A program made the translations under genes and the position numbers. A stretch of 64,000 bases of DNA, taken from positions 971 through 64,970 of the forward strand of contig JAXGOR010000004.1 in the NCBI GenBank assembly GCA_040767365.1, in the 5' to 3' direction. Position 1 is the stretch's first letter, and every line of letters starts with the position of its first letter. Of this stretch, positions 1-64,000 are shown in pieces. The notes beneath the pieces are model-generated. The model was not told where the DNA came from and made no database searches. It saw only the letters and a program-made list of their open reading frames with translations. This stretch comes from Clostridia bacterium (GTDB lineage Bacteria > Bacillota > Clostridia > Saccharofermentanales > DTU023).

Positions 1-354
1 CAGGACCGAGAGCACAAAGATCGAGACCCCTCCCCGGCTGACCCAATCCAGGGCAATCATGATCAGGACCGAGAGGAGGGTCCCGGAAAGGGAGACCAGG
101 CCCGCGAGAAGTCCCCGGGTCATGAACACAAAAAGGCTTTTCAGGACCGCCAGGCCAAAGGCCTGACGCCGGCCCAAAAGGAGGAGGCAGGCCATGACCG
201 CGATATTGGCCAAGCCATAGCGCAGGGGTACCGGGGCCGGCAGGGGCGGCAGCAGGCTCTCAAAAAGACTCAAGGCCAGGGCCAGGGCCAGGAGGAGGCC
301 CAGGCGGGCCAGCTGGCGGGTCCGGTTGCCCCCGTCAGGCGATAAGGTCGACAT
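1..354 (-). CDS. Gx transporter family membrane protein (5' part; gene continues past the left edge)
   Basis: Reverse-strand translation from the ATG at 354 gives MSTLSPDGGNRTRQLARLGLLLALALALSLFESLLPPLPAPVPLRYGLANIAVMACLLLLGRRQAFGLAVLKSLFVFMTRG... This is multi-TM and matches the family formerly called heptaprenyl diphosphate synthase component I. The ATG overlaps the end of the NusG_II gene, which is the usual partner. It is absent from the ORF track because it is truncated. Confidence 0.55.
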   Translation of the reverse strand, partial: MSTLSPDGGNRTRQLARLGLLLALALALSLFESLLPPLPAPVPLRYGLANIAVMACLLLLGRRQAFGLAVLKSLFVFMTRGLLAGLVSLSGTLLSVLIMIALDWVSRGGVSIFVLSVL

Positions 355-754
355 GGTCGTCCCCCTCCGTCTTGTCCACGCCGGCGATGACGATCAGGAA
401 GCGGTTAGGCACACAGGCCGCGAACTCCCCCGGCCGGCCGATCCTGCCCGTCCGGACGCAGACCCTATCGGGGCAGTCCGATTCCACAAAGGCCACGGTC
501 CCGTCCTCATACTGCCTGATCAGGATCCGGGGATTCTCCGAAAAGCTATGGTCCTCCGCCAGACCTTCGATCAGTTCAATCTCCCGGATCAGGCGGTCCT
601 CATAATAGACCCGGGCCACCCGGTCCCCTCCCCCCCGGCGGGCCTGGCCGGCCCAGACAAAGAGACCCGCGATCACCAGGACGGCCAGGACGACAAAAAG
701 ATCACGCGGCCGGAAGAGGATCCGGCCGCGCGGCGTCTGGTCTATCTTTTTCAT
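335..754 (-). CDS. NusG domain II-containing protein (DUF1312)
   Basis: The last 139 aa of ORF 335..1369(-), starting at the ATG at 754: MKKIDQTPRGRILFRPRDLFVVLAVLVIAGLF...ESDCPDRVCVRTGRI... It has a TM anchor plus a CxxxxC beta domain, and an SD AAGGGGG upstream. The rest of that ORF is the antisense shadow of the next gene. Confidence 0.7.
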   Translation of the reverse strand: MKKIDQTPRGRILFRPRDLFVVLAVLVIAGLFVWAGQARRGGGDRVARVYYEDRLIREIELIEGLAEDHSFSENPRILIRQYEDGTVAFVESDCPDRVCVRTGRIGRPGEFAACVPNRFLIVIAGVDKTEGDDHVDLIA

Positions 755-785
755 CTGTTCCCGCCCCCTTTCGGGGCGCCCGCCA

Positions 786-2057
786 TCAACCAGTCGACCC
801 CTCACCCTCCGGAGGCTGGTTTTCCGATCCACCCGTCGAAGTGGTTGTATTTTCCGGGTCGGTAGTCGTCGGTTCATCCGTAGGATCCGTGTTCGTTTCC
901 GTGACATCGGTCGGATCCGTCTTCGAGGTCGGATCCGTTTTCGAGGTCGGATCCGATTCGGTTGGTTTAGTCGGTTTGGTTGGTTTGGTCGGTTTCGGTG
1001 TTGGGTCCGGTACAACTTCTGGCGTGGGCGTCGGATCTTCCGCCACTTTCGTTGTCGGTGTCGGGTCCGGCACAGTCGGGAAGGGGGCCGGTGGCGAGTA
1101 GCCCGGGTAGTTGGGATCGGTCGGATCCCAGTTCCGGGATCCCCCAAGGGCTGGCGGCAGAGGAGCCGGGCCCAGGGGTGTCCTGCCTGGGAAGGCGGAG
1201 CTGTAACTGGAGATGACATAGCAGGGCATGCCCCGGTAGGTGTTGTTGTAGAGGAACTGGGCGTCCCGCAAGGCCATGCGGATGCAGCCATGGGAACTGG
1301 TCCGCCTGCCCAGCACATCATAGCCACTGTACATGTAGCAGCGGCTGGGATCAAACCTGCTCCCCACATAATCGTAGGGGACGGAGTGGAACCAGATGGA
1401 GCCGCTCATGTGAGTGGCGTAGCGGACCCAGCAATCGATCGTGCTCTTGGAGGACCTGAAGATGGTCAGAGTCGCCTTCCTCCCCCCCAGGTAATAGGGC
1501 CGGCTGGGACCGGGGGCAGGCGTCGGATAGCGGGCAGTTCCCGTAGAGCAGCGGATGGCGTAGGCCTCGTACTCCTGCCCTGTCGCCGGATTGATCTTGT
1601 AGAAGATTATCCGCTGCAGGTCGATGAAGACCCGGATGGAGGAAAATCTCCCCCCCAGATTATAGGTTGGCACAGTCGTAGCTTTAGTCGTAGTCGTGCT
1701 TGTCGAAGTCGAGGAGGTTGAGCTGGTGCTGGTCGGCGAGGTCGACGACAGGGTCGTCAGCTCCTGAGAAGGGTCGGTCGGGGCCGGTCGTCCCGACTGC
1801 CGGCGCTCCTGCAGACTAAGGATATGGTAGATGTCATCCAGGGAGACCGGTTCCTCCTGCAGGGCCAGCACCTCATGGGGATCCGTCACGGTAGTCTCCG
1901 GTGGCTGGGTATCCTCCGCCAGGGTATATTGATTGTTGACGCTGAAGCCCCCTGTCAAAAGAATGGCGGCCGACACAAAAACAATGCCAAGCATGACGGG
2001 GATATAATTGACAAGCCTCTTCACAAGATAGGTCCCTTCCAGTCTGGGAATTTCCAT
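786..2057 (-). CDS. L,D-transpeptidase (YkuD domain) with Ser/Thr linker and Pro/Thr/Lys/Asp-rich C-terminal repeats
   Basis: Membrane anchor IPVMLGIVFVSAAILL, a STSPTSTSSTSSTSTSTTTT linker and a catalytic core with SHGCIRM. The C-terminus reads ...PTKPTKPTKPTESDPTSKTDPTSKTDPTD. Start taken as ATG 2057 (alternative GTG 2024). The ORF-track start at 2168 is unlikely. Confidence 0.85.
   Translation of the reverse strand: MEIPRLEGTYLVKRLVNYIPVMLGIVFVSAAILLTGGFSVNNQYTLAEDTQPPETTVTDPHEVLALQEEPVSLDDIYHILSLQERRQSGRPAPTDPSQELTTLSSTSPTSTSSTSSTSTSTTTTKATTVPTYNLGGRFSSIRVFIDLQRIIFYKINPATGQEYEAYAIRCSTGTARYPTPAPGPSRPYYLGGRKATLTIFRSSKSTIDCWVRYATHMSGSIWFHSVPYDYVGSRFDPSRCYMYSGYDVLGRRTSSHGCIRMALRDAQFLYNNTYRGMPCYVISSYSSAFPGRTPLGPAPLPPALGGSRNWDPTDPNYPGYSPPAPFPTVPDPTPTTKVAEDPTPTPEVVPDPTPKPTKPTKPTKPTESDPTSKTDPTSKTDPTDVTETNTDPTDEPTTTDPENTTTSTGGSENQPPEGEGSTG
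910..996. repeat. In-frame tandem DNA repeats inside the ldt gene: 18-bp units followed by 9-bp units
   Basis: GTCGGATCCGTCTTCGAG (910-927), GTCGGATCCGTTTTCGAG (928-945) and a partial GTCGGATCCGATTCG (946-960). These are followed by GTTGGTTTA / GTCGGTTTG / GTTGGTTTG / GTCGGTTTC (961-996). On the coding strand they encode the DPTSKT and KPT repeats. Confidence 0.85.
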
Positions 2058-2146
2058 TATTATACACAAAGACTTTGGGTAATCATAGCGTGTAATCCGA
2101 TCCCGGGAGTAAAAACCCGGCCTACCCAAGGGGGCCCGCCCACCAA

Positions 2147-2182
2147 GGAAAACCGCCGTCCCCCCCAAAGGGAACAGCGGTT
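2147..2182 (-). terminator. Candidate intrinsic terminator after the second ldt gene
   Basis: The minus strand reads AACCGCTGT-(14 nt)-ACGGCGGTT followed by TTCC. The stem is 9 bp with one mismatch and the U-run is short. Confidence 0.4.
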
Positions 2183-2248
2183 ACGGTTCAAGCTGGAGAT
2201 TGTCAGCCTCTCCCCGGGCTCTCTCCTTAATCGTTAATTAATTTTCCC

Positions 2249-3490
2249 TTAGTCCGGTTCATCCGGTTCAGACGTATCTGGCTCTGTGGTTGACTCCGTG
2301 GGCGTCGTTGTCGGTGGCGGATCAGTGGTCGTTGCCTTCGTGGTCGCCGGCGCCTCCGTGGTCGTCGTCGGTGCCTTCGTGGTCGGTGGGGCCGTTGTCG
2401 GCTCAGGAGTCGGGGGCTCCGTCTCGGTCGGTGGGGTCGTTGCCGTCATCTCCTCCTCTGTGACCACCTTGATCTTGGTCCTGAGCTCCTCATAGGAGCC
2501 GTCCGGATAGCTGATGACGATCAGGACCGTCCTCAGGACGGGATTGGCCACATCGGGTGTGTAGAGGTAGCGGTAGCTGGTGCCGGCTGGGAGCTGGTCC
2601 TTGTTGGCGACACAATCCGCCGCGGGGGGGAGGGTACCGGCCGGGGTCATGGGTTGGGCGGCCGCCGGCTTGTACTTCCAGGCCATATTGTTCTTCTCGC
2701 GCTGTCGGTAGGGGTTGGCGGGGTCCATGTCGGTGGGGTCCCAGCGGGTATTGAGATCGACCGGGGGCAGGCCCTCGGCCTCGGGGATGGTGTAGCCCTT
2801 GCTGCTTTGGAAAACATAGACCGCCATACCCTTGTGGACATTGTCGGCCAGCCAGATGGCGTCCCGCATAGCCAGGCGGATGCAGCCATGCGAGATGGTG
2901 TTCCGGCCCAGGCTCCGGTAGCCCGCCAGGTTGAAGAGGCTCTTGTCAAGGGGGACATCCTTGCCGTCCGGATCCACGAAATGGTCGTAGGGTTGTGAAT
3001 GGAAGAAAATGTCGCCGGCGACATGGGTGGCGTAGCGGACCCAGACGATGGGGCGGGATTTGGTGAAGAGCATGAGGCGGGCCGTATAGCCTGAAATGAT
3101 GTGGGGCTTGTCGGCCGGCGTCGTCGGCGTCTTCAGGGCGCCCGCGCCGGTGGAGATCCGGAGGGAGACCTCGGCCATGGGCTCACCATCTTCGGGCGTA
3201 TGGAAGAAGACGGCTCGCTGGATATCGAGGAAGACAATGACATGGGAGAAATGGTGGATTACCGGGGCTTCCGTGGTCGTAGTCGTAGTCGTGGTGGTCG
3301 TGGTCGTGGTAGTTGTCGTGGTGGTCGTGGTCGTAGGCGTGGTGAAGTCGAAGTCATCCGGCGGATCCTCCAGACCTGCCGTCGGGGAAACAGGCGTCCG
3401 GCGGCAGGAAAAGGCGCACAGGGCCGAACTCATAAAAATGACAGATATAATAAGAAGCACGATGGCTTTCCGGTCAAGGATGCGTTTCAT
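2249..3490 (-). CDS. L,D-transpeptidase (YkuD domain) paralog with a 21-Thr run, an extra C-terminal domain and a PT-rich tail
   Basis: N-terminal signal/anchor MKRILDRKAIVLLIISVIFMSSALCAF and a catalytic SHGCIRLAMRD motif. It shares the WDPTD motif and the VRYATH..FFHS core with the 786..2057 product. Confidence 0.85.
   Translation of the reverse strand: MKRILDRKAIVLLIISVIFMSSALCAFSCRRTPVSPTAGLEDPPDDFDFTTPTTTTTTTTTTTTTTTTTTTTTEAPVIHHFSHVIVFLDIQRAVFFHTPEDGEPMAEVSLRISTGAGALKTPTTPADKPHIISGYTARLMLFTKSRPIVWVRYATHVAGDIFFHSQPYDHFVDPDGKDVPLDKSLFNLAGYRSLGRNTISHGCIRLAMRDAIWLADNVHKGMAVYVFQSSKGYTIPEAEGLPPVDLNTRWDPTDMDPANPYRQREKNNMAWKYKPAAAQPMTPAGTLPPAADCVANKDQLPAGTSYRYLYTPDVANPVLRTVLIVISYPDGSYEELRTKIKVVTEEEMTATTPPTETEPPTPEPTTAPPTTKAPTTTTEAPATTKATTTDPPPTTTPTESTTEPDTSEPDEPD
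3272..3334. repeat. Run of 21 consecutive Thr codons (mixed ACG/ACC/ACT/ACA)
   Basis: Counted codon by codon on the minus strand between the Pro codon (3335-3337) and the Glu codon (3269-3271). Confidence 0.9.
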
Positions 3491-3785
3491 GGGCGCTTGT
3501 TATTCTCCGCTATAACTAGTCTGGGGTCAGGCCAACGGTCGCGTCAACCTGCAATCCCTAACAAAATACCACATGACCAGTCTTTTGGTAAGTGGCCTTT
3601 ATTACCTTTTATAGACAGGATTTTGTCAAATTCCTGAGTTTTTTCTGTCTATAGATTTCAAGAGGATGGGCCCCAAAGGGCGGGCGGGTCACAGAATCCT
3701 AATACCCTTGTGCTATTATTAATCGGATATTTCCCCAAATGACTCGAAGGCAAGAGCCACACCCTGAACAGGGAGGGATGACCCT

Positions 3786-4760
3786 ATGTTCTATCGCAGG
3801 AGCGACGGCACACTCGTAAAAGATACACGTGACCCCATCGGCGATATCATGCCCTACATCATGCGAGGGCGCAATGAATCCGCCGTCTACTACAGCAAAT
3901 CCTACTGCGTCGAGAATATCCAGCAATACATCCGGGACCAGCGGAAAAAAGGCGTACGGATCACCGTCTTCAACATCATCTCGGCCGCCTGCCTCCACAC
4001 CTTCCTGCGCCGGCCCCACCTCAACCGTTTCGTGGCCGGCCGCCGGCTCTACCAGCACAATACCTTCGACATCCTCTATGTGGTCAAGACCTCACTCACG
4101 GACGATGGCATCGAGTCGGTGGCCCGGGTCAGGTTCGACGGCGAGGATACCCTGCTCAATGTCAAGGACAAGATGGCGGAGAGCGTCGATGAGATCAAGG
4201 GGACGACCGGCAAGGACGATGACCGCTTCATCGGGCTCATCGCGAAACTCCCCCGCTTCATCAAACGCTTCATCGTCGGCGTGGCCAGGGTCCTGGACTT
4301 CCATGGCATGATGCCCAAGGCCCTCATGGAACTGATCCCCCTCTACTCCTCAATCTTCATCTCACACATGGGGAGCATCGGCGGTGACGCCATGTTCCAT
4401 CACCTTTACGAATTCGGCACCACCTCCATCTTCTGCACCATCGGGAGGATCTATCTCAAACCCTACCGGGACATCCGGACCGAGGAAGTGGTCTGGAAGA
4501 AGACCATCGACCTCAACATCACCCTGGACGAAAGGATCTGCGACGGCTTCTATTTCATCAAGAGCCTGGAACTTTTCGATACCCTGATTGACAAGCCCTC
4601 CCTCATGGAAATGACGCCCAACCAGGCCATGGCCGAAGCGGAAAAGGCCAGGCGGGAACGTGAGGAAAGGGCTCGGGCCAAGCAGGCCAGCAGGCAGGCC
4701 TCCAATATGGAGGACTACTGGGAGGATATGATGGAGCACCCGGAGGGGGATGAACCCTAG
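3786..4760 (+). CDS. 2-oxoacid dehydrogenase acyltransferase (E2) catalytic-domain family protein, no lipoyl domain
   Basis: 324 aa. C-terminal core ...TIDLNITLDERICDGFYFIKSLELFDTLI matches the CAT/E2 fold motif DHRxxDG but with Glu for His. SD GGGAGGG lies 8 nt upstream of the ATG. Confidence 0.65.
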   Translation: MFYRRSDGTLVKDTRDPIGDIMPYIMRGRNESAVYYSKSYCVENIQQYIRDQRKKGVRITVFNIISAACLHTFLRRPHLNRFVAGRRLYQHNTFDILYVVKTSLTDDGIESVARVRFDGEDTLLNVKDKMAESVDEIKGTTGKDDDRFIGLIAKLPRFIKRFIVGVARVLDFHGMMPKALMELIPLYSSIFISHMGSIGGDAMFHHLYEFGTTSIFCTIGRIYLKPYRDIRTEEVVWKKTIDLNITLDERICDGFYFIKSLELFDTLIDKPSLMEMTPNQAMAEAEKARREREERARAKQASRQASNMEDYWEDMMEHPEGDEP

Positions 4761-5815
4761 TCCAGCCTGAACTCCCTCGCCTCCTCCTCTCCCCGCATGA
4801 CCCGATAGGCACCACCGGCCAGGGCCTCCATTTCCAATTCCCCCGGAAGGATGTGGACGGGCGCGATGAAGGCGACCTGCCGGGTCACCTGGTCCGTGAT
4901 CAGCCTGGACCTGGCCAGGCCCCCCGTCAGGATGATGGCCCGGACCTGACCTGAGGCCGCCGCCGCCAGGGCCCCGATCGACTTGGCCAGCTGGTAAGCG
5001 ATCCCCTCATAGAGAAGACGGGCGTAGGCGTCCCCTTCCAGAGCCGCCCTTTCAATCGCGATGGCGTCATTGGAGCCTGTATAGGAGAGAAGGCCCCCCC
5101 GGCCCGTCGCGTACTGGTAGAGGGCATCAATCCCCTCCGCCCGGGCCAGCCGGTTGACCGTAAAGAGGGGGAGGCCCCCCGAGCGCTCAGTCGAGTAGGG
5201 CCCCTCATCGGCGGACACGATATCGGTGATCAGGCCCCTGGCCTGGAGACTCAGGCTTATCCCGCCGCCCAGATGGGCCACGATCAGGTTGACCTCCTCC
5301 AGGTCAAAACCCTCTTCTTGGGCAATGGCCCGGGCCACAGCCCGCATATTGAGGATGTGGCCATAGCTTTTCTTCTCATAGCCCTTGACGCCGGACAGTC
5401 GGGCGACCTCCAGGAGTTCATCGACAGACACCGAGTCATAGATCAGGGCCGGGATCTCCAGGCCACCCCCGATCTCCAGGGCAATGGGGGCGCCCAGGTT
5501 GGACGCGTGCTCCTCCGCGGGATTCTCAAGGAGGAACTTGACCATGGCCTCGTTGACGGTATAGGCGCCATGACGGACGGGCGGCAGCAAGCCGCCCCGG
5601 GCGACGATGACATCCAGGTCACCCGGCTCAAGGCCAATCTCCTGGAGGAATTCCCTGACCCGGGCCACCCGGAGGGGGAGCTGCTCCCGGGTCAGCTTGA
5701 ACTGGCCCAGCTCCTGGTTGGAATGGTTGAGCTTCTTCTCGTGCAGGAGCTGGAGGGATTCAAAAAGGGCCACCTTGGTTGAGGTGGAACCGGGATTGAT
5801 TACCAGGATTTTCAT
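4757..5815 (-). CDS. buk: butyrate kinase
   Basis: MKILVINPGSTSTKVALFE... is the ASKHA acetate/butyrate kinase N-terminus. 352 aa, SD AGGAGGGAG, directly downstream of ptb. Confidence 0.9.
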   Translation of the reverse strand: MKILVINPGSTSTKVALFESLQLLHEKKLNHSNQELGQFKLTREQLPLRVARVREFLQEIGLEPGDLDVIVARGGLLPPVRHGAYTVNEAMVKFLLENPAEEHASNLGAPIALEIGGGLEIPALIYDSVSVDELLEVARLSGVKGYEKKSYGHILNMRAVARAIAQEEGFDLEEVNLIVAHLGGGISLSLQARGLITDIVSADEGPYSTERSGGLPLFTVNRLARAEGIDALYQYATGRGGLLSYTGSNDAIAIERAALEGDAYARLLYEGIAYQLAKSIGALAAAASGQVRAIILTGGLARSRLITDQVTRQVAFIAPVHILPGELEMEALAGGAYRVMRGEEEAREFRLD

Positions 5816-5828
5816 AGCTGGCTCCCTC

Positions 5829-6722
5829 CTAAAGGGTCCTGCCGGAAAGCAGGGCCGAACAGGCGATCGAGTAGATTTTCTCCTCCCTGGAAGCGGAGCG
5901 GGAGGTCAGGATGACAGGTGACTTGGCCCCTGCCAAGAAGCCCGCCAGGCGGGCGCCTCCCGTGTAGACCATGGCCTTGGCAAGCACATTGCCCAGGACA
6001 AAATCGGGGACCAGGAGGAGGTCGGCGTCACCGGCGACCGGGCTCTCATAACCCTTGATGGCCGCCGCCTCCCTGGAGAAGGCCAGGTCGAAGGAGAGGG
6101 GCCCCTCGACGATACAGTCCCTGATCTCCCCCCTTTGGTTCATGGCCTTCAAGGCAGCTGCCTTCACCGTCTCCGGCATGCGGTCGTGTTCCTTCTCGAC
6201 AGCGGCCAGGCAGGCCACCTTGGGCAGGTCGACCCCCAGACCCCGGGCGGCGGTCAGGGCGTTCTCCAGGATGCCCCGTAGCTGGTCCAGGTCGGGATAC
6301 ATAACCATGCCACCGTCTGACAGGAGCAGGAGCTTGTGGTAGGCGGGCACATCCAGGATGGAGACATGGGAAATGAGGGAGCCTGTAAGCAGGCCATACT
6401 CCTTGCTGACAACCTCCTTCAAAAGGACAGCCGTATCGATATTACCCTTGAGGATCATGGCGAGGTCACCGGCGTGAACGCCCGCGACAGCCCGGGCGGC
6501 CGCCTCACGCGGGTCGGCCAGCTGGTGCAGGGAGGCCGGGTCGACGCTTTCCTGGCCCCAGTCCCCCTCCCCGACCGAGAAATAAACGGCCTCGATCAGG
6601 CCCAACCGCTCCGCCTCCCGGGCCGCCGCCGCCGTAGGCTGGTCGGGACAGACGACCGCGCAACGCCTTTTCACAGGATTGACGGTCACTTCCTCCATGA
6701 TCCTTGAGAATCTGTTTTCCAT
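5829..6722 (-). CDS. ptb: phosphate butyryltransferase
   Basis: 297-aa PTA_PTB family protein (…LLLSDGGMVMYPDLDQ…, …KSPVILTSRSASREEK…) immediately upstream of buk. Confidence 0.85.
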   Translation of the reverse strand: MENRFSRIMEEVTVNPVKRRCAVVCPDQPTAAAAREAERLGLIEAVYFSVGEGDWGQESVDPASLHQLADPREAAARAVAGVHAGDLAMILKGNIDTAVLLKEVVSKEYGLLTGSLISHVSILDVPAYHKLLLLSDGGMVMYPDLDQLRGILENALTAARGLGVDLPKVACLAAVEKEHDRMPETVKAAALKAMNQRGEIRDCIVEGPLSFDLAFSREAAAIKGYESPVAGDADLLLVPDFVLGNVLAKAMVYTGGARLAGFLAGAKSPVILTSRSASREEKIYSIACSALLSGRTL

Positions 6723-6886
6723 AATTCACCCCGCAAAATGAAGACCGCGGCGGTCGGAGACCCCCAGACGGTTTGTACTTAATCACTATAGCACGGCCGA
6801 CGAGGGGGCCGGCCCCGTGTGCCATAGGGATAAATCCGGATTAGTAATACTATACATATTCAGACAGGAAAGCCACCTCCTTCTTA

Positions 6887-6913
6887 TTGGATATTCCACC
6901 CCTGTGTTATAAT
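6887..6913 (+). promoter_or_regulatory. Candidate sigma-A promoter of the xdh-like operon (extended -10)
   Basis: TTGGAT (6887-6892), a 15-nt spacer, then TGTTATAAT (TG at 6905-6906, TATAAT at 6908-6913), about 50 nt upstream of the ATG at 6966. Confidence 0.4.
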
Positions 6914-6965
6914 TCTTGGAGGCTAAGGGAGCTTTTCCCGGTAAATTCAAAAGAGGGAGTTAGCT

Positions 6966-9389
6966 ATGGAAGTTGGGAGAAGGACCAAGCGCGTCGACGC
7001 CTTTGACAAGGCCACCGGCCGCGCCAAATACACGGACGATCTTTGTCCGGGGAACGCTTACGTATCGCGGATCCTGCACTCGACCATCGCGCATGGCCGG
7101 GTGCTTCATATTGACACAACTGAGGCAGAGAAGATCGAGGGGGTCATAAAGATTCTCACTTGTTTTGATGTCCCTGATATTCTCTTCGCGACAGCGGGCC
7201 ATCCCTGGACCACGGATCCAACCAAACAGGACATTGCGGACCGGAAAATCCTGAACGAACACGTCCGCTATTACGGTGACGATATCGCGGTTGTCGTGGC
7301 GGAGGACTATGTCGCCGCGGACCGGGCGATCCGGGCCCTGAAAGTGGAATACGAGGAGTATCCTTTTGTCCTCGACCCCATTGAGGCCCTGCAGGAGGGG
7401 GCCCCTGTCATCCACGAGGAACGCCCCGATAATCTGCTGGGGCACAGCAGCATCCGCCAGGGTGACTATGAGGAGGCCATCAAGGAGCCGGGCCTGATCA
7501 AGGTGGAGGGTTGGTACCATACGCCGACCGTCCAGCACGCCCACCTTGAAAACCACGTCGCCTATGCCTATGAGGAACAGGGCGGCCGGATCACGGTCGT
7601 CTGCTCCACCCAGATCCCCCACCTGATCAGGCGGATCACGGCCCAGGCCCTGGGACTGCCCTGGGGTAAGGTCCGGGTCATCAAGCCCTATATAGGGGGC
7701 GGCTTTGGCAACAAGCAGGACGCCCTCTATGAGCCGCTGGTGGCCTGGTTGACAACACAGGTCGGCGGCCATCCCGTCAAGTATGACAGCAGCCGTGAGG
7801 AGACCTTCGTCAGCAGCCGGGTCCGTCACGCCATGCATGCCCACATTATTTCCTGGCTGAGGCCGGATGGGGAGATCGTGGCCAGGAAGCTCGATCTCTA
7901 TTCCGACAACGGGGCCTACGCCTCGCATGGACATGGGGTGGTCCAGAAGGCCATGGGGGCCTTCCCCCAGCTCTACCCCTGCGAAAATTTTGAATCCGAC
8001 TGCCGGACGGCCTATACCAACAAGCCGGCGGCCGGGGCCATGCGGGCCTACGGCATCCCCCAGGCCATGTTCCAGCTGGAGAGCCACACCGAGGATATTG
8101 TGGACCAACTCGGACTGGATCCCCACGAATTCCGGCAGAAGCACTCCATGCCGGTCGGCTATTACGACGATTTTTCCAAGAACGAGCTCTACCATGACAG
8201 CCTGAGGCAGACCATGGACAAGGCCCGAGAACTCATGGATTACGACAGGAAGCGGGAACTCTACAAGAACCAGACGGGACCCGTGCGCCGGGGCATCGGC
8301 CTGGCCCTCTTCTGGTACAACACGGCTGTTTGGCCCATCAGTATCGAGACATCAACCTGCCGGCTCATGCTCAACCCGGACGGATCCGTCCAGGCCATGA
8401 CCGGCGAGACCGAGATCGGCCAGGGCTTCGATACGGTCTTCGCCCAGATGGTGGCTGACGCCGCCGGTGTCAAGTTTGAAGACGTCCATGTCTTCACCAA
8501 CCAGGATACGGATGTCAGCCCCTACGGCTCCGGCGCCTATGGCTCCCGCCAGACCTATGTCAGCAGCTTCGCCGTCGCGCAGACCGGCAAGCTCTTCAAG
8601 GAAAAAGTCCTGGCCCAGGCCCATGCCATGACCCGGATGCCCCTTGAGGTCCTGGACCTGGTCGACGGCAAGATCGTCCGCAAGACGGACGGCCGCGAGC
8701 TCCTGACCCTGGAAAAACTGGCGACGGAAACCCTCTATGACTTCAAGCGGAGCGAGAACATCGCGGCGGAGAGTACCTATTCCGTCCAGAGCAACGCCTA
8801 TTCCTTCGGCGTCTCCATCGCGGAGGTGGAAGTGGACATCCCCCTCTGCAAGGTCAAGCTGCTCGATATCGTCAATGTCCACGACTGCGGGACCCTGATC
8901 AACCCCGACCTGGCCGAGGGCCAGGTTCACGGGGGCATGAGCATGGGGATCGGCTACGGCCTCTATGAGAATCTCCTGCTCGATGAGAAGACGGGCCGGG
9001 TCCTCAACGACAACCTGCTTGACTACAAGCTGCCTACCACCATGGATCATCCGGATCTCAAGGCCGGTTTTGTCGAAAACCCGGAGCCGACCAGCCCCTT
9101 CGGGACCAAGGCCCTGGGCGAACCGCCGGCCTGTTCCCCGGCCCCGGCCATCCGCAACGCCGTCCTGCAGGCGACGGGCGTGGCCGTCAATTCCATCCCC
9201 CTGTCGCCCCACCAGCTCTTCAAGGATTTCTCGGAGGCTGGCCTGCTGGAGACGGAGGAGGAAAGGCAGCTCCGCCGGAAGGCCTATGAGGAATTGAAGG
9301 ATACGGTCATCCAGGTGACCGAGGAAAGCGGGACCGAAACGCCGGTTGAAAGCAAGAGTCCCGAATTGCAACCCCGCGACAAAGCGTAG
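6966..9389 (+). CDS. xanthine dehydrogenase family protein, molybdopterin-binding large subunit
   Basis: 807 aa with KPYIGGGFGNKQD, GAMRAYGIPQ and FGTKALGEPP motifs of Mo-hydroxylases. SD AGAGGGAG. It has an acidic tail of about 60 aa beyond the conserved end. Confidence 0.85.
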   Translation: MEVGRRTKRVDAFDKATGRAKYTDDLCPGNAYVSRILHSTIAHGRVLHIDTTEAEKIEGVIKILTCFDVPDILFATAGHPWTTDPTKQDIADRKILNEHVRYYGDDIAVVVAEDYVAADRAIRALKVEYEEYPFVLDPIEALQEGAPVIHEERPDNLLGHSSIRQGDYEEAIKEPGLIKVEGWYHTPTVQHAHLENHVAYAYEEQGGRITVVCSTQIPHLIRRITAQALGLPWGKVRVIKPYIGGGFGNKQDALYEPLVAWLTTQVGGHPVKYDSSREETFVSSRVRHAMHAHIISWLRPDGEIVARKLDLYSDNGAYASHGHGVVQKAMGAFPQLYPCENFESDCRTAYTNKPAAGAMRAYGIPQAMFQLESHTEDIVDQLGLDPHEFRQKHSMPVGYYDDFSKNELYHDSLRQTMDKARELMDYDRKRELYKNQTGPVRRGIGLALFWYNTAVWPISIETSTCRLMLNPDGSVQAMTGETEIGQGFDTVFAQMVADAAGVKFEDVHVFTNQDTDVSPYGSGAYGSRQTYVSSFAVAQTGKLFKEKVLAQAHAMTRMPLEVLDLVDGKIVRKTDGRELLTLEKLATETLYDFKRSENIAAESTYSVQSNAYSFGVSIAEVEVDIPLCKVKLLDIVNVHDCGTLINPDLAEGQVHGGMSMGIGYGLYENLLLDEKTGRVLNDNLLDYKLPTTMDHPDLKAGFVENPEPTSPFGTKALGEPPACSPAPAIRNAVLQATGVAVNSIPLSPHQLFKDFSEAGLLETEEERQLRRKAYEELKDTVIQVTEESGTETPVESKSPELQPRDKA

Positions 9390-9404
9390 ATAAGAGGTAA
9401 GTAT

Positions 9405-10286
9405 ATGTACGATATCAACCATCTTTACGAAGCGACCTCGGTCGATCACGCTGTCGCCCTACGCCAGGAACATCCGCAGGCCCTTGTCATCAGCGGGGGC
9501 TCCGATATCCTGATCAGCATCCGGTCAGGTGAGCTGGCGGCTTGTGACCTGATCAGCCTCTACGGCCTGGATGAGTTGCGCGGCGTCTCCCTGGATGAGG
9601 ACGGCAGCCTCCGCGTCGGGGCCCTGGCCAGCTTCAGCCAGGTCGCTGAAAGCCCCCTGATCAAGGACCTGATCCCTGTCCTGGGGGAAGCGGCCGACAC
9701 GGTCGGCGGGCCCCAGATCCGAAACATCGGAACCCTGGGCGGCAACACCTGCAATGGGGTCACATCGGCGGATACGGCCTCCACCCTCCTGGCCCATGAC
9801 GCGGTCATGGAGTTGACAGGCCCCCGGGGCGTCAGGCTGGTCCCCCTGACAGACTTCTATCTGGGTGTCAAGAAGGTGGACCTGGCCCCCGACGAAATCG
9901 CGACGGCCATCCTGATCCGGCCGGAGGACTACCGGGGCTATTTCGGCTACTACTTCAAATACGCCATGCGGGAGGCTATGGATATCGCGACCAGCGGTTG
10001 CTCGGTCAATGTCAAGCTGAGCGCGGATAAGAAGACAATCGAGGATGCCCGGATCAGCTACGGGGTGGCGGGACCCATCCCCCTGCGGGCGCGGACGGCC
10101 GAAGAGGCGGTCAAGGGCAAGCCCCTGACCCCGGATACGGTCGAAGCCTTCGCGGCCGGGGCCCTGGAGGACGTCAATCCGAGGACAAGCTGGCGGGCAA
10201 GCCGGGAATTCCGGCTCCATATCCAAAGGGAACTGGCGCGTCGATGCTTCACTGAATCGATCCGGCGCGCGGGAGGTAGTGTGTAA
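9405..10286 (+). CDS. xanthine dehydrogenase family FAD-binding subunit
   Basis: 293 aa, FAD_binding_5/CO_deh_flav_C type (…ISGGSDILI…, …IRNIGTLGGN…). Confidence 0.85.
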   Translation: MYDINHLYEATSVDHAVALRQEHPQALVISGGSDILISIRSGELAACDLISLYGLDELRGVSLDEDGSLRVGALASFSQVAESPLIKDLIPVLGEAADTVGGPQIRNIGTLGGNTCNGVTSADTASTLLAHDAVMELTGPRGVRLVPLTDFYLGVKKVDLAPDEIATAILIRPEDYRGYFGYYFKYAMREAMDIATSGCSVNVKLSADKKTIEDARISYGVAGPIPLRARTAEEAVKGKPLTPDTVEAFAAGALEDVNPRTSWRASREFRLHIQRELARRCFTESIRRAGGSV

Positions 10287-10789
10287 TGGCTAAGGTTCAG
10301 TATAAGGAGATCCACTTTGTTTTGAATGGCAGGGAGGTCACGGCTTCAGTTGACGTGCGCCAATCCCTGGCCGATACCCTCCGCGAGGAGTTCGGCGCCC
10401 TCTCGGTCAAGAAGGGCTGTGAAGTTGGCGAATGCGGCGCCTGCACCGTCCTCATCGACGGCAGGCCCTACAATTCCTGCATCTTCCTGGCCGCCTGGAT
10501 TGACGGCAAGGAGGTAACCACCCTGGAGGGCCTTATGGACAAGGATGGCAAGATCGCCGATATCCAGCAGGCCTTCATTGACGAGGCGGCCGTCCAGTGC
10601 GGCTTTTGCACACCGGGATTCATTATGTCGGCGGAACACCTGCTCCGTACAGGCAAGCGCTACTCGCGCCAGGAGATACGGAGGGAGCTTTCCGGCAACA
10701 TGTGCCGCTGCACCGGCTACCAGAACATTGTGGACGCCGTCGAGAAGACCATGGAGAAAAGACTGGCGGAAAAAGACGCGGACTCCTGA
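10286..10789 (+). CDS. (2Fe-2S)-binding small subunit of the molybdenum hydroxylase
   Basis: 167 aa with CEVGECGACTV and CGFCTPG...CRCTGY cluster motifs. The ATG overlaps the upstream stop (TAATG). Confidence 0.9.
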   Translation: MAKVQYKEIHFVLNGREVTASVDVRQSLADTLREEFGALSVKKGCEVGECGACTVLIDGRPYNSCIFLAAWIDGKEVTTLEGLMDKDGKIADIQQAFIDEAAVQCGFCTPGFIMSAEHLLRTGKRYSRQEIRRELSGNMCRCTGYQNIVDAVEKTMEKRLAEKDADS

Positions 10790-10812
10790 TGCCGCGTCTT
10801 CCAAGCCTTGAC

Positions 10813-10837
10813 AAAAGCGGGCTCCTGGCCCGCTTTT
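10813..10837. terminator. Bidirectional intrinsic terminator between convergent genes
   Basis: AAAAGCGGGC-TCCTG-GCCCGCTTTT, a perfect stem flanked by A-run and T-run. Confidence 0.8.
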
Positions 10838-10841
10838 CGCT

Positions 10842-11762
10842 TTAGTAGCCTACAAAGAGCTGACCCCAGTAGTATTTGTAGGGCTGGCCCGGGGCGTGGA
10901 AGCAGGCCACGCCGATCTCAGAGTAGTTGCCATTCATGATGTTCTTCCGGTGGCTGGCTGAGTTCATCCAGGCCTGGACCACCCGGTCGGGGCTCCTCTG
11001 GCCGGCGGCGATATTCTCACCGGCGCAGGCGTACCTGATCTTGATGGCCGTACACCACCTCTGCCCATTGGGGCGGGTGTGATCGAAAAGATTGATGATT
11101 TCGACGGCGCGGACGGCGGCCGACGATCGAAGCGAACTGTTCATCGTTACCGGCCCGAGGCCTTCCTTGGCCCGTTCAATATTGACGAGCCGCACAACCT
11201 CTGATTCGAAGTCATAGCAGAAGTAGCCATCCGGCGCCGCCGTAGCTGTTGTAACCGGCGCGGTCGTCGTTTCCGCCGCCGTCGTCGGTTCAGTCTCCTG
11301 GACCGTGGTGGTCGTGGTTGTGGTCGTTGTCGTGGTGGTGGTGGTCGGTTTGGCCGTCGTTGCCTGAGTGGTGGGCTTGGTCGTAGCCCTTGTCGTCTTC
11401 TGCGTCCTGCTGGTTATGGGTTCGGTCCTTACGGGTTCCGTTTCTTCTGTAGTCGGCTCTGCCGGCACCGGCTTCGTTGTCATAACGGTTGTTTTCGGTG
11501 TCGCCGGCGCCGGACTGGCCGACTTATTATCCAAAACACGCAGGGCCCCATCCGGCTCTGCGCGCTCTGTCCTAAATAATTGTATAAAGTCTGATATAGT
11601 TTCCTTATCTTCCCCTGACTGCATATTCACAGTCAGGCTGGGCATGACAAAGCGTTTGCCCTGAGGATTTCCCAGGCCGCGAACACCGTCCGCCAACGAT
11701 CCGTTGATGATGGCGACCAAGACAACGATTATGGAAGATAAAGCTGTGATGGTCTTCTTCAT
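10842..11762 (-). CDS. CAP (SCP/YkwD-like) domain-containing secreted protein with Thr-rich linker
   Basis: Signal peptide MKKTITALSSIIVVLVAIING. The C-terminal CAP domain reads ...GENIAAGQRSPDRVVQAWMNSASHRKNIMNGNYSEIGVA... Start taken at ATG 11762. Confidence 0.8.
   Translation of the reverse strand: MKKTITALSSIIVVLVAIINGSLADGVRGLGNPQGKRFVMPSLTVNMQSGEDKETISDFIQLFRTERAEPDGALRVLDNKSASPAPATPKTTVMTTKPVPAEPTTEETEPVRTEPITSRTQKTTRATTKPTTQATTAKPTTTTTTTTTTTTTTVQETEPTTAAETTTAPVTTATAAPDGYFCYDFESEVVRLVNIERAKEGLGPVTMNSSLRSSAAVRAVEIINLFDHTRPNGQRWCTAIKIRYACAGENIAAGQRSPDRVVQAWMNSASHRKNIMNGNYSEIGVACFHAPGQPYKYYWGQLFVGY
11304..11345. repeat. Run of 14 consecutive Thr codons in the CAP-domain gene
   Basis: Counted on the minus strand between the Pro codon (11346-11348) and the Val codon (11301-11303). 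Confidence 0.85.
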
Positions 11763-12034
11763 GTCTGCCTCTGTACCACTAGAAGTTTGGTTAATCCTTC
11801 TACTCAATGACAATGTATTATCATCGAGGGAGATCATCATACTAACTATTTATTGGTATGTCAATGCGTTGTTCAGAATACTTTGAGAATTTTAGAGAAT
11901 ATTATTTCGATTTTTCTTCATATATATGCTATTGGGTGTTCCAAAATAGTCCGATAATCGGAGACTTGGAACACATGCCCCCGGCCCTTTCCCCTGTATT
12001 ATGATAGGGATAAAAATATGAAGGAGTGACAGGC

Positions 12035-12586
12035 GTGATTCTTAACAATGATACTTTGAGATATATCCAGGAAAGAAGCAGCATCCGGCTTTACCAGGAG
12101 GAGCCCTTGACGGGTGAGGAAACAGACGCTTTGAAAAAGGCGGTTCTCGCGGCTCCGACAGCCCGGGACAGGCAGGAGCTCCGCTACCTCTTCGTCACCG
12201 ACCCCTCCATCATTGACAGGGTGGATGAGAGGATCTTCCATTACTGTGACGAGCCTATGAGGGGGCGCATGGTCGAACGCCAGGCCGACAGTTTCTTCTA
12301 CGGGGCCCCCCTGGCCGTCTTCATTGTAGGCAAGGATGAAAGCTGGGCCGACATCGACGCCGGAATCGCCGTCCAGACCCTGGCGATCGCGGCCCAGTCC
12401 CTCAACCTGTCCAGCGTCATCCTGGGGATGCCCCGCCTGGCTTTCAAACGCGAGGACCCCGACAACTGCCGCCTCCTGCTTGGCCTGGAGGAGGATGAGC
12501 GCTTCTGTATCGCGATTGCCATCGGCCGGGCCGCCACCCGGAAGGCACCCCACACGCACAATCCGCTTTTGATCCGGGATTTCTGA
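12035..12586 (+). CDS. nitroreductase family protein
   Basis: ...RSSIRLYQEEPLT...AAPTARDRQ... is a nitroreductase fold signature. GTG at 12035 lies 8 nt after AAGGAG. The ORF-track GTG at 12026 overlaps the SD. Confidence 0.75.
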   Translation: MILNNDTLRYIQERSSIRLYQEEPLTGEETDALKKAVLAAPTARDRQELRYLFVTDPSIIDRVDERIFHYCDEPMRGRMVERQADSFFYGAPLAVFIVGKDESWADIDAGIAVQTLAIAAQSLNLSSVILGMPRLAFKREDPDNCRLLLGLEEDERFCIAIAIGRAATRKAPHTHNPLLIRDF

Positions 12587-12687
12587 GGCAGGCCCCCGGG
12601 CGGCGGGCAGAGACATACCGTCCCTGCCCGATCCCGGGAAAGGTGTTAACATAAGAGATCCTGAATTCACTTGTAAGGGGGCAGTTT

Positions 12688-14745
12688 ATGGGTTGGGCTT
12701 TTTGGCCGCTTGTCGCTATCGTTATTTCTTTCGGCGCCTTTGCCATCGGCTATTATTTTCATAGGTATATCAGGAGACTCCCCAGCGCCGGGGAGGAAAT
12801 CGATCATTTCGGTCAGCTTATCCGGGATGGCGCCATGTCCTTCCTGAGAACGGAGAACAGGCTCTTGGCCCGCTTTGTCCTCGCGGCAACCCTGATCATC
12901 GTGCTCTTCGTCCCCCCCATCTGGCAGACGGCCACCCCGCTGAACAATATCGCCATGGGCCTTTGCTACATCTTCGGGGCCATCTTCTCCGGCCTGGCGG
13001 GTTATGTGGGCATGCGGGTGGCGACCGTGGCCAATGTGAAGACGGCATCCGCGGCCAGGGAGGGCCTGACCCAGGCCTACCGGGCCGGTTTCCGGGGAGG
13101 GGCTGTCATGGGGCTGGCCATCGTCGGCAGCTGCCTCCTGGGCTCCTCCATGGTCTACCTGATCTTCCCGGGGGATCCCAACTTCCTCCTGGCCTTCAGC
13201 TTCGGGGCCAGCTCCCTGGCCCTCTTCGCCAAGGCGGGCGGCGGGATCTTCACCAAGACCGCTGACATCGCGGCCGACCTCACCGGCAAGGTGGAGCTGG
13301 GAATACCCGAGGACGACCCCAGGAACCCTGCCGTCATCGCCGACAATGTCGGGGACAATGTGGGGGATGTGGCCGGTATGGGGGCCGACCTTTTTGACTC
13401 CAATGTGGCGGCCATCGCCGCGGCCCTGGTCCTGGCCCTCGATCTCGACCAGGCCCCCTTCATCTTCATGGCGTCGGCCATGGGCCTCCTGGCCTCCATG
13501 ATCGGGGTCTTCGTCTCCAATGTGAAGGAGGGCGGGAGCCCGGGCAGGGCCCTGAACCGGGGCACCTACCTGACAGCCGGCCTCTTCCTTGTCCTGACCC
13601 TGGCCGCCAGCCTCTACTTCGGATTCGAGCTCAGGCTCTGGGGGGCCGCCATGGTCGGCCTGCTGGCAGGCACCGTCATCGGCTTTTCCTCGGAAGTCTT
13701 CACTTCCGATGAGGGCAAACGGGTCAAGGCCGTGGCCCGGATCTCCCAACAGGGGCCCGCCTTCACCATCCTGTCCGGCTTCAGCAGCGGCCTCCTGTCC
13801 AGTTTCCCCTCCCTGATCGGCATCGCGGGGGCTGCCCTGGCCGCCTACAAGATCTGCCAACCCCTGGGCGGCGACTATGCCGTCTACGGGATCGCCCTCT
13901 CGGCGGTCGGTATGCTTTCGATCATCGGCATGATCACCGCCAATGACGCCTATGGCCCCATCGTCGACAACGCGCGCGGCCTGAGCGAGATGAGCGGCCT
14001 GGGCGAGGAGGTCCTCCGGGTCACCGACGAACTGGACGCGGCCGGCAACACGGCCAAGGCCATCACCAAGGGCTTCTCCATCGGGGCGGCCGGACTGACG
14101 GTGATCGCCCTCCTGGCCGCCTACCGCGAGACCCTCATGAATATCATGGGCCTGGATGTCCTGGTGGGTTTCGACATCCTGGATCCCCTGGTTTTCTTCG
14201 GCATGATGGTGGGGGTCGGTGTACCGGCGGTCTTCTCCGCCATGCTCATGACGGGGGTCAACCGGAATGCCGACCGCCTGGTCAATGAGATCCACCGCCA
14301 GTTCGACCAGATACCCGGTCTCAAGGAAGGCAAGCCGGGGGTCCAGCCGGACTACAACCGCTGCATCGACCTGGCGGCCATCGGGGCCTTGAAGGAACTC
14401 CTTCCCGCCGGACTCATGGCCATTGGGGTCACCTTGCTGGTCGGCTTCATCGGGGGGGTCTACGCCGTCGCGGGCTATCTGGCGGGCAACATAATGAGCG
14501 GGGTCCTGCTCGCCCTCCTCATGAGCAACGCGGGCGGGCTCTGGGACAATGCCAAGAAGTATATCGAAGCCGGCCATTTCGGTGGCAAGGGATCGGACGC
14601 CCACAAGGCGGCCGTCATCGGCGACACGGTGGGCGACCCCTTCAAGGATACGGCGGGCCCCTCGATCAACACCCAGATAACGGTGGTCTCGCTGGTCTCC
14701 TCACTGGCGGCCGGCCTCTTCGCCGCCTTCTCCCTCTTCGGCTAG
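12688..14745 (+). CDS. hppA: membrane-bound proton-translocating pyrophosphatase (K+-independent signature)
   Basis: 685 aa, multi-TM, with DNVGDNVGD, GNTAKAITKGFSIG and DTVGDPFKDTAGPS motifs. Confidence 0.95.
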   Translation: MGWAFWPLVAIVISFGAFAIGYYFHRYIRRLPSAGEEIDHFGQLIRDGAMSFLRTENRLLARFVLAATLIIVLFVPPIWQTATPLNNIAMGLCYIFGAIFSGLAGYVGMRVATVANVKTASAAREGLTQAYRAGFRGGAVMGLAIVGSCLLGSSMVYLIFPGDPNFLLAFSFGASSLALFAKAGGGIFTKTADIAADLTGKVELGIPEDDPRNPAVIADNVGDNVGDVAGMGADLFDSNVAAIAAALVLALDLDQAPFIFMASAMGLLASMIGVFVSNVKEGGSPGRALNRGTYLTAGLFLVLTLAASLYFGFELRLWGAAMVGLLAGTVIGFSSEVFTSDEGKRVKAVARISQQGPAFTILSGFSSGLLSSFPSLIGIAGAALAAYKICQPLGGDYAVYGIALSAVGMLSIIGMITANDAYGPIVDNARGLSEMSGLGEEVLRVTDELDAAGNTAKAITKGFSIGAAGLTVIALLAAYRETLMNIMGLDVLVGFDILDPLVFFGMMVGVGVPAVFSAMLMTGVNRNADRLVNEIHRQFDQIPGLKEGKPGVQPDYNRCIDLAAIGALKELLPAGLMAIGVTLLVGFIGGVYAVAGYLAGNIMSGVLLALLMSNAGGLWDNAKKYIEAGHFGGKGSDAHKAAVIGDTVGDPFKDTAGPSINTQITVVSLVSSLAAGLFAAFSLFG

Positions 14746-14798
14746 GCCGGGGGGATCAAGGCGGCTCCTGCCAATAAAAAGGAAAGGACAGAAAGAAC

Positions 14799-15113
14799 AT
14801 GCACCCTTTGGAAGGCAAATGGAAAATAATCGCGCACACATCCTTCGGGGACCTGCCCAGCGTCAATGAGATCGTTGTGGAGGGCGACAGCTTCCACGGC
14901 GTCATGCACGACGAGAAGTCGGGCAAGGACTATGACATCGTCAATGGCAAGATTGACGGCAACCGCTTCAGTCTGGAGACCTCCATGAGCTTTGTCGTCT
15001 TCTCCGTCACGGTCGAGCTTGAGGGAACCCTGGCTGAGGACGGCCGCCACATCAGCGGCAGCCTGACGGCCATGTCCAAGACGGGGACCTTCGAAGGCGA
15101 AAAGATCGACTAG
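14799..15113 (+). CDS. hypothetical small protein (104 aa)
   Basis: Good SD (AAAGGAAAGGA) and non-repetitive, beta-rich-looking sequence. No family recognised. Confidence 0.45.
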   Translation: MHPLEGKWKIIAHTSFGDLPSVNEIVVEGDSFHGVMHDEKSGKDYDIVNGKIDGNRFSLETSMSFVVFSVTVELEGTLAEDGRHISGSLTAMSKTGTFEGEKID

Positions 15114-15123
15114 GGTCTCCCCG

Positions 15124-16968
15124 TCAGTCCTTGGGCCGGGTGGGCTCCGTCAGGGTCTCCTCCAGGGAGAGCTGGCTGGCGTAGTCGGAGGTCGGAAGCG
15201 TGGGCAGGGGATAATTGGCCTTGTACTGCTTGTACATGACCTCGAACATATGCTCCTTGCGGAAGCTCTGTAAAAAGGCGTGCTGACCCAGCCTGTCCTT
15301 TGACAGTTCGATCATGCTGACGGCGATGTTGGAACAGTGGTCGGCGATCCTCTCCATGCTGGTCAGGATGTCCACCAGGATGAAGCCGGGTTCCAGGGTA
15401 CAGCATCCGTCCTGCAGGCGTTGCACATGGCGGGCCTGCAAGGCGTCCGTCAAGTCATCGACCACCTCTTCCAGGGGCTCGATATGGGTGGCCAGCTCCA
15501 GATCGTCATTCACGAAGGCCTCCACCGTGGTGTCCAGGAGCCGACAGACCGCCTGCTTGTAGACGGCCAGCTCGCTCAGGGCGGCGTCCGAGAAGCTGAG
15601 TTGCTTGTCGTGCATCTCCTTGGCGGAGAGGGCGATGCCCAGGGCATGGTCCGATATTCTTTCCAAGTCGCTCAAACTTCGCATGAGGCGGGTCAGGAGG
15701 AGTTTTTCCTGGTCGGTCACCTGCTTGGCGTTGATCTGTACCATGTAGGTCCCCAGCCGGTCCTCATACTGGTCGACCAGGTCCTCCATCTGCCGGGCAT
15801 CCCTGAATTTCTGCGAATCAAAACGGTCGAGCAGGCCGACTGAGGTGATGTACTGCCGCCGGACCAGCTCCGCCATCTGGTTGGTCAGCTGATGGCTCTG
15901 GCTGACAGCAAAGCCCGGCGTTTCCAGGAACCTCCGGTCCAGGGCCCCAAAGACGCCTGCCTCCTCAAAGAGATCACACTCCTCCTCCCCGCCCCTGGCC
16001 GGTGTCATCCAGGTCACCAGCTTGACCAGGCCCCCGCGGAAGGGCAGAAAGAGCGCCGTCGCGCTGATATTGTAGGCCGTATTCAGGAGGGCGATGTCAA
16101 CCGCGTTGGGGTTGTGTGAGAGGAAGGAAAAGGGCCGGATCAAACCAATCAGGTAGAAGGCGGACATGAAAACAGCCGTGCCGAGGACATTGAAAATCAG
16201 ATGGATCAGGGCCGCCCGCTTGGCGTTCCTGGAGGTGTTGACACTGCTGGCAAGCGCGGTCACGCAGGTCCCGATATTCTGGCCCATGATGATGGGGATG
16301 GCCGCGCCGTAGGTCACGGCCCCCGTCAGGGTAAAGGCCTGGAGGATCCCGATCGAGGCCGATGAGCTCTGCAGGAGAGCGGTCAGGACAGCCCCCAGGA
16401 TCATGCCCAGGAAGGGGTTGCTGAAAGCGATGAAGAGCTGGCGGAAGGAGGGGTGGTCCGACAGGGGGACCAGGGCCCCGCTCATGGTCTGCATCCCGAA
16501 CATGAGGATGGCGAAACCAACGACGATCCGGCTGATATTCCGCTTCCGGTCGTCCTTGACCGTGATCATGAAGGCCACGGAGATGATGGCAATGACGGGG
16601 ACGAAGAAGGCAGGGCTCAGGACCTTCAGGTAGGCATTGCCGGCGCTGATGGTACCCAGGCTCAGGATCCAGGCCGTCACGGTCGTCCCGATGTTGGCCC
16701 CCATGATCAGACCGACTGTCTGGGAGAGGGGGAGGAGGCCGGCATTGACCAATCCCACCACCATGACCGTGGTGGCGGCCGATGCCTGGATGACCGCGGT
16801 GACCCCCGCGCCGAGGAAGACTGCCTTGATGGGATTGGAGGTCATGCGCTCCAGCATGAGCTTGAGTCGCGAACCCGAGACGAGCATAAGACTGTCGCTC
16901 ATCTCCTTCATCCCGTATAAAAAAAGTGCCACCCCGCCAAAGAGGGTAACGATACCAATGATATCCAT
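15124..16968 (-). CDS. Na/Pi cotransporter family protein with C-terminal PhoU-like domains
   Basis: 614 aa. The N-terminal half is polytopic (…GANIGTTVTAW…, …GQNIGTCVTA…). The C-terminal half is soluble and helical with RISDHA/RIADHC PhoU repeats. Confidence 0.9.
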   Translation of the reverse strand: MDIIGIVTLFGGVALFLYGMKEMSDSLMLVSGSRLKLMLERMTSNPIKAVFLGAGVTAVIQASAATTVMVVGLVNAGLLPLSQTVGLIMGANIGTTVTAWILSLGTISAGNAYLKVLSPAFFVPVIAIISVAFMITVKDDRKRNISRIVVGFAILMFGMQTMSGALVPLSDHPSFRQLFIAFSNPFLGMILGAVLTALLQSSSASIGILQAFTLTGAVTYGAAIPIIMGQNIGTCVTALASSVNTSRNAKRAALIHLIFNVLGTAVFMSAFYLIGLIRPFSFLSHNPNAVDIALLNTAYNISATALFLPFRGGLVKLVTWMTPARGGEEECDLFEEAGVFGALDRRFLETPGFAVSQSHQLTNQMAELVRRQYITSVGLLDRFDSQKFRDARQMEDLVDQYEDRLGTYMVQINAKQVTDQEKLLLTRLMRSLSDLERISDHALGIALSAKEMHDKQLSFSDAALSELAVYKQAVCRLLDTTVEAFVNDDLELATHIEPLEEVVDDLTDALQARHVQRLQDGCCTLEPGFILVDILTSMERIADHCSNIAVSMIELSKDRLGQHAFLQSFRKEHMFEVMYKQYKANYPLPTLPTSDYASQLSLEETLTEPTRPKD

Positions 16969-17137
16969 GATCCCCTTGAGGGCGCCTTCCTACAAACGCC
17001 CAATCTTTGTCATTATACGCAAAATCCCCCCTCCCCGCCATGCCGGTCCCTGCCAGTGGCGGGCGGTGCTATACTGGATCAAATCCAGGACAGGATAAAG
17101 GCTGGCCAGAACAGCCTTTGAAGGGAATCAGCCCCGC

Positions 17138-17932
17138 ATGCCAAAGAGAAGACCGGTTATCGCCAGCCTGACCCCGGAGGGCCTCCAGCTTGACTGCCTG
17201 GTCGCCTACAACCGGCGGGCCCTCCGGCCCTTGAAAAAGGAGGGGGACCAGACGCCGGCCTGCGATCTGATCGAGCGGGGGATAAAGGACAACTGGTCGG
17301 GGCACTTCCTCCTGACCGGGCCCCTCCGGGAGGCCCTGGAGCTCTTCAGCCGGCGGACGGGCAGTCCCGGCCTGGACAGGGGCCTGACCCATCTGCCGGT
17401 CACCCTTCATATCCGGCGGCTCGAAGCAGGGCTGATGCCGGCCCTGACCTCCCTCCGGCTCGGCCTAACGGGCGGCCGCCGGCCGGTCCGGATCTACCTC
17501 AGGCCCAGCCTTTTCATGCCCGCCCATGTCGCCAGCCCCCTCCTCAGACGCTTCTGGGGGATCTTCCGGACCGGCCAGCTCGAGAGCGTGGGCCTGAACT
17601 GGAGTCCGCGCCATCCGGGCACCATGACCATCCCCACCGACAGCTCCCCCCGCCGGCTCCCCCAGATCGCCGCCCACGAGGCCGGTCATATCTTTGGCCT
17701 GGGCGACGCCTACGGCGCCTGGTACCGGTTTTTCTTCCCCGCCCCCGGGACGGAGGGCTTTATGATGAGGGACAATACCCGGGTCCAGCCCCTGGAGCTG
17801 GCCCTGCTCCTGAGGGCCCAGGCCACGGGCCGCATGCAGTACTTTGAAAGAAGCTTCCGTCCGGGGCTCTTTGCCCGCGGCCTCCTTCGTTCCTTAGGCA
17901 GGCCCTTTCGGCGCCTGCGGAAAAAAAGCTGA
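17138..17932 (+). CDS. hypothetical Arg-rich protein with HExxHxxGxxD zinc-protease-like motif
   Basis: 264 aa with AAHEAGHIFGLGDAY at 17675..17707. No signal peptide or TM segment seen. Confidence 0.5.
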   Translation: MPKRRPVIASLTPEGLQLDCLVAYNRRALRPLKKEGDQTPACDLIERGIKDNWSGHFLLTGPLREALELFSRRTGSPGLDRGLTHLPVTLHIRRLEAGLMPALTSLRLGLTGGRRPVRIYLRPSLFMPAHVASPLLRRFWGIFRTGQLESVGLNWSPRHPGTMTIPTDSSPRRLPQIAAHEAGHIFGLGDAYGAWYRFFFPAPGTEGFMMRDNTRVQPLELALLLRAQATGRMQYFERSFRPGLFARGLLRSLGRPFRRLRKKS

Positions 17933-18050
17933 GCCTGGCCGGTCCCGGCCCCAATATTGTCATCGGCCGCCAGGTAGTCTATTCTGGTGAGTGTCTTTGT
18001 GGCCCGGCCCAAGCCGGCGCCTGGAATTATCATAATAAGGAGGAACTGGC

Positions 18051-19856
18051 ATGCCCCATCAAGCAGAAGCCTTGGATCCGCCCGCGGCGGACAGGAAGAA
18101 AGAGCAGGTCGCGGCCGTGACGACGGACCGGGACGCCGGCAAGGGACCGGACATGCACGCCTTCTGGCATAGCAGTTCCCATGTCCTGGCCCATGCGGTC
18201 AAGCGGCTCTGGCCCGCTACCAAGCTGGCCATCGGGCCCGCCATCGAGAATGGTTTCTACTACGATTTTGACCGGGAAGGTGGCTTCTCCACGGAGGACC
18301 TGGAGGCCATCGAGCGGGAGATGGCCAAGATTGTCAAGGCCAACTACAAGATCGAGCGTTTCACCCTCCCCCGGGAGGAGGCCCTGGCCCTGATCCGGGA
18401 GCAGGATGAACCCTACAAGCTGGAGATGGTGGAGGCCCTGCCCGAGGGTGAGGAGATCTCCTTTTACCGGCAGGGTGACTTCACCGACCTTTGCGCCGGA
18501 CCCCATGTCCGCTATACCAGGCAGATCAGGGCCTTCAAGCTGACCAGCGTCTCGGGCGCCTACTGGCATGGCGACGAGAAGAACAAGATGCTGACCCGTA
18601 TCTACGGTATCTCCTTCCCGACCCGGAAGGAACTCGAGGATTACCTGGCCCTCCTGGAGGAGGCCAAGGCCCGCGACCACAGGAAGCTGGGCCGTGAACT
18701 CGAGCTCTTCCTCCTGTCCGAGGCCGGCCCCGGCTTTCCCTTCCTCCTGCCCAAGGGGGTGGTCCTGAAGGACCTCCTGGTGGATTATTGGAAGAAGCTC
18801 CATTATGAGGCCGGCTATGTCCTGATCCAAACTCCCATGATCCTCTCCCGCAAGCTCTGGGAGGAATCGGGGCACTGGGACCACTACCAGGACAATATGT
18901 ATACCGTGACCATCGACCAGGAGGATTATGCCGTCAAGCCCATGAACTGCCCGGGCGCCATGCTGGTCTTCAGGAGCAAGCCGCACTCCTACCGGGACCT
19001 GCCGATCAGGATGGGCGAACTGGGCCTGGTCCACCGTCACGAGAAATCGGGCACCCTCCACGGCCTCATGCGGGTCAGGGCCTTTACCCAGGATGACGCC
19101 CACCTCTTCATGACGCCCGACCAGATGGCCGATGAGATCGCGGGCATCGTCAGGCTGATCCACGGCCTCTACACAGGCTTCGGCTTCGATTACAGCGTGG
19201 AGCTTTCGACCCGGCCGGACAAGGCCATGGGCTCGGTCGAGGACTGGACCCGGGCTGAGGGGATCCTGGCCGGGGTCCTGGACAAGCTGGGGACCCCCTA
19301 CACCGTCAACGAGGGCGATGGCGCCTTTTACGGACCCAAGATCGATTTTCATATCCGGGACGCCCTGGGCCGGAGCTGGCAGTGCGGGACTGTCCAGCTG
19401 GATTTCCAGATGCCCCAGCGCTTTGAACTGGAGTACACGGGCTCCGATGGCGAAAAACACCGCCCCATCGTAGTCCACCGGGTGGCCTATGGGGCCCTTG
19501 AGCGCTTCATGGCGATCCTGATCGAGCACTTCGCCGGCAAATTCCCCCTCTGGCTCTCCCCCGAGCAGGTCCGGGTCCTGTCGATCTCCCAGCAGAACGC
19601 TCCCTACGCCGAGGAGCTCCTGGCCGCCTTGAAGGAGGCAGGCCTGCGGGCCGAGCTCGACCTCAGGGACGAGAAGATCGGCTACAAGATCCGGGAGGCC
19701 CAGCTGGCCAAGGTACCCTATATGCTGATCGTGGGCGACAAGGAGACTGAGGGCGGGACCGTCTCCGTCCGGAGCCGGGACCGGGGCGACCTGGGCACAC
19801 TCAGCCTGGCGGATTTCCTGGCCAGGGCTGAGGAAGAACAGGCGTCCAGGGCCTGA
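18051..19856 (+). CDS. thrS: threonine--tRNA ligase (lacks the N-terminal TGS domain)
   Basis: Has the HSSSHVLAHAVKRLWP editing-domain motif, a class II core and an anticodon-binding domain. A strong SD (AAGGAGG) lies 7 nt before the ATG. Confidence 0.9.
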   Translation: MPHQAEALDPPAADRKKEQVAAVTTDRDAGKGPDMHAFWHSSSHVLAHAVKRLWPATKLAIGPAIENGFYYDFDREGGFSTEDLEAIEREMAKIVKANYKIERFTLPREEALALIREQDEPYKLEMVEALPEGEEISFYRQGDFTDLCAGPHVRYTRQIRAFKLTSVSGAYWHGDEKNKMLTRIYGISFPTRKELEDYLALLEEAKARDHRKLGRELELFLLSEAGPGFPFLLPKGVVLKDLLVDYWKKLHYEAGYVLIQTPMILSRKLWEESGHWDHYQDNMYTVTIDQEDYAVKPMNCPGAMLVFRSKPHSYRDLPIRMGELGLVHRHEKSGTLHGLMRVRAFTQDDAHLFMTPDQMADEIAGIVRLIHGLYTGFGFDYSVELSTRPDKAMGSVEDWTRAEGILAGVLDKLGTPYTVNEGDGAFYGPKIDFHIRDALGRSWQCGTVQLDFQMPQRFELEYTGSDGEKHRPIVVHRVAYGALERFMAILIEHFAGKFPLWLSPEQVRVLSISQQNAPYAEELLAALKEAGLRAELDLRDEKIGYKIREAQLAKVPYMLIVGDKETEGGTVSVRSRDRGDLGTLSLADFLARAEEEQASRA

Positions 19857-19888
19857 TTCCGGCCCCGGCCGGAAATAAGGGTACAGCC

Positions 19889-21064
19889 ATGGATGACAGG
19901 GAAGAGACAAATCACTCCGGCCGCCCCAGGACGCGGCTGGCCGGCCCCCTTATTTTCTGCGCCGCCAGCGGCCTTGTGGCCCTGATCCTCCTCCTCTTTC
20001 GCGCCATCGCCTTCCAGCGGCCGGTCCTCGCGGAAGTCTACAGCCGATACATCTTCACGCCCCTGGCCCGGATCTGGACCTGGCCGGTCAGCCTGGTCCC
20101 CTTCTCGATCACTGAATGCCTGCTTGTGGCCGGCACGCCCCTGGCCCTGTTTTTCCTGGTCTTTGGCCTGGTCCGCCTGATCCGGAGGAGGGAGGAGGCC
20201 GGGCGGAGGGCCCTGAGGGCTGGCCTGGCCGTCCTGGGCATCGCCTTCCTCCTCCTATCCCTCTTCATGCTCTTCCACGGCATGAACTACGCCCGCCCCC
20301 CTCTGGCTGATTCCCTGGGACTCCCCGTCCATGAACGGCCTGTCGAGGACCTGGAGGCGGCCATGCGAAGACTGGGACGGGCCGCCTCCGAGGTCAGGGA
20401 GGGCCTGGCGGAGGACGAACAGGGCGTCCTTGAGGCCGGACCGGTGAAGGAGATCTTCCGGACGGCCTTCCAGGGCTGGGACCAGGCGGCTACCCACTGG
20501 CCCGCGCTTTCCAGTCCGGTCCGGGCCAGGCCCAAGGGGGTCCTCCTGTCGCGCTACTGGTCCCATACCCGGATCGTGGGCCTTTATATGCCCCTCCTGG
20601 TCGAGCCCAATGTCAACATCGACCAGCCGGCTTTCATGATCCCCGTTACGGCCGCCCACGAGATGGCCCATGCCCGGGGCCTGGCCCGGGAGGCTGATTG
20701 CGATTTCGCCGCCATCCTCAGCTGCCTCTCCCATGACCAGGCCCTCTGGCGCTATTCGGGCTTGATCAGCGCCTGGAAAAGTGTCGGCCGGCGCCTGTGG
20801 GAGGAAGACCAGGACAGTTGGAACCGGATCTACACCGAGACCCTGTCACCCGGGGTCATCCGTGACCTGGAGGCTGAAAGAGCTTACTGGAAAGCCTTCG
20901 AAACGCCGCTGGCGGATATTTCTGAAAGAATCAATGACGCCTATCTCAAGGCCAACCGGGTACGGGAGGGCGTGAAAAGCTATGGGGCCGTCGTCGACCT
21001 CCTCCTGGCCTGGCTTGAGACCCTCGATTCCCTGACTCTCCTGCCGGAGGAGGCTATTGAATAG
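19889..21064 (+). CDS. DUF3810 domain-containing membrane protein (HExxH)
   Basis: 391 aa with N-terminal TM helices and VTAAHEMAHARG, typical of the DUF3810 family. Confidence 0.65.
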   Translation: MDDREETNHSGRPRTRLAGPLIFCAASGLVALILLLFRAIAFQRPVLAEVYSRYIFTPLARIWTWPVSLVPFSITECLLVAGTPLALFFLVFGLVRLIRRREEAGRRALRAGLAVLGIAFLLLSLFMLFHGMNYARPPLADSLGLPVHERPVEDLEAAMRRLGRAASEVREGLAEDEQGVLEAGPVKEIFRTAFQGWDQAATHWPALSSPVRARPKGVLLSRYWSHTRIVGLYMPLLVEPNVNIDQPAFMIPVTAAHEMAHARGLAREADCDFAAILSCLSHDQALWRYSGLISAWKSVGRRLWEEDQDSWNRIYTETLSPGVIRDLEAERAYWKAFETPLADISERINDAYLKANRVREGVKSYGAVVDLLLAWLETLDSLTLLPEEAIE

Positions 21065-21126
21065 GCAGCCGCCTGTATTGACAATCGAGGAAGAGGACAT
21101 ACAATGAGTGACAGAGAGAATTTGAT

Positions 21127-22542
21127 ATGGTATTTTCGTCCCTGATATTTTTGTATGTCTTCCTGCCGCTTTGCCTGCTCGCCGTCTGGATGACCCCCAA
21201 TATCCGCGTCCAAAATGCCCTCCTCCTCCTCGCCTCCCTCTTCTTCTACGCTTGGGGGGAACCCGTCTACATCCTCCTCATGATCTTCACCACCCTGGTC
21301 ATCTGGCTCTGCGGCTATGGCATGGGCCGGACCCGGAACAGTGGAAAACGAAAGCTTTACCTGATTGTGGCAACGGTCATCGCCCTCTCCTGCCTCCTCT
21401 TCTTCAAGTACACGGGTTTCCTGGTTGAACTCCTGAACTACCTGCCTTTCTTCAACTTTCCCCCGCCCCGGATTTCCCTGCCGATCGGGATTTCCTTCTA
21501 CACCTTCCAGGCCTTGACCTACATCATCGACCTTTACCGGGGCCAGATCCGGACCCAGCGCTCCTACACCCGTTTCCTGCTTTACGTCTCCCTCTTCCCC
21601 CAACTTATCGCGGGCCCCATCGTCCGCTATGCCGACATTGAAACCGCCCTTTCCCACAGGCAGATTACTTTTGACGGCATGGCGTCAGGGATCGGCCGTT
21701 TCCTGGTCGGCCTGGCCAAGAAGGTCCTGATCGCCAACTATGCCAGCGAGATCGTCGAGCTCTGCCTGGAATCCAGTCACTTTGAGCAGATCAGCTCCGC
21801 GACGGCCCTTCTGGGGCTTGTGGCCTACGCCATCCAGATCTATTTCGACTTTTCGGGTTATTCGGACATGGCCATTGGGCTCGGCCGTATGTTCGGCTTC
21901 CATTTCCTGGAAAATTTCCGCTATCCCTACATCGCCACCACCATCACGGAATTCTGGCGGCGCTGGCATATCTCCCTCAGTACCTTCTTCCGGGACTATG
22001 TCTATATCCCCCTGGGCGGCAGGAGGCGGCATGCCTTCCGCAATATGTTCATTGTCTGGTTCCTGACCGGCCTCTGGCATGGCGCCAACCTCAATTTTGT
22101 CTTCTGGGGCCTTTACTACTTCCTCCTCCTGGTCATCGAGCGGCTCCTGATCCTGCCCATCAAGGACAAGATTCCCCGCCCGATCGGCCATGTGACCACC
22201 ATGCTGGCTGTACTGGCTGGCTGGAGCCTTTTCTATTTCACCGACAGTTCCCGTTTCCTGACTTTCTGGGGCAGGATCTTTTCACCCGGCCTGGCCGGCT
22301 TCGCCGATATAGAGGCCAAGATCCTCTGGCGTCAGCACCTGATCTTTGTCCTTGTCGCCTTTATCCTGGCCACTCCCCTCCTGCCCTGGCTGCAAAGGAA
22401 ACTGAAACGGCCCCTGCGGCAGCTGGAAACCTCACGGGTAGGAGGTCTCCTCCAATCGGCCCTGGTCCTGGTATTGCTCCTGATCTCGACCGCTTCCCTG
22501 GTGGCCTCCAGCTACAATCCCTTCTTGTATTTCCGTTTTTAG
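21127..22542 (+). CDS. MBOAT family O-acyltransferase (AlgI/DltB-like)
   Basis: 471 aa, polytopic, with FWRRWHISLSTFFRDYVYIPLGG and the conserved His region LTGLWHGA. Confidence 0.9.
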   Translation: MVFSSLIFLYVFLPLCLLAVWMTPNIRVQNALLLLASLFFYAWGEPVYILLMIFTTLVIWLCGYGMGRTRNSGKRKLYLIVATVIALSCLLFFKYTGFLVELLNYLPFFNFPPPRISLPIGISFYTFQALTYIIDLYRGQIRTQRSYTRFLLYVSLFPQLIAGPIVRYADIETALSHRQITFDGMASGIGRFLVGLAKKVLIANYASEIVELCLESSHFEQISSATALLGLVAYAIQIYFDFSGYSDMAIGLGRMFGFHFLENFRYPYIATTITEFWRRWHISLSTFFRDYVYIPLGGRRRHAFRNMFIVWFLTGLWHGANLNFVFWGLYYFLLLVIERLLILPIKDKIPRPIGHVTTMLAVLAGWSLFYFTDSSRFLTFWGRIFSPGLAGFADIEAKILWRQHLIFVLVAFILATPLLPWLQRKLKRPLRQLETSRVGGLLQSALVLVLLLISTASLVASSYNPFLYFRF

Positions 22543-22555
22543 GACAGGAGCCCTT

Positions 22556-23902
22556 ATGAGAAGAAGACGTCAAAGCAATCAAGCCCTCCTGATCGTGACC
22601 TTCCTGGTCAGTTTACTGGTCCTGGGCCTTCTGCACCCCCTCCTCCCCGAAAAAGAGATCTCCGAGGATGAGGGAAGGCGGCTCAAGCACTTCCCCAAAC
22701 TCTCCTATGCGGATGCTCTGACCGGCCAGCAGGCAGTCAAAATTGAAGCCTGGTACAACGATCAATTCCCCTTTCGTGAGCGCTTCATCGCCGCCGGCAA
22801 GCGCTGGCGCGCCGCCTATCCCAACCTGAATCCGGACGGCCTGGCCCTTTTTCTGGTACCGGATGAAGAAGGCGTTGAAATCCCCGACCAGACGGAGCCC
22901 GAACCGGAACCGGCACCAACAGGGACGGAACCGCCCCTGCCCCCGGACCAGCCCCCGACGACGGCGCCGGAAGTGACAACCCCCCCCCTGCCTCCCCCGC
23001 AGGATCCCATCGACGAACTGGTCTCCACCAAGTTGCTCCTGATCATCAACAACCGGGCCATGGAGCGCTATTACGGCAATGAAAGCGCGCTCAAGGCCTA
23101 TGCCGGCCGCCTGAATGCCCTCAAGGACAAGCTCGGTCCGGAGACTCAGCTGTACAGCCTGATCGCGCCGACCGCCATCGAATTGTTCGCGCCCGAAGAG
23201 CATCACTCGGGCTTCTCCTCCCAGATCGACTGCATAGGGATCGTCCGCGACGCCCTCGATCCCGCGGTCCGGAGTGTCGACGCCTATCAGCAGCTCCTCT
23301 ACCACCGCGACCAATATATCTACTACCGGACGGACCACCACTGGACAGGCCTGGGCGCCTACTACGCCTACCGGGCCTTCTGTGAATCGGCCGGCCTCCA
23401 GGCGGCCGCCCTGGAGGATATGGAGCACTACCAGATCGAAGGGACCTATCTGGGCTCCCTCTACCGGGTGTCCAAGAATCAGGGACTGAAGGATAATCCC
23501 GACACGACGGAAGGCTGGCGGCCCCGGGTGGACTACAAGGCGACAGCCTGGGACAACAGTGAAATGACCGTCACCTACCCCGTCCGTCTGAACGATGAGA
23601 GAAGCAAGGGAGCCAACAGCTATCTCAATTTTTCAGGCGGTGACCGGGCCCTCCTGAAGATTGAGACCGAAAACGGGAACGGACGCAAGCTCCTGGTGAT
23701 CAAGGATTCTTTCGGAAACGCCTTTGTCCCCTATCTGGTCAATCATTTTGATGAGATCTATGTCATCGACCCGCGCTACTACGTCCGCAGCGTCCAAAAC
23801 CTGGTCAAGGAGAACGGGATTACTGATCTTCTGGTCCTCAACTATATGTTCGGAACCTCCAATCAGACCTGGCTCAAGGGCTTCGATCTCATCACCCAAT
23901 AA
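22556..23902 (+). CDS. DHHW family protein (AlgX/AlgJ-like SGNH partner of MBOAT)
   Basis: Signal anchor, Pro-rich linker and the YYRTDHHWTGLGAYYAY motif. Confidence 0.8.
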   Translation: MRRRRQSNQALLIVTFLVSLLVLGLLHPLLPEKEISEDEGRRLKHFPKLSYADALTGQQAVKIEAWYNDQFPFRERFIAAGKRWRAAYPNLNPDGLALFLVPDEEGVEIPDQTEPEPEPAPTGTEPPLPPDQPPTTAPEVTTPPLPPPQDPIDELVSTKLLLIINNRAMERYYGNESALKAYAGRLNALKDKLGPETQLYSLIAPTAIELFAPEEHHSGFSSQIDCIGIVRDALDPAVRSVDAYQQLLYHRDQYIYYRTDHHWTGLGAYYAYRAFCESAGLQAAALEDMEHYQIEGTYLGSLYRVSKNQGLKDNPDTTEGWRPRVDYKATAWDNSEMTVTYPVRLNDERSKGANSYLNFSGGDRALLKIETENGNGRKLLVIKDSFGNAFVPYLVNHFDEIYVIDPRYYVRSVQNLVKENGITDLLVLNYMFGTSNQTWLKGFDLITQ

Positions 23903-23944
23903 GGACAGACCCGTGTTAAGATGGAAAGAAAAAAAGGAGACCCT

Positions 23945-24436
23945 ATGCAGATAACGCTCCCCCAGCTACCCCTGACTCCGCAAGCTTTCGCCGCCCTGGC
24001 GGCCGACTGGATGACCCGGCCGGAAGGGACGGCCGCCCTCCTGATCGTGGCGCTCAAGACCTATATCGAGGACCGGGAGGCCGGTCTTGCCATGCTGGAA
24101 CAGCTCCAAGGTCCCCGCCCCTTGTCCAATCACGACAGGCAGTTCATCCGGGACCGGCTCCTGGACAAGCCCTACCTGCCGGACTCCTACCTGGTGGGCG
24201 CCCGGCCCGACAATAATTACACACCCGACCAACCGCTGACCGTCCGGCTGGAACCCGACCCGGTCCCGGTCGAGAGCGAGGAGTTCACAAGACTGCGTCT
24301 GAGTTCGTCGGGCGCCGACAGCCCCCGGCTTGTGTCCCTGCGCCAGCAAAAAACCAGCGGGATCTGGTATCTCTGGGACTATCCCGGCTTCCTGTCCGGC
24401 ATCCGGATCCCCCTCTCGGAGGATCCCTGGGCCTGA
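23945..24436 (+). CDS. hypothetical protein
   Basis: MQITLPQLPLTPQAFAALAADW... ATG at 23945 preceded by AAAGGAG. No family recognised. Confidence 0.45.
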   Translation: MQITLPQLPLTPQAFAALAADWMTRPEGTAALLIVALKTYIEDREAGLAMLEQLQGPRPLSNHDRQFIRDRLLDKPYLPDSYLVGARPDNNYTPDQPLTVRLEPDPVPVESEEFTRLRLSSSGADSPRLVSLRQQKTSGIWYLWDYPGFLSGIRIPLSEDPWA

Positions 24437-24458
24437 ACCCCAACAAGACAGGCTTCCC

Positions 24459-24484
24459 GATAGACCGCCGGCCGGCGGTCTATC
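24459..24484. terminator. Bidirectional hairpin terminator between convergent genes
   Basis: GATAGACCGCCGG|CCGGCGGTCTATC, a perfect 26-nt palindrome. Confidence 0.65.
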
Positions 24485-24487
24485 GCT

Positions 24488-25672
24488 TTAAAGCCGGGCG
24501 ACCCCCGAGTCCAGGGCCGCCTGGTAGACGGCCCTGGAGACGGCCTCCCTGAGCCTGGGATCCAGGGGATCCGGCAGGATCCGCTCCGCCGACAGGTCCT
24601 GGTCCCCGATCAGGTCCGCCAGGGCCTGGGCCGCCGCCTGCAGCATGGCCTGATTGATGTCGGAGGCCCTGGCGTCAAAGGCCCCGCGGAAGAGGCCGGG
24701 GAAGGCCAGGACATTGTTGATCTGGTTGGGGTAGTCCGACCGGCCCGTCGCGACCAGGGCCGCGCCCGCCTCCCTCGCGACCCTGGGGTCGATCTCCGGG
24801 TCGGGGTTGGCGCAGGCAAAGACAAGGGGCCCCGGGGCCATACGCTCGACCATGGCCCGGCTGACCAGGCCGGGGCCGGACAGGCCGATCAGGACTTCCG
24901 CCCCCTCCAGGGCCTGGGCCAGGTCACCTTTAACCCCCTCCTGGTTGGTCAGGGCGGCGACCGCCTCCTTGTCCGGATTCATCCCTTCCTGCCTGCCCGG
25001 GTAGAGCGTGCCCTCCCGGTCACAGAGGATGATCCGGCCGGCGCCGGAGGCCAGGAGGAGCCTGCTGGTGGCCAGGCCCGCCGCCCCAGCCCCGCTGATC
25101 ACGATCCGGACCTCCTCCAAAGTTTTCCCCGTCAGCCGGAGGGCATTGAGCAGGGCGGCCTGGACGACAACCGCCGTCCCATGCTGGTCATCGTGGAAGA
25201 CAGGAATATCGCAGAGGGCCTTCAACCTTCTCTCGATCTCAAAGCAACGGGGCGCCGAGATGTCCTCCAGATTGATCCCCCCGAAGCTGCCTGAAAGCAG
25301 GTAGATGGTCCGGACGATTTCATCGACATCCTTCGATTTTATGCAAAGGGGCAGGGCGTCAACAGCGCCCAGCTCCTTGAAGAGCACGCATTTCCCTTCC
25401 ATGACCGGCAGGGCGGCCTCCGGGCCGATATCACCCAGGCCCAGGACAGCCGTCCCGTCCGTCACCACCAGGCAGAGGTTCCAGCGCCGGGTGTAGTCAT
25501 AGGATTTCCTGGGATCCCGGGCGATCTCCAGGCAGGGGGCGGCCACCCCCGGCGTGTAGGCCAGGGACAGGTCCTCCCCTGTCGCCAGTGAAACCCGTGT
25601 TTTAATCTCGAATTTGCCCCGCCAGCCGGCATGGGCCTTGAGGGAGTCTTCCCCATAATTCCTTTTCGCCAT
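24488..25672 (-). CDS. NAD(P)-dependent malic enzyme (oxaloacetate-decarboxylating malate dehydrogenase)
   Basis: 394 aa with …LAYTPGVA…, …FHDDQHGTA… and …GAGAAG… motifs. SD GAGGAGG. Confidence 0.9.
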   Translation of the reverse strand: MAKRNYGEDSLKAHAGWRGKFEIKTRVSLATGEDLSLAYTPGVAAPCLEIARDPRKSYDYTRRWNLCLVVTDGTAVLGLGDIGPEAALPVMEGKCVLFKELGAVDALPLCIKSKDVDEIVRTIYLLSGSFGGINLEDISAPRCFEIERRLKALCDIPVFHDDQHGTAVVVQAALLNALRLTGKTLEEVRIVISGAGAAGLATSRLLLASGAGRIILCDREGTLYPGRQEGMNPDKEAVAALTNQEGVKGDLAQALEGAEVLIGLSGPGLVSRAMVERMAPGPLVFACANPDPEIDPRVAREAGAALVATGRSDYPNQINNVLAFPGLFRGAFDARASDINQAMLQAAAQALADLIGDQDLSAERILPDPLDPRLREAVSRAVYQAALDSGVARL

Positions 25673-25792
25673 CCTTGACCTCCTCTTGACCAGGGAACCC
25701 GGATCCGGGCGTCCACCCCGTCCACGATAGCACAGCCCCTCCGGGCCGGCCGCCGTTGCGCGGCCCCCTCTCTCATGCTAGTATAAAAAAGG

Positions 25793-25824
25793 TTATAATT
25801 ATTACGATATTAGAATGATTATAA
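25793..25824 (+). promoter_or_regulatory. Two adjacent 7-1-7 Per-box-like operators overlapping TATAAT hexamers
   Basis: TTATAATTATTACGA (25793-25807) and TTAGAATGATTATAA (25810-25824), compared with the B. subtilis PerR box TTATAATnATTATAA. TATAAT hexamers lie at 25794-25799 and 25820-25825. Confidence 0.6.
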
Positions 25825-25900
25825 TTCTAATGACGTAAGGGCAAGCCTGCTGTCGTCCGCGGGGACGATGACGGGAAACGCATGAAGAAAGGAAGATACT

Positions 25901-26509
25901 ATGCCAATGGTAGGAAAACCTGCCCCCATGTTCAAGGCGATGGCTTTTCATGAGGGCAAATTCAAGAAGGTCAAGCTGGAGGACTACAAAGATCAATGGG
26001 TTATGATTTGTTTCTATCCCGGCGATTTCACCTTTGTCTGAGCGACTGAGGTGGCTGCAGTTGCAGCAAGGTATGAAGAATTTGAGGCCCTGGGCGTACA
26101 GGTACTGTCCATCTCGGTTGACAGCGAGTTCGTCCATAAGATCTGGAACGATGTCGAACTGTCCAAAATCGCGGGCAAGGATGTCCCCTTCCCCATGCTT
26201 TCTGATTCATCCGGCGCCATCGGTGAACTCTTCGGGGTCTATGACCGCGAGGCCGGCGTCAACGTCAGGGGCCGCTTCCTGGTCGATCCCGACGGTGTGA
26301 TCCAGGCTATGGAAGTCCTGACACCGCCCGTCGGCCGAAATGTTTCCGAGGCCATCCGCCAGATCAAGGCCTACCAGCTGGTCCGCAGGACCAAGGGCGG
26401 GGAAGTCACTCCCTCAGGCTGGCAGGAGGGCGGCAAGACACTGAAGCCCGGGATCGGCCTTGTCGGCAAGATCGCCGATCATTGGACGGTCGCCGATTCC
26501 TACAAGTAG
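25901..26509 (+). CDS. prxU: peroxiredoxin (AhpC/Prx1 type) with in-frame TGA (selenocysteine) at the peroxidatic position, codon 47
   Basis: The ATG at 25901 reads [49 protein letters not shown](26039-26041)[28 protein letters not shown]... The same frame continues into ORF-track ORF 26051..26509. The TGA replaces the Cys of the FTFVCPTE motif. Confidence 0.8.
26054..26067 (+). promoter_or_regulatory. Candidate bacterial SECIS apical hairpin
   Basis: GCUGC-AGUU-GCAGC starts 12 nt after the UGA. The loop G/U lie at +22 to +24 from the U of UGA. Confidence 0.45.
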
Positions 26510-26545
26510 GGATCGCCCCTTTGTAGGGACAGGGAGGCTGGACGC

Positions 26546-26956
26546 GTGATCCGGAATACGGTCGATCTTCTGAAAGATCACGGGATCAATCCTTCGAGCC
26601 AGAGGGTCAGGATCTACGACTATCTGGCGACTTCGGAGGACCACCCGACCGTTGATGACATCTACGCCCACTTGCAGAGGGAGGGTCATCTCTTTTCGCG
26701 CGCGACCGTCTACAACACGGTCAAGCTTTTCCTGAAGAAAGGATTGATCCGGACTGTCAGGGTCGAGGAGAAGGAGATGCGGTTCGATGCCGCCCCCGGC
26801 TTTCACGCCCACTTCAAATGTGGGAACTGTGGCGCCATCCTCGACATCGAGACGGAGAGGCCCCGACTCAAGGGTCACCCAGACTATGAGGTGCATGAGA
26901 CCAGCCTGGTCTTTGAGGGCCTCTGCCCTGACTGCCTTGAAAAAGAGGCGGACTGA
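26546..26956 (+). CDS. perR: Fur family transcriptional regulator, PerR-like
   Basis: 136 aa with a winged helix (SRATVYNTVKLF), HAHFKCGNCG and GLCPDC zinc motifs. GTG start 9 nt after GGGAGG, 37 nt downstream of the peroxiredoxin. Confidence 0.75.
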   Translation: MIRNTVDLLKDHGINPSSQRVRIYDYLATSEDHPTVDDIYAHLQREGHLFSRATVYNTVKLFLKKGLIRTVRVEEKEMRFDAAPGFHAHFKCGNCGAILDIETERPRLKGHPDYEVHETSLVFEGLCPDCLEKEAD

Positions 26957-26982
26957 CGGTCCCCGGCTCCCTGACTTACCTG

Positions 26983-27008
26983 GTCCCCGGCCGGCAACGG
27001 CCGGGGAC
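26983..27008. terminator. Hairpin terminator between convergent perR and the 5'-nucleotidase gene
   Basis: GTCCCCGGCCG-GCAA-CGGCCGGGGAC followed by TT. Confidence 0.65.
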
Positions 27009-27010
27009 TT

Positions 27011-28486
27011 CTATCTGTCCTCAAGCACAGCGGCCAGTTTGATCCGCCCGTCCCGCCGGTTGCGGGGGATCTTGTGCTTTCGGAAATATTCGATCAGGTT
27101 GTCCTGGGCCGAGGTGCTGACAACGCGGACCCGGCCTTTCAAGGCGATCTCCTCCTGGCTGATGCCGAAGTTGTCGGCGATGATCCCGTAATGGTACTCC
27201 TGCATGGCGATCCTGTACTCCCCGTCCGGATCCAGGGGGGCCCCCTTCATGAGGACCTGGCCCAGCTCCCCCGTCGCCTCCACCTCAACCCTCAGGTCAC
27301 GGTTCCATTGATAGAATTCGCGTGTGCCGGCCTGGTAGAGCGAGCGCATGAGGTGCCCCAGCATGGCGCGCAGGGTCCTCCCATCAACCGTGAAGCTGAT
27401 CATGGCCTCGTCGTAGGGGTAGATCTCCATGAGATCGGAGCGGGAGACAAGGGCCTGGAGCTTGGGCTTCCTGATGGAACCGGAGGCGACGAAGACCAGG
27501 TCGACCCCCAGCTGGTAGCTGAGGATATCGGAAAAGAGATTGCCCAGCTCCGTCTCCCGGAAGCGGTTGCCATGCTCCATCTCATGGGGGAGGCGGCAGA
27601 TCACGGTATTGTACTTGTCGTCAATCTCCTGCTGGTATTCCGTAAGCAGCTGGTCCATGACAGGGTCATTGGGGCAGTGGGAGTCATCGATGGGGACAGC
27701 CTCCCAGATGAAGTCATGGACGGAGTTGCTGTCCATGTTGATCGTGAGGTCGAAGCGGCCCAGAAAATCCGTCCCCGAACCCACCTGGGCGATCAGGATG
27801 TCATTCACCTTCTCGGGTTGCTCCAGGAGGGTATGGCTGTGTCCCCCGATGATGAGATCGACCCCCAGCTCGGGCGGGAGCAGGGCGGCCAACCGCTTGT
27901 CCTGGTCGAAACCGATATGGGTCAGGAGGACCGTCAGGTCGATGTCGACATCCTTGTAGCTGTTGCAGATATACTCCACCTCCTCGGCGGCGTCCTCGAT
28001 GCTGATGAAGGTCCCGAGCAGGGCCTCGCTCTTGCTCTTGGCCAGGACCTCCTCGGTGATGATGCCGATGAAGAGGATCCGGATACCGTCCAGCTCCAGG
28101 ATATGGTAGGGCTTGAAGAGATTGGACCCGGTGGGCTTGATATAGAGATTGGCGTTGACGATGGGGAAGTTGGCGCAGCGCTCCAGGAACATGAGGTGGG
28201 CGAAACCGTAGTCCATCTCATGGTTGCCCAGGGTCACCACGTCAGGCTCCAGCATGTTCATGACCAGGATGGTCGATATCCCCCGGTATTCCTGGTCGAT
28301 GATCGAACCCTGGAGCATGTCCCCTGAGATGACGTAGAGGACGGGGTCGGTCTCCTCCTCCCGCGTCTTGTGTACATAGCCGGAGAGCCGGCTCATGCCA
28401 CCCACCATCTTGTCGTGGGTCTCCTTGGCAAAGAAGTTGCCATGCATATCGTTCGAATGCAGTAAAACCAAGCGCCGCAGTTCCAT
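27011..28486 (-). CDS. bifunctional metallophosphatase/5'-nucleotidase
   Basis: MELRRLVLLHSNDMHGNFF..., GNHEMDYG, a C-terminal 5'-nucleotidase domain and no signal peptide. ATG at 28486 with GGGGGAG upstream. Confidence 0.85.
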   Translation of the reverse strand: MELRRLVLLHSNDMHGNFFAKETHDKMVGGMSRLSGYVHKTREEETDPVLYVISGDMLQGSIIDQEYRGISTILVMNMLEPDVVTLGNHEMDYGFAHLMFLERCANFPIVNANLYIKPTGSNLFKPYHILELDGIRILFIGIITEEVLAKSKSEALLGTFISIEDAAEEVEYICNSYKDVDIDLTVLLTHIGFDQDKRLAALLPPELGVDLIIGGHSHTLLEQPEKVNDILIAQVGSGTDFLGRFDLTINMDSNSVHDFIWEAVPIDDSHCPNDPVMDQLLTEYQQEIDDKYNTVICRLPHEMEHGNRFRETELGNLFSDILSYQLGVDLVFVASGSIRKPKLQALVSRSDLMEIYPYDEAMISFTVDGRTLRAMLGHLMRSLYQAGTREFYQWNRDLRVEVEATGELGQVLMKGAPLDPDGEYRIAMQEYHYGIIADNFGISQEEIALKGRVRVVSTSAQDNLIEYFRKHKIPRNRRDGRIKLAAVLEDR

Positions 28487-28794
28487 TCCCCACTCCCCCT
28501 TCCACCCGCGCCCTGCCTGGGTCGGGACCGGATGTTTGCAATTCATTTGATACTAGCATAAGGGAATCCGGCCCGCGCATGGTCCATGGTGATGGGGACT
28601 TGCCAATCCTGGAACAATGGCTGATAATCAGTATGTGTTTTTTGTGTATGGATGAGTCATATGTAACATTGCCTGAACCGGTTTCCGGATGCGCCCCTTT
28701 GACAAGGTTATCCTGATGATTTTACGACGCCGCCCGCGCCGGTTGACTGACCATGTCCCTGACTCCGCCATCTTCAAAATCGAAGGAGGAGAAC

Positions 28795-29313
28795 ATGTCG
28801 CAACCTTGTCAATGCAAGACCCTCTCTGATGACGACCCCAGATACGAGGAATTACGGGCCTTCATAGAGAATGAGGAGAATAAGCAGGGAGTGGCTATGA
28901 CGGCCCTGCAGGAAGCGCAGCGCCTTTTTGGCTACCTGCCGCTGGAGGTCCACAAGTTCATCTCCAGCGAAACCGGGGTTCCCATCGCGGAACTCTACGG
29001 TGTCACCACCTTTTACAGCCAGTTCACCACCGTTCCCGAGGGGCAGCACCAGGTGCAGGTCTGTATGGGGACGGCTTGCTATGTGAAGGGCGCCCAGAAG
29101 GTGCTGGACAAGGTGGTCGAAGAGCTTGGCGTCGGGGTCGGCATGACAACGGAGGACCGTGTGTTCACCATCAATGCCGCCCGCTGTCTCGGTTGTTGCG
29201 GACTGGCCCCGGTCATGATGATTGACGGGGATGTCTACGCCAACCTGGACGATGTCGATGAGATCCCCTGCATTCTCGCCAATTACCGCAGAAGCAAGGT
29301 TTCAACTAAATAG
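28795..29313 (+). CDS. hydC: [FeFe]-hydrogenase NuoE-like [2Fe-2S] subunit
   Basis: CMGTACYVKG...CLGCCGLAP thioredoxin-like 2Fe-2S motif. ATG at 28795 follows AAGGAGG. Confidence 0.85.
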   Translation: MSQPCQCKTLSDDDPRYEELRAFIENEENKQGVAMTALQEAQRLFGYLPLEVHKFISSETGVPIAELYGVTTFYSQFTTVPEGQHQVQVCMGTACYVKGAQKVLDKVVEELGVGVGMTTEDRVFTINAARCLGCCGLAPVMMIDGDVYANLDDVDEIPCILANYRRSKVSTK

Positions 29314-29325
29314 AGGGGGCGGCAC

Positions 29326-31233
29326 ATGGATAAGCTGATGAAGAAGGAAGAGATGGGCGGCCGACTGGAGCCCCTGGCTTCCAGGGAAGCCCTGGACCGT
29401 CTGCGTGACGAATGGAAGGGGAAGCTGGAAAGGCCCGAACAGATCCGGGTGGTGGTCGGCATGGCCACCTGCGGCATCTCGGCCGGCGCCAGGCAGGTCT
29501 ACCAGGCCTTCTCCGAGGAATTCAAAAAACGTGGCCTGGACCAGGTCACCCTGGAAGAGGTGGGCTGTATCGGCATGTGCGTTTACGAGCCCATCGTCGA
29601 GGTCTATGAGGCCGGCAAGGACAAGGTCTCCTATATCCACGTCGACCCTTCTAAAGTGTCGACCATCGTGGAGGAGCATATCCTGGGCGGCAGGCCCTGC
29701 CCCAAGCTGACCCTGGCCGGACTGGACGATGACAGCGTCCTGCCGGATTGCACCGGTTTCGACGACCTCCCCTTCTACCGTAAACAGAAGCGGATCGTCC
29801 TCCACAACTGCGGTTTCATCAACCCGGAGGACGTCCGTGAATACATAGGCGTTGACGGCTACCAGGCCCTGGCCAAGGTCCTGACCGAGCTGTCACCCCA
29901 GGAAGTCATCGACCTGGTCTCCGCCTCCGGCCTCCGCGGCCGCGGCGGCGCCGGTTTCCCGACCGGCCTGAAATGGAAGTTCGCGGCCGACAACGAGGCA
30001 GATCAAAAATACATCATCTGCAACGCGGACGAGGGTGACCCGGGCGCCTTCATGGACCGGTCCGTCCTGGAGGGGGACCCGCACGCCATCATCGAAGCCC
30101 TGATCATCGGCGGCTACGCCATCGGGGCCTCCCAGGGCTGGCTCTATGTCCGGGCGGAATACCCGACTGCGGTCAAGCGCCTCCAGATCGCCATGGAGGA
30201 GGCCAAGGCCCTGGGCCTCCTGGGCAGGAATATCCTGAACAGCGGCTTTGACTTTGATATCCACATCCGCCTGGGGGCCGGCGCCTTTGTCTGCGGTGAG
30301 GAGACGGCCCTGATCGCCTCGATCGAGGGCAAGCGGGGCATGCCACGCAACAAGCCCCCCTTCCCCGCCAACAAGGGCCTCTGGGGCAAACCGACCATCA
30401 TCAATAATGTGGAGACCCTGGCCAATATCCCCGGCATCATCCGCCAGGGACCCGACTGGTTCCGGTCCATCGGGACGGAGAAGAGCTCCGGCACCAAGGT
30501 CTTCGCCCTGGGCGGCAAGATCACCAACACCGGCCTGGTTGAGGTTCCCATGGGGACCACCCTCCGCGAGGTCATCGAGGACATCGGGGGCGGCTGCCCC
30601 CATGGCAAGGAATTCAAGGCCGTCCAGACGGGCGGTCCTTCGGGCGGCTGCCTGACCCGGGAGGCCCTGGACGTCCCCATCGATTTCGATCGCCTGGTGG
30701 AACTGGGCTCCATGATGGGTTCGGGCGGCATGATCGTCATGGACGAGGACAACTGCATGGTCGACATCGCCCGCTTCTTCCTGGACTTCACCGTGGATGA
30801 GTCCTGCGGCCAGTGTGTCCCCTGCCGGGAAGGCACCAAGCGCATGCTGGAGATCCTGGACAAGATCACCTGCGGGGCCGCGGTCGAACAGGATCTGGAT
30901 GACCTGCTCGAGCTGGCCGGCAATATCAGCCTGACCTCGCTTTGCGCCCTGGGGCAGACCGCGCCCAACCCGGTCCTCTCCACCATGACGCATTTCATGG
31001 ACGAATACCGGGCCCACGTCATTGACAAAAGGTGTCCCTCCGGTGTCTGCCAGGACCTGCTCGGCTATACCATCAACGAGACCTGCCGCGGCTGTACCAA
31101 GTGCGTCCGCGTCTGTCCGGTCGACGCGATTTCGGGCAAGGTCAAGGAGCAGCACTACATTGACCAGGCGGTCTGCATCCGCTGCGGCGCCTGTTTCGAG
31201 GTCTGCCCCTTCGACTCGATCGATCGGCGCTAG
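29326..31233 (+). CDS. hydB: [FeFe]-hydrogenase NuoF-like flavoprotein subunit (FMN/NAD(P)H, Fe-S)
   Basis: 635 aa with GRGGAGFPTGLKWKF, ESCGQCVPCREG, an N-terminal 2Fe-2S domain and two C-terminal CxxCxxCxxxCP ferredoxin motifs. Confidence 0.9.
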   Translation: MDKLMKKEEMGGRLEPLASREALDRLRDEWKGKLERPEQIRVVVGMATCGISAGARQVYQAFSEEFKKRGLDQVTLEEVGCIGMCVYEPIVEVYEAGKDKVSYIHVDPSKVSTIVEEHILGGRPCPKLTLAGLDDDSVLPDCTGFDDLPFYRKQKRIVLHNCGFINPEDVREYIGVDGYQALAKVLTELSPQEVIDLVSASGLRGRGGAGFPTGLKWKFAADNEADQKYIICNADEGDPGAFMDRSVLEGDPHAIIEALIIGGYAIGASQGWLYVRAEYPTAVKRLQIAMEEAKALGLLGRNILNSGFDFDIHIRLGAGAFVCGEETALIASIEGKRGMPRNKPPFPANKGLWGKPTIINNVETLANIPGIIRQGPDWFRSIGTEKSSGTKVFALGGKITNTGLVEVPMGTTLREVIEDIGGGCPHGKEFKAVQTGGPSGGCLTREALDVPIDFDRLVELGSMMGSGGMIVMDEDNCMVDIARFFLDFTVDESCGQCVPCREGTKRMLEILDKITCGAAVEQDLDDLLELAGNISLTSLCALGQTAPNPVLSTMTHFMDEYRAHVIDKRCPSGVCQDLLGYTINETCRGCTKCVRVCPVDAISGKVKEQHYIDQAVCIRCGACFEVCPFDSIDRR

Positions 31234-31250
31234 GAAGGAAGGAGTCCCCT

Positions 31251-33068
31251 ATGACAGAGAAAAAGACCAGCGTAACCATTACCATAAATAACCGCCAGAT
31301 AGAGGCCCATCCCAATGAGACCGTCTTCCAGGCGGCCCACCGGTCGGGTATCCGGATCCCTTCCCTTTGCTACCTGAAAGACACCAATGAGATCGCCGCC
31401 TGCCGGCTCTGCGTGGCCGAGGTCGATGTCAAGGGCAGGCCCATGCGGGGTCTGCCGGCCACCTGCGTGCTCAAGGTCGAGGAAGGCATGAATGTCAAGA
31501 CCAACACCCGGGTGGTCCGGCAGGCCGTCCGGATGAATCTGGAACTGATCCTGGCCAACCACGATATGAACTGCCCCACCTGCCTCCGCAACGGGACCTG
31601 TGAACTCCAGGCCCTCTGCGAGGAGCGCGGGATCACGGGCGTCCGTTTTGAAGGGGCCAAGCGGCCGGTCACCATCGACCAGCTGTCCCCCTCCATCGTC
31701 CGTGACACCAGCAAGTGCATCCTTTGTGGCCGCTGTGTCAGCACCTGCAACAAGGTGCAGGGCCTGGGGGTCCTCTCCTTCACCAACCGGGGCTTTGATA
31801 CCGAGGTCGGCCCGGCCTTCGACTTCAGCATGAATGACGTCAACTGCGTCTACTGCGGCCAGTGCATTGAGGCCTGCCCGGTGGCGGCCCTCCACGAGCG
31901 CCGCCATATCGATGATGTCTGGGATGCCCTGGACGACCCCGACAAGGTGGTCGTGGTCCAGACGGCCCCTGCCGTCCGCGCCTCCCTCGGCGAGGAGTTC
32001 AGCTACCCGGTGGGAACCCCGGTGACAGGAAAGATGACGGCGGCCTTGCGGCAGATAGGCTTTGACTATGTCTTTGACACCAACTTCTCAGCCGACCTGA
32101 CCATCAGCGAAGAGGCCAATGAACTGCTCCACCGTCTGAGGACGGGCGGGACCCTGCCCATGATCACCTCCTGTTCGCCGGGCTGGATCCGCTTCTGTGA
32201 GATGTACCATCCCGACTTCCTGCCCAACCTCTCGACCTGCAAGTCGCCCCAGAATATGATGGGCGCCCTGGTCAAGTCCTATTTCGCCCAGATCAAGGGG
32301 CTGGATCCCGAAAAGATCGTGGTCGTCTCCTGCATGCCCTGTATCGCGAAGAAATCCGAGGCGGACCGGGATGAACTCGAGGTCGACGGGATCAGGGATG
32401 TTGATTTCTCCCTGACCACCCGGGAGCTGGGTGACATGATCAAGCAGGCCGGCATCGACTTCCACGAACTGAAGGATGAGGAGCCTGACAGCGTCCTGGG
32501 CGACTATACCGGCGCGGCCGTCATCTTCGGCGTGACGGGCGGGGTCATGGAGGCGGCCCTTCGTACGGCGGCCGATGTGCTGACGGGCGAGGACCTGCCC
32601 AATTTCGAGTATGAGGCCGTCCGGGGACTGGAAGGGGTCAAGGAGGCCTCGGTCACCCTGCCGCTTGACGGGGTCCCCACCGAACTGAAGGTGGTCGTCT
32701 GCTCCAGTGTCAAACAGGCTGACGCCGTCTTGAAGGCGGTGAGGAGGGGCGAGAAGGACTGCCATTTCATCGAGGTCATGGCCTGCCCCGGCGGCTGCAT
32801 CCACGGGGGCGGCCAGTCCTACGTGTCTGCCAGGGACCGGATGGATGCGGACCCCCGCCTGGCCCGGGCCAAGGCCCTCTACAGCGAGGACGAACGCCAG
32901 GTCATACGGAAGTCGCATCAGAACCCCGAGCTGGTCCAGCTGATCGAGCGCTTCCTCGGGCAGCCCAACAGCCCGGTAGCCCACAAGTATCTGCATACCC
33001 ACTACCAGGCCAGGACCTATTACGATCAGATGACCCGGGAGGAATGTCTTGAAGAAGGACTCCTCTAG
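31251..33068 (+). CDS. hydA: [FeFe]-hydrogenase catalytic subunit (group A, multi-F-cluster N-terminus)
   Basis: 605 aa. H-cluster motif L2 is MPCIAKKSE and L3 is EVMACPGGCIHGGGQ. L1 reads TSCSPGW (variant). Confidence 0.9.
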   Translation: MTEKKTSVTITINNRQIEAHPNETVFQAAHRSGIRIPSLCYLKDTNEIAACRLCVAEVDVKGRPMRGLPATCVLKVEEGMNVKTNTRVVRQAVRMNLELILANHDMNCPTCLRNGTCELQALCEERGITGVRFEGAKRPVTIDQLSPSIVRDTSKCILCGRCVSTCNKVQGLGVLSFTNRGFDTEVGPAFDFSMNDVNCVYCGQCIEACPVAALHERRHIDDVWDALDDPDKVVVVQTAPAVRASLGEEFSYPVGTPVTGKMTAALRQIGFDYVFDTNFSADLTISEEANELLHRLRTGGTLPMITSCSPGWIRFCEMYHPDFLPNLSTCKSPQNMMGALVKSYFAQIKGLDPEKIVVVSCMPCIAKKSEADRDELEVDGIRDVDFSLTTRELGDMIKQAGIDFHELKDEEPDSVLGDYTGAAVIFGVTGGVMEAALRTAADVLTGEDLPNFEYEAVRGLEGVKEASVTLPLDGVPTELKVVVCSSVKQADAVLKAVRRGEKDCHFIEVMACPGGCIHGGGQSYVSARDRMDADPRLARAKALYSEDERQVIRKSHQNPELVQLIERFLGQPNSPVAHKYLHTHYQARTYYDQMTREECLEEGLL

Positions 33069-33093
33069 GAAAGCAACCCTCTCAAGGGAAGAG

Positions 33094-33117
33094 AAAACGG
33101 CCCACCCGGGCCGTTTT
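33094..33117 (+). terminator. Intrinsic terminator of the hyd operon
   Basis: AAAACGGCCC-ACCC-GGGCCGTTTT. Confidence 0.75.
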
Positions 33118-33125
33118 CCTGACTT

Positions 33126-34070
33126 ATGGCCCAAGGGGCCCCTGGGCTTGTCCCAATGTATACCCTGACCGCCCTCTTCCTGGGTCTCCTCCTGGCCGTC
33201 ATGATCTTCATCAACGGCCAGCTGGCGCTGGCGGTCGGCGTCTTCCAGGCGGGGGCCCTGGCCCATGCCATCGGTGCCCTTTTTGCCCTGATCGCCTGCC
33301 TTCTGACCCGGCAAAAACCCCTGCCCCGGACCCGGTCCCCCTGGTGGTTCTACCTGGGCGGCGTCATCGGGGTGACCATGACCATCTTCAACAACCTGGC
33401 CTTCGGCAGGATAAGCCTGACCAGCATCATCGCCCTGGGCCTGCTGGGGCAGACCGCCGCCTCCCTGCTCATCGACGCGACAGGCTGGCTGGGGATGACC
33501 CGGCGGCCCTTCCGTAAATCGACCCTGGTCGGCCTGGCCTTCTGCCTGGCTGGCATCGCCCTCATGCTGGACCGGACCGTGGCCGGGACGGCCCCCGCCG
33601 TCTGGCTCTCCCTGGCGGCGGGCGTGGCCGTCGTCCTCTCCCGGTCCATCAACGCCCGCCTGGCCGAACGCGCGGGCGCCCTGCCGGGCTCCTTCATCAA
33701 TCACCTGGCAGGCCTGCCGGTCACCCTCCTGCTCGTGGCCGCCAGCCGGGAGGCGCTGCCCCTCTTCCCCGCCCTGTCCCTTGGCCGGTCCTGGATCTAT
33801 CTCGGCGGGGTCCTGGGCGTCGGGGTGGTCGTCCTCTTCAACATCCTGGTCCCCCGGATTTCCCAATTCAGCCTGACAGTCCTGGTCTTTGTCGGCCAGG
33901 TCCTGGCCGGTGTCCTCCTGGATCTTCTACAGGGGCATTTCAAGGCCGACGCCTCTTTTTTCGGCGGCCTCCTCATCGCGGCCGGTATCGCGCTCAACCT
34001 GGCCATCGAATATTTCTCCGGCAAAAAAACTGCCGGGGAAGCGCCGGATCCTAATCAAGGGTCTCCATAA
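33126..34070 (+). CDS. DMT family transporter (tandem DUF606/YdcZ-like halves)
   Basis: 314 aa with about 10 TM helices and two similar halves. The start could instead be the ATG at 33156. Confidence 0.6.
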   Translation: MAQGAPGLVPMYTLTALFLGLLLAVMIFINGQLALAVGVFQAGALAHAIGALFALIACLLTRQKPLPRTRSPWWFYLGGVIGVTMTIFNNLAFGRISLTSIIALGLLGQTAASLLIDATGWLGMTRRPFRKSTLVGLAFCLAGIALMLDRTVAGTAPAVWLSLAAGVAVVLSRSINARLAERAGALPGSFINHLAGLPVTLLLVAASREALPLFPALSLGRSWIYLGGVLGVGVVVLFNILVPRISQFSLTVLVFVGQVLAGVLLDLLQGHFKADASFFGGLLIAAGIALNLAIEYFSGKKTAGEAPDPNQGSP

Positions 34071-35382
34071 AGCGCTTGTAAAAGGAGAGCATATTGGCCA
34101 GGTTGCCAATGGACAGGCGCTCATCGGTCCCGTGCAGGAGGTCCAGGTCCTCGCCGGACAGGCGGAGGGGCTGGAAGCGGTAGACATCGTCGGCCAGGTC
34201 CTCATAGTGGCGGCTGTCCGTCCCGCCGGCCATGAGGTAGGGGATGACAACCGCGTCAGGGAAAACCTCCCCGATGGTCCTCGCGAGATGGGCGTAGGCG
34301 GGTGAATCGGTCGAGGCGATCCTGGAGGGCTCCTCGACGGCGATGGGCCTTACCTCATAGTTCATACCGGTCAACTCCCGCAGATGACTGAGGATCCCCG
34401 CGGTCGTGTCCCCCTGGAGGACCCGAAGATTGGCCGTGCAGACGGCTTCCTTGGGCAGGACATTGGGGGCCGAGCCACTTTGGCTCACGGTGAAGGCCAC
34501 GGTCGACCGCAGGAGGGCCGCCGTCTGCTTGTTCTTCAGCAGGGCCGGCTTGAGGAGGGGGAAGAAGAGGCGGGGCCTGGCCAGGACCTGGCCCTGGATA
34601 CCGGGCCGGAAGGGGGCCAGGTTCTGGAGCATCTTCTCGACCGTTTCCGTCAGCCGGACCGGGAGGGGACGGTTCTCCACCTTGTAGATGAACTCGGCCA
34701 TGTAGCCCAGGCTGGTGTGGGCAGGCGGTGTCGACGAATGTCCCTCCTCCCCGGTGAAGACAAACTCAAAGCTGGCGCTGGCCTTCTCAGCCAGGGCGAT
34801 GACGGCGACCGGCTCCCGGATCCCCATCACGGAACCGTCGGAGACCGCGCCCCCCTCATCCAGAACGAATTCGAAACGGATCTCTTTCTCCTCGAACCAT
34901 TCCACAATCTTCTTGGCCCCGAACCGGCCGTTGACCTCCTCGTCGAAGCCGAAGGCGATCCAGATATCCCGCTCCGGCTGGAAGCCCTCCTCCAGGAGCC
35001 ATTCGACGGTTTCCATAAGGCCGATGACCGTACTCTTGTTGTCGATGGCCCCCCTCCCCCAGACACAGCCATCGGCAATCACCCCTGAAAAGGGGCCTTC
35101 ATGGGTCCAACCCTCCTCCAGGGCCGGTACCACGTCATAGTGGGCCAAAAAGAGGGCGGGCCGCCGGTCCCCCTCCCGGCCCTTCCAGTGGTAGACCGGG
35201 CTGTAGCCGTTGATCATGGTCCGCTCGAGCCTGGCGTGGACCCCGGGGTAGGTCTTCTCGAGAAAGTCCAGGAAGGACTGGAAGACCGGAAGGTCCATGT
35301 CCTCCATCCGATGGTATGAGATCGAGGGGTAGCGGACGGCCTCCGCCAGTCGCCTGGCTGCCTCTTCAATTCTTGCTTCCAT
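34051..35382 (-). CDS. M20 family metallopeptidase
   Basis: 443 aa with …LFLAHYDVVP… and …GRGAIDNKS… motifs. SD AAGGAGG. Confidence 0.85.
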   Translation of the reverse strand: MEARIEEAARRLAEAVRYPSISYHRMEDMDLPVFQSFLDFLEKTYPGVHARLERTMINGYSPVYHWKGREGDRRPALFLAHYDVVPALEEGWTHEGPFSGVIADGCVWGRGAIDNKSTVIGLMETVEWLLEEGFQPERDIWIAFGFDEEVNGRFGAKKIVEWFEEKEIRFEFVLDEGGAVSDGSVMGIREPVAVIALAEKASASFEFVFTGEEGHSSTPPAHTSLGYMAEFIYKVENRPLPVRLTETVEKMLQNLAPFRPGIQGQVLARPRLFFPLLKPALLKNKQTAALLRSTVAFTVSQSGSAPNVLPKEAVCTANLRVLQGDTTAGILSHLRELTGMNYEVRPIAVEEPSRIASTDSPAYAHLARTIGEVFPDAVVIPYLMAGGTDSRHYEDLADDVYRFQPLRLSGEDLDLLHGTDERLSIGNLANMLSFYKRFMETLD

Positions 35383-35415
35383 TCATTGCCTCCTTAAGCC
35401 TTAGCCAATCCGGCC

Positions 35416-36837
35416 TCAAAGCCCTATGAAATAACCAAGGTAGAGCCAACCCAGACTTAGCAGGGCCAGCCCGAGCTGCAGGGGGATCTCCCAGCGCAGC
35501 CATTTTGTATAGCCAACGGGCGAAAAACCAAGGCCGATCATGAGGGCGGCATTGGTGGGATAGAGCAGGTTGGAGAAACCGTCACCGAAGAGGAAGGCCT
35601 GGACAGCCAGTTGCCTCGAGAGCCCGGTCACATCAACGATGGGCAGGAGGATGGGCAGGACGAGGAAGGCCTTGGCCGACCCCGACCCAATGAAGAAGTT
35701 CAGGGCCAGGATGAGGAGCCAGACCCCCAGGATGGCCAGGGGAGGGCTCAAGCCCCCCAGACGGCTGACCGCCTCGAAGAGGATGGTATCCATGACCCCG
35801 CCCCTGATGACGATCTGCTTGATGCTCAGGGCCATGAGGATCAAGGCCAGGGCGGGCGCGACCCCGAGCAGGCCCGACAGAAGCGCCCGGCCCGTCTCCT
35901 TCAGGGACAGGGTCCTGGCCAGGAGGACGCTGGTGACCGAACCGGCCAGAAAGAGGAGGGCGATCAGGGGGAAGCTGATATCGGAGAGGGCGCCGATGAA
36001 AAAGGAGGCGACCAGGAGGCCCAGGATGGCCAGCAGGAAGAAGGAAAAGATCCGGAGGGCCCGGTCGGCGCCGGCCGGGTAGGAAAGGCCTTCCTCCTCC
36101 TGGAGCTCACTGTCCTCCCGGTGGACCAGGGACCGGCTGGGATCTCTTTCGATCCGCCTGGCGTACCAGCGCAGGAAGAGCTGGACCAGGAAGAAGCTAC
36201 TGACGAAGATGAGCAACCGGTAGGGGGTGGCCGAGTAGAGGGGGAGGTCCGCCAATTTTTGGGCGACTCCCAGGGTGAAGGGGTTGAAGACAGCGGCCCC
36301 AAACCCAATTCCGGCTGATAAAAGGCTCATGCCGAGCCCTGTCAGGGAATCCCAGCCCATTTTTCGGGCCAGGATGAGGCAGAAGGGTACCAGGACGATC
36401 AGTTCCTCAAAGACACCAAAACAGGCGCCAAAGACCATGAAGAAGAGGCTGACGGCCGACAGGAGTCCGTACTTCCTCCCGGAAAAACGGGTGGTCAGCC
36501 GGTCCATGAGCCGCTCCACCATTCCGCTCCGGAGCAGGAGGGTGAAGCTGGCCCCCAGGAAGAGCAGGAAGATGAGGATGACCCAGACGACCGCCGCCCC
36601 CGGGGCCGCCAGGACCTCGAAGGGGGCCAGGAACCAGAGGTAGGCCGGGTAGGAGGGCTTGTCCGTATAGCGGAAGGAATCCTGGACGATCATCTCCCGG
36701 CCGTCAATGAAGGCGCGTTCGTAGGCCCCGGCCGGGAGGAACAGGGTCAGGAGGCCGGCCAGGATCATGAGGACAAGGAGGGTGGCAAGTGAAATCAGAT
36801 AGGAACGCTTCCCTATCCGGAGTGTTTGACCTTCCAT
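35416..36837 (-). CDS. YfcC family (DcuC-like) transporter
   Basis: 473 aa, polytopic, immediately upstream of the M20 peptidase gene. That pairing is common. Confidence 0.7.
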   Translation of the reverse strand: MEGQTLRIGKRSYLISLATLLVLMILAGLLTLFLPAGAYERAFIDGREMIVQDSFRYTDKPSYPAYLWFLAPFEVLAAPGAAVVWVILIFLLFLGASFTLLLRSGMVERLMDRLTTRFSGRKYGLLSAVSLFFMVFGACFGVFEELIVLVPFCLILARKMGWDSLTGLGMSLLSAGIGFGAAVFNPFTLGVAQKLADLPLYSATPYRLLIFVSSFFLVQLFLRWYARRIERDPSRSLVHREDSELQEEEGLSYPAGADRALRIFSFFLLAILGLLVASFFIGALSDISFPLIALLFLAGSVTSVLLARTLSLKETGRALLSGLLGVAPALALILMALSIKQIVIRGGVMDTILFEAVSRLGGLSPPLAILGVWLLILALNFFIGSGSAKAFLVLPILLPIVDVTGLSRQLAVQAFLFGDGFSNLLYPTNAALMIGLGFSPVGYTKWLRWEIPLQLGLALLSLGWLYLGYFIGL

Positions 36838-36879
36838 TGGGATACCCCCATCCTTTCCCGGCCCGGGGCCGGGAATGCC

Positions 36880-37179
36880 CTAATCGTGTCGGGCCGTCCG
36901 CCTGAAAAGCAAGAAGAGCCAAAAGGCCACCATGGCAGCGAGCAGGGCCAGGCCGGTCAAGAGAAAGAAGAGATTGATATTCTGCCCCGCGACGAGGGCC
37001 AGAAGGGCCAGGAGGAGGGCGAACAGGCTCAGGCCTATTACAAAGCGGCCAAAATTGGACGAAAGAAAGCGGGTCCTGAACCGAAGTTCCTCCGGTGTGA
37101 ATCCGGATTTTGCGGCCTTGCCCGGTCCCTTATTCCCCGCTGAAGATCTTTTGCCTGCCCTCTTCCCGCTTCCCGCCAT
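36880..37179 (-). CDS. hypothetical small membrane protein
   Basis: 99 aa with a Lys/Gly-rich N-terminus and two TM helices. SD GGGAGG lies 8 nt upstream. Confidence 0.45.
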   Translation of the reverse strand: MAGSGKRAGKRSSAGNKGPGKAAKSGFTPEELRFRTRFLSSNFGRFVIGLSLFALLLALLALVAGQNINLFFLLTGLALLAAMVAFWLFLLFRRTARHD

Positions 37180-37244
37180 GGTTTCCGCCTCCCGGCCCCA
37201 TGATACTATTATTTTGGCAATGACAAAAGAAAGGGTATTTCCTG

Positions 37245-39102
37245 ATGGACGGCATTACCGCGCACGCCTTAAGACCCGAATTGGACAGCCTGCTGGCCGG
37301 GTCGCAGATCGACCGGATCTCCATGGAGGACCGCCATACGCTTAAGCTCCTCCTCTTTGCCCCCGACAGGCGGAAATATTCCCTGAGTCTGGCCGCGAAT
37401 CCGTCGCGCCCCGGCCTTTCCCTGACCCTCCCGTCAGGGGGCCGCGGCCTGAATCCACCGCCGGCCTTTGTCATGTACCTGCGCAAACACCTGGGTCGCG
37501 CCCGCTTGCTGGCTGTCGAATCACCGCCCTGGGAAAGGGTTTTCAACTTCCGGTTCCTGGCCCTGGACGAGCTGGGCGATGAGCTGCCGCTGGAACTGGT
37601 CTTCGAGTGCATGCCCCGGACCGCCAACCTGATCCTCCTCAACCGGGACCAGGTCATTATGGGCGCCTTGCGGACCGTCGACCACAGGGTCAACCGCTAC
37701 CGGGAGATCCTCCCGGCCCACCCCTACCTCCCCCCGCCCCCCCAGAAGGGTCTGGAACCCCAGGCCTGCGTCGGGCTCCCTGCCCACGATTGGGAGGCGC
37801 GTCTGGACCCGGCCCTGCCCGTCGGCCGGGCCGTCTCGGGCGCCCTGGCCGGCTTCTCCCCCCGGCTCGGCAGGGAAGCCGCCTACCGGGCGGGTCTCGA
37901 CCCCAGCCTTCCCCTGAATGCCCTCAAGGAGGGGGAACGGGGGAAGCTGCGTGAGGCCGCCCTCTCCCTCTGCCGGGAGGCCCTTGACGGACCCCTGGCG
38001 CCCGCCATCTACTATGACGGGCCGGAGGGTCCCGCCCGGCGGCCGCTGGCGGTCCATGCCTCCCCTGACCCATCTTCCCTGGTCCGTCCCCTACCCCACC
38101 ATGACCCAGGCCCTGGCCAGCTACCAGGAGGAAACCGCCCGGCTGGACCGGTTCGACAGGCGGAGGAGGTCCCTGGCGAAACGGATTGGCGAACAGAGCA
38201 AGCGGGTCCAAAAAAGCGGCAGCTCCATGGAGGCGGACCTGGCCGAAGGGAGGGAGGCGGACCAGGACCGGCTGAAGGGGGAACTGATCCTGGCCTATCT
38301 CCACACCATCCCCCCGGGCGCTGAAAAGGTCGAGCTTGAGAACTATCACGAATCAGGCGCCCCGGTCTCCTGCGCCCTGGATCCCCGTTGGTCACCCGCG
38401 GAAAATGCCAACCGCTACTTTGCCCGGGCCAGACGGAAGGAGAGAAAACTCCAGGCGGCCGGCCGCCTCCTGGCCAAGGACCTGGACGAGCTTGCCTGGC
38501 TGGAGTCGCTGGCGGCGGCCACCGGCTACGCCGAGTCCGAGGAGGACCTCCTGGCCCTGGAACAGGAATACAGGGCCCGGCCGGAGAAGAAGGCAGGCAA
38601 GGAAGAGGAACCGGATCAGCGGGATTCGCTCCCCGGCCGGCCCGCCTCCAAAAAGAGACGGATGCGGCAGACCTTCGGGGACTACCGGAAAAAACAGGAC
38701 AGGACGCCCGCCCGCGGCAGCGGCCTGCCAGCCCCGCCCCGCGCCTTCAAGTCCTCTGACGGTTTCAGCCTGCTTTCCGGCCGCAACAACCTGCAAAATG
38801 ACAGCCTGCTCCGCAAGGCCGCCCGCCAGGACCTCTGGTTTCATGTCAAAAACCGGCCTGGCTCGCATGTGATCCTGGTCACCGGGGGCCGGCCCGTCCC
38901 CGACAGGGCCCTGGAGGAGGCCGCCGGCATCGCGGCCTGGTATTCGGATGCCGGCCGGTCGGGGGCCGCCCTGGAGGTCGATTACGCCCAGGTGGGGGAC
39001 GTAAAAAAAATCCCGGGCTCCCGGCCGGGAAATGTGACCTACGACAAATTCAAGACCCTCTATGTCCGGCCCCTGGACCCGGCTGACCTGGCCGGATCCT
39101 GA
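37245..39102 (+). pseudogene. rqcH: ribosome quality-control factor RqcH (FbpA/NFACT family), split by a frameshift near 38062-38065
   Basis: The NFACT-N half (MDGITAHALRPELDSLLAGSQIDRISMEDRHTLKLLL...) is in the frame of 37245. The coiled-coil and NFACT-R half (...FKSSDGFSLLSGRNNLQNDSLL...FHVKNRPGSHVIL...) is in the +1 frame of ORF 37918..39102. Confidence 0.75.
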
Positions 39103-39108
39103 GCCCGG

Positions 39109-39774
39109 TCATCCGCCCCCCTTGACCTCCTCCCAGGTCTCGGGATCGTAGAGCAGGGTCTCCTGGAAGCCCTGGTCCGACTTCAGGCATTCCCAGAGGG
39201 CCAGCTCCTCCTGCTCGCTGAGGATGGATTCCTGCCAGCTGGATTCGGCAAGCGAGACCAGGCAGCCACAGTATTTCTGCCGGTAGAGGCCCAGCTTCCT
39301 GGCCTTGGCCTGTCCCCGCCGGAATCCCTCCCGCCAGTCGTAGGGGATGAAGGTCAGTCCCTTTTCCCCGGCGGCCTTTCGGCCTTCCTCCAGGATCATG
39401 TTCCTCTCCTGGTAGGGGCTGACCAGGAGGGTACTGCTTATGGCGTCAAAGCCGTTTTCCACAGCCTCCCTGGCCACACAGGCCAGGCGTAGCTCATAGC
39501 AGTAGCGGCAGCGCTCCTCCCCCTCATCGGCCCGCCTGATCCATTCCCCCGCCAGGGAGCAGCCCCGGATCAGGAGGGAGACCCCATAATGCTCCGCCAC
39601 CTTCATGGTGTTCTCCAGCCGCCTCTGCCATTCAACCCCGGGATGGATGTTGGGATTGTAGAAGAGGAGGCTGACATCAACCCCCTCCTCCAGGAGGACC
39701 TCCAGCGGCCAGACGGCGCAGGGGCCACAACAGGTGTGAAGCAGGAGCTTCTTGAAGGAAGGCAAATCAGTCAT
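39109..39774 (-). CDS. queH: epoxyqueuosine reductase QueH
   Basis: 221 aa, [15 protein letters not shown]..., DUF208 family Cys pattern. Confidence 0.85.
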
Positions 39775-40903
39775 TTGCCCTCTCCTCCCCGGAAGCCTCC
39801 AGGATCTCCTGGAGGGTGACCTGGTTCTCCGGCCCCCTCCTCTCCCCCTCCCGGCTTAGGTAGGGAAGGCCAAGGTGGTCGAAGCCGCCCCGGGTCAGGA
39901 TCCGGCCGCGCGGCGTCTTGGCGATGAAGCCGATCTGCATGAGATAGGGTTCGTAGATATCCTCAATGGTCACCGGGTCCTCCCCTGTCGAGGCCGCCAG
40001 GGTATCAAGACCGACCGGCCCACCGTCGTACATATCCGCCATGACCCGCATGATCAGGCGGTCGTTCCCGTCCAGGCCGATGGCATCGATGTCCAGGGCG
40101 GCCAGGCCCAGGTCACAGATCTCCCGGTTGATGACATTGTTGCCCTTGACCTGGGCATAGTCCCGCATACGGCGGAGGAGGCGGATGGCGACCCGGGGGG
40201 TCCCCCGGCAACGGGTGGAGAGCACTTCCAGGCCCTCCTGGTCGATACCCACCCCCAGGAGGGAGGCATAGCGCTGGAGGATCAGGGTAATCTCGTCGGG
40301 GGCGTAGAGGTCCAGGCGCTGGATCATACCAAAGCGGTCCCGGAGCGGGGAGGTCAAAAGTCCGGCCCGGGTCGTGGCTCCGATCAGGGTGAAGCGGGGG
40401 AGGTCGAGCCGGATGGAGCGGGCTGACGGCCCCTTCCCGATCATGATGTCCAGGCCGTAGTCCTCCATGGCGGGGTAGAGGACTTCCTCGACCGTCCGGT
40501 TCAGCCGGTGGATCTCATCGATAAAAAGAACGTCATGTTCCCTGAGATTGGTCAGGATGGCCGCCAGGTCCCCCTGCCTCTCGATGGCCGGCCCCGAGGT
40601 GATCCGCATCTCCACGCCCAGCTCATAGGCGATGATGCCGGCCAGGGTTGTCTTCCCCAGGCCGGGGGGGCCGTAGAGGAGTATATGATCCAGGGCTTCC
40701 TTCCGGCCCTTGGCGGCCTCGATGGCGATCCCCAGGTTGGCCTTGACCTTTTCCTGGCCGAAATACTCGGCCCAGCGCCGTGGCCGAAGCTGGGGTTCAT
40801 CGGTATCCCCGCTCAGGGCCTTCCGGGAGAGAACCCTCTCCTCCTCAAAGCAGTCCTCCTGCTCCTCCGACATAAAACTGTGAAATTCATACATGGCGGT
40901 CAC
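39767..40903 (-). CDS. ruvB: Holliday junction branch migration DNA helicase RuvB
   Basis: [14 protein letters not shown] Walker [11 protein letters not shown] and a RuvB C-terminal winged helix. Confidence 0.95.
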
Positions 40904-40937
40904 CTGTCCCCCTCAGGATATCAAAAGGCCGGATCCC

Positions 40938-41549
40938 CTAAACAAGGGCCAGCAGTGAAAGGGCGCGTCTGAGCAGGGATTCGACCGAATCGTCCGCCTC
41001 CGGCCCGGCCCGCCGGATAGCGTCCACCGCCTCGCCAACACTGTAACCCAGCACCAGGAGGGCGGCCCTGACCTCAGCTACCGTATCATCGGCTTCGATC
41101 TGCTCCTCCCCCGTCAGGACAGTCGCGGGCGCCAGCTCGAAGCCAGCCTTTTTCAGCTTGTCCGTCAGCTCCAGGATCATGCGGGCGGCCCCCTTCCTGC
41201 CGATGCCCTTGACGCTGGTCAGACAGTCGACGTCACCTTGCAGGATGGCCAGGGCAAAGGCCTCCGGTGTCAGGCTGTCGACGATCTGCAGGGCCAGCTT
41301 GGGACCGACACCGCTGACGGTCTGGACCAGGGCGAAGAGGTTCTTCTCCTCCTCGCTGGTGAAACCGAAAAGGCCCATCTCATTCTCCCGGACATGCAGA
41401 TGGGTGAAGACCGTCAGGGTCTCACCGACAGCGGGCAGCCGGGCCACCATGCCGGCCGCCATATCGATATGGAAACCCAGGCCCCCCTGCTCCAGGATGA
41501 CGAAGTCCTCCGCCTTCCTTAACAACTTTCCCCTAATGCTGGCAATCAT
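40938..41549 (-). CDS. ruvA: Holliday junction branch migration protein RuvA
   Basis: MIASIRGKL..., HhH motifs (VSGVGPKLAL, VKGIGRKGAARM), 203 aa. Confidence 0.9.
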   Translation of the reverse strand: MIASIRGKLLRKAEDFVILEQGGLGFHIDMAAGMVARLPAVGETLTVFTHLHVRENEMGLFGFTSEEEKNLFALVQTVSGVGPKLALQIVDSLTPEAFALAILQGDVDCLTSVKGIGRKGAARMILELTDKLKKAGFELAPATVLTGEEQIEADDTVAEVRAALLVLGYSVGEAVDAIRRAGPEADDSVESLLRRALSLLALV

Positions 41550-41560
41550 ACCGGCTCCTT

Positions 41561-42064
41561 CTACTGATAGCCCCCCACCGCCCGGTGACTGCCCCGGTTG
41601 CCCGAGTGGGCGTGGCAGATGGCCACCGCCAAGGCATCGGCGGCGTCATCGGGTCTTGGCATCCTGCTGAGTTTCAGGAGAAGTCGGACCATCTCCTGGA
41701 TCTGTTTCTTTTCGGCCCTGCCATAGCCGGTAACGGCCTGTTTGACCTGGGCCGGCGTGTATTCAAAAACGGGAACACCGGCGCGGGCGGCGGCGACGAC
41801 AGCGACACCGCGCGCCTGGGCCGTCCCTATGGCCGTGGTCGTATTCCGGCTGAAGAAGAGTTCCTCTATGACAAAACAGTCGGGCTTGTAGCGGTTGGAA
41901 AGCTCCGTCAAGGCCTGGTCAATCGCCAGGAGCCTGTCGGGGAAAGGGGTGCCGGCCTCCGTCTTGATGACGCCGTAATCGATGGCCCGCAAACGTTTGT
42001 CCTCATAGCGAATGACCCCGAAACCGGTGATGGCATAACCCGGGTCAATGCCCAGTATAATCAC
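41561..42064 (-). CDS. ruvC: crossover junction endodeoxyribonuclease RuvC
   Basis: (V)IILGIDPGYAITGFGVI... GTG at 42064 preceded by GGGGG. The ORF-track start at 42100 adds 12 atypical residues. Confidence 0.85.
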   Translation of the reverse strand: MIILGIDPGYAITGFGVIRYEDKRLRAIDYGVIKTEAGTPFPDRLLAIDQALTELSNRYKPDCFVIEELFFSRNTTTAIGTAQARGVAVVAAARAGVPVFEYTPAQVKQAVTGYGRAEKKQIQEMVRLLLKLSRMPRPDDAADALAVAICHAHSGNRGSHRAVGGYQ

Positions 42065-42106
42065 TTCAGCACCCCCTGCCTGGCGGTCGGCCCTGGTCAT
42101 CCTGGC

Positions 42107-43105
42107 TTATTTCTTCATGAAGTCGTGCAGCGTCCTGATATTCTCCACCCAGTTGATATCGTACATCTCCATGCCGCGCACAGTCACCTTGGCCTTGTAG
42201 GTCTCAACGGGCAGGGACAGCTGGTCAAAGGAATAGGAACTATAGGAGGGGAAATTGAGGACCAGGCCCATGAACTCACCGTCCCTCATGTTGGTGGTGA
42301 TCGTGGGCATGAGGGCCTCGGCCGTTGAGGTCAACTGGGCGGGATTGCTCCCCTTCATCTTCTGGAAAAGGCTGAAGATGACCTTCCTCTGCCTTTCCAT
42401 CCGTTTGAAATCCGAGTCCAGTACCCGGATCCGGGAATAAGCCAGGGCGGTCGTACCGTTCAAAACCTGGGTCCCGGCACTGTAGGACCCATAGCCGTGT
42501 TCCGTCAGGTACTTGGCCTCGGCCGCCGTCAGGTCGATATTCACGCCCCCCACCGTATTGATGGCCTTTTCAAATCCTGAAAAGTCCGTGGCGATATATT
42601 TGGAGACGTCAACCCGGAAATTCCGCTGGATGGTCTTCAGCAAGAGCCGGGGCCCTCCCCAGGTGTGGGCGGCGTTCAGCATGTAGCGGGAGGAATAGTG
42701 CTTGCGGTAGGCGGGATCGGGATCGTCAGGAATACTGACATAGATGGCCCGCATGAGGGAGGTCAGGTGGAGGGACTTGGTCCTGTTGTTGATGGTGAGT
42801 AGCATCATGGCGTCCGAGCGCCCATGACTTGAAGGATCCCGGGTATCGGAGCCGATGATCAGGATATTGGTGATCTCCTTGTCCTGGAGTACGGGGATCC
42901 GCATGCCCTCCTTCATGTTGGCGGGCACATCCAATTTTTCCAGGTCCTTCTCGATCTCGATCTTCCCGATATCATCAAAGTGACGCAGGCCGATGATATG
43001 ATACAAGTACACATAGGCAAAGGTAGCCGTCGCCAGGATCATGCCGGCCAGGATACCGGCCACCGCGACCGCTACATTCCTTTTCTTGCGCACTTTTTTT
43101 TCCAT
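42107..43105 (-). CDS. LCP (LytR-CpsA-Psr) family protein
   Basis: MEKKVRKKRNVAVAVAGILAGMILA anchor plus an LCP domain (…ILIIGSDTRD…RSDAMMLLTIN…). The ORF-track start at 43159 lies inside the rpsT terminator. Confidence 0.85.
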   Translation of the reverse strand: MEKKVRKKRNVAVAVAGILAGMILATATFAYVYLYHIIGLRHFDDIGKIEIEKDLEKLDVPANMKEGMRIPVLQDKEITNILIIGSDTRDPSSHGRSDAMMLLTINNRTKSLHLTSLMRAIYVSIPDDPDPAYRKHYSSRYMLNAAHTWGGPRLLLKTIQRNFRVDVSKYIATDFSGFEKAINTVGGVNIDLTAAEAKYLTEHGYGSYSAGTQVLNGTTALAYSRIRVLDSDFKRMERQRKVIFSLFQKMKGSNPAQLTSTAEALMPTITTNMRDGEFMGLVLNFPSYSSYSFDQLSLPVETYKAKVTVRGMEMYDINWVENIRTLHDFMKK

Positions 43106-43130
43106 AGGGTCATTATATCGTATGAAGCTG

Positions 43131-43157
43131 AAAAAACGGCAGGAATCCTGCCGTTTC
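43131..43157 (-). terminator. Intrinsic terminator of rpsT
   Basis: Minus strand reads AAACGGCAGG-ATT-CCTGCCGTTTTTT. Confidence 0.8.
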
Positions 43158-43179
43158 AATCAGGGGACAGGGAAAGGGT

Positions 43180-43440
43180 TCAGGCGTCCAGGGGCTGGAC
43201 GCGCGCGATACGGGCCTTCCTGCGGGCCGCTGTATTCTTCGCGATCAAGCCGTCCGCCGCGGCCCGGTCGATCTTGGCCTGGGCCGTACGGGCAAGCGCC
43301 TCCGCCTCGGGAAGTCCCTGTTCCTTGGCCTCTATGGCCTTCTTTACCAGGGTCCTGAGCTCACTTCTCCGGCTCTTATTTGCCTCGGCCTTGGCCTGGG
43401 ATGACCTGACCCTCTTGATGGATGATTTTATATTGGGCAC
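43180..43440 (-). CDS. rpsT: 30S ribosomal protein S20
   Basis: (M)PNIKSSIKRVRSSQAKAEANKSRRSELRT... GTG start 7 nt after AGGAGG. Confidence 0.9.
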   Translation of the reverse strand: MPNIKSSIKRVRSSQAKAEANKSRRSELRTLVKKAIEAKEQGLPEAEALARTAQAKIDRAAADGLIAKNTAARRKARIARVQPLDA

Positions 43441-43482
43441 GCTTTTTCCTCCTGCCTAAATGCTCTTAGTTGAACACCGCGT

Positions 43483-43511
43483 ATTCTAGCACGGGCCCTC
43501 TTATGGCGCAA
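43483..43511 (-). promoter_or_regulatory. Candidate rpsT promoter
   Basis: Minus strand reads TTGCGC, 17 nt, TAGAAT. Confidence 0.4.
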
Positions 43512-43778
43512 GTCTGCATGACACAGGCGGGGCCGAATTATGGACAGATAAATGAATGCCACAAGAACGGCAAGATTGAGTGCGTCTAAGGATCAGTTAA
43601 CTAATTGATAGCTTTTGAGCAAGATTGTACGAAATGGGTCTCATCGACTTTGTTTCCTCAAAGGCTTCCTCTTGGTGCAAGCGAAGGCTATTGATCGTTT
43701 CAAATATTGATTTTGTTCTGGATAATTTTCTAATTTCCCCTAATCTATCGTGCACTTGGCAACCAGTTTATGTAGGGA

Positions 43779-44195
43779 TTACTCTGGCAGTCCAAGAAAC
43801 CAAGCAGGGTCGTCAGCGATTTTTCGCAGGACGTCATCATGTACCCGGTCCTGCACCTGGTGGGTTTCATAGCGAGTGATGGTTGCCAATCCCCAGTCGA
43901 GAGCCAGGGCCAGATCCTTCTGGCTAATGGCGTATCGATCCCTTATGCCCCGAATCTCATCGGATGTCAAGAGTTTTTTGTTGACCCTATAGGCATCTTT
44001 CATGGCCAGATTATTGGCTCGGATCATCGGCTCAGTTTCGAGGAAACCATCGGCTATGGAACAGTACTCATAAATGGCAAGATAATCCACGTCTTGGCCC
44101 TTGAAGACTTCTCTCTCCCTTACCTCGACGGTGTCGACCTGATGGACCTTCATACAATTCAGGCAGAGTTTATTCTCCGTCTTCTTGATCTTCAT
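43779..44195 (-). CDS. MqsA-family (zinc-ribbon + XRE HTH) antitoxin-like protein, possibly C-terminally truncated
   Basis: MKIKKTENKLCLNCMKVHQVD... with CxxC, and a HTH ISQKDLALALDWGLATITRYETHQVQD. SD GGAGGGAAG lies 6 nt before the ATG at 44195. The second zinc-ribbon CxxC is degenerate (CSIA). Confidence 0.6.
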   Translation of the reverse strand: MKIKKTENKLCLNCMKVHQVDTVEVREREVFKGQDVDYLAIYEYCSIADGFLETEPMIRANNLAMKDAYRVNKKLLTSDEIRGIRDRYAISQKDLALALDWGLATITRYETHQVQDRVHDDVLRKIADDPAWFLGLPE

Positions 44196-44787
44196 CCGGT
44201 CTTCCCTCCGATTCAGACAGTCCAGCATCACGGCATCCGAAGTAGTCCTCGGCCAGGATGGCGTAATAGCAGGCGTCCACCAATTTGTCGGGCTTGTAGA
44301 TGGCCTGCCGGTGGAGGCCTTCGTATTTCAGGCCGCACTTTTTCATGACCTGGCCGGAATGGACATTGTCCGGCTCGTGGCAGGACTCAATCCGGTTGAT
44401 GCCGACCTCCTCGAAGTAGAAACGGATCAACTCGGCAAAGGCTTCCGAGGTGTAGCCCTGGTGCCACCAGGCCTTGCCGATGCAGTAGCCCACATGGAGC
44501 ATGCGGATATTGTCCCGCCTCTCGACGGAACCGATGCTCCCGATCGGGGTACCGGACTCCTTCAGCACAATGGCCCAGCTGTAGTACTCGGGGAATTCGT
44601 AGCTGTTGACCCAGGAACGGAGGATGGTCCTGGTCTCCTGGAGGTCGGCGTGTGGTTCCCAGGACAGGTATTTTGTCACCTCCGGATCGCTGGCCCAGTT
44701 GTCATACATGGCCTGGGAGTCGTCCAGGGTAAAGGGACGGAGGATGAGCCTGTCCGTCTCCAGCCTGACTGTACCTTTGTGACGCAT
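44170..44787 (-). CDS. GNAT family N-acetyltransferase (RimJ/RimL-like)
   Basis: 205 aa: RLETDRLILRPFTLDDSQAMYDNWASDPEVTKYL...IGYCIGKAWWHQGYTSEA... ATG at 44787 lies 9 nt after AGGAGG. The upstream part of ORF 44170..45369 is antisense to rnj. Confidence 0.85.
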   Translation of the reverse strand: MRHKGTVRLETDRLILRPFTLDDSQAMYDNWASDPEVTKYLSWEPHADLQETRTILRSWVNSYEFPEYYSWAIVLKESGTPIGSIGSVERRDNIRMLHVGYCIGKAWWHQGYTSEAFAELIRFYFEEVGINRIESCHEPDNVHSGQVMKKCGLKYEGLHRQAIYKPDKLVDACYYAILAEDYFGCRDAGLSESEGRPDEDQEDGE

Positions 44788-44970
44788 AATGCCCAACCTC
44801 CTGCCGCTGACTTTTCTCATGTTATCATTAATCCCAGCGTCTAACCGGTGACGCCTTGTCACCGCTTGCTTATAGAAAATTGAAGGAATCGAGAGGAAAA
44901 CAAGATTAGTAAAGAGAAGAAGAAAAAAACAAGCGAAAAAACCCCAAGCCCGAGCCGGAAATCCCTGCGG

Positions 44971-46620
44971 GTGATCCCGCTGGGCGGTATGCGGGAAATC
45001 GGCAAAAATATGACCGTCTTTGAATACGGCCAGGACCTGCTCATCATCGACAGCGGTATGGCCTTCCCCGACACCAGCATGCCTGGTATCGACATCATCA
45101 TCCCGGACTTCACCTATCTGAGGGAGAACCGTGACAAGATCCGGGGAATCATAATCACCCACGGCCATGAGGACCATATCGGGGCCCTGCCCTGGTTCCT
45201 GAAGGAATTTGATGTCCCCATCTACGCCACCCCCATGGCCATGAAGCTGGTTGAAATCAAGCTGGACAACTTCCGGCCCAAGGTAAGCAGCAAGAAGAAA
45301 CAGATTGTCCGCGCCGGGGAAAGCATCAATATAGGGGAATTCCATATCGAATTCGTCCATGTCAACCACTCCATCGCCGACGCCGTGTCCATCGCCTTGT
45401 CGACGCCGGTCGGGACCATCTTCTATACAGGGGATTTCAAGATCGACTACACGCCGACCACGGTCGAGCCCATCGACCTGGGCAAGATCGCGGAAATCGG
45501 CAACAATGGGGTCCTGGCCCTGATATCGGAGAGCACAAATGCCGAAAGACCCGGCCGTTCCCTGTCCGAACGTGAGGTGGGCAAGGCCTTCAAGGAGATC
45601 TTCTCCGAGGCTGAGGGCCGGATCATAGTGGCCACCTTTTCATCCAATGTCTTCCGCCTCCAGCAGGTCATCACGACGGCTGAGGCCTTCGGCAGGAAGG
45701 TCCTGATCCTGGGCAGGAGCATGCTGAACGTCTTCGAGGCGGCCAAGAGCCTTGGCTACCTGACCTACCAGCCCTCGACCATCATTGACATCCAGAGTCT
45801 TGACAGCATTCCCAAGGAAAAGACGGTCATCCTGGCAACAGGTAGCCAGGGGGAACCCATGTCGGCCCTGACCCGGATCGCCTTTTCCGAGCACCGGAGC
45901 ACGGAGATCATGGAAGGCGACACCGTCATCCTATCCTCCAGCATGATCCCGGGCAATGAGGAGGCCATTTTCCGGGTGGTCAATGAGCTCTTCATGAAGG
46001 GGGCCCAGGTCATCTACGAATCCCTTTCGGAAGTCCACGCCTCCGGGCATGCCTGCCAGGACGAGTTGAAGCAGATCATCGCCCTGACCCGGCCCAAGTA
46101 CTTCATCCCCTCCCACGGCGAATTCCGCATGCTCTACCGGCACGCCGAACTGGCCAGCGCCATGGGGATCCCCCACGACCAGATCATCCTCCTGAAGAAC
46201 GGTGATATCCTGGAATTTCCCGAGGACGGGTCCGCCCGTTTCGCCGGTTATACGGAAGGGGCCGGTATCCTGATCGACGGGTCGGGCATGGGCGATGTCG
46301 ACGAGTACGTGTTGCGCGACAGGTTGAGGCTGGCTGAGGAGGGTGTGGTCTCGGTCATGATCGTCATCGACGCCCAGGCCAACCGCCTCTACGGTGATCC
46401 CATCATCCAGGCCAAGGGCTTCATCTATGAGAGCGAGATGAAGCACATGATCAGCCTTTGCCAGGACCGGGTCAAGGAAATCGCCGAAGAACTCTGGAAC
46501 AGGAAGAAGCCGCTGGCGGTCCATATGACTTCCGCGGATGTCAAGGACAAGATTCAGAAGTCACTCTTCCAATACACCAGACGCCGGCCCATAGTCATGG
46601 TCTCCGTCGCCTCCATCTGA
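44971..46620 (+). CDS. rnj: ribonuclease J
   Basis: IPLGGMREIGKNMTVFEY..., the ITHGHEDHIGALPW metallo-beta-lactamase motif and a beta-CASP domain. The true start is uncertain and may lie upstream (see findings). Confidence 0.9.
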   Translation: MIPLGGMREIGKNMTVFEYGQDLLIIDSGMAFPDTSMPGIDIIIPDFTYLRENRDKIRGIIITHGHEDHIGALPWFLKEFDVPIYATPMAMKLVEIKLDNFRPKVSSKKKQIVRAGESINIGEFHIEFVHVNHSIADAVSIALSTPVGTIFYTGDFKIDYTPTTVEPIDLGKIAEIGNNGVLALISESTNAERPGRSLSEREVGKAFKEIFSEAEGRIIVATFSSNVFRLQQVITTAEAFGRKVLILGRSMLNVFEAAKSLGYLTYQPSTIIDIQSLDSIPKEKTVILATGSQGEPMSALTRIAFSEHRSTEIMEGDTVILSSSMIPGNEEAIFRVVNELFMKGAQVIYESLSEVHASGHACQDELKQIIALTRPKYFIPSHGEFRMLYRHAELASAMGIPHDQIILLKNGDILEFPEDGSARFAGYTEGAGILIDGSGMGDVDEYVLRDRLRLAEEGVVSVMIVIDAQANRLYGDPIIQAKGFIYESEMKHMISLCQDRVKEIAEELWNRKKPLAVHMTSADVKDKIQKSLFQYTRRRPIVMVSVASI

Positions 46621-46622
46621 TC

Positions 46623-48968
46623 TCAGTTATGGCCGCGTGTGACTCTGACCACGCTGTCGATTGCCTTCAGCCGTCCGACCAGGCGGTCGTACTGGGCCTG
46701 GTTCTCAATCTCCACCGTGACGAGGAGGTTGGCGCTGATATCCCGGGCCGATGAGATGCGGGCCGACTGGACGGACACCTGTTCCTCGGCGATGGCCGCC
46801 GAGATTTCCGCCAGCAGGTTGGTCCGGTCCCGGGCGATGATCCTGATGTCGACGGGATAGGCCCGGTGCGACTCGAGCGAGTCGGTGGTCCAGAGCACGT
46901 CAATCAGGCGGGAGGCCCGCTCGGCATCCTCCGGGGAACGGTCGAAGGAGGCCAGGATGTTGCGGATGTTGGGGCAGTCGATCCGGTGGATGGCCACGCC
47001 GGTGCCGCGGGTCACATAGCCGATGATCTGGTCACCCGGGACAGGGTTGCAGCAGCGGGACATGCGGACCAGGGCATTGTCCAGTCCCTTGACCTTGACC
47101 GGAATCGCCTTCTCCTTCTTCTTCTTCTTTTTTACCGGCTTGACGTCCGCCTGGTCAAGGATCAGGGCCTCACTCACCAGGAGATTGGGTGGGTTGTGGA
47201 TGACCTGGCCCGACTTGGAGATCCGGTAGCCCAGCTTGACCCGCTCCTCCTCCGGCAGGGAGGTCACGTGGGCGTCCCGGAGCTTGGGGACGATCCGGGT
47301 AACCGGCAGGCCACCGTAGCCGACCCCGGCCAGGAGGTCCTCGATGGAGTTGAAGGAATAGCGCTTGAGCAGGGGGGCGACATACTCTTTCTTGAGCAGC
47401 TGGGCGGGCTGGAAGCCCAGCTTATGGATTTCGCGGTCGATGATCTCCCGGCCCCTGGCTATGTTCTCGTCACGCCTCTCCCTTTTGAACCAGGAAGAAA
47501 TCTTGGTCCGGGCCGTGCTGCTCTTGACGATATTCAGCCAATCCCGCGAAGGCCCCCTCACCTTGTCGGAAGTCAGGATCTCCACGATGTCCCCGTTCTT
47601 CAATTCATAGGTCAGGGAGACGATCCGGCCGTTGACCTTGGCCCCATACATGGAATTGCCGATATCACTGTGGATATGGTAGGCGAAATCGACGGGGACG
47701 GCCCCGGCGGGCAGGGCGATCACCTTGCCCATGGGGGTGAAGACGAAGACCTCCTCGGGGATCAGGCCCTCCTTCAGGGCATCCATGTAGTCGTGAGCGT
47801 CACTCATATCGCTCTGCCACTCCAGGAGCTGGCGGAGCCAGGAGAGCCTGACCTCGAAGATATCCTGTTTTTTGTCGGTCGACCCCTCCTTGTAGCGCCA
47901 GTGGGCCGCGATACCGTATTCGGCTGTGCGGTGCATCTCCTCCGTCCTGATCTGGACCTCAAAGGGGATGCCGCGGTGGCCGATCACCGTGGTGTGAAGG
48001 GACTGGTAGCCATTGCTCTTGGGCATGGCGATGTAGTCACGGAAACGGCCGGGGATCGGCTTGTAAAGCTCATGGACCAGGCCCAGGACGGCATAGCATT
48101 CACTCAGGGTGGGGACGATGATCCGGGTGGCGAAGAGGTCATAGATCTCGTCCAGCTGCCGGTCCTGGACCTTCATCTTCCGGTAGATGCTGTAAAAATG
48201 CTTGGGCCTGCCCTCAATATCGGCCCGGATCCCCATGGCCGCGATCTTCAGGGTCAGCTCCTCGGTGATCTCATTCAGATAGTCCTCCCGGTCCGAACGG
48301 CGCTGGGAGAGCATGCCGACCAGCTCGTAATAGGCGTCGGGGTCCAGGTAGCGGAGGCTCAGGTCCTCAAGTTCCCACTTGATCCTGTGGATACCCAGCC
48401 GGGCGGCCAGGGGGGCATAGATATCGAGGGTTTCACGGGCTGTCGCGATCTGCTTGTCCCGTTCCTTGTACTTCATGGTCCGCATATTATGGAGGCGGTC
48501 GGCCAGCTTGATCAGGACCACCCGGATATCCTTGGCCATGGCCAGGAGCATCTTGCGGAAATTCTGGGCCTGCATCTCCTCCTTGGAGGAGTAGGAGATC
48601 CGGGACAGCTTGGTCACGCCGTCCACCAGCTCGGCGATATCGTCACCCAGCTGCTCACGGACCTCCTCCAGGGTCACCTCGGTGTCCTCGACCACATCGT
48701 GGATCAGGGCGGCTGCCAGGGTATACTCGTCGGCGATGCCCAGCTCAAAGAGGATCTTCATGGCGGCGACAGGATGGATGATGTAGGGCTCCCCTGTCGC
48801 CCGGAATTGCGTCCTGTGGGCCTCCCTGGCCATGGCATAGGCGGCCGGGAGCGGGCCGGCATCCTCACGATGGGCCAGTTTCTTCCAGTCCTCGATGAAG
48901 CCCTCCAGGTCTTCATCGACCGCGGTGAGTGTCGCGAGCTGATCTTTTGTGTAGACGATCTCCGTCAT
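46623..48968 (-). CDS. relA: bifunctional (p)ppGpp synthetase/hydrolase RelA/SpoT family
   Basis: HD domain (HDVVEDT), a synthetase domain, and TGS and ACT domains. The ATG at 48968 forms an ATGA overlap with the recJ stop. Confidence 0.95.
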   Translation of the reverse strand: MTEIVYTKDQLATLTAVDEDLEGFIEDWKKLAHREDAGPLPAAYAMAREAHRTQFRATGEPYIIHPVAAMKILFELGIADEYTLAAALIHDVVEDTEVTLEEVREQLGDDIAELVDGVTKLSRISYSSKEEMQAQNFRKMLLAMAKDIRVVLIKLADRLHNMRTMKYKERDKQIATARETLDIYAPLAARLGIHRIKWELEDLSLRYLDPDAYYELVGMLSQRRSDREDYLNEITEELTLKIAAMGIRADIEGRPKHFYSIYRKMKVQDRQLDEIYDLFATRIIVPTLSECYAVLGLVHELYKPIPGRFRDYIAMPKSNGYQSLHTTVIGHRGIPFEVQIRTEEMHRTAEYGIAAHWRYKEGSTDKKQDIFEVRLSWLRQLLEWQSDMSDAHDYMDALKEGLIPEEVFVFTPMGKVIALPAGAVPVDFAYHIHSDIGNSMYGAKVNGRIVSLTYELKNGDIVEILTSDKVRGPSRDWLNIVKSSTARTKISSWFKRERRDENIARGREIIDREIHKLGFQPAQLLKKEYVAPLLKRYSFNSIEDLLAGVGYGGLPVTRIVPKLRDAHVTSLPEEERVKLGYRISKSGQVIHNPPNLLVSEALILDQADVKPVKKKKKKEKAIPVKVKGLDNALVRMSRCCNPVPGDQIIGYVTRGTGVAIHRIDCPNIRNILASFDRSPEDAERASRLIDVLWTTDSLESHRAYPVDIRIIARDRTNLLAEISAAIAEEQVSVQSARISSARDISANLLVTVEIENQAQYDRLVGRLKAIDSVVRVTRGHN

Positions 48969-51097
48969 GCTTTGAGGAACCCCCAAGCCGCCAGTTTCCT
49001 CCAGAGGCTGGAGTTGGACAAGGCTGGTTTATGTCCTTCCATCTGATTGACCTTAAAGGCAAAGGCCTCTTCGTCGCCCCGGGCAAGCTGGATCAGGCCG
49101 GCTTCCCGAAGGATGGCGAGCGCGAGCAGGATGTCAAGTGCCCCCGCCTCAACATTATAGCGGTGTGACAAAAGCCAGGCCAGACGGACCGGAACAAATG
49201 TCACCGTCCGGCGGGCCGGGCCGGAAAGGCGGGTCATCTGCTGCCACAAGGCGGTAAAGAGGCTTGGCGACAGGGAGGGCAGGAGCTTGGTCCGGGGCCT
49301 GTCCCCCTCTTCCGGGGCGCCGGCCCACCGCTCAAAGGCGGCCGAGGCCTCCCGGTTCAGCCGGTCCTGGCCGGCCGGTCTCAGATCCAGGAGGCGGAGC
49401 TGGACGGACACCTGGTTCCGCCAGCTGTTGATCTCGGGGATGGCCAAGACATCAATGACCTGGCCCGGGCTGTAGAAGGCCTCCTCGTCACCGCGGCCGA
49501 ACAAGAGGGCGTCCAGGGCCCGCATGGAGGGATCGGGCGTCCTCAATACCAGCTTGAGATGGCGGCCCTCACCCACCCGCTGGAGGGATTCAATGGTCAA
49601 ATCGTCCAGCCAGACCAGGGGGCGTTCAAAGCCGGTCCCTGTCGGCTCAAAGCTGTCAAACTCCCTGACCAGGTCAAGGTCGATGGCCCCGCCCGGGAGC
49701 CTGATGTCGGCCTCATAGGGTTGAAGGCGGTCCTGGAGGGGGATGGCCCCGATAACCTCATTCATGCGCTCCCGGAAGGCGGCCAGGTTCTCCACCTTCA
49801 GGGTCAGGCCCGCGGCGCCCGCGTGGCCACCGAACTTCTCCAGGAGGGGCCGGGCCGAACTGATGGCCTCGATCAGGTCGATCCGGCCAAAGGACCGGGC
49901 CGAGCCCGTCAGCCGGCCATTCTCCTCGATCAGGGTCATGGCGGGCATTCGGAGATTCTCAACCAGGCGGGAGCTCACAATCCCCAGGACACCGGCATGC
50001 CAGCCCTTGCCTGCAGCGATGGCCACCACGGACGGGCCCCCCCTGTCCCCGGCCAGGACGGCCTTCAGCGCTTCCTGGTAGACACAGCGCTCCGCCTGCC
50101 GCCGCTTCCGGTTGAGCTGGTCCAGGTCGGAGGCCAGCCGGTCAGCCCGGGCCGGTTGGTCCTCCAAAAGTAAATCCAGGGCCAGCCGTACATCCCCCAT
50201 CCTCCCGGCGGCATTGAGCCTGGGGGCGACGGAGAAGGCGATATCCCGCGCGCTCGGTGCCGACTTATCCAGGCTGGCCGCGCGGTGGACGGCCTTCAGA
50301 CCCTCCGGCGCCTCCGTCCCGAAGAGGGCCAGCCCCTGGCGGACAATGATCCGGTTGGCCCCGGTCAGGGGGACGACATCGGCAATGGTACCGACAGCCG
50401 CCAGGGAGAAGAGTGTCGGCCGGATGGGCGATATCGACTTCCTGAAGGCGTCGAGGGCCAGGGTCAGGAAGAGGGCCACCCCGGCCCCCGAGAGCTGCTT
50501 GTAGGGGAAGGTCTCCCGGCCCAGGGAGGGGTTGATGAGCGGGATCCCGATGATCTCGGAAGCGGCGGTGGCCTGGTGATGGTCCGTCACGACCACCTCG
50601 ATCCCCCTCTCCTTCAGCTGGCAGACTGAATCGGGGGAAGAGGTCCCTGTATCGACCGTGATCACCAGGTCGGGCCGATGGAGCTCGATTTCATCAACCA
50701 GGGAGGAGGAGAGTCCGTAGCCGTCATCAAAGCGGTCCGGGATCAGGATGAAGGGCTCCTGGCCCCAGTCCTTGAAATAGCGGGCCAGGAGGGCGGCCGC
50801 CGTCAGGCCGTCCGCGTCGTAGTCACCGAAGATGAGGAGGCGGGGGGATTCCTGGCCCAGGATTTCGCCGATCAGCCGGCAGGCCGCTTCCATATCACGG
50901 AAGAGGAAGGGATCGGGAAGGTCGTCAGGGGTCGAATCGAAGAGCTCGTAGCGTTTTTCCGGCATGTCAAAACCGCGCGCCTCCAGGACGCGCGTCACAA
51001 CAGCCTTATCCTCCTGGCCTTCGGGCGACTCCAGAAGGCGCCAGGGAGTGGGATGAAGCCAGTTCAGTATCTCTCGATTGAGCCTGTCCTCCGTCAT
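48965..51097 (-). CDS. recJ: single-stranded-DNA-specific exonuclease RecJ
   Basis: DHH motifs (IFGDYDADGLT, VVTDHH) and DHHA1 (GGHAGAAG). 710 aa. Confidence 0.9.
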   Translation of the reverse strand: MTEDRLNREILNWLHPTPWRLLESPEGQEDKAVVTRVLEARGFDMPEKRYELFDSTPDDLPDPFLFRDMEAACRLIGEILGQESPRLLIFGDYDADGLTAAALLARYFKDWGQEPFILIPDRFDDGYGLSSSLVDEIELHRPDLVITVDTGTSSPDSVCQLKERGIEVVVTDHHQATAASEIIGIPLINPSLGRETFPYKQLSGAGVALFLTLALDAFRKSISPIRPTLFSLAAVGTIADVVPLTGANRIIVRQGLALFGTEAPEGLKAVHRAASLDKSAPSARDIAFSVAPRLNAAGRMGDVRLALDLLLEDQPARADRLASDLDQLNRKRRQAERCVYQEALKAVLAGDRGGPSVVAIAAGKGWHAGVLGIVSSRLVENLRMPAMTLIEENGRLTGSARSFGRIDLIEAISSARPLLEKFGGHAGAAGLTLKVENLAAFRERMNEVIGAIPLQDRLQPYEADIRLPGGAIDLDLVREFDSFEPTGTGFERPLVWLDDLTIESLQRVGEGRHLKLVLRTPDPSMRALDALLFGRGDEEAFYSPGQVIDVLAIPEINSWRNQVSVQLRLLDLRPAGQDRLNREASAAFERWAGAPEEGDRPRTKLLPSLSPSLFTALWQQMTRLSGPARRTVTFVPVRLAWLLSHRYNVEAGALDILLALAILREAGLIQLARGDEEAFAFKVNQMEGHKPALSNSSLWRKLAAWGFLKA

Positions 51098-51178
51098 ATG
51101 CCCTTCCCGAGCCGGTCGCTACAAAATGAAAGAGGCCCGCTGTCAGGCACAACGAACCTCTTCTTTTTCTTTGAATGA

Positions 51179-51352
51179 TTAGCGCTTACGCTTTCTGGCG
51201 GCTTCGGCCTTTTTCTTGCGCCTGACACTCGGTTTTTCATAGTGCTCACGCTTGCGAACTTCGGCCAGCACACCGGAACGGGCGCAAGAACGCTTGAAAC
51301 GTCTCAACGCACTGTCCAGGGATTCATTTTCCTTAACGCGAATCTCCGTCAA
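51179..51352 (-). CDS. rpsU: 30S ribosomal protein S21
   Basis: (M)[41 protein letters not shown]... TTG start at 51352 after GGAGGG. Confidence 0.9.
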
Positions 51353-51412
51353 CCTTATCCCTCCCCTCACAGTGGACTCTGAGCAATCCGGCAGGATTCA
51401 CAGTTCCCAGGT

Positions 51413-51442
51413 AGTATACAATGAATAATGCGCAAACGTCAA
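51413..51442 (-). promoter_or_regulatory. Candidate rpsU promoter
   Basis: Minus strand reads TTGACG, 18 nt, TATACT. Confidence 0.45.
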
Positions 51443-51528
51443 ATAACAGGCGATTTCAACCCTGACGGGACGGGCTGGAAGGGTGATAAACTGTATAGGA
51501 TCAGTTCGATTATTTCAGGAGGCGGCAG

Positions 51529-53361
51529 GTGACCAGCAGGCGCTACAAAAAAGGATTCCGGACAGGCCGGGTCGTCCGCCGCCTGCTGGTCGCCCTGCTT
51601 GCCCTCCCCCTCCTTCTGGCCCTCCTGCCCGGCCAGCCTGTCCAGGCCGCTGAGTCGGGGACGGGGACCTATGTCGAGAAGGCGGAGCTGGATATTGACA
51701 TCAATTCGGATGGCACCGTCGACATCACGGAGACCCTGGCCTACCACTTCCACAAGGCAAAAAAATCAATCAGCTTCGAGCTCCTCTTCCCCATAGAGGG
51801 GGAGCCCCACCTCACCAGCCTGGAGTTCGCCCTGAAGACGGCCGGGGGGGAGGAAAAATTCATACCGGTCCCCGAACGGGATGAGCTGAAGTCACAGCCG
51901 CTCTCCTATACGACCCTCCGCAAGAGGGACCGGATCCGGGTCGATATGCGGATGACAGAGCTTTCCGGGGATTACCTCTTCCGGCTCAGCTACCAGTGGA
52001 ACCGCGGCGTCGTCCACAAGGAGGGCAAGGCCCTCATCTCCGGCCCCCTCCTGGCCGTCCGCCCGGAAACACCGGTCGACACCATGCGCTGGACCATCAC
52101 CATGCCCGCTTCCTGCCGGATTGAAAACAGCCATCTGATCCCGATCTCGGGCCATACCATGACCCAGAACAAGCTCTCGGAAAATTCGATCGCCTACGTG
52201 GACAACCAAAGATTTCTAAAACTGGATGGCCTGGGGATCCTGATCAGCAGTTCGGCCTCCTGTTTCCCCCTCATCCTGCCCGCTTCCGACCCGGCCCCCC
52301 TGGCCACCCTGGTCGACCGGGCCGAAGCCCTATCCAAACGACTGGCCCGCCTGGGCGCCCTGCGGGATTCGATCGGCCGCTTCATCATGCCCCTGATTGC
52401 CGCGGGCCTCCTGATCTATGCCCTGCTTTACCTGCTCCAGATGAGCTGGATAAGGCGGATAAGGCCGGATTACGCCTGCTGGGCCGCCGAGGGAACCCCG
52501 GCCCTGGTTGCCAAACTGGTCCGGGTCCGACCGGGCAGCTCGCACCTGCTCCTGGGCACCCTGCTCCACCTGATCAACCGCAAGGAGATCGAATGGGTGG
52601 ATGAGATCTTCATTTGGAAAAATCCTGGCCGGGACGATTTCTCGGGTTTCACCAGCTGGGAGATCCTGCTCCTCCAGTGGCTTTTTGCCCAGGATGAGGA
52701 CTACGATCACGTCCTGGCCCCTGAGAGGCTGCGTTATGCCGCCCGATCCGCCGATTTCCGTGAACTGGCCCAGCGCTTCCAGAAACAAATTGAGGAGGGA
52801 TACAAGGAGAGTCCCTTCGTGAGGCCGCAGTGGACCACCGTCTTCCGCCTCCTCTTTTTGACCTTCGCCGCCCTCTTCCTGGTCACGGCCCTCCTCCTCT
52901 TCTTCTTCACCCACGCCACCACGGCCTTCTACCTCTTGATCCCCGTCGCCATCTTCAGCTTCGGAGGCCTGACCTTCAGCTTCCTCACGGAGATTGGCGT
53001 GAGGCGGTATCTGGAGACCTTCGCCTTCATGCGGCAGCTGAAAAAACCGCAGGCCCTGGTCGCCTCCTGCGCCGGCCGCTTCAATGACGTTGAAACCCTG
53101 ATCAGTATTCTGCCGGCGGCCGTGGTGCTCAACAAAAGGAAAAACTTCTTCCAGGGCGTCCGCTCCCTGCCGCAGGCCGCCTTCCTGCGGGCCGCCTACG
53201 CCCTCCTGCACGTCTATCGCAGGATCCCCATCCCCAGTCTTCAAAACCTGCCGGCCCCGCTTGTCGGCCCGGAGATTGAACGGCTGAACAAGGGGCTCGA
53301 CGAGATGGAACGGGCCCTGGCCGCCTGGAAGGAAAACTTCGATTCCTGCTTTATCGCCTAG
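51529..53361 (+). CDS. DUF2207 domain-containing membrane protein
   Basis: Signal peptide, an extracellular beta-rich N-domain and C-terminal TM helices. GTG start 7 nt after AGGAGG. Confidence 0.7.
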   Translation: MTSRRYKKGFRTGRVVRRLLVALLALPLLLALLPGQPVQAAESGTGTYVEKAELDIDINSDGTVDITETLAYHFHKAKKSISFELLFPIEGEPHLTSLEFALKTAGGEEKFIPVPERDELKSQPLSYTTLRKRDRIRVDMRMTELSGDYLFRLSYQWNRGVVHKEGKALISGPLLAVRPETPVDTMRWTITMPASCRIENSHLIPISGHTMTQNKLSENSIAYVDNQRFLKLDGLGILISSSASCFPLILPASDPAPLATLVDRAEALSKRLARLGALRDSIGRFIMPLIAAGLLIYALLYLLQMSWIRRIRPDYACWAAEGTPALVAKLVRVRPGSSHLLLGTLLHLINRKEIEWVDEIFIWKNPGRDDFSGFTSWEILLLQWLFAQDEDYDHVLAPERLRYAARSADFRELAQRFQKQIEEGYKESPFVRPQWTTVFRLLFLTFAALFLVTALLLFFFTHATTAFYLLIPVAIFSFGGLTFSFLTEIGVRRYLETFAFMRQLKKPQALVASCAGRFNDVETLISILPAAVVLNKRKNFFQGVRSLPQAAFLRAAYALLHVYRRIPIPSLQNLPAPLVGPEIERLNKGLDEMERALAAWKENFDSCFIA

Positions 53362-53367
53362 GGGAAA

Positions 53368-53889
53368 CTAGCCCGCCTCGATCAGGGCAGAAACGATACA
53401 GGTACAGGCGATTCCCTCCCCCCTGCCGAAGGCGGTCAAACCCTCACCTGAGGTCGCCGTGATGGCGACGCGCTCCAGGGGGAGGCCCACAAGCCGGGCG
53501 ATCGCCTGGCGCATGCGGTCGATGACCGGGGCCAGGGGGGGGCTTTTTGCCTCAACCGAGAAAGACAGATGGGTTAAGCGGATGGACCCCAGGGAATCCA
53601 GGGCCAGCTTCACATAGGCCCGGCTGTCTGTCACGCCTGCCTGGCAAAGGCGGTCGGCGGCGGCCCCCAGAACCCGCTCGCCGGTCAGGCCAGAAATCGC
53701 GTTGGTCAGGGCATGGAGGACCACGTCGGCGTCACTGTTGCCCTCAAGCGGGGGGCAATCCTCCAGGACAAGCCCACCCAGGAGGAGGGGCCGGTCCCGG
53801 GCCGCCGGGTCATCCCCGGAAAGAAAACGGTGACTGTCACAGCCTATGGCTGTCAGGGGAATAGGGGTTACAGGCGGCCCTTCCTTCAT
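53368..53889 (-). CDS. IspF-like protein (2-C-methyl-D-erythritol 2,4-cyclodiphosphate synthase fold, divergent active site)
   Basis: IGCDSHRF, GNSDADVVLHALTNA and FGRGEGIACTCIV align to IspF. The zinc-ligand His of GHSDADV is Asn (codon at 53737-53739). Confidence 0.7.
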   Translation of the reverse strand: MKEGPPVTPIPLTAIGCDSHRFLSGDDPAARDRPLLLGGLVLEDCPPLEGNSDADVVLHALTNAISGLTGERVLGAAADRLCQAGVTDSRAYVKLALDSLGSIRLTHLSFSVEAKSPPLAPVIDRMRQAIARLVGLPLERVAITATSGEGLTAFGRGEGIACTCIVSALIEAG

Positions 53890-54515
53890 GAGACTTCCTC
53901 CTTCTTCGGATGCCAGGCTTTGATCACATGATAACCCTTGGCCCGGGCAAGGGTCTCGACCTTTTCAAAGCGCTTCTTGAGCTCGGCCTTGGCGGAGGCG
54001 GCCCCCTGCTTGACCCGGATCACCAGGAAAAAGTGGCCCTGGGGGGAGAGACTGGCAGCCGCTTCCCGGAAGAGGCGGTAGACCGTCGCCTTCCCGGCCC
54101 GGATAGGGGGATTGGTCAGGATCAGGTCGTAGACCTGGCCGGCTGGAACCCCGTCCGATTCAAGCAGGGTCAGCCTGTCCGACACTCCGGCCTCCCCGGC
54201 ATTGAAGCGGGCAAGCGCCAGGGCCCGCCTGTTGATATCCACCCCCGTCACCTGGAAGGCAGGGCGGAGGCGGGCCAGGACGACAGCCGCTATCCCGGCC
54301 CCCGTCCCCAGGTCAAGCAGGCGGAGGGGCCCCTCCCCCGCCTGGTCCAGGACCGTCTTGACCAGGAGCCAGGTCCCGGGGTCGACCCGGCGGCGCGAGA
54401 AGACGCCGCTGTCCGTCCTGAAGAGGAAAGCCACCCCCTCCCAGCTTTCCCCGGCTGTGCCGTAGTGGTGATCAGACCCGGGGTCCCGGTCAAAGTAGTG
54501 GCCCTCCCCTTTCAC
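53886..54515 (-). CDS. class I SAM-dependent methyltransferase (RsmC/MTS small-domain type)
   Basis: FRTDSGVFS, LDLGTGAGI and ILTNPPIRAGK motifs. The GTG start overlaps the queT stop (GTGA). Confidence 0.8.
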   Translation of the reverse strand: MKGEGHYFDRDPGSDHHYGTAGESWEGVAFLFRTDSGVFSRRRVDPGTWLLVKTVLDQAGEGPLRLLDLGTGAGIAAVVLARLRPAFQVTGVDINRRALALARFNAGEAGVSDRLTLLESDGVPAGQVYDLILTNPPIRAGKATVYRLFREAAASLSPQGHFFLVIRVKQGAASAKAELKKRFEKVETLARAKGYHVIKAWHPKKEEVS

Positions 54516-55144
54516 TCCTGGCCCTCCCCTTCCGTCAGATAGACCCGTCGGGCCCAGGGGGTCTTCCGGCGGGCCAGGAGGAGCGGCAGGCCCAAGCCAC
54601 AGAGGACTAGGGCCTGGGAAAGGAGGAGGGAGCCGATACTGGCCAGGATGACCCCGGCCGAGGGCCTGCCGGACTGGAGCAGGAAGGGCAGGTAGCTGCC
54701 CACCACCAGGGCGTTCAAAAGAAGGGGGGGGAGGAGGGGGATGAGCTGCTGGAGGATCCGCCCCGGCCGGCCCGGTCTGGCGGAAGTCCCCTCCCTCATT
54801 TCACTGGCCAGGCGGAGTCGCCAGGGCCTGGCCAGGCGCCAGGTCAGGAAGGCGGCCAGGAGGCTGACCCCGCTGCCCGCCAGGACATCGACCAGGCCAA
54901 GCGGTTGGGGATTGAGCAGGTTGGCCAGGAGGCAGCCAAGGAAGACACCGGCCACCGCGGACGGAAAAAGGGCCGGGAGCGCCGCCAGCGCCTCGGCCAG
55001 GCGGAGCTGGATGACGGAAAAACTCATGAAGGAGGTGGCCAGGGTCAGGACCAGATAAAGGGCCGCGATCAGGGCACTTTGGGTCAGGCCGGCCAGGGCC
55101 CTGTCTTTTCGCCCCCTCTTCCGCCCTGGCCCGGACCTGTCCAT
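54512..55144 (-). CDS. queT: QueT transporter family protein (queuosine precursor uptake)
   Basis: ALIAALYLVLTL...VIQLRLAEAL...GCLLANLL...DVLAGS pattern of the QueT family. Confidence 0.6.
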   Translation of the reverse strand: MDRSGPGRKRGRKDRALAGLTQSALIAALYLVLTLATSFMSFSVIQLRLAEALAALPALFPSAVAGVFLGCLLANLLNPQPLGLVDVLAGSGVSLLAAFLTWRLARPWRLRLASEMREGTSARPGRPGRILQQLIPLLPPLLLNALVVGSYLPFLLQSGRPSAGVILASIGSLLLSQALVLCGLGLPLLLARRKTPWARRVYLTEGEGQE

Positions 55145-58100
55145 TATCCCGTCCGGGGCAGGACGACGGCGAAGACCATGGCCGTGCCATTGATATCCCA
55201 GCTTTGCGGCTGGACCCCCTCGGGAAGCGCCTCATCCTTTTCGAAGAAGATCATCTGCTCTGCCAGGACATCCGACATGATGGCGTCGGCGTGGTCTTCG
55301 AGCACCTGCTGCCTCTCACTCCGCCCGATATAGAGATGGATCCGGTCAGTCACCTCGAAGCCATGCGAACGGCGCATGGTCTGTACCTTGCTGACGATCT
55401 CCCGGACCAGCCCCTCCTCGATCAGGGCCTCTGTCAGGCTTGTCGCCAGGGCCACCTTGACGGACCCGGCGCTCTCGACGGCATAGCCCCCCGCCGCCTG
55501 CTCCTCAATCAGGAGGTCCTCCCGGGTCAGCCGGTAGAGGGTCCCGTCGACATCAAGCTCGATCGACCCCTCCCTTTCCAGGGTTTCCAGGGTCTCCCTG
55601 CCCGGCAGCCGCTCAATCAAGGGCCGGGCCTTGGGCAGGTCGCCGCCCATGAGGCGGCCCAGGGTACGAAGTTGGGGCTTGAAGGCATAATCGACCAGCC
55701 GGTGGTCGTCCACCTCGAAGGTCAAGGTCTTGATATTGAGTTCGTCAAGCAGGAGGGCCGTGAGCTCCGGGGAAAGCGCTTCGCCCCCCACCACGATCAT
55801 CTCGGAAAGGGGCTGGCGGATCTTCAGCTGGGCCTGGTTCCGGGCGGCGCGGCCGAGGGAGACCAGCTCCAGGAGGCGGGCCATATCGCCCTCCAGGCCG
55901 GGATCGATCAAGGCTTCCCGGGCACTGGGATAGTCGGCCAGGTGGACACTTTCAGGGGCGCCGGGCAGACGGCCGGCCACCAGGTTGAGGTAGACGGTCT
56001 CGGCCATGAAAGGGGTGAAAGGGGCGACCAGGTAGGCCAGGGTCACCAGGCAATCGTGGAGGACGATATAGGCCGTGATCTTGTCAGGATCCAGGTCAGG
56101 GCCCCAGTAGCGTTCACGGGAGCGGCGGACATACCAGTTGGACAGGTCCTCCACAAAGGACTCCAGGGCCCGGGCGGCCGTCGTGATATCGCAGAGGTCC
56201 AGCCGGCGGTCCACCTCCCTGACCAGGGAATGGAGGCGGCTTTCGATCCAGCGGTCCATGACCGTCTTGTGGTCTTGGACCGGAAAGTCCCGGTAGTCCT
56301 CCCGCTCAAAGCCGTCGATATTGGCATAGAGGATGAAGAAGGCGTAGGTATTCCAGAAGGTGCCCATGAAGCGGCGCTTGGCCTCATTGACCGATTCCTC
56401 GGAGAAACGGGCGGAGAGCCAGGGCTGGTTGCCAGAACAGAACATCCAGCGCATGGCGTCGGCGCCTTCCAGGTCCAGGAGACTGCCCGGGTCCACGATA
56501 TTACCCAGGTGCTTGGACATCTTGACCCCGTCCTTGTCCAGGACATGGCCGAGGACCAGGCAGGTCTTGTAGGCCTCCTGGTCGAAGAGGGCCGTGCTGA
56601 TCGCGTGCAGGCTGTAGAACCAGCCCCGGGTCTGGTCGATGGCTTCCGAAATGAAGTCGGCCGGCATCCGCTCCAGGGTGATGGCCTCATTCTCGAAGGG
56701 GTAATGGTATTGGGCAAAGGGCATGGCGCCCGAGTCATACCAGCCGTCGATCACTTCGGGGACCCGGGTCATGAGCCCGGAACAGGCGGGACAGGTCAGA
56801 TGGACCCGGTCGATCATGGGCTTGTGGAGCTCAATGTCCGGGGGACAGTCGGGCGACAGGGCCTTCAGTTCCTCCAGGGAACCGACCAGGTGGCGGTGGT
56901 CGCAGGCCTCGCACTCCCAGACCGGCAGGGGGGTCCCCCAGTAGCGTTCACGCGAGATGCACCAGTCAATGACACTTTCCAGGAAGTGGCCAAAACGGCC
57001 CGGCCCTATATGGGCGGGGATCCAGTTGATCCGGGCGTTGTTCTCCAGTAGCTGGTCACGGAGCCTGGTCATCTCAATGAACCAGGCCGTCCGGGCATAG
57101 TAGATGAGGGGTGTGTCGCAGCGCCAGCAGAAGGGGTAGGTATGTTCCGTATCCTCTTCATAGAGGAGGAGGCCCTTCTCCCTCAGCAAGTCCACCAGGC
57201 CCGGATCCGCCTCCTTGACGAAGACGCCGGCGAAGTCCACGACCTCCTCGGTCATGGTCCCGTCCTCCGCCACGAATTGGATGAGGGGGAGGTCGTTCAG
57301 CCGGCCCAGGCGGGCGTCATCCTCACCGAAGGCCGGGGCCAGGTGGACGATGCCCGTCCCGTCCGTCAGGGTGACATAGGGGTCGGCGACGACATAGAAG
57401 GCCTTTTTGCCCATCTTTTTGATCGTTTCAACCGCATAGGGGTAGAGGGGTTCGTATTCCTTGCCGACCAGGTCCTGGCCCCGGCAGGTTTCCAAGATCC
57501 GGGCCCGGTCGCCGAATACCTGCCCGACCAGGGCCCGGGCCAGGACATAGCGGGGCTGGCCCGGCGAACCGTCCGGTTCACCGTCGACCTCACAGAGGGC
57601 GTAGTCCTCCTCGGCATTGACACAGAGGGCGACGTTGGAGGGCAGGGTCCAGGGGGTGGTGGTCCAGACGGCGAAGTAGGTATTGTCCTCATCCTTGACC
57701 CGCATGCGGACATAGACCGAGCTCTCCGTGATGTCCTGGTAGCCCTGGGCCACCTCATGGCTGGAGAGGGAGGTCCCGCAACGGGGACAGTAGGGCACAA
57801 CCTTGTGACCCTTGTAGATCAGGTCCTTGTCCCAGATTTGCCTGAGTGACCACCAGACCGATTCAATATAGCGGTTTTCATAGGTGATATAGGGATTCTC
57901 CATATCGGCCCAGAAAGCGATCCGCTCCGACATCTCCTCCCATTCACTCTTGTATTTCCAAACCGACCGCTTGCATTCCTCTATGAATTTCTCAACCCCG
58001 TAGGCCTCGATCTGCTCCTTGCCATCGAGCCCCAGCCGCTTTTCGACCTCCAGCTCGACGGGCAGGCCGTGGGTGTCCCAGCCGGCCTTTCTGGGAACAT

Positions 58101-58332
58101 AATAGCCCTTCATGGTCCGGTAGCGCGGTATCAGGTCCTTGATCACCCGGGTCAGGGCATGGCCGGCATGCGGCATGCCGTTGGCGGTCGGGGGGCCATC
58201 ATAGAATGAATAAACGGGGGCGCCCTCCCTGTTCCGCATGGACTTTTCGAAAATCGCCTCTTCCCGCCAAAAATTGAGGATGGCTTCCTCACGCGGAACG
58301 AAATCGAGGCCGCTGTCTACTTTTTCATACAT
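55144..58332 (-). CDS. ileS: isoleucine--tRNA ligase (type 2)
   Basis: PPTANGMPHAGH (HIGH), KMSKHLGN (KMSKS) and a CP1 editing domain. ATG at 58332 lies 10 nt after AAGGAG. Confidence 0.95.
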   Translation of the reverse strand: MYEKVDSGLDFVPREEAILNFWREEAIFEKSMRNREGAPVYSFYDGPPTANGMPHAGHALTRVIKDLIPRYRTMKGYYVPRKAGWDTHGLPVELEVEKRLGLDGKEQIEAYGVEKFIEECKRSVWKYKSEWEEMSERIAFWADMENPYITYENRYIESVWWSLRQIWDKDLIYKGHKVVPYCPRCGTSLSSHEVAQGYQDITESSVYVRMRVKDEDNTYFAVWTTTPWTLPSNVALCVNAEEDYALCEVDGEPDGSPGQPRYVLARALVGQVFGDRARILETCRGQDLVGKEYEPLYPYAVETIKKMGKKAFYVVADPYVTLTDGTGIVHLAPAFGEDDARLGRLNDLPLIQFVAEDGTMTEEVVDFAGVFVKEADPGLVDLLREKGLLLYEEDTEHTYPFCWRCDTPLIYYARTAWFIEMTRLRDQLLENNARINWIPAHIGPGRFGHFLESVIDWCISRERYWGTPLPVWECEACDHRHLVGSLEELKALSPDCPPDIELHKPMIDRVHLTCPACSGLMTRVPEVIDGWYDSGAMPFAQYHYPFENEAITLERMPADFISEAIDQTRGWFYSLHAISTALFDQEAYKTCLVLGHVLDKDGVKMSKHLGNIVDPGSLLDLEGADAMRWMFCSGNQPWLSARFSEESVNEAKRRFMGTFWNTYAFFILYANIDGFEREDYRDFPVQDHKTVMDRWIESRLHSLVREVDRRLDLCDITTAARALESFVEDLSNWYVRRSRERYWGPDLDPDKITAYIVLHDCLVTLAYLVAPFTPFMAETVYLNLVAGRLPGAPESVHLADYPSAREALIDPGLEGDMARLLELVSLGRAARNQAQLKIRQPLSEMIVVGGEALSPELTALLLDELNIKTLTFEVDDHRLVDYAFKPQLRTLGRLMGGDLPKARPLIERLPGRETLETLEREGSIELDVDGTLYRLTREDLLIEEQAAGGYAVESAGSVKVALATSLTEALIEEGLVREIVSKVQTMRRSHGFEVTDRIHLYIGRSERQQVLEDHADAIMSDVLAEQMIFFEKDEALPEGVQPQSWDINGTAMVFAVVLPRTG

Positions 58333-58419
58333 GGGTGATCTTCTCCTTGCGCCACCCTCCCGCCCGGCCAAAGAAAAAGGATGGCTGGCGGGCGCCGGCG
58401 GCAAACCAATATCCAGATG

Positions 58420-58449
58420 ATTATAGTGTCAGCCGGCCGCCCCTGTCAA
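58420..58449 (-). promoter_or_regulatory. Candidate ileS promoter
   Basis: Minus strand reads TTGACA, 18 nt, TATAAT. Both hexamers are consensus. Confidence 0.5.
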
Positions 58450-58600
58450 TCAGGGCCGGGGCCTCCCAAGGCCTGCCAATCCTGTATTATCCCCTGATAT
58501 TTATGCAATCGTGGCGGTCAAGTTCATTCTATGTTCATATTTCAGTGATATTTTGAAACTGGAGTGTAACTCTACAGAGGAATCATTTGAGGAGGTTTTT

Positions 58601-59965
58601 ATGTTAGAAAAATCGTTCAAACTCAAAGAACACGGTGTAAACGTCAAGGGTGAGTTGGCGGCTGGTCTTACTACCTTTATGACCATGGCCTACATCCTGG
58701 CGGTCAACCCCGATATCTTGAGCGTGACGGGTATGAACCCGGGAGGCGTCCTGATCGCGACCGCCCTCTCGTCGGCAATTGCCTGCATCTGTATGGCCTT
58801 CTTTGCCAACCTGCCCTTCGCCCTGGCACCCGGTATGGGGCTCAACGCCTATTTCGCCTTTACGGTAGTCCTGGGCATGGGCTATTCCTGGCAATTCGCG
58901 CTCTTCGCGGTCTTTGTCGAGGGACTGATCTTCATTGTCCTCTCGCTGACCAACGTACGCGAGGCCATCTTCGACGCCATCCCCCTGACGCTCAAACACG
59001 CGGTCGGCGCCGGTATCGGCCTCTTTATCGCCTTTATCGGCCTCCAAAACTCCGGCCTGGTCCAGGCCAGTCCGGCAACCCTGGTAGATCTGGTTTCCTT
59101 CAAGGACGATATGAGCGGGACGGGCATCCTGGCCGTCCTGACCCTGGTAGGCGTCCTGATCATCGGTGTCCTCTGCTACAAGAAGATCAAGGGGGCGCTC
59201 CTGATCGGCATGTTCGCCGTCTGGATCATCGGTATCATCCTGCAGGCCGCGGGGCTTTATGTCCCCAACCCGGAGCTAGGGCTCTTCTCGCTCTACCCCG
59301 CCTGGGGCCTGCCTGACTTTGCCGGCTTCGGCCAGATCGCCGGCAAGGCCTTCAGCCCGGAGGCCTTCGCCAGCTTCAATGTCGTGGACTTCCTGATCAT
59401 CATGTTCTCCTTCCTCTTTGTCGACATCTTTGATACCCTGGGCACCCTGATCGGGGTCGCCGACAAGGCCGATATGCTCGACGAGGAGGGAAAGCTGCCC
59501 CAGATCAGGGGCGCCCTCATGGCGGACGCTGTCGGCACAGTTGTCGGCGCCGTCGCGGGAACCTCGACCGTTACCACCTATGTTGAAAGTGCCTCCGGCG
59601 TCGCCGAAGGCGGCCGGACGGGTCTGACCGCCCTGACCACGGGTATCCTATTCCTGCTGGCCATCATCCTTTCACCGATCTTCATCTCGATCCCGTCCTT
59701 CGCGACTTCGGCCGCCTTGATCTATGTCGGGTTCCTGATGCTCTCGTCCATCCTGAAGGTTGACTTCGAAGACATCTCGGAAGCGCTCCCTGCCTATGTT
59801 GCCCTGTTCGCCATGCCTTTCTTCTACAGCATCTCGCACGGCATCATGTTCGGGATCATCTTCTATGTCCTGATCAATCTTTGCGCGGGCAAGTACAAGA
59901 AGATCAGCCCGCTCATGTACATCCTGGCACTTGCCTTCCTCTTGAAGTTCGCCTTGCTCGGATAA
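58601..59965 (+). CDS. NCS2 family permease (AzgA/PbuG-type purine permease)
   Basis: MLEKSFKLKEHGVNVKGELAAGLTTFMTMAYILAVNP... ATG at 58601 lies 5 nt after GAGGAGG. Confidence 0.9.
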   Translation: MLEKSFKLKEHGVNVKGELAAGLTTFMTMAYILAVNPDILSVTGMNPGGVLIATALSSAIACICMAFFANLPFALAPGMGLNAYFAFTVVLGMGYSWQFALFAVFVEGLIFIVLSLTNVREAIFDAIPLTLKHAVGAGIGLFIAFIGLQNSGLVQASPATLVDLVSFKDDMSGTGILAVLTLVGVLIIGVLCYKKIKGALLIGMFAVWIIGIILQAAGLYVPNPELGLFSLYPAWGLPDFAGFGQIAGKAFSPEAFASFNVVDFLIIMFSFLFVDIFDTLGTLIGVADKADMLDEEGKLPQIRGALMADAVGTVVGAVAGTSTVTTYVESASGVAEGGRTGLTALTTGILFLLAIILSPIFISIPSFATSAALIYVGFLMLSSILKVDFEDISEALPAYVALFAMPFFYSISHGIMFGIIFYVLINLCAGKYKKISPLMYILALAFLLKFALLG

Positions 59966-60002
59966 AAGCCAGTCAACACACAGCCATCCTCTGTTTTGCA
60001 AG

Positions 60003-60028
60003 AGCCCGGGTAACCAACCCGGGCTTTT
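60003..60028 (+). terminator. Intrinsic terminator after the permease gene
   Basis: AGCCCGGG-TAACCAA-CCCGGGCTTTT. Confidence 0.8.
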
Positions 60029-60076
60029 CAAATTGACAGGTCATCTTGCGCCGGCTGGCCGGGCTCGTGTAGTCTT

Positions 60077-60919
60077 GTGTCCATGAGTTTTTGGCTGATC
60101 ATTCTCCTCGCCCTGTCGGGCGCCGCGGTCGTTTCCCTCCTTTACGGCTTCTTCCTGGAGCCGGTCTGGATCCGGACCCGGACCTTCACCCTCCCCCTCG
60201 GGGACCAGCACCCCCTGGCGGGCAAGAAGGTCCTTTTCTTTTCCGACCTGCATGTGGGCCGGTCGACAACTGAAAGGAAGCTTGCCCGTCAGATACGGGC
60301 CATCCGGGCCAGGGAGGCGGATGCCATCATTTTTGGTGGCGATCTGGTCGAGGAGGGCACCCCCCTCTGGGATGAGGACTTCCGCCGCCTGGTCACCGGG
60401 GCCCTGGCGGAACTCAGGGCTCCCCTGGGCAAATGGGCCCTGTTCGGCAATCACGATGTCGAGGCGCCCCGCTACCGCCGCTGGGTCACGGACCTGCTCG
60501 AATCCGCCGGCTTCACCCTGTTGGAAAACGAGCGGCTGCCCCTGCCCGGCCTCCCCGCCTGGGCCTTCGCCAATACCCATCACGGGGAACCCGCCCTGGA
60601 CGAAGCCCGGCTCTATGAAGGGCTGGATCCGGAAGAGGAGCCGGCCTTCACCCTCTACCTGGTTCATGAGTCCGACTGGTTCCCCCAGACCCTGCCCGCC
60701 CGCCGGCCGGGCCTGGTCCTGGCAGGCCACTCCCATTATGGCCAGGTCACCCTCTTCGGCCTCCCCCTGATCAGGCCACCGGGCGCCAAGCGCTATTGGA
60801 GGGGCCGGTACCCGCTCACGGAGGACCTGGCCATGATCGTCAGCGCTGGACTTGGCACCGTCCATATCCATGCCCGCTTCTTCGCCAGGCCTGATATCAT
60901 CCTGCTTGAATTCGTCTGA
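60077..60919 (+). CDS. metallophosphoesterase (YkuE-like, membrane-anchored)
   Basis: N-terminal TM helix plus FFSDLHVG, GGDLV, GNHD and GHSH motifs. Confidence 0.8.
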   Translation: MSMSFWLIILLALSGAAVVSLLYGFFLEPVWIRTRTFTLPLGDQHPLAGKKVLFFSDLHVGRSTTERKLARQIRAIRAREADAIIFGGDLVEEGTPLWDEDFRRLVTGALAELRAPLGKWALFGNHDVEAPRYRRWVTDLLESAGFTLLENERLPLPGLPAWAFANTHHGEPALDEARLYEGLDPEEEPAFTLYLVHESDWFPQTLPARRPGLVLAGHSHYGQVTLFGLPLIRPPGAKRYWRGRYPLTEDLAMIVSAGLGTVHIHARFFARPDIILLEFV

Positions 60920-62413
60920 TTAAAGGGAAAAGAGGGTCTTCTTCTTCCTGATCAATTCCTCGACCCGATCGATGTAGAGGAGGAGGTCCTTGGGGTTGTG
61001 GTGGCGGCGGGCCGTAGCCTCCAGGATCACCTTTGAAGTCGACCCGCTCCCCAGACCTATGACCGGTACCTGGTCACTCATCATGGCGACATTGTAGAGG
61101 GAGCCCCCGGTCCGGGTGAAGCCCGTGTTCTCCAGGCCGGACAGGCAGTTCTTCTGCCGGTAGAGATAGTAGGGCCGGTAGCCCTGGCGGCGAAGGCTCT
61201 CCTGGGCCTCTTCGACGGCCTCGATCAGGGCCTGGTCAGGGAGGAAGACTTGCCGGTCGACCGGGAGCCTGTCCAGGGCGGAGCCCCGCTTGACAGCCAG
61301 GGTGTGGAGGGTGATGTGTTCGGGGCCCAGCGCCATGACCTGTTCGAGTGAATCCAGGAGTTCGGCCGCCCCCTCCCCGGGCAGGCCCGCGATAAGGTCC
61401 ATGTTGATGTCCCCGAAACCCAGGGACCGGGCCAGGCGGAAGGCCCTGACCGTTTCCTCCACCGTATGCCGCCGGCCGATCCTCTTCAGGGTCGCCTCCT
61501 GCATGGTCTGTGGATTGACGCAGAGCCTGTGGAAACCATACTTCCGGATAAGGTCCAGTTTTTCACGGTCCAGGGTATCGGGCCGGCCTGCCTCCATGGT
61601 CATTTCCGCGCCGGCGGCCAGGGGGGCCTTCTCCAGGACCCCCTGGAGGAAACGCTCAAAGAGAGGGGCCGGCAGGCTGGTCGGGGTACCGCCGCCATAA
61701 TAGACAGCGGCCAAAGGGCCCTGGCCCCCGTCTGAAAAGACCCCCCGGGCCTCCCGGATGACCGCCTCGACATAGGCTTCCAGGCTGCCTGCCTGCCTCT
61801 TGGCGTCCTGGGTGATGAAGCTGCAGTAGAGGCAGCGGCTGGGACAGAAGGGCAGGCCCACGTAGAGAAGGCCCTGGCCCTCCTCCAGGCTTGACAGGAT
61901 GGCCTCCTCGGCCAGGGCGGTCTCGGCCGCCAGCCGGGCCTTGGCCGGGGAAAGCCGCCAGTAGTCAAGTAATTCCTTCTCCGCCTCCGCCCGGCCTTTT
62001 TTCCGGATGGCCTCAAGGGCGATCCGGGTCGGCCTGACCCCGGTCAGACTTCCCCAGGGAAAGCTCAGCCCCAGGGCCCCTTCCAGAAGGAGATGGAGCT
62101 GACGTTTCAAGACCCGCCTCAGGTCATGGAGGGGAACCTCCTCCGTCACGCCCCCGGCCTCCAGCCCCCCCTCCCTCCTGCAAGGGCCGCTTGTCACCCT
62201 GACCAGGCGGTCGGAGCGGCCACTCCTTGAAGCGGCCCGGGCCTGTTGGGGGGAGACCGGCGGGTCAACCGAGGAAAGGAGGCAGATCGGCTGGTCACAG
62301 GCCGCTGTCAGGACCGAATCGCCCCTTCTTTCCACGGAGGCGAAAAAAGTCCGGACGACATCCGCCAGGGCGGCAAATTCCCGGTGTCCTTCCGTCTCAA
62401 GTCTGAAAGCCAC
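60920..62413 (-). CDS. hemZ: coproporphyrinogen dehydrogenase HemZ-like radical SAM protein
   Basis: LYVGLPFCPSRCLYCSF radical-SAM motif, a HemN-like C-terminus and an N-terminal extension of about 170 aa typical of HemZ. Confidence 0.75.
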   Translation of the reverse strand: MAFRLETEGHREFAALADVVRTFFASVERRGDSVLTAACDQPICLLSSVDPPVSPQQARAASRSGRSDRLVRVTSGPCRREGGLEAGGVTEEVPLHDLRRVLKRQLHLLLEGALGLSFPWGSLTGVRPTRIALEAIRKKGRAEAEKELLDYWRLSPAKARLAAETALAEEAILSSLEEGQGLLYVGLPFCPSRCLYCSFITQDAKRQAGSLEAYVEAVIREARGVFSDGGQGPLAAVYYGGGTPTSLPAPLFERFLQGVLEKAPLAAGAEMTMEAGRPDTLDREKLDLIRKYGFHRLCVNPQTMQEATLKRIGRRHTVEETVRAFRLARSLGFGDINMDLIAGLPGEGAAELLDSLEQVMALGPEHITLHTLAVKRGSALDRLPVDRQVFLPDQALIEAVEEAQESLRRQGYRPYYLYRQKNCLSGLENTGFTRTGGSLYNVAMMSDQVPVIGLGSGSTSKVILEATARRHHNPKDLLLYIDRVEELIRKKKTLFSL

Positions 62414-62423
62414 GGCCAGGCGC

Positions 62424-63239
62424 CTACTTGAAGATCCCTGTCATGTTGAGGAGCCAGAGGAGGAAGAGGAAGATGGGCTGGTGGACAAAGTAGACCCAGA
62501 GGGAATGGCGGCCGAAGAAACGGATGGGCCGGCCCAGCCTGTAGAGCCTCCCCCGCCCCTTGGTGAGAGGCAGGCCGGGCGCGTAGAGGGTATGGCCCAG
62601 GGCCGCCCCGATCAGGAAGAAACCGATCCAGGGAAAGAGGGGCATCTGGTCCAGCTGGTGGACCCCCTGGGCCGAGGAGCCCAGGATGATGAGGAGGGGG
62701 TTCTTCGACTGGGCCGGCAGGATGGGGTCGATCAGGGCCGAGGTAAAAACCCCCAGGACCCCCAGGATGATGAGCAGGCCCGTGTAAAGATGGGGCCTGT
62801 GTTCCTGGGTCGCTTCCTCCCCCGGACCCGGGATCCATCCCAGTCTGCCGGCGCCCCGCTCGATCAGGGCATAGACCACGGTCGACAGGGCGACCACGTG
62901 GATGACATTGAAAAGGAGGAGGCCCGTACCGGCCATGGCGTCGACGAAGATGCTGAGGGCCGTTGCCATGATGGCAAAGATGACCATGCGGATGCCCCGC
63001 CTCAGGCCATTTCGGGAGAAACGGGAACTGGCGCCCGAGACCGTGAGAAAGACGATAAGGACCAGGGGCCGGCCGATATAGTAGAACCAGTAATCGTGCT
63101 GGAAGGCCACGGCCTTGACCCCGTAGATATCGTAAAGATCCCCGATCAGGTGGTGGAACATCATAAGGGTGAGCGCGCATCCCCTCAGGAAATCGAGTTC
63201 AGGGATCCGGCCCTTGGCTTCTGCCTGATAATAGTCCAT
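62424..63239 (-). CDS. DUF1624 (heparan-alpha-glucosaminide N-acetyltransferase-like) membrane protein
   Basis: RIPELDFLRGCALTLMMFHHL..., polytopic. ATG at 63239 lies 8 nt after GGTGAGG. Confidence 0.7.
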   Translation of the reverse strand: MDYYQAEAKGRIPELDFLRGCALTLMMFHHLIGDLYDIYGVKAVAFQHDYWFYYIGRPLVLIVFLTVSGASSRFSRNGLRRGIRMVIFAIMATALSIFVDAMAGTGLLLFNVIHVVALSTVVYALIERGAGRLGWIPGPGEEATQEHRPHLYTGLLIILGVLGVFTSALIDPILPAQSKNPLLIILGSSAQGVHQLDQMPLFPWIGFFLIGAALGHTLYAPGLPLTKGRGRLYRLGRPIRFFGRHSLWVYFVHQPIFLFLLWLLNMTGIFK

Positions 63240-63272
63240 ACCGTCTACCTCACCGATCAATATAGATGGAAA

Positions 63273-63314
63273 GGGCGGCTTGGGAAGGAGCTTGTAAGTC
63301 TTCCCAAACCGCCC
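63273..63314 (-). terminator. Intrinsic terminator of ppdK
   Basis: Minus strand reads GGGCGGTTTGGGAAG-(12 nt)-CTTCCCAAGCCGCCC followed by TTTCC. The stem is 15 bp with one G-U pair. Confidence 0.7.
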
Positions 63315-63335
63315 GATTGGAAGCTGTGGATCAGC

Positions 63336-64000
63336 TTACTTGCGCGGATATCTCAGGGCCGCCTGGGCTGCCGAAAGACGGGCGATCGGTACCCGGTAGG
63401 GGGAGCAGGACACGTAGTCCAGGCCCGCGATCTGGCAGAACTCAACGGAGGAAGGTTCCCCCCCATGTTCGCCACAGATCCCCAGTTCGAGTTCAGGCTT
63501 GGTCTTGCGGCCGAGGTCGACCGCCATCCTCATGAGGGCTCCGACGCCGACCCGGTCAAGCTTGGCCGTGGGATCGACCTCGAAGATACCGACCCGGTAG
63601 TAAGCCTCCAGGATCTTGCCGGCATCGTCACGGGAGAGACCGTAGGTCATCTGGGTCAAATCATTGGTCCCGAAGCTGAAGAAATCGGCCTCTTCCGCGA
63701 TCTGGTCCGCCGTGAGGCAGGCGCGCGGGATTTCAATCATGGTCCCCACCCAGTACTTGAGTGAGCGGCCGGATTCCTTGATCAGGCGTTCCGCCGTTGA
63801 CTTGATGAAGCCGTTCAGGTATTCAAGTTCCTTGACCTCACAGATCAGCGGCACCATGATCTCCGGCATGACATCAATGCCTTCCGCCTGTGCCTCCAGG
63901 GCCGCGCCAATGATGGCCTCTGTCTGCATCTCGGCGATCTCCGGATAGCTGACGGCCAGGCGGCAGCCGCGATGGCCCAGCATGGGATTGAGCTCATGCA
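63336..64000 (-). CDS. ppdK: pyruvate, phosphate dikinase (C-terminal PEP-utilising TIM barrel; 5' part beyond the right edge)
   Basis: ...MLGHRGCRLAVSYPEI...FFSFGTNDLTQMTYGLSRDD...CGEHGGEPSSVEFC...YVSCSPYRVPIARLAAAQ-like C-terminus. Confidence 0.9.
   Translation of the reverse strand, partial: HELNPMLGHRGCRLAVSYPEIAEMQTEAIIGAALEAQAEGIDVMPEIMVPLICEVKELEYLNGFIKSTAERLIKESGRSLKYWVGTMIEIPRACLTADQIAEEADFFSFGTNDLTQMTYGLSRDDAGKILEAYYRVGIFEVDPTAKLDRVGVGALMRMAVDLGRKTKPELELGICGEHGGEPSSVEFCQIAGLDYVSCSPYRVPIARLSAAQAALRYPRK

Follow-up and report, generated by a model that had tools for sequence, protein, structure and literature searches.

PrxU of Eubacterium (Peptoclostridium) acidaminophilum, a peroxiredoxin from an anaerobic member of the Clostridia in which selenocysteine (Sec) takes the peroxidatic position, is reportedly 203 residues long, with Sec at residue 47. 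The entry "Peroxiredoxin (Prx), PF00578, TxxU" stands among the experimentally verified bacterial selenoproteins, after Sohling et al. (2001), in two published reviews (PMC9312934, PMC13188914), and the motif of the Sec-containing peroxiredoxins is stated as PxxxTxxU (PMC13188914). Clostridium sticklandii, also an anaerobic member of the Clostridia, encodes a seleno-peroxiredoxin, CLOST_2406, of 240 amino acids with the Sec at position 84, and its genome also encodes a PerR-like protein (PMC3091704). Proteins of the PrxU family share the AhpC/Prx1 fold and lack the C-terminal resolving Cys.

Recoding of UGA as Sec in bacteria is described by a model of the bacterial SECIS element (bSECIS) in which the apical loop has 3–9 nt with a G among its first two bases, the stem has 4 bp or more, the spacing is 16–37 nt and the minimum free energy (MFE) is −7.5 kcal/mol or lower (PMC13188914). 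The SECIS of E. coli fdhF, the model for such elements in bacteria, is a hairpin within the coding sequence right after the UGA, with a four-base apical loop (GGUC, positions 22–25 counted from the U of UGA) and an exposed G-U. The operators of the PerR regulon of Bacillus and Clostridium are 15-bp Per boxes (TTATAATNATTATAA). The locus described here resembles all of these systems, and its differences from each are set out below.

The gene lies in a 64-kb stretch of DNA (the window). Between the ATG at 25901 and the TAG at 26507–26509 there is a single frame of 202 codons whose sole internal stop is one TGA (Table 1); this is the frame that the first-pass annotation had proposed, and no second stop interrupts it before the TAG. 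The TGA is almost certainly a Sec codon in a peroxide-detoxifying enzyme of the known PrxU family, and the gene is almost certainly intact. To the fuller reading, in which one intact prxU gene with Sec47 is recoded through a SECIS hairpin, works by 1-Cys-like chemistry and belongs to a peroxide-inducible operon of the PerR type, we assign a probability of about 0.88. Like PrxU of E. acidaminophilum, the protein is a short form of ~200 residues with a peroxidatic Sec from an anaerobic host among the Clostridia; unlike it, it comes from an uncultured Saccharofermentanales/'Mageeibacillus'-like lineage with G+C of ~61% and is known here from its sequence. The window prxU adds one more member to a selenoprotein family that is known, curated and widespread.

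Table 1. Features of the prxU locus, with positions counted from the first nucleotide of the window.
Feature	Position	Strand	Basis
Sigma-A-type promoter: −35 TTGCGC (25756–25761), 17-nt spacer, TG-extended −10 TAGTAT (25779–25784)	25756..25784	+	Predicted from sequence
Predicted Per box 1, TTATAATTATTACGA, 2 mismatches to TTATAATNATTATAA	25793..25807	+	Motif scan of 64 kb; core GTTATAATAATTA conserved in relatives
Predicted Per box 2, TTAGAATGATTATAA, 1 mismatch, inside an 18-nt inverted repeat (25802–25838)	25810..25824	+	Motif scan of 64 kb
5′ leader stem-loop, core UCGUCC-GCGG-GGACGA	25846..25875	+	Leader MFE −30.6 kcal/mol, z = −3.96, 0/200 shuffles as stable
Ribosome-binding site, AGAAAGGAAG	25886..25895	+	Sequence reading; AGAAAGGAA kept in all close relatives
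prxU, Sec-containing thioredoxin-dependent-type peroxiredoxin, 202 residues, short form without N-terminal extension	25901..26509	+	Frame, family profiles, structure alignment, purifying selection on both sides of the TGA
UGA predicted to be read as Sec, residue 47, peroxidatic position, motif P40-x-x-x-T44-x-x-U47	26039..26041	+	TGA conservation, structure alignment, independent contig
Bacterial SECIS hairpin	26052..26069	+	Fold −8.3 kcal/mol, covariation, Sec versus Cys control, PMC13188914 criteria
Fur-family regulator, PerR-like, 136 residues, own GGGAGG ribosome-binding site	26546..26956	+	Pfam FUR 1.8e-22

The purine-rich stretch that had been noted upstream of the ATG is the ribosome-binding site at 25886–25895, with AGAAAGGAA lying 5–9 nt ahead of the ATG in all close relatives. 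Upstream of it, an in-frame TGA at 25883 stands six codons ahead of the prxU ATG, and the N-terminal extension is absent from the lineage. Mechanical ORF calling returns 26051–26509 (GTG start, 152 aa) in the prxU frame and 150 nt downstream of the ATG at 25901, an offset given correctly at first pass, and the accompanying remark that this ORF would by itself lack the active site is borne out by its product, which misses both the peroxidatic residue and the PxxxT motif. Over the full frame, by comparison, Pfam AhpC-TSA gives one unbroken match to residues 4–136, spanning the TGA (3.4e-36).

The identification as a Sec-containing peroxiredoxin, already put forward in the first-pass annotation, draws on the family profiles, on the place of the TGA within PxxxTxxU and on the covarying SECIS hairpin that follows it. 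With the TGA residue entered as Cys, the protein scored 345.7 bits against the NCBIfam equivalog NF040737 (peroxi_PrxU; cut-off 270), covering profile positions 37–231 of 233, and 199.4 bits against the AhpC equivalog TIGR03137, below the cut-off of 272. Positions 1–36 of NF040737, which include a conserved Cys, are unmatched by the window protein; short forms are common in the family, and a Cys-bearing N-terminal extension of ~37 residues is present in many of its Cys and Sec members. The missing region is read as a difference of subtype, not as exclusion from the PrxU family. The long form CLOST_2406 has its Sec 37 residues later, which suggests an N-terminal extension like that of P0001, L008, L083 and other family members in our sample; the window protein begins directly at the catalytic domain. 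The string 'ACCRPRGR' encoded at 25845–25868 was considered as a relic of the long-form 'GCxRP' extension and rejected as a chance resemblance: its frame differs from that of prxU, a stop precedes it, and the closest relative, L001, does not have it.

The active site is read as P40-G-D-F-T44-F-V-U47. In alignment with the solved structures of AhpC and Prx2, the TGA falls on the Cys of FVCPTE, as had been claimed for the peroxidatic position, and the catalytic Thr44 and Arg123 are kept (AhpC, 1we0; Prx2). AhpC, Prx1 and Prx2 (PDB 1we0, 1qmv) share with the window protein the fold and active-site architecture (E = 1e-46), including the catalytic Thr and Arg, and aligned segments are ~40–50% identical by eye. 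The window protein departs from them in its peroxidatic Sec, in having Thr for the resolving Cys of VCP at the C-terminal site (EVTPSGW versus EVCPAKW in AhpC, by structure alignment) and in having no ahpF next to its gene. Its sole other Cys is Cys37, ten residues ahead of Sec47, a position that is Cys in nearly all of the ~100 Sec forms seen. It is conceivable, though unlikely, that PrxU proteins use a resolving arrangement that has gone undescribed, in which a Cys of the N-terminal arm in long forms, and Cys37 or no residue in short forms, would act through a selenenylsulfide, and that loss of the arm in this lineage would mark a switch to a true 1-Sec mechanism.

Conservation of the TGA extends well beyond the immediate relatives. 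In a genome scan with one genome per species (79 loci returned, the motif readable in 75) the codon is TGA at 71/75 loci and TGT or TGC at the other 4, and in a metagenome scan that started from a Cys-type homologue it is TGA at 34/58 readable loci; both samples are skewed toward relatives of the query, and these Sec/Cys ratios are not population frequencies. Among the genome loci are representatives of Bacillota, Chloroflexota, Zixibacteria, Cloacimonadota, Actinomycetota, Synergistota and Desulfobacterota, along with other groups. In all, the TGA-bearing orthologues numbered more than 100 and spanned many phyla, which contradicts the first-pass statement that such genes are rare.

Nine species-level relatives (79–96% protein identity) all have the TGA and all use the same ATG. 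Against these nine, dN/dS is 0–0.13 for the 46 codons before the TGA and 0.04–0.10 for the 155 codons after it. Purifying selection, as strong before the TGA as after it, argues together with the shared ATG that the two halves are translated as one protein. Orthologues that start at 26051 with no conserved upstream part, the pattern that the first-pass annotation had set against its own reading, did not appear: all close orthologues use the same ATG, and the 46 upstream codons are under the constraint just given. The ENA contig L080 (3089 bp), from an independent assembly, matches 24940–28028 at 99.9% identity, with 3/3089 differences, and keeps the TGA. The TGA is not a product of chance or of sequencing error, being kept in that contig and in dozens of orthologues.

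Elsewhere in the window TGA is an ordinary stop. The 52 ORFs that are backed by third-position GC content end in TAG (19), TGA (18) and TAA (15), and TGA terminates at least 13 Pfam-supported genes, among them the Fur-family gene directly downstream of prxU. Three such genes (10286–10789, 23921–24436, and 37918–39102) end in the very TGA codons (10787–10789, 24434–24436, and 39100–39102) that had been cited at first pass as ordinary stops. Because TGA serves as a normal stop elsewhere in the window, the recoding is local and the genetic code unchanged, as had been proposed. A six-frame scan of the window for other TGA-joined ORFs was too noisy at 61% G+C and revealed no further candidates; same-frame pairs from that scan, such as minus-strand 6960–9458, can be traced to Pfam-supported genes on the opposite strand, of which they are shadows.

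The search for a bacterial SECIS after the TGA, which the first-pass annotation had named as a check, led to the hairpin in Table 1. Its contiguous stem pairs 26054–26058 with 26063–26067 (GCUGC/GCAGC) around the apical loop AGUU (26059–26062), in which the G-U occupies 26060–26061. Numbered from the U of UGA as 1, the pairs are G16-C29, C17-G28, U18-A27, G19-C26, and C20-G25, and the loop is A21 G22 U23 U24. Set against the published bSECIS model (PMC13188914), the element at 26052–26069 has a 4-nt loop, a 5-bp stem, G at loop position 2, a 17-nt spacing and, folded by itself, a free energy of −8.3 kcal/mol, each within the range of the model.

It is covariation, and not folding energy, that supports the hairpin. 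Over 55 distinct TGA sequences, the helix columns 14–20/25–31 are 85.7% paired, and the covariation score of this helix is 0.375, versus 0.096 ± 0.015 for shuffled alignments (0/500 shuffles as high) and at most 0.174 for slid controls. Because the Ala-Ala-Val-Ala-Ala codons largely dictate four of the seven stem pairs, the information lies in the codon third positions. Pair 18–27, in which both partners are codon third positions, is paired in 55/55 sequences by GC (32), AU (13), UA (9) or CG (1); four pair types occur at 15–30 and three at 16–29. With the metagenome loci added, complementarity holds at pair 18–27 for 80/81 Sec forms versus 4/11 Cys forms, and at the loop-flanking positions 21/24 (A..U or G..C on either side of the invariant G-U) for 78/81 Sec forms versus 2/11 Cys forms. 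The Cys controls (n = 11) were those that likewise encode Val-Ala at the loop codons, which are the eighth and ninth past the Sec/Cys codon. Taken as a whole, the 62 nt after the TGA show no unusual stability (z = +0.69); the MFE hairpin of this 62-nt fold (4–12/17–26) has no covariation support, and the 14–20/25–31 hairpin is preferred to it. RNAalifold with default settings gave no consensus structure for the 48-nt alignment, the short helix being seen through explicit pair counting. Rfam gave no match at gathering thresholds over the whole window, and a match to DUF3800-XI RNA in 25700–26600 at permissive thresholds (E = 1.7) is at chance level.

Like the SECIS of E. coli fdhF, the prxU hairpin lies in the coding sequence right after the UGA and exposes a G-U in a four-base apical loop. 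The loop is AGUU in the window and exactly the GGUC of fdhF in 30/55 orthologues, and it stands at positions 21–24 from the U of UGA, compared with 22–25 in fdhF. The window stem is shorter than that of fdhF, with 5 contiguous bp where the family has up to 7, and neither a conserved lower helix nor a bulged U as in the fdhF model was found for the prxU hairpin. The gene offers a clean natural case of a SECIS, upheld by covariation at synonymous sites in the Ala-Ala-Val-Ala-Ala segment, with the Cys homologues as a built-in negative control.

Four other explanations of the in-frame TGA were weighed, and each conflicts with the conservation, the selection, the covariation or the independent assembly. 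The frame is interrupted under the standard code, and at least one other gene in the assembly or genome is broken (rqcH, 37245–39102, apparently frameshifted), as might be expected if a nonsense mutation from TGC or TGT to TGA had made a pseudogene of an ordinary Cys-peroxiredoxin whose halves were now decaying. A decaying gene, however, would not have the TGA at the same codon in 71/75 genomes and 34/58 metagenome loci across many phyla, dN/dS of at most 0.13 on either side of it, a conserved start codon, ribosome-binding site and promoter, and downstream synonymous sites that covary so as to keep a hairpin; a pseudogene is very improbable, standing ahead only of a simple error in the sequence. 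Such an error, with TGC or TGT as the true codon, has in its favor that the window is probably a metagenome-assembled contig with one apparent frameshift elsewhere, but the TGA is retained both in the independent ENA assembly, which differs at 3/3089 positions, and in all nine species-level relatives (79–96% protein identity). It is the least probable of the four, with next to no chance of being right.

Termination at the TGA, giving a 46-residue peptide, followed by re-initiation at the GTG at 26051, giving a 152-residue redoxin-domain protein, is exactly the pair of products that gene callers suggest (152 aa in the protein entries P0009 and P0059; 37 aa plus 152 aa on the ENA contig). The 152-aa form would nevertheless lack the peroxidatic residue, the PxxxT motif and strands beta1–beta3, no purine-rich ribosome-binding site is seen in the ~15 nt before 26051 (CTTTGTCTGAGCGACTGAG), and the Pfam and NCBIfam profiles align across the TGA with no gap. 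Any selenoprotein gene is expected to undergo some termination at its UGA when selenium is limiting, as a by-product. Two separate products rank above both a pseudogene and a sequence error, and are still very unlikely. Reading of the UGA as an amino acid other than Sec, either Trp under genetic code 4 or 25, or Cys through the Sec machinery or a near-cognate tRNA, heads these alternatives and is nonetheless highly unlikely. Some pipelines do show W at the TGA of orthologues (P0012, P0014, and P0079), and reports from other systems describe Cys being inserted at Sec-UGA codons when selenium is deficient. Codes 4 and 25, however, are at odds with the at least 13 Pfam-supported genes that end in TGA and with the G+C of ~61%, catalysis would be lost with Trp as the peroxidatic residue, and the hairpin presents a G-U loop of the SelB type at the canonical distance; occasional Cys insertion would be no alternative to Sec recoding but a small variation on it. 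Sec at codon 47 of a single intact prxU is the reading carried forward here.

Both hexamers and the TG of the predicted sigma-A-type promoter are conserved in an alignment with eight related loci, and a simple consensus promoter scan made no call at 25756–25784. The Per-box motifs are likewise conserved in the eight loci; the two matches are the only ones in 64 kb, both lie ahead of prxU, and none is expected (100 shuffles). Relatives have a different sequence at the leader stem-loop that also pairs (CTGCCC...GGGCAG).

The Fur-family gene begins 36 nt after prxU, no terminator-like site was found between the two, and the order prxU-fur is the same in the ENA contig and in relatives; the two genes are probably co-transcribed. 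By its sequence, the product certainly belongs to the Fur family, and its CGNCG and CPDC pairs are characteristic of the structural zinc site in that family. Its top NCBIfam matches are PerR models, at 96.1 bits versus a cut-off of 180. The arrangement of tandem Per-box matches just past the −10 of prxU, with a Fur-family gene in the predicted operon, resembles the PerR regulon of Bacillus and Clostridium; unlike the regulators of those systems, the window regulator scores below every PerR equivalog cut-off, and the Per-box consensus used here, TTATAATNATTATAA, is that of B. subtilis and was not derived for the lineage of the window. The promoter, the two predicted operators and the PerR-like repressor would together constitute a peroxide-inducible, auto-regulated operon.

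In the mechanism that we infer, the UGA at 26039 would be recoded during translation through the SECIS hairpin just downstream (stem of 5–7 bp, loop AGUU, 17-nt spacing); SelB would bind this hairpin and bring Sec-tRNA(Sec) to the ribosome. As a predicted peroxidase, the enzyme would use its selenolate to attack H2O2 or an organic hydroperoxide, yielding a selenenic acid. Regeneration would be 1-Cys-like, because Thr replaces the resolving Cys and the Cys-bearing N-terminal extension is missing, and thioredoxin or another thiol may reduce the enzyme directly, possibly by way of Cys37. Expression would be governed by the PerR-like repressor through its presumed binding to the two Per boxes.

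Public entries truncate the gene: it, with its orthologues in many metagenome-assembled genomes, appears as a "redoxin domain-containing protein" of 152 aa (P0009 and P0059) or 139 aa, or as a 37-aa plus 152-aa pair on the ENA contig, and some pipelines render the TGA as Trp in orthologues (P0012, P0014, and P0079), in line with the expectation at first pass that such genes are mis-annotated as truncated. When the gene is entered as a fragment or with Trp, metabolic and stress reconstructions of anaerobic-digester Clostridia miss an intact and probably highly reactive peroxide scavenger, and the presumed selenium dependence of the organism is hidden as well. The known picture of selenoproteins or peroxiredoxins is unchanged by this locus, whose value lies mainly in the correction of annotation and in its illustration of a SECIS.

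The host organism presumably has the Sec-decoding trait. Pfam scans of ~50 ORFs found no selA, selB or selD in the 64-kb window and recognised no second selenoprotein gene there, and ARAGORN found 0 tRNA genes, selC included, in the same 64 kb. In one distant relative (L050), a tRNA-SeC gene lies 2.7 kb from that organism's own TGA-bearing prx gene. The genes surrounding prxU include those for a HydABC-type FeFe hydrogenase, a pyrophosphate-energised pump, malic enzyme and phosphotransbutyrylase/butyrate-kinase-like proteins, and the closest genomes are 'Mageeibacillus', Saccharofermentanales and Clostridiaceae metagenome-assembled genomes, mostly from digesters (best match, 96% protein and 82% DNA identity); together, these neighbors and genomes place the organism among the strictly anaerobic Clostridia. 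Farther along the window, rqcH (37245–39102) looks frameshifted.

Among the orthologues of prxU, the selenocysteine (Sec) peroxiredoxin gene, the hairpin downstream of the active-site TGA is not confined to one form. A second clade of TGA-bearing orthologues, recognized by the peptide PTE-I/L-S-H-I-A-V after the TGA, comprises loci L028, L032, L034, L039, L041, L042, L046, L047, L050, L052, L055, L057, L062, L064, L078, and L079. Read in the first 60 nt past the TGA, the hairpin of this clade has the form AUAGC, a loop with GU(U/G), and GCUAU, with its helix at columns 22–26/32–36 paired in all sequences (16/16). Because this hairpin differs from the other one and sits further 3′, the PrxU selenoprotein family has two SECIS placements.

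A hairpin is also present where the codon specifies Cys. Two Cloacimonadales loci, L020 and L023, carry TGC (Cys) at codon 3130–3132 with the CAGC-GGUC-GCUG hairpin still intact, and they differ from their TGA-bearing relatives L024 and L030 at 1–3 positions in the first 30 nt past the codon. From these sequences, L020 and L023 look like recent Sec-to-Cys conversions that retain a fossil SECIS.

Many PrxU homologues, Sec and Cys forms alike, have an N-terminal extension of ~35–40 residues (for example L008:2900–3003; L083–L101 and other loci; proteins P0001–P0008), with a single conserved Cys near its start (MSYCDRP, GCARPTG, GCTRP, SCVEP, and the like). The extension is missing from the window lineage, as well as from the Coriobacteriia forms and the "MLVTK" group. 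No account of the extension was found in the literature searched; it may form an N-terminal arm whose Cys has the resolving role.

Mis-annotation of the PrxU family is systematic. In NCBI, ENA, and JGI it is entered as C-terminal fragments of 139–152 residues named "redoxin domain-containing protein" or "AhpC" [records P0009, P0059, P0121 (NLA95944.1), and P0129 (NLB04911.1)]; a further set of entries is full-length with Trp at the active site (P0012, P0014, and P0079, the last from locus L153). For P0079, the sole Trp-type entry checked, the active-site codon is TGA, and on database look-up the translation of L153 does not yield the stored protein.

The prxU 5′ leader contains a stem-loop (see table); in the relatives L003, L004, and L075 the leader differs in sequence and likewise pairs (CTGCCC...GGGCAG). 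The window stem-loop has no U-tract after it, thus it is not an obvious terminator; it may be an mRNA-stabilizing 5′ hairpin.

Features of the prxU leader, of the surrounding window and of locus L050
Feature	Location	Strand	Remarks
Stem-loop, prxU 5′ leader	window 25846–25875		between Per boxes and ribosome-binding site; stable, leader z = −3.96
Molybdoenzyme operon, xanthine-dehydrogenase family	window 6966–10789	+	three genes
5′-nucleotidase/metallophosphoesterase gene	window 27011–28546		convergent
HydABC-type trimeric FeFe hydrogenase cluster	window 28753–33068	+	electron-bifurcating type
rqcH/NFACT gene, split	window 37245–39102	+	two overlapping ORFs, different frames
tRNA-SeC gene	L050:3457–3553	−	anticodon TCA; Clostridia MAG

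The tRNA-SeC gene of L050, separated by 2.7 kb from that locus's TGA-bearing prx gene, is the sole Sec-machinery gene seen among the loci retrieved. In some Clostridia, hydroxylases of the xanthine-dehydrogenase family need a labile selenium cofactor made via SelD. The window's molybdoenzyme operon (MoCoBD large subunit; FAD_binding_5/CO_deh_flav_C; Fer2/Fer2_2), if dependent on that cofactor, would fit a selenium-using organism. The hydrogenase cluster encodes 2Fe-2S thioredoxin-like, NuoF-like, and HydA-like subunits. In the split rqcH, ORF 37245–38324 matches NFACT_N profile positions 1–256 and ORF 37918–39102 matches positions 275–438 plus NFACT-R; the frame switches somewhere around 38022–38083, within a G+C-rich stretch with no obvious homopolymer. 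A mutational frameshift could account for the split, as could a pseudogene or an error of assembly.

Follow-up and report, generated by a model that had tools for sequence, protein, structure and literature searches.

The window, meaning the whole 64,000-nt stretch of DNA that was analysed, contains three hydrogenase genes on the same strand, with intergenic gaps of 12 and 17 nt:

28753..29313, + strand: hydC, NuoE-like thioredoxin-type [2Fe-2S] subunit, 186 aa (Pfam 2Fe-2S_thioredx, E=5e-44)
29326..31233, + strand: hydB, 635 aa, NuoF-like FMN/NAD subunit; [2Fe-2S] domain at the N-terminus, 2x[4Fe-4S] ferredoxin domain at the C-terminus
31251..33068, + strand: hydA, M3-type [FeFe]-hydrogenase catalytic subunit, 605 aa

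The Pfam domains of HydB are Complex1_51K, NADH_4Fe-4S, SLBB, 2Fe-2S_thioredx (residues 39-117) and two copies of Fer4 (584-632). An N-terminal [2Fe-2S] domain together with a C-terminal 2x[4Fe-4S] domain separates bifurcating from non-bifurcating HydB proteins, and the window's HydB has both of these extra domains. The adjacency of a NuoE-like HydC, a NuoF-like HydB and an M3-type HydA is likewise the gene arrangement of the electron-bifurcating HydABC enzymes (group A3 / Bfu family). For each of the three subunits the top match among solved structures was a chain of the Acetobacterium woodii enzyme: 7q4v_C for HydC (E=3.9e-45), 7q4v_B for HydB (E=7.6e-243) and 7q4v_A, HydA1, for HydA (E=2e-207). 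All three matches were full length; for HydB, residues 44-634 paired with residues 11-598 of A. woodii HydB. The HydABC context proposed in the preliminary description is thus borne out. No second hydA was found within the window, and none of the genes beside the operon was identified as HydD-like. Nor were hydEFG maturase genes found within the window, where the sole radical-SAM gene is HemZ; hydEFG need not be linked to a hydrogenase operon. Elsewhere in the window, an NFACT gene is split at about 38045 by a 2-nt gap relative to L001, probably an indel.

The H-cluster motifs L1 to L3 of HydA and the residues of interest are as follows:

32166..32186, + strand: L1 motif TSCSPGW (T306 S307 C308 S309 P310 G311 W312), encoded in frame by ACC TCC TGT TCG CCG GGC TGG
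32172..32174, + strand: Cys308 codon TGT, equivalent by alignment to the proton-relay Cys, C299 of Clostridium pasteurianum CpI
32175..32177, + strand: Ser309 codon TCG, at the cubane-ligand position, CpI C300 / A. woodii Ser301
32196..32198, + strand: Cys316 codon TGT, at the position of CpI Ala307, conserved in the close subclade
32334..32360, + strand: L2 motif MPCIAKKSE, in which Cys364 is the CpI C355 ligand and Lys367 is K358
32772..32816, + strand: L3 motif EVMACPGGCIHGGGQ, in which Cys512 is CpI C499 and Cys516 is the bridging C503

The L1 consensus of group A enzymes is TSCCPxW, and HydA departs from it in having Ser as the second Cys. HMMER aligned the L1 region without gaps to TSCCPGW of CpI, TSCCPSW of Thermoanaerobacter kivui HydA1 and TSCSPGW of A. 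woodii HydA1, and in a MAFFT alignment of 212 sequences Ser309 fell in the CpI Cys300 column, while the equivalents of C299, C355, C499 and C503 were all Cys. HydA therefore has Ser at the CpI-C300 position and Cys at the remaining ligand positions, which is the pattern of the Ser-ligand subclass. In the alignment the other H-cluster and proton-pathway equivalents are also kept (E279, E282, R286, S319, C299, M353, C355, K358, M497, C499 and C503), so that all five residues of the proton-transfer pathway (C299, S319, E279, E282 and R286) are present. L2 and L3 follow the canonical patterns MPCxxKxxE and ExMACxxGCxxGGGQ, including the three remaining Cys ligands. On these points the preliminary description was accurate: the motif lies where it was placed, in frame with the 605-aa ORF, Ser309 takes the cubane-ligand position, the proton-relay Cys is retained as Cys308, and L2 and L3 are canonical. 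Its arithmetic was also right that two substitutions separate TGY from TCG.

Apart from L1, HydA carries the fold and family signatures of a group A [FeFe]-hydrogenase. Its Pfam domains are Fer2_4, NADH-G_4Fe-4S_3, Fer4, Fe_hyd_lg_C and Fe_hyd_SSU, the last two making up the H-domain (PF02906, E=1.9e-94, and PF02256, E=2.5e-20, respectively), and it scores 532 bits against TIGR02512 (cutoff 406). Foldseek comparison of an AF2 model, which lacks cofactors, gave 7q4w_A as the top fold match with a TM of 0.83, the value also obtained with CpI. HydA also matches NCBIfam NF040763, FeFe_hydrog_A6, over all of model positions 1-571 of 571 (839.7 bits, cutoff 765), but the name of this model, 'NADH-dependent [FeFe] hydrogenase, group A6', denotes an annotation family rather than a mechanistic class and is silent on bifurcation and on the Ser ligand. 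Many close TSCSP homologs bear the NF040763 name in NCBI; a product name of 'NADH-dependent' is not in itself a statement that the enzyme bifurcates.

The preliminary description had taken TSCSPGW for an unusual, perhaps undescribed variant, and had itself named an alignment with TSCSP common in characterised active enzymes as what would make the motif unremarkable. This was the outcome. TSCSPGW was present in 120/120 of the closest protein clusters, Ser was found in 39 of 54 related genome loci, from Clostridia, Tissierellia, Oscillospiraceae and Acholeplasmataceae, and 32 of 149 representatives of 50%-identity clusters (21%) had Ser. Our 21% agrees with Kertess et al. 2017 (PMC5855289), who cite Winkler et al. 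2013 for a Ser frequency of about 20% at this position. On a neighbor-joining tree the window's HydA and A. woodii HydA1 share one all-Ser clade; a Fitch count gave at least 21 Cys/Ser changes, a number to be read qualitatively given the roughness of the tree. The motif occurs as well in two Melainabacteria ACD20 proteins from trimeric 'confurcating' hydrogenase loci (Di Rienzi et al. 2013, PMC3787301). The same two ACD20 proteins were also reported to have lost an L3 Cys, with Ile instead, unlike the window's HydA, in which L3 is intact. Some TSCSP loci were missed by a strict L3 pattern because they had MGC or MCC for MAC, and one had an N-masked stretch.

The most informative comparison is with the A. 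woodii HydABC(D) enzyme (PDB 8A5E, 7Q4V, 7Q4W), in which HydA1 has the identical L1, TSCSPGW, and the same M3 architecture. A. woodii HydA1 is 55% identical to the window's HydA, which has a slightly longer C-terminus (605 aa vs 583 aa). Katsyv et al. 2023 (PMC10021017) described Ser301 as the replacement of a Cys ligand of the H-cluster cubane, in an enzyme that bifurcates and whose FTIR signatures are normal; the FTIR states were canonical, HoxH and Hhyd included, and H2-dependent NAD(P)-coupled ferredoxin reduction was demonstrated. In T. kivui HydABC (PDB 8A6T), HydA is 48% identical to the window's protein, and CpI (e.g. 4XDC, 3C8Y) is 44% identical. Both have the fold, the other H-cluster ligands and the proton-pathway residues in common with the window's HydA, but differ from it in having the canonical TSCCPxW and an all-cysteine cubane. 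CpI is, in addition, a monomeric, ferredoxin-dependent enzyme. TSCSPGW in HydA is an already known and ordinary natural variant, given that it is common, in about one fifth of related sequences, and already described in the purified, active and structurally solved A. woodii enzyme. It is a documented variation inside group A and does not exclude membership in that group.

Our best explanation, to which as a whole we assign a probability of about 0.88, is that positions 28753-33068 are an ordinary hydC-hydB-hydA operon of an uncultured Mageeibacillus/Saccharofermentanales-like Clostridia bacterium, and that its HydA belongs to a natural subclass having Ser at the CpI-Cys300 position and a normal H-cluster. 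This analysis observed directly the sequence and its conservation, together with homology, fold and operon architecture. By analogy with the A. woodii enzyme, HydA would be the catalytic subunit of a trimeric, flavin-based, NAD(P)/ferredoxin-coupled [FeFe]-hydrogenase of the electron-bifurcating type. On the model of A. woodii HydA1, Ser309 would stand where one Fe of [4Fe-4S]H is ligated, presumably through Fe-O(Ser) ligation; Cys364, Cys512 and the bridging Cys516 would provide the other three cubane ligands; and Cys308 would remain the last residue of the proton relay. A normal H-cluster and catalytic activity would be expected of such an enzyme, and the same analogy would extend to bifurcation.

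One alternative, in which the Ser codon arose through faulty sequencing or assembly or hydA is a decaying pseudogene, might draw on the probable indel in the NFACT gene, but it has next to no probability. Ser is found in 120/120 of the closest clusters and, as the preliminary description had supposed of a two-base difference, is not a trivial base error, since 39 independent genome loci encode it with six different codons (TCA, TCG, TCT, TCC, AGT and AGC). The hydA ORF, moreover, is intact and full length, all other catalytic residues are conserved, and the same motif is present in the purified, active A. woodii enzyme. Sensory and atypical [FeFe]-hydrogenase groups are marked, among other things, by departures from the L1 consensus, so HydA might be a non-catalytic, HydS-like paralogue of group C or D. 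This is extremely improbable. Those groups are recognised by loss of the proton pathway and by a signalling domain, and HydA has neither feature: the proton-relay Cys, the E279/E282/R286/S319 pathway, M353, K358 and M497 are all kept, and a Pfam search of HydA found no PAS or other signalling domain. Its gene belongs to a hydCBA operon whose HydB is full length and of the bifurcating type, and its nearest characterised relative, A. woodii HydA1, is a catalytic enzyme.

The two other alternatives accept the Ser and change the ligation of the cluster. In one, the cubane takes Cys308 as its ligand instead, which leaves Ser309 either as a bystander or as the new proton relay. C114 was suggested as a possible alternative ligand in CrHydA1 C115A (Kertess et al. 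2017, PMC5855289), and the map of reduced A. woodii HydABC, at 3.4 Å and with models begun from AlphaFold (Katsyv et al. 2023, PMC10021017), cannot rigorously separate the two ligation options. We nonetheless consider such a shift very unlikely. The published A. woodii model puts Ser301 at the ligand position, and the canonical FTIR states of that enzyme, of which HoxH and Hhyd need a working proton pathway, argue against diversion of the relay Cys (PMC10021017). L1 has kept its length and flanks (TS-C-S-PGW) and hence the backbone register. Strong purifying selection acts on the Ser, as would not be expected for a bystander. In the other alternative, a re-wired cluster, the fourth thiolate of [4Fe-4S]H in the subclade comes not from Ser309 but from Cys316, in the sequence GWIRFCE. 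This extra Cys, noticed in the preliminary description, does exist, though it lies four residues after Trp312 and not five. Its near-invariance in the close subclade, with Cys in 116/120 close homologs and in more than 90% of alignment A1, speaks for this reading. But A. woodii HydA1, in which the residue is Ile, is active with a normal H-cluster, and Ala takes its place in the close relatives L010 and L019 and in proteins P0008 and P0016, all of which retain the Ser. Among representatives of 50%-identity clusters, Cys at this position was found in 2/17 of the Ser type and 8/97 of the Cys type (Fisher p=0.64); that is, 15 of the 17 Ser-type clusters manage without it and eight Cys-type clusters have it. 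The AF2 model has a helix at residues 310-319, beginning directly after Ser309, so residue 316 would be about two helical turns, an estimated 10 Å or so, from the ligand position. Re-wiring is accordingly very unlikely. Of the two possibilities raised in the preliminary description, then, Ser ligation has been reported for the identical motif in A. woodii, and the re-wired cluster finds no support.

The natural Ser subclass with a normal H-cluster, which we prefer, has an engineered counterpart that behaves differently. CrHydA1 C115S carries the same Cys-to-Ser change at the CpI-C300-equivalent ligand, yet it had poor [4Fe-4S] occupancy, failed to accept [2Fe] insertion and was inactive (Kertess et al. 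2017, PMC5855289), whereas the natural TSCSP enzyme of A. woodii is active. The failure of the engineered protein indicates that there are scaffolds in which replacement by Ser is not neutral, and the contrast with A. woodii indicates that the natural scaffold must accommodate it. How natural scaffolds tolerate Ser when CrHydA1 does not is a question already recognised in the literature; Ser ligation may also tune the cubane potential or the catalytic bias. The window's HydA is one more sequence of the Ser class and adds no new leverage on the question. Genome annotation should not treat TSCSPGW as the sign of a damaged or outlandish H-cluster: the trimeric HydABC-type hydrogenases marked by it form a large natural subclass, one member of which is characterised and active.

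As a compensating ligand for the lost thiolate, Cys316 was rejected on its lack of association with Ser (p=0.64) and on the Ile of A. woodii. There is a slim prospect that, within the Saccharofermentanales/Tissierellia subclade of this HydA, Cys316 works together with Ser309 to give [4Fe-4S]H a fourth ligand that is alternative or redox-switchable, in a cubane environment unlike that of A. woodii HydA1; if so, the pair would tune the cluster potential or the oxygen response. A scan of all H-domain columns (~375) for other Cys gained together with Ser at CpI-300 found none that was significant after multiple testing. Both classes often have Cys at CpI-321 (13/17 Ser-type vs 54/97 Cys-type, p=0.18). 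Cys at CpI-481 (3/17 vs 0/97, p=0.003) and at CpI-498 (3/17 vs 1/97, p=0.01) is a minor feature of the Ser type, in neither case significant across the ~375 columns. Second-sphere positions discriminate the Ser and Cys types by weak trends only, for example in favoring Gly over Ala at CpI-302.

Three hydrogenase genes, hydC, hydB and hydA, adjoin one another on one strand, and the H-cluster motifs L2 and L3 lie within hydA:

28753-29313, + strand: hydC, NuoE-like [2Fe-2S] protein
29326-31233, + strand: hydB, NuoF-like by domain assignment
31251-33068, + strand: hydA, M3-type hydrogenase by domain assignment
32334-32360, + strand: L2 motif MPCIAKKSE, canonical
32772-32816, + strand: L3 motif EVMACPGGCIHGGGQ, canonical

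HydB has an N-terminal thioredoxin-like [2Fe-2S] domain, an FMN/NAD domain, a NuoF [4Fe-4S] region and a C-terminal 2x[4Fe-4S] domain. HydA consists of a [2Fe-2S] ferredoxin domain, a NuoG-type region with a His-ligated [4Fe-4S] cluster, a 2x[4Fe-4S] domain, the H-domain and a small-subunit domain. For all three subunits the best solved-structure match was the electron-bifurcating HydABC complex of Acetobacterium woodii (7q4v chains A, B and C), with E values of 2e-207 for HydA, 8e-243 for HydB and 4e-45 for HydC. HydA also scored 839.7 bits against NCBIfam NF040763 ("NADH-dependent [FeFe] hydrogenase, group A6"; cutoff 765). The AF2 model of HydA had a mean pLDDT of 74.6, mostly 84-96 in the H-domain, and its top fold match was 7q4w_A (TM 0.83). 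At amino-acid identities of up to 95%, the nearest genomes were uncultured Mageeibacillus, Saccharofermentanales and "Clostridiales DTU023" MAGs; to judge by the isolate names, many are bins from anaerobic digesters and bioreactors. The window's G+C content is 61.5%.

The preliminary description had placed a variant L1 motif, TSCSPGW, at 32166-32186 beside canonical L2 and L3 motifs, and the codons and reading frame bear this out: ACC TCC TGT TCG CCG GGC TGG is in frame with the 605-aa ORF 31251..33068 and encodes T306-S307-C308-S309-P310-G311-W312. HMMER alignments of HydA with solved structures had no gap within L1; the counterpart of TSCSPGW was TSCCPGW in Clostridium pasteurianum CpI, and TSCCPSW in HydA1 of T. 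kivui. In a MAFFT alignment of 212 sequences, Ser309 fell in the CpI Cys300 column, and the equivalents of C299, C355, C499, C503, E279, E282, R286, S319, M353, K358 and M497 were all kept. The earlier claims that Ser309 replaces Cys300 and that the proton-relay Cys (C299) is retained were thus both correct.

The same L1 variant is found in A. woodii HydA1 (AwHydA1; PDB sequence ...LPMITSCSPGWIKFIE...), which is 55% identical to the window HydA and lies with it in one all-Ser clade of an NJ tree. Katsyv et al. 2023 (PMC10021017) report that A. woodii Ser301 replaces a cysteine ligand of the H-cluster cubane. Once purified, their complex had a bifurcating activity of 4.1 U/mg, and the canonical states Hox, Hred, Hox-CO, HoxH and Hhyd were all seen. 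Because their reduced map is at 3.4 Å, the A. woodii "serine ligand" is a positional assignment. In CrHydA1, the engineered C115S change is reported to abolish both cluster and activity (Kertess et al., PMC5855289), so natural scaffolds must accommodate Ser somehow. We conclude, with a probability of roughly 0.88, that the window encodes a functional HydABC-type hydrogenase in which Ser309 occupies the position of the fourth ligand to [4Fe-4S]H. The other three ligands would be Cys364, Cys512 and Cys516, the last of them bridging, and Cys308 would relay protons to the adt amine. On the pattern described for the A. woodii and T. kivui enzymes, electrons would leave HydA by its F-clusters and reach the FMN site of HydB. 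Sequence, conservation, operon architecture, homology and fold are direct observations; Fe-O ligation, activity and bifurcation are inferred from the A. woodii enzyme. It is very improbable that HydA is a sensory or non-catalytic paralogue.

The serine is widespread. TSCSPGW was present in all 120 of the nearest clusters at 90% identity, which share 66-92% identity with the window HydA, and 54 related loci from species-representative genomes divided into 39 with TSCSPGW and 15 with TSCCPAW. The Ser codons of the 39 loci plus the window were TCA (19), TCG (12), AGT (6), TCT, TCC and AGC (one each). Such mixed codons at one site argue for long-standing purifying selection on serine and against a base-calling error. 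Given six Ser codons, 39 genome loci and invariance in the closest clusters, the chance that the TCG is a sequencing error, or hydA a pseudogene, is close to negligible. Both Ser codon families, TCN and AGY, are in use and each is one step from TGY, a hint of more than one Cys-to-Ser origin; the codons thus suggest at least two independent replacements at the cubane ligand. Fitch parsimony on a rough NJ tree, of qualitative use only, indicated many Cys/Ser changes. The AGY codons occur in loci L019, L021, L022, L028, L032, L033 and L034, the other TSCSP loci using TCN; in the AGY-Ser Clostridia lineages, position CpI-307 is A, V or I.

To gauge frequency we took the best 149 representatives of 50%-identity clusters from a 1.84-billion-protein library. 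The CpI Cys300 column held Ser in 32 (21%) and Cys in 114; of the 116 that kept the proton-relay Cys and every other ligand, 17 had Ser and 97 Cys. The 21% agrees with the figure of about 20% given by Kertess et al. 2017 (PMC5855289, citing Winkler et al. 2013), and TSCSPGW had been recorded in hydrogenases of Melainabacteria by Di Rienzi et al. 2013 (PMC3787301). TSCSP had been presented as a departure from TSCCPxW, one that would be unremarkable if common in characterised active enzymes; at 21% of representatives, and with AwHydA1 active, it is not unusual. Earlier publications already cover the variant, how often it occurs and the structurally characterised bifurcating hydrogenase that carries it and is active, and the window HydA is one more uncharacterised member of the Ser class. 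For annotation, TSCSPGW should not be read as a broken motif. The top-scoring representative, P0121 (4122 aa, seven separate hydrogenase-matching stretches, 2007 bits), was left out of the alignment; either it is a polyprotein with several H-domains, which would be very unusual, or it arose as an artefact of gene calling or assembly.

The preliminary description had also raised a re-wired cluster, noting an extra Cys five residues after the L1 Trp. The cysteine exists, but four residues past Trp312: Cys316 (TGT, 32196-32198), equivalent to CpI Ala307. Its near invariance in the close subclade (116/120 homologs) would favour a role as cubane ligand. Against this, AwHydA1 has Ile at that position, close relatives L010, L019, P0008 and P0016 keep the Ser with Ala there, and the Cys316 equivalent occurs in 2/17 Ser-type (absent from 15/17) and 8/97 Cys-type representatives (Fisher p=0.64). 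Across all columns of the H-domain, none showed a cysteine systematically gained with Ser300. In the AF2 secondary structure a helix (310-319) starts directly after Ser309, which would put residue 316 about two turns from the ligand position. Together, the missing association, the lack of a co-gained cysteine and the helix placement make re-wiring through Cys316 quite unlikely. A shift of Cys308 to become the cubane ligand is only marginally less improbable. Cys330 (32238-32240; CpI Ala321 position) is invariant in the close subclade and is also Cys in A. woodii; in the family at large it showed, like Cys316, no statistical link with the Ser variant. In a small Ser-type subclade (L028, L032, P0126) L3 has EIMCC/EVMCC, not EVMAC, the extra Cys directly preceding the ligand equivalent to CpI C499 (in 3/17 Ser-type and 1/97 Cys-type representatives, p=0.01 uncorrected); this enrichment may be chance.

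No second hydA and no hydEFG were found within the 64-kb window, whose other genes are ordinary housekeeping ones, including malic enzyme, H+-pyrophosphatase, ThrRS, IleRS, a xanthine-dehydrogenase-type molybdoenzyme, RuvB, RecJ, RelA/SpoT, RNase J and HemZ. Upstream of the hyd operon, a peroxiredoxin gene (25901-26509, +) has an in-frame TGA (26039-26041) exactly at the peroxidatic-Cys site, kept in three related MAG loci (L001, L003, L012) and followed immediately 3' by a predicted hairpin. With Cys in place of TGA, the 202-aa product matched NCBIfam NF040737 PrxU, a known selenocysteine peroxiredoxin family (345.7 bits; cutoff 270); ORF callers shorten the gene to 26051-26509. A PerR-like regulator gene of the PerR/Fur family (26546-26956) follows. 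An NFACT/RqcH-like gene (fibronectin-binding protein A family, +) is split between overlapping frames, 37245-38324 with NFACT_N profile positions 1-256 and 37918-39102 with 275-438 plus NFACT-R. Near 38045 the window shows a 2-nt gap against L001, a MAG locus 95% related to it, and the split reflects either a real frameshift or an indel introduced in assembly.
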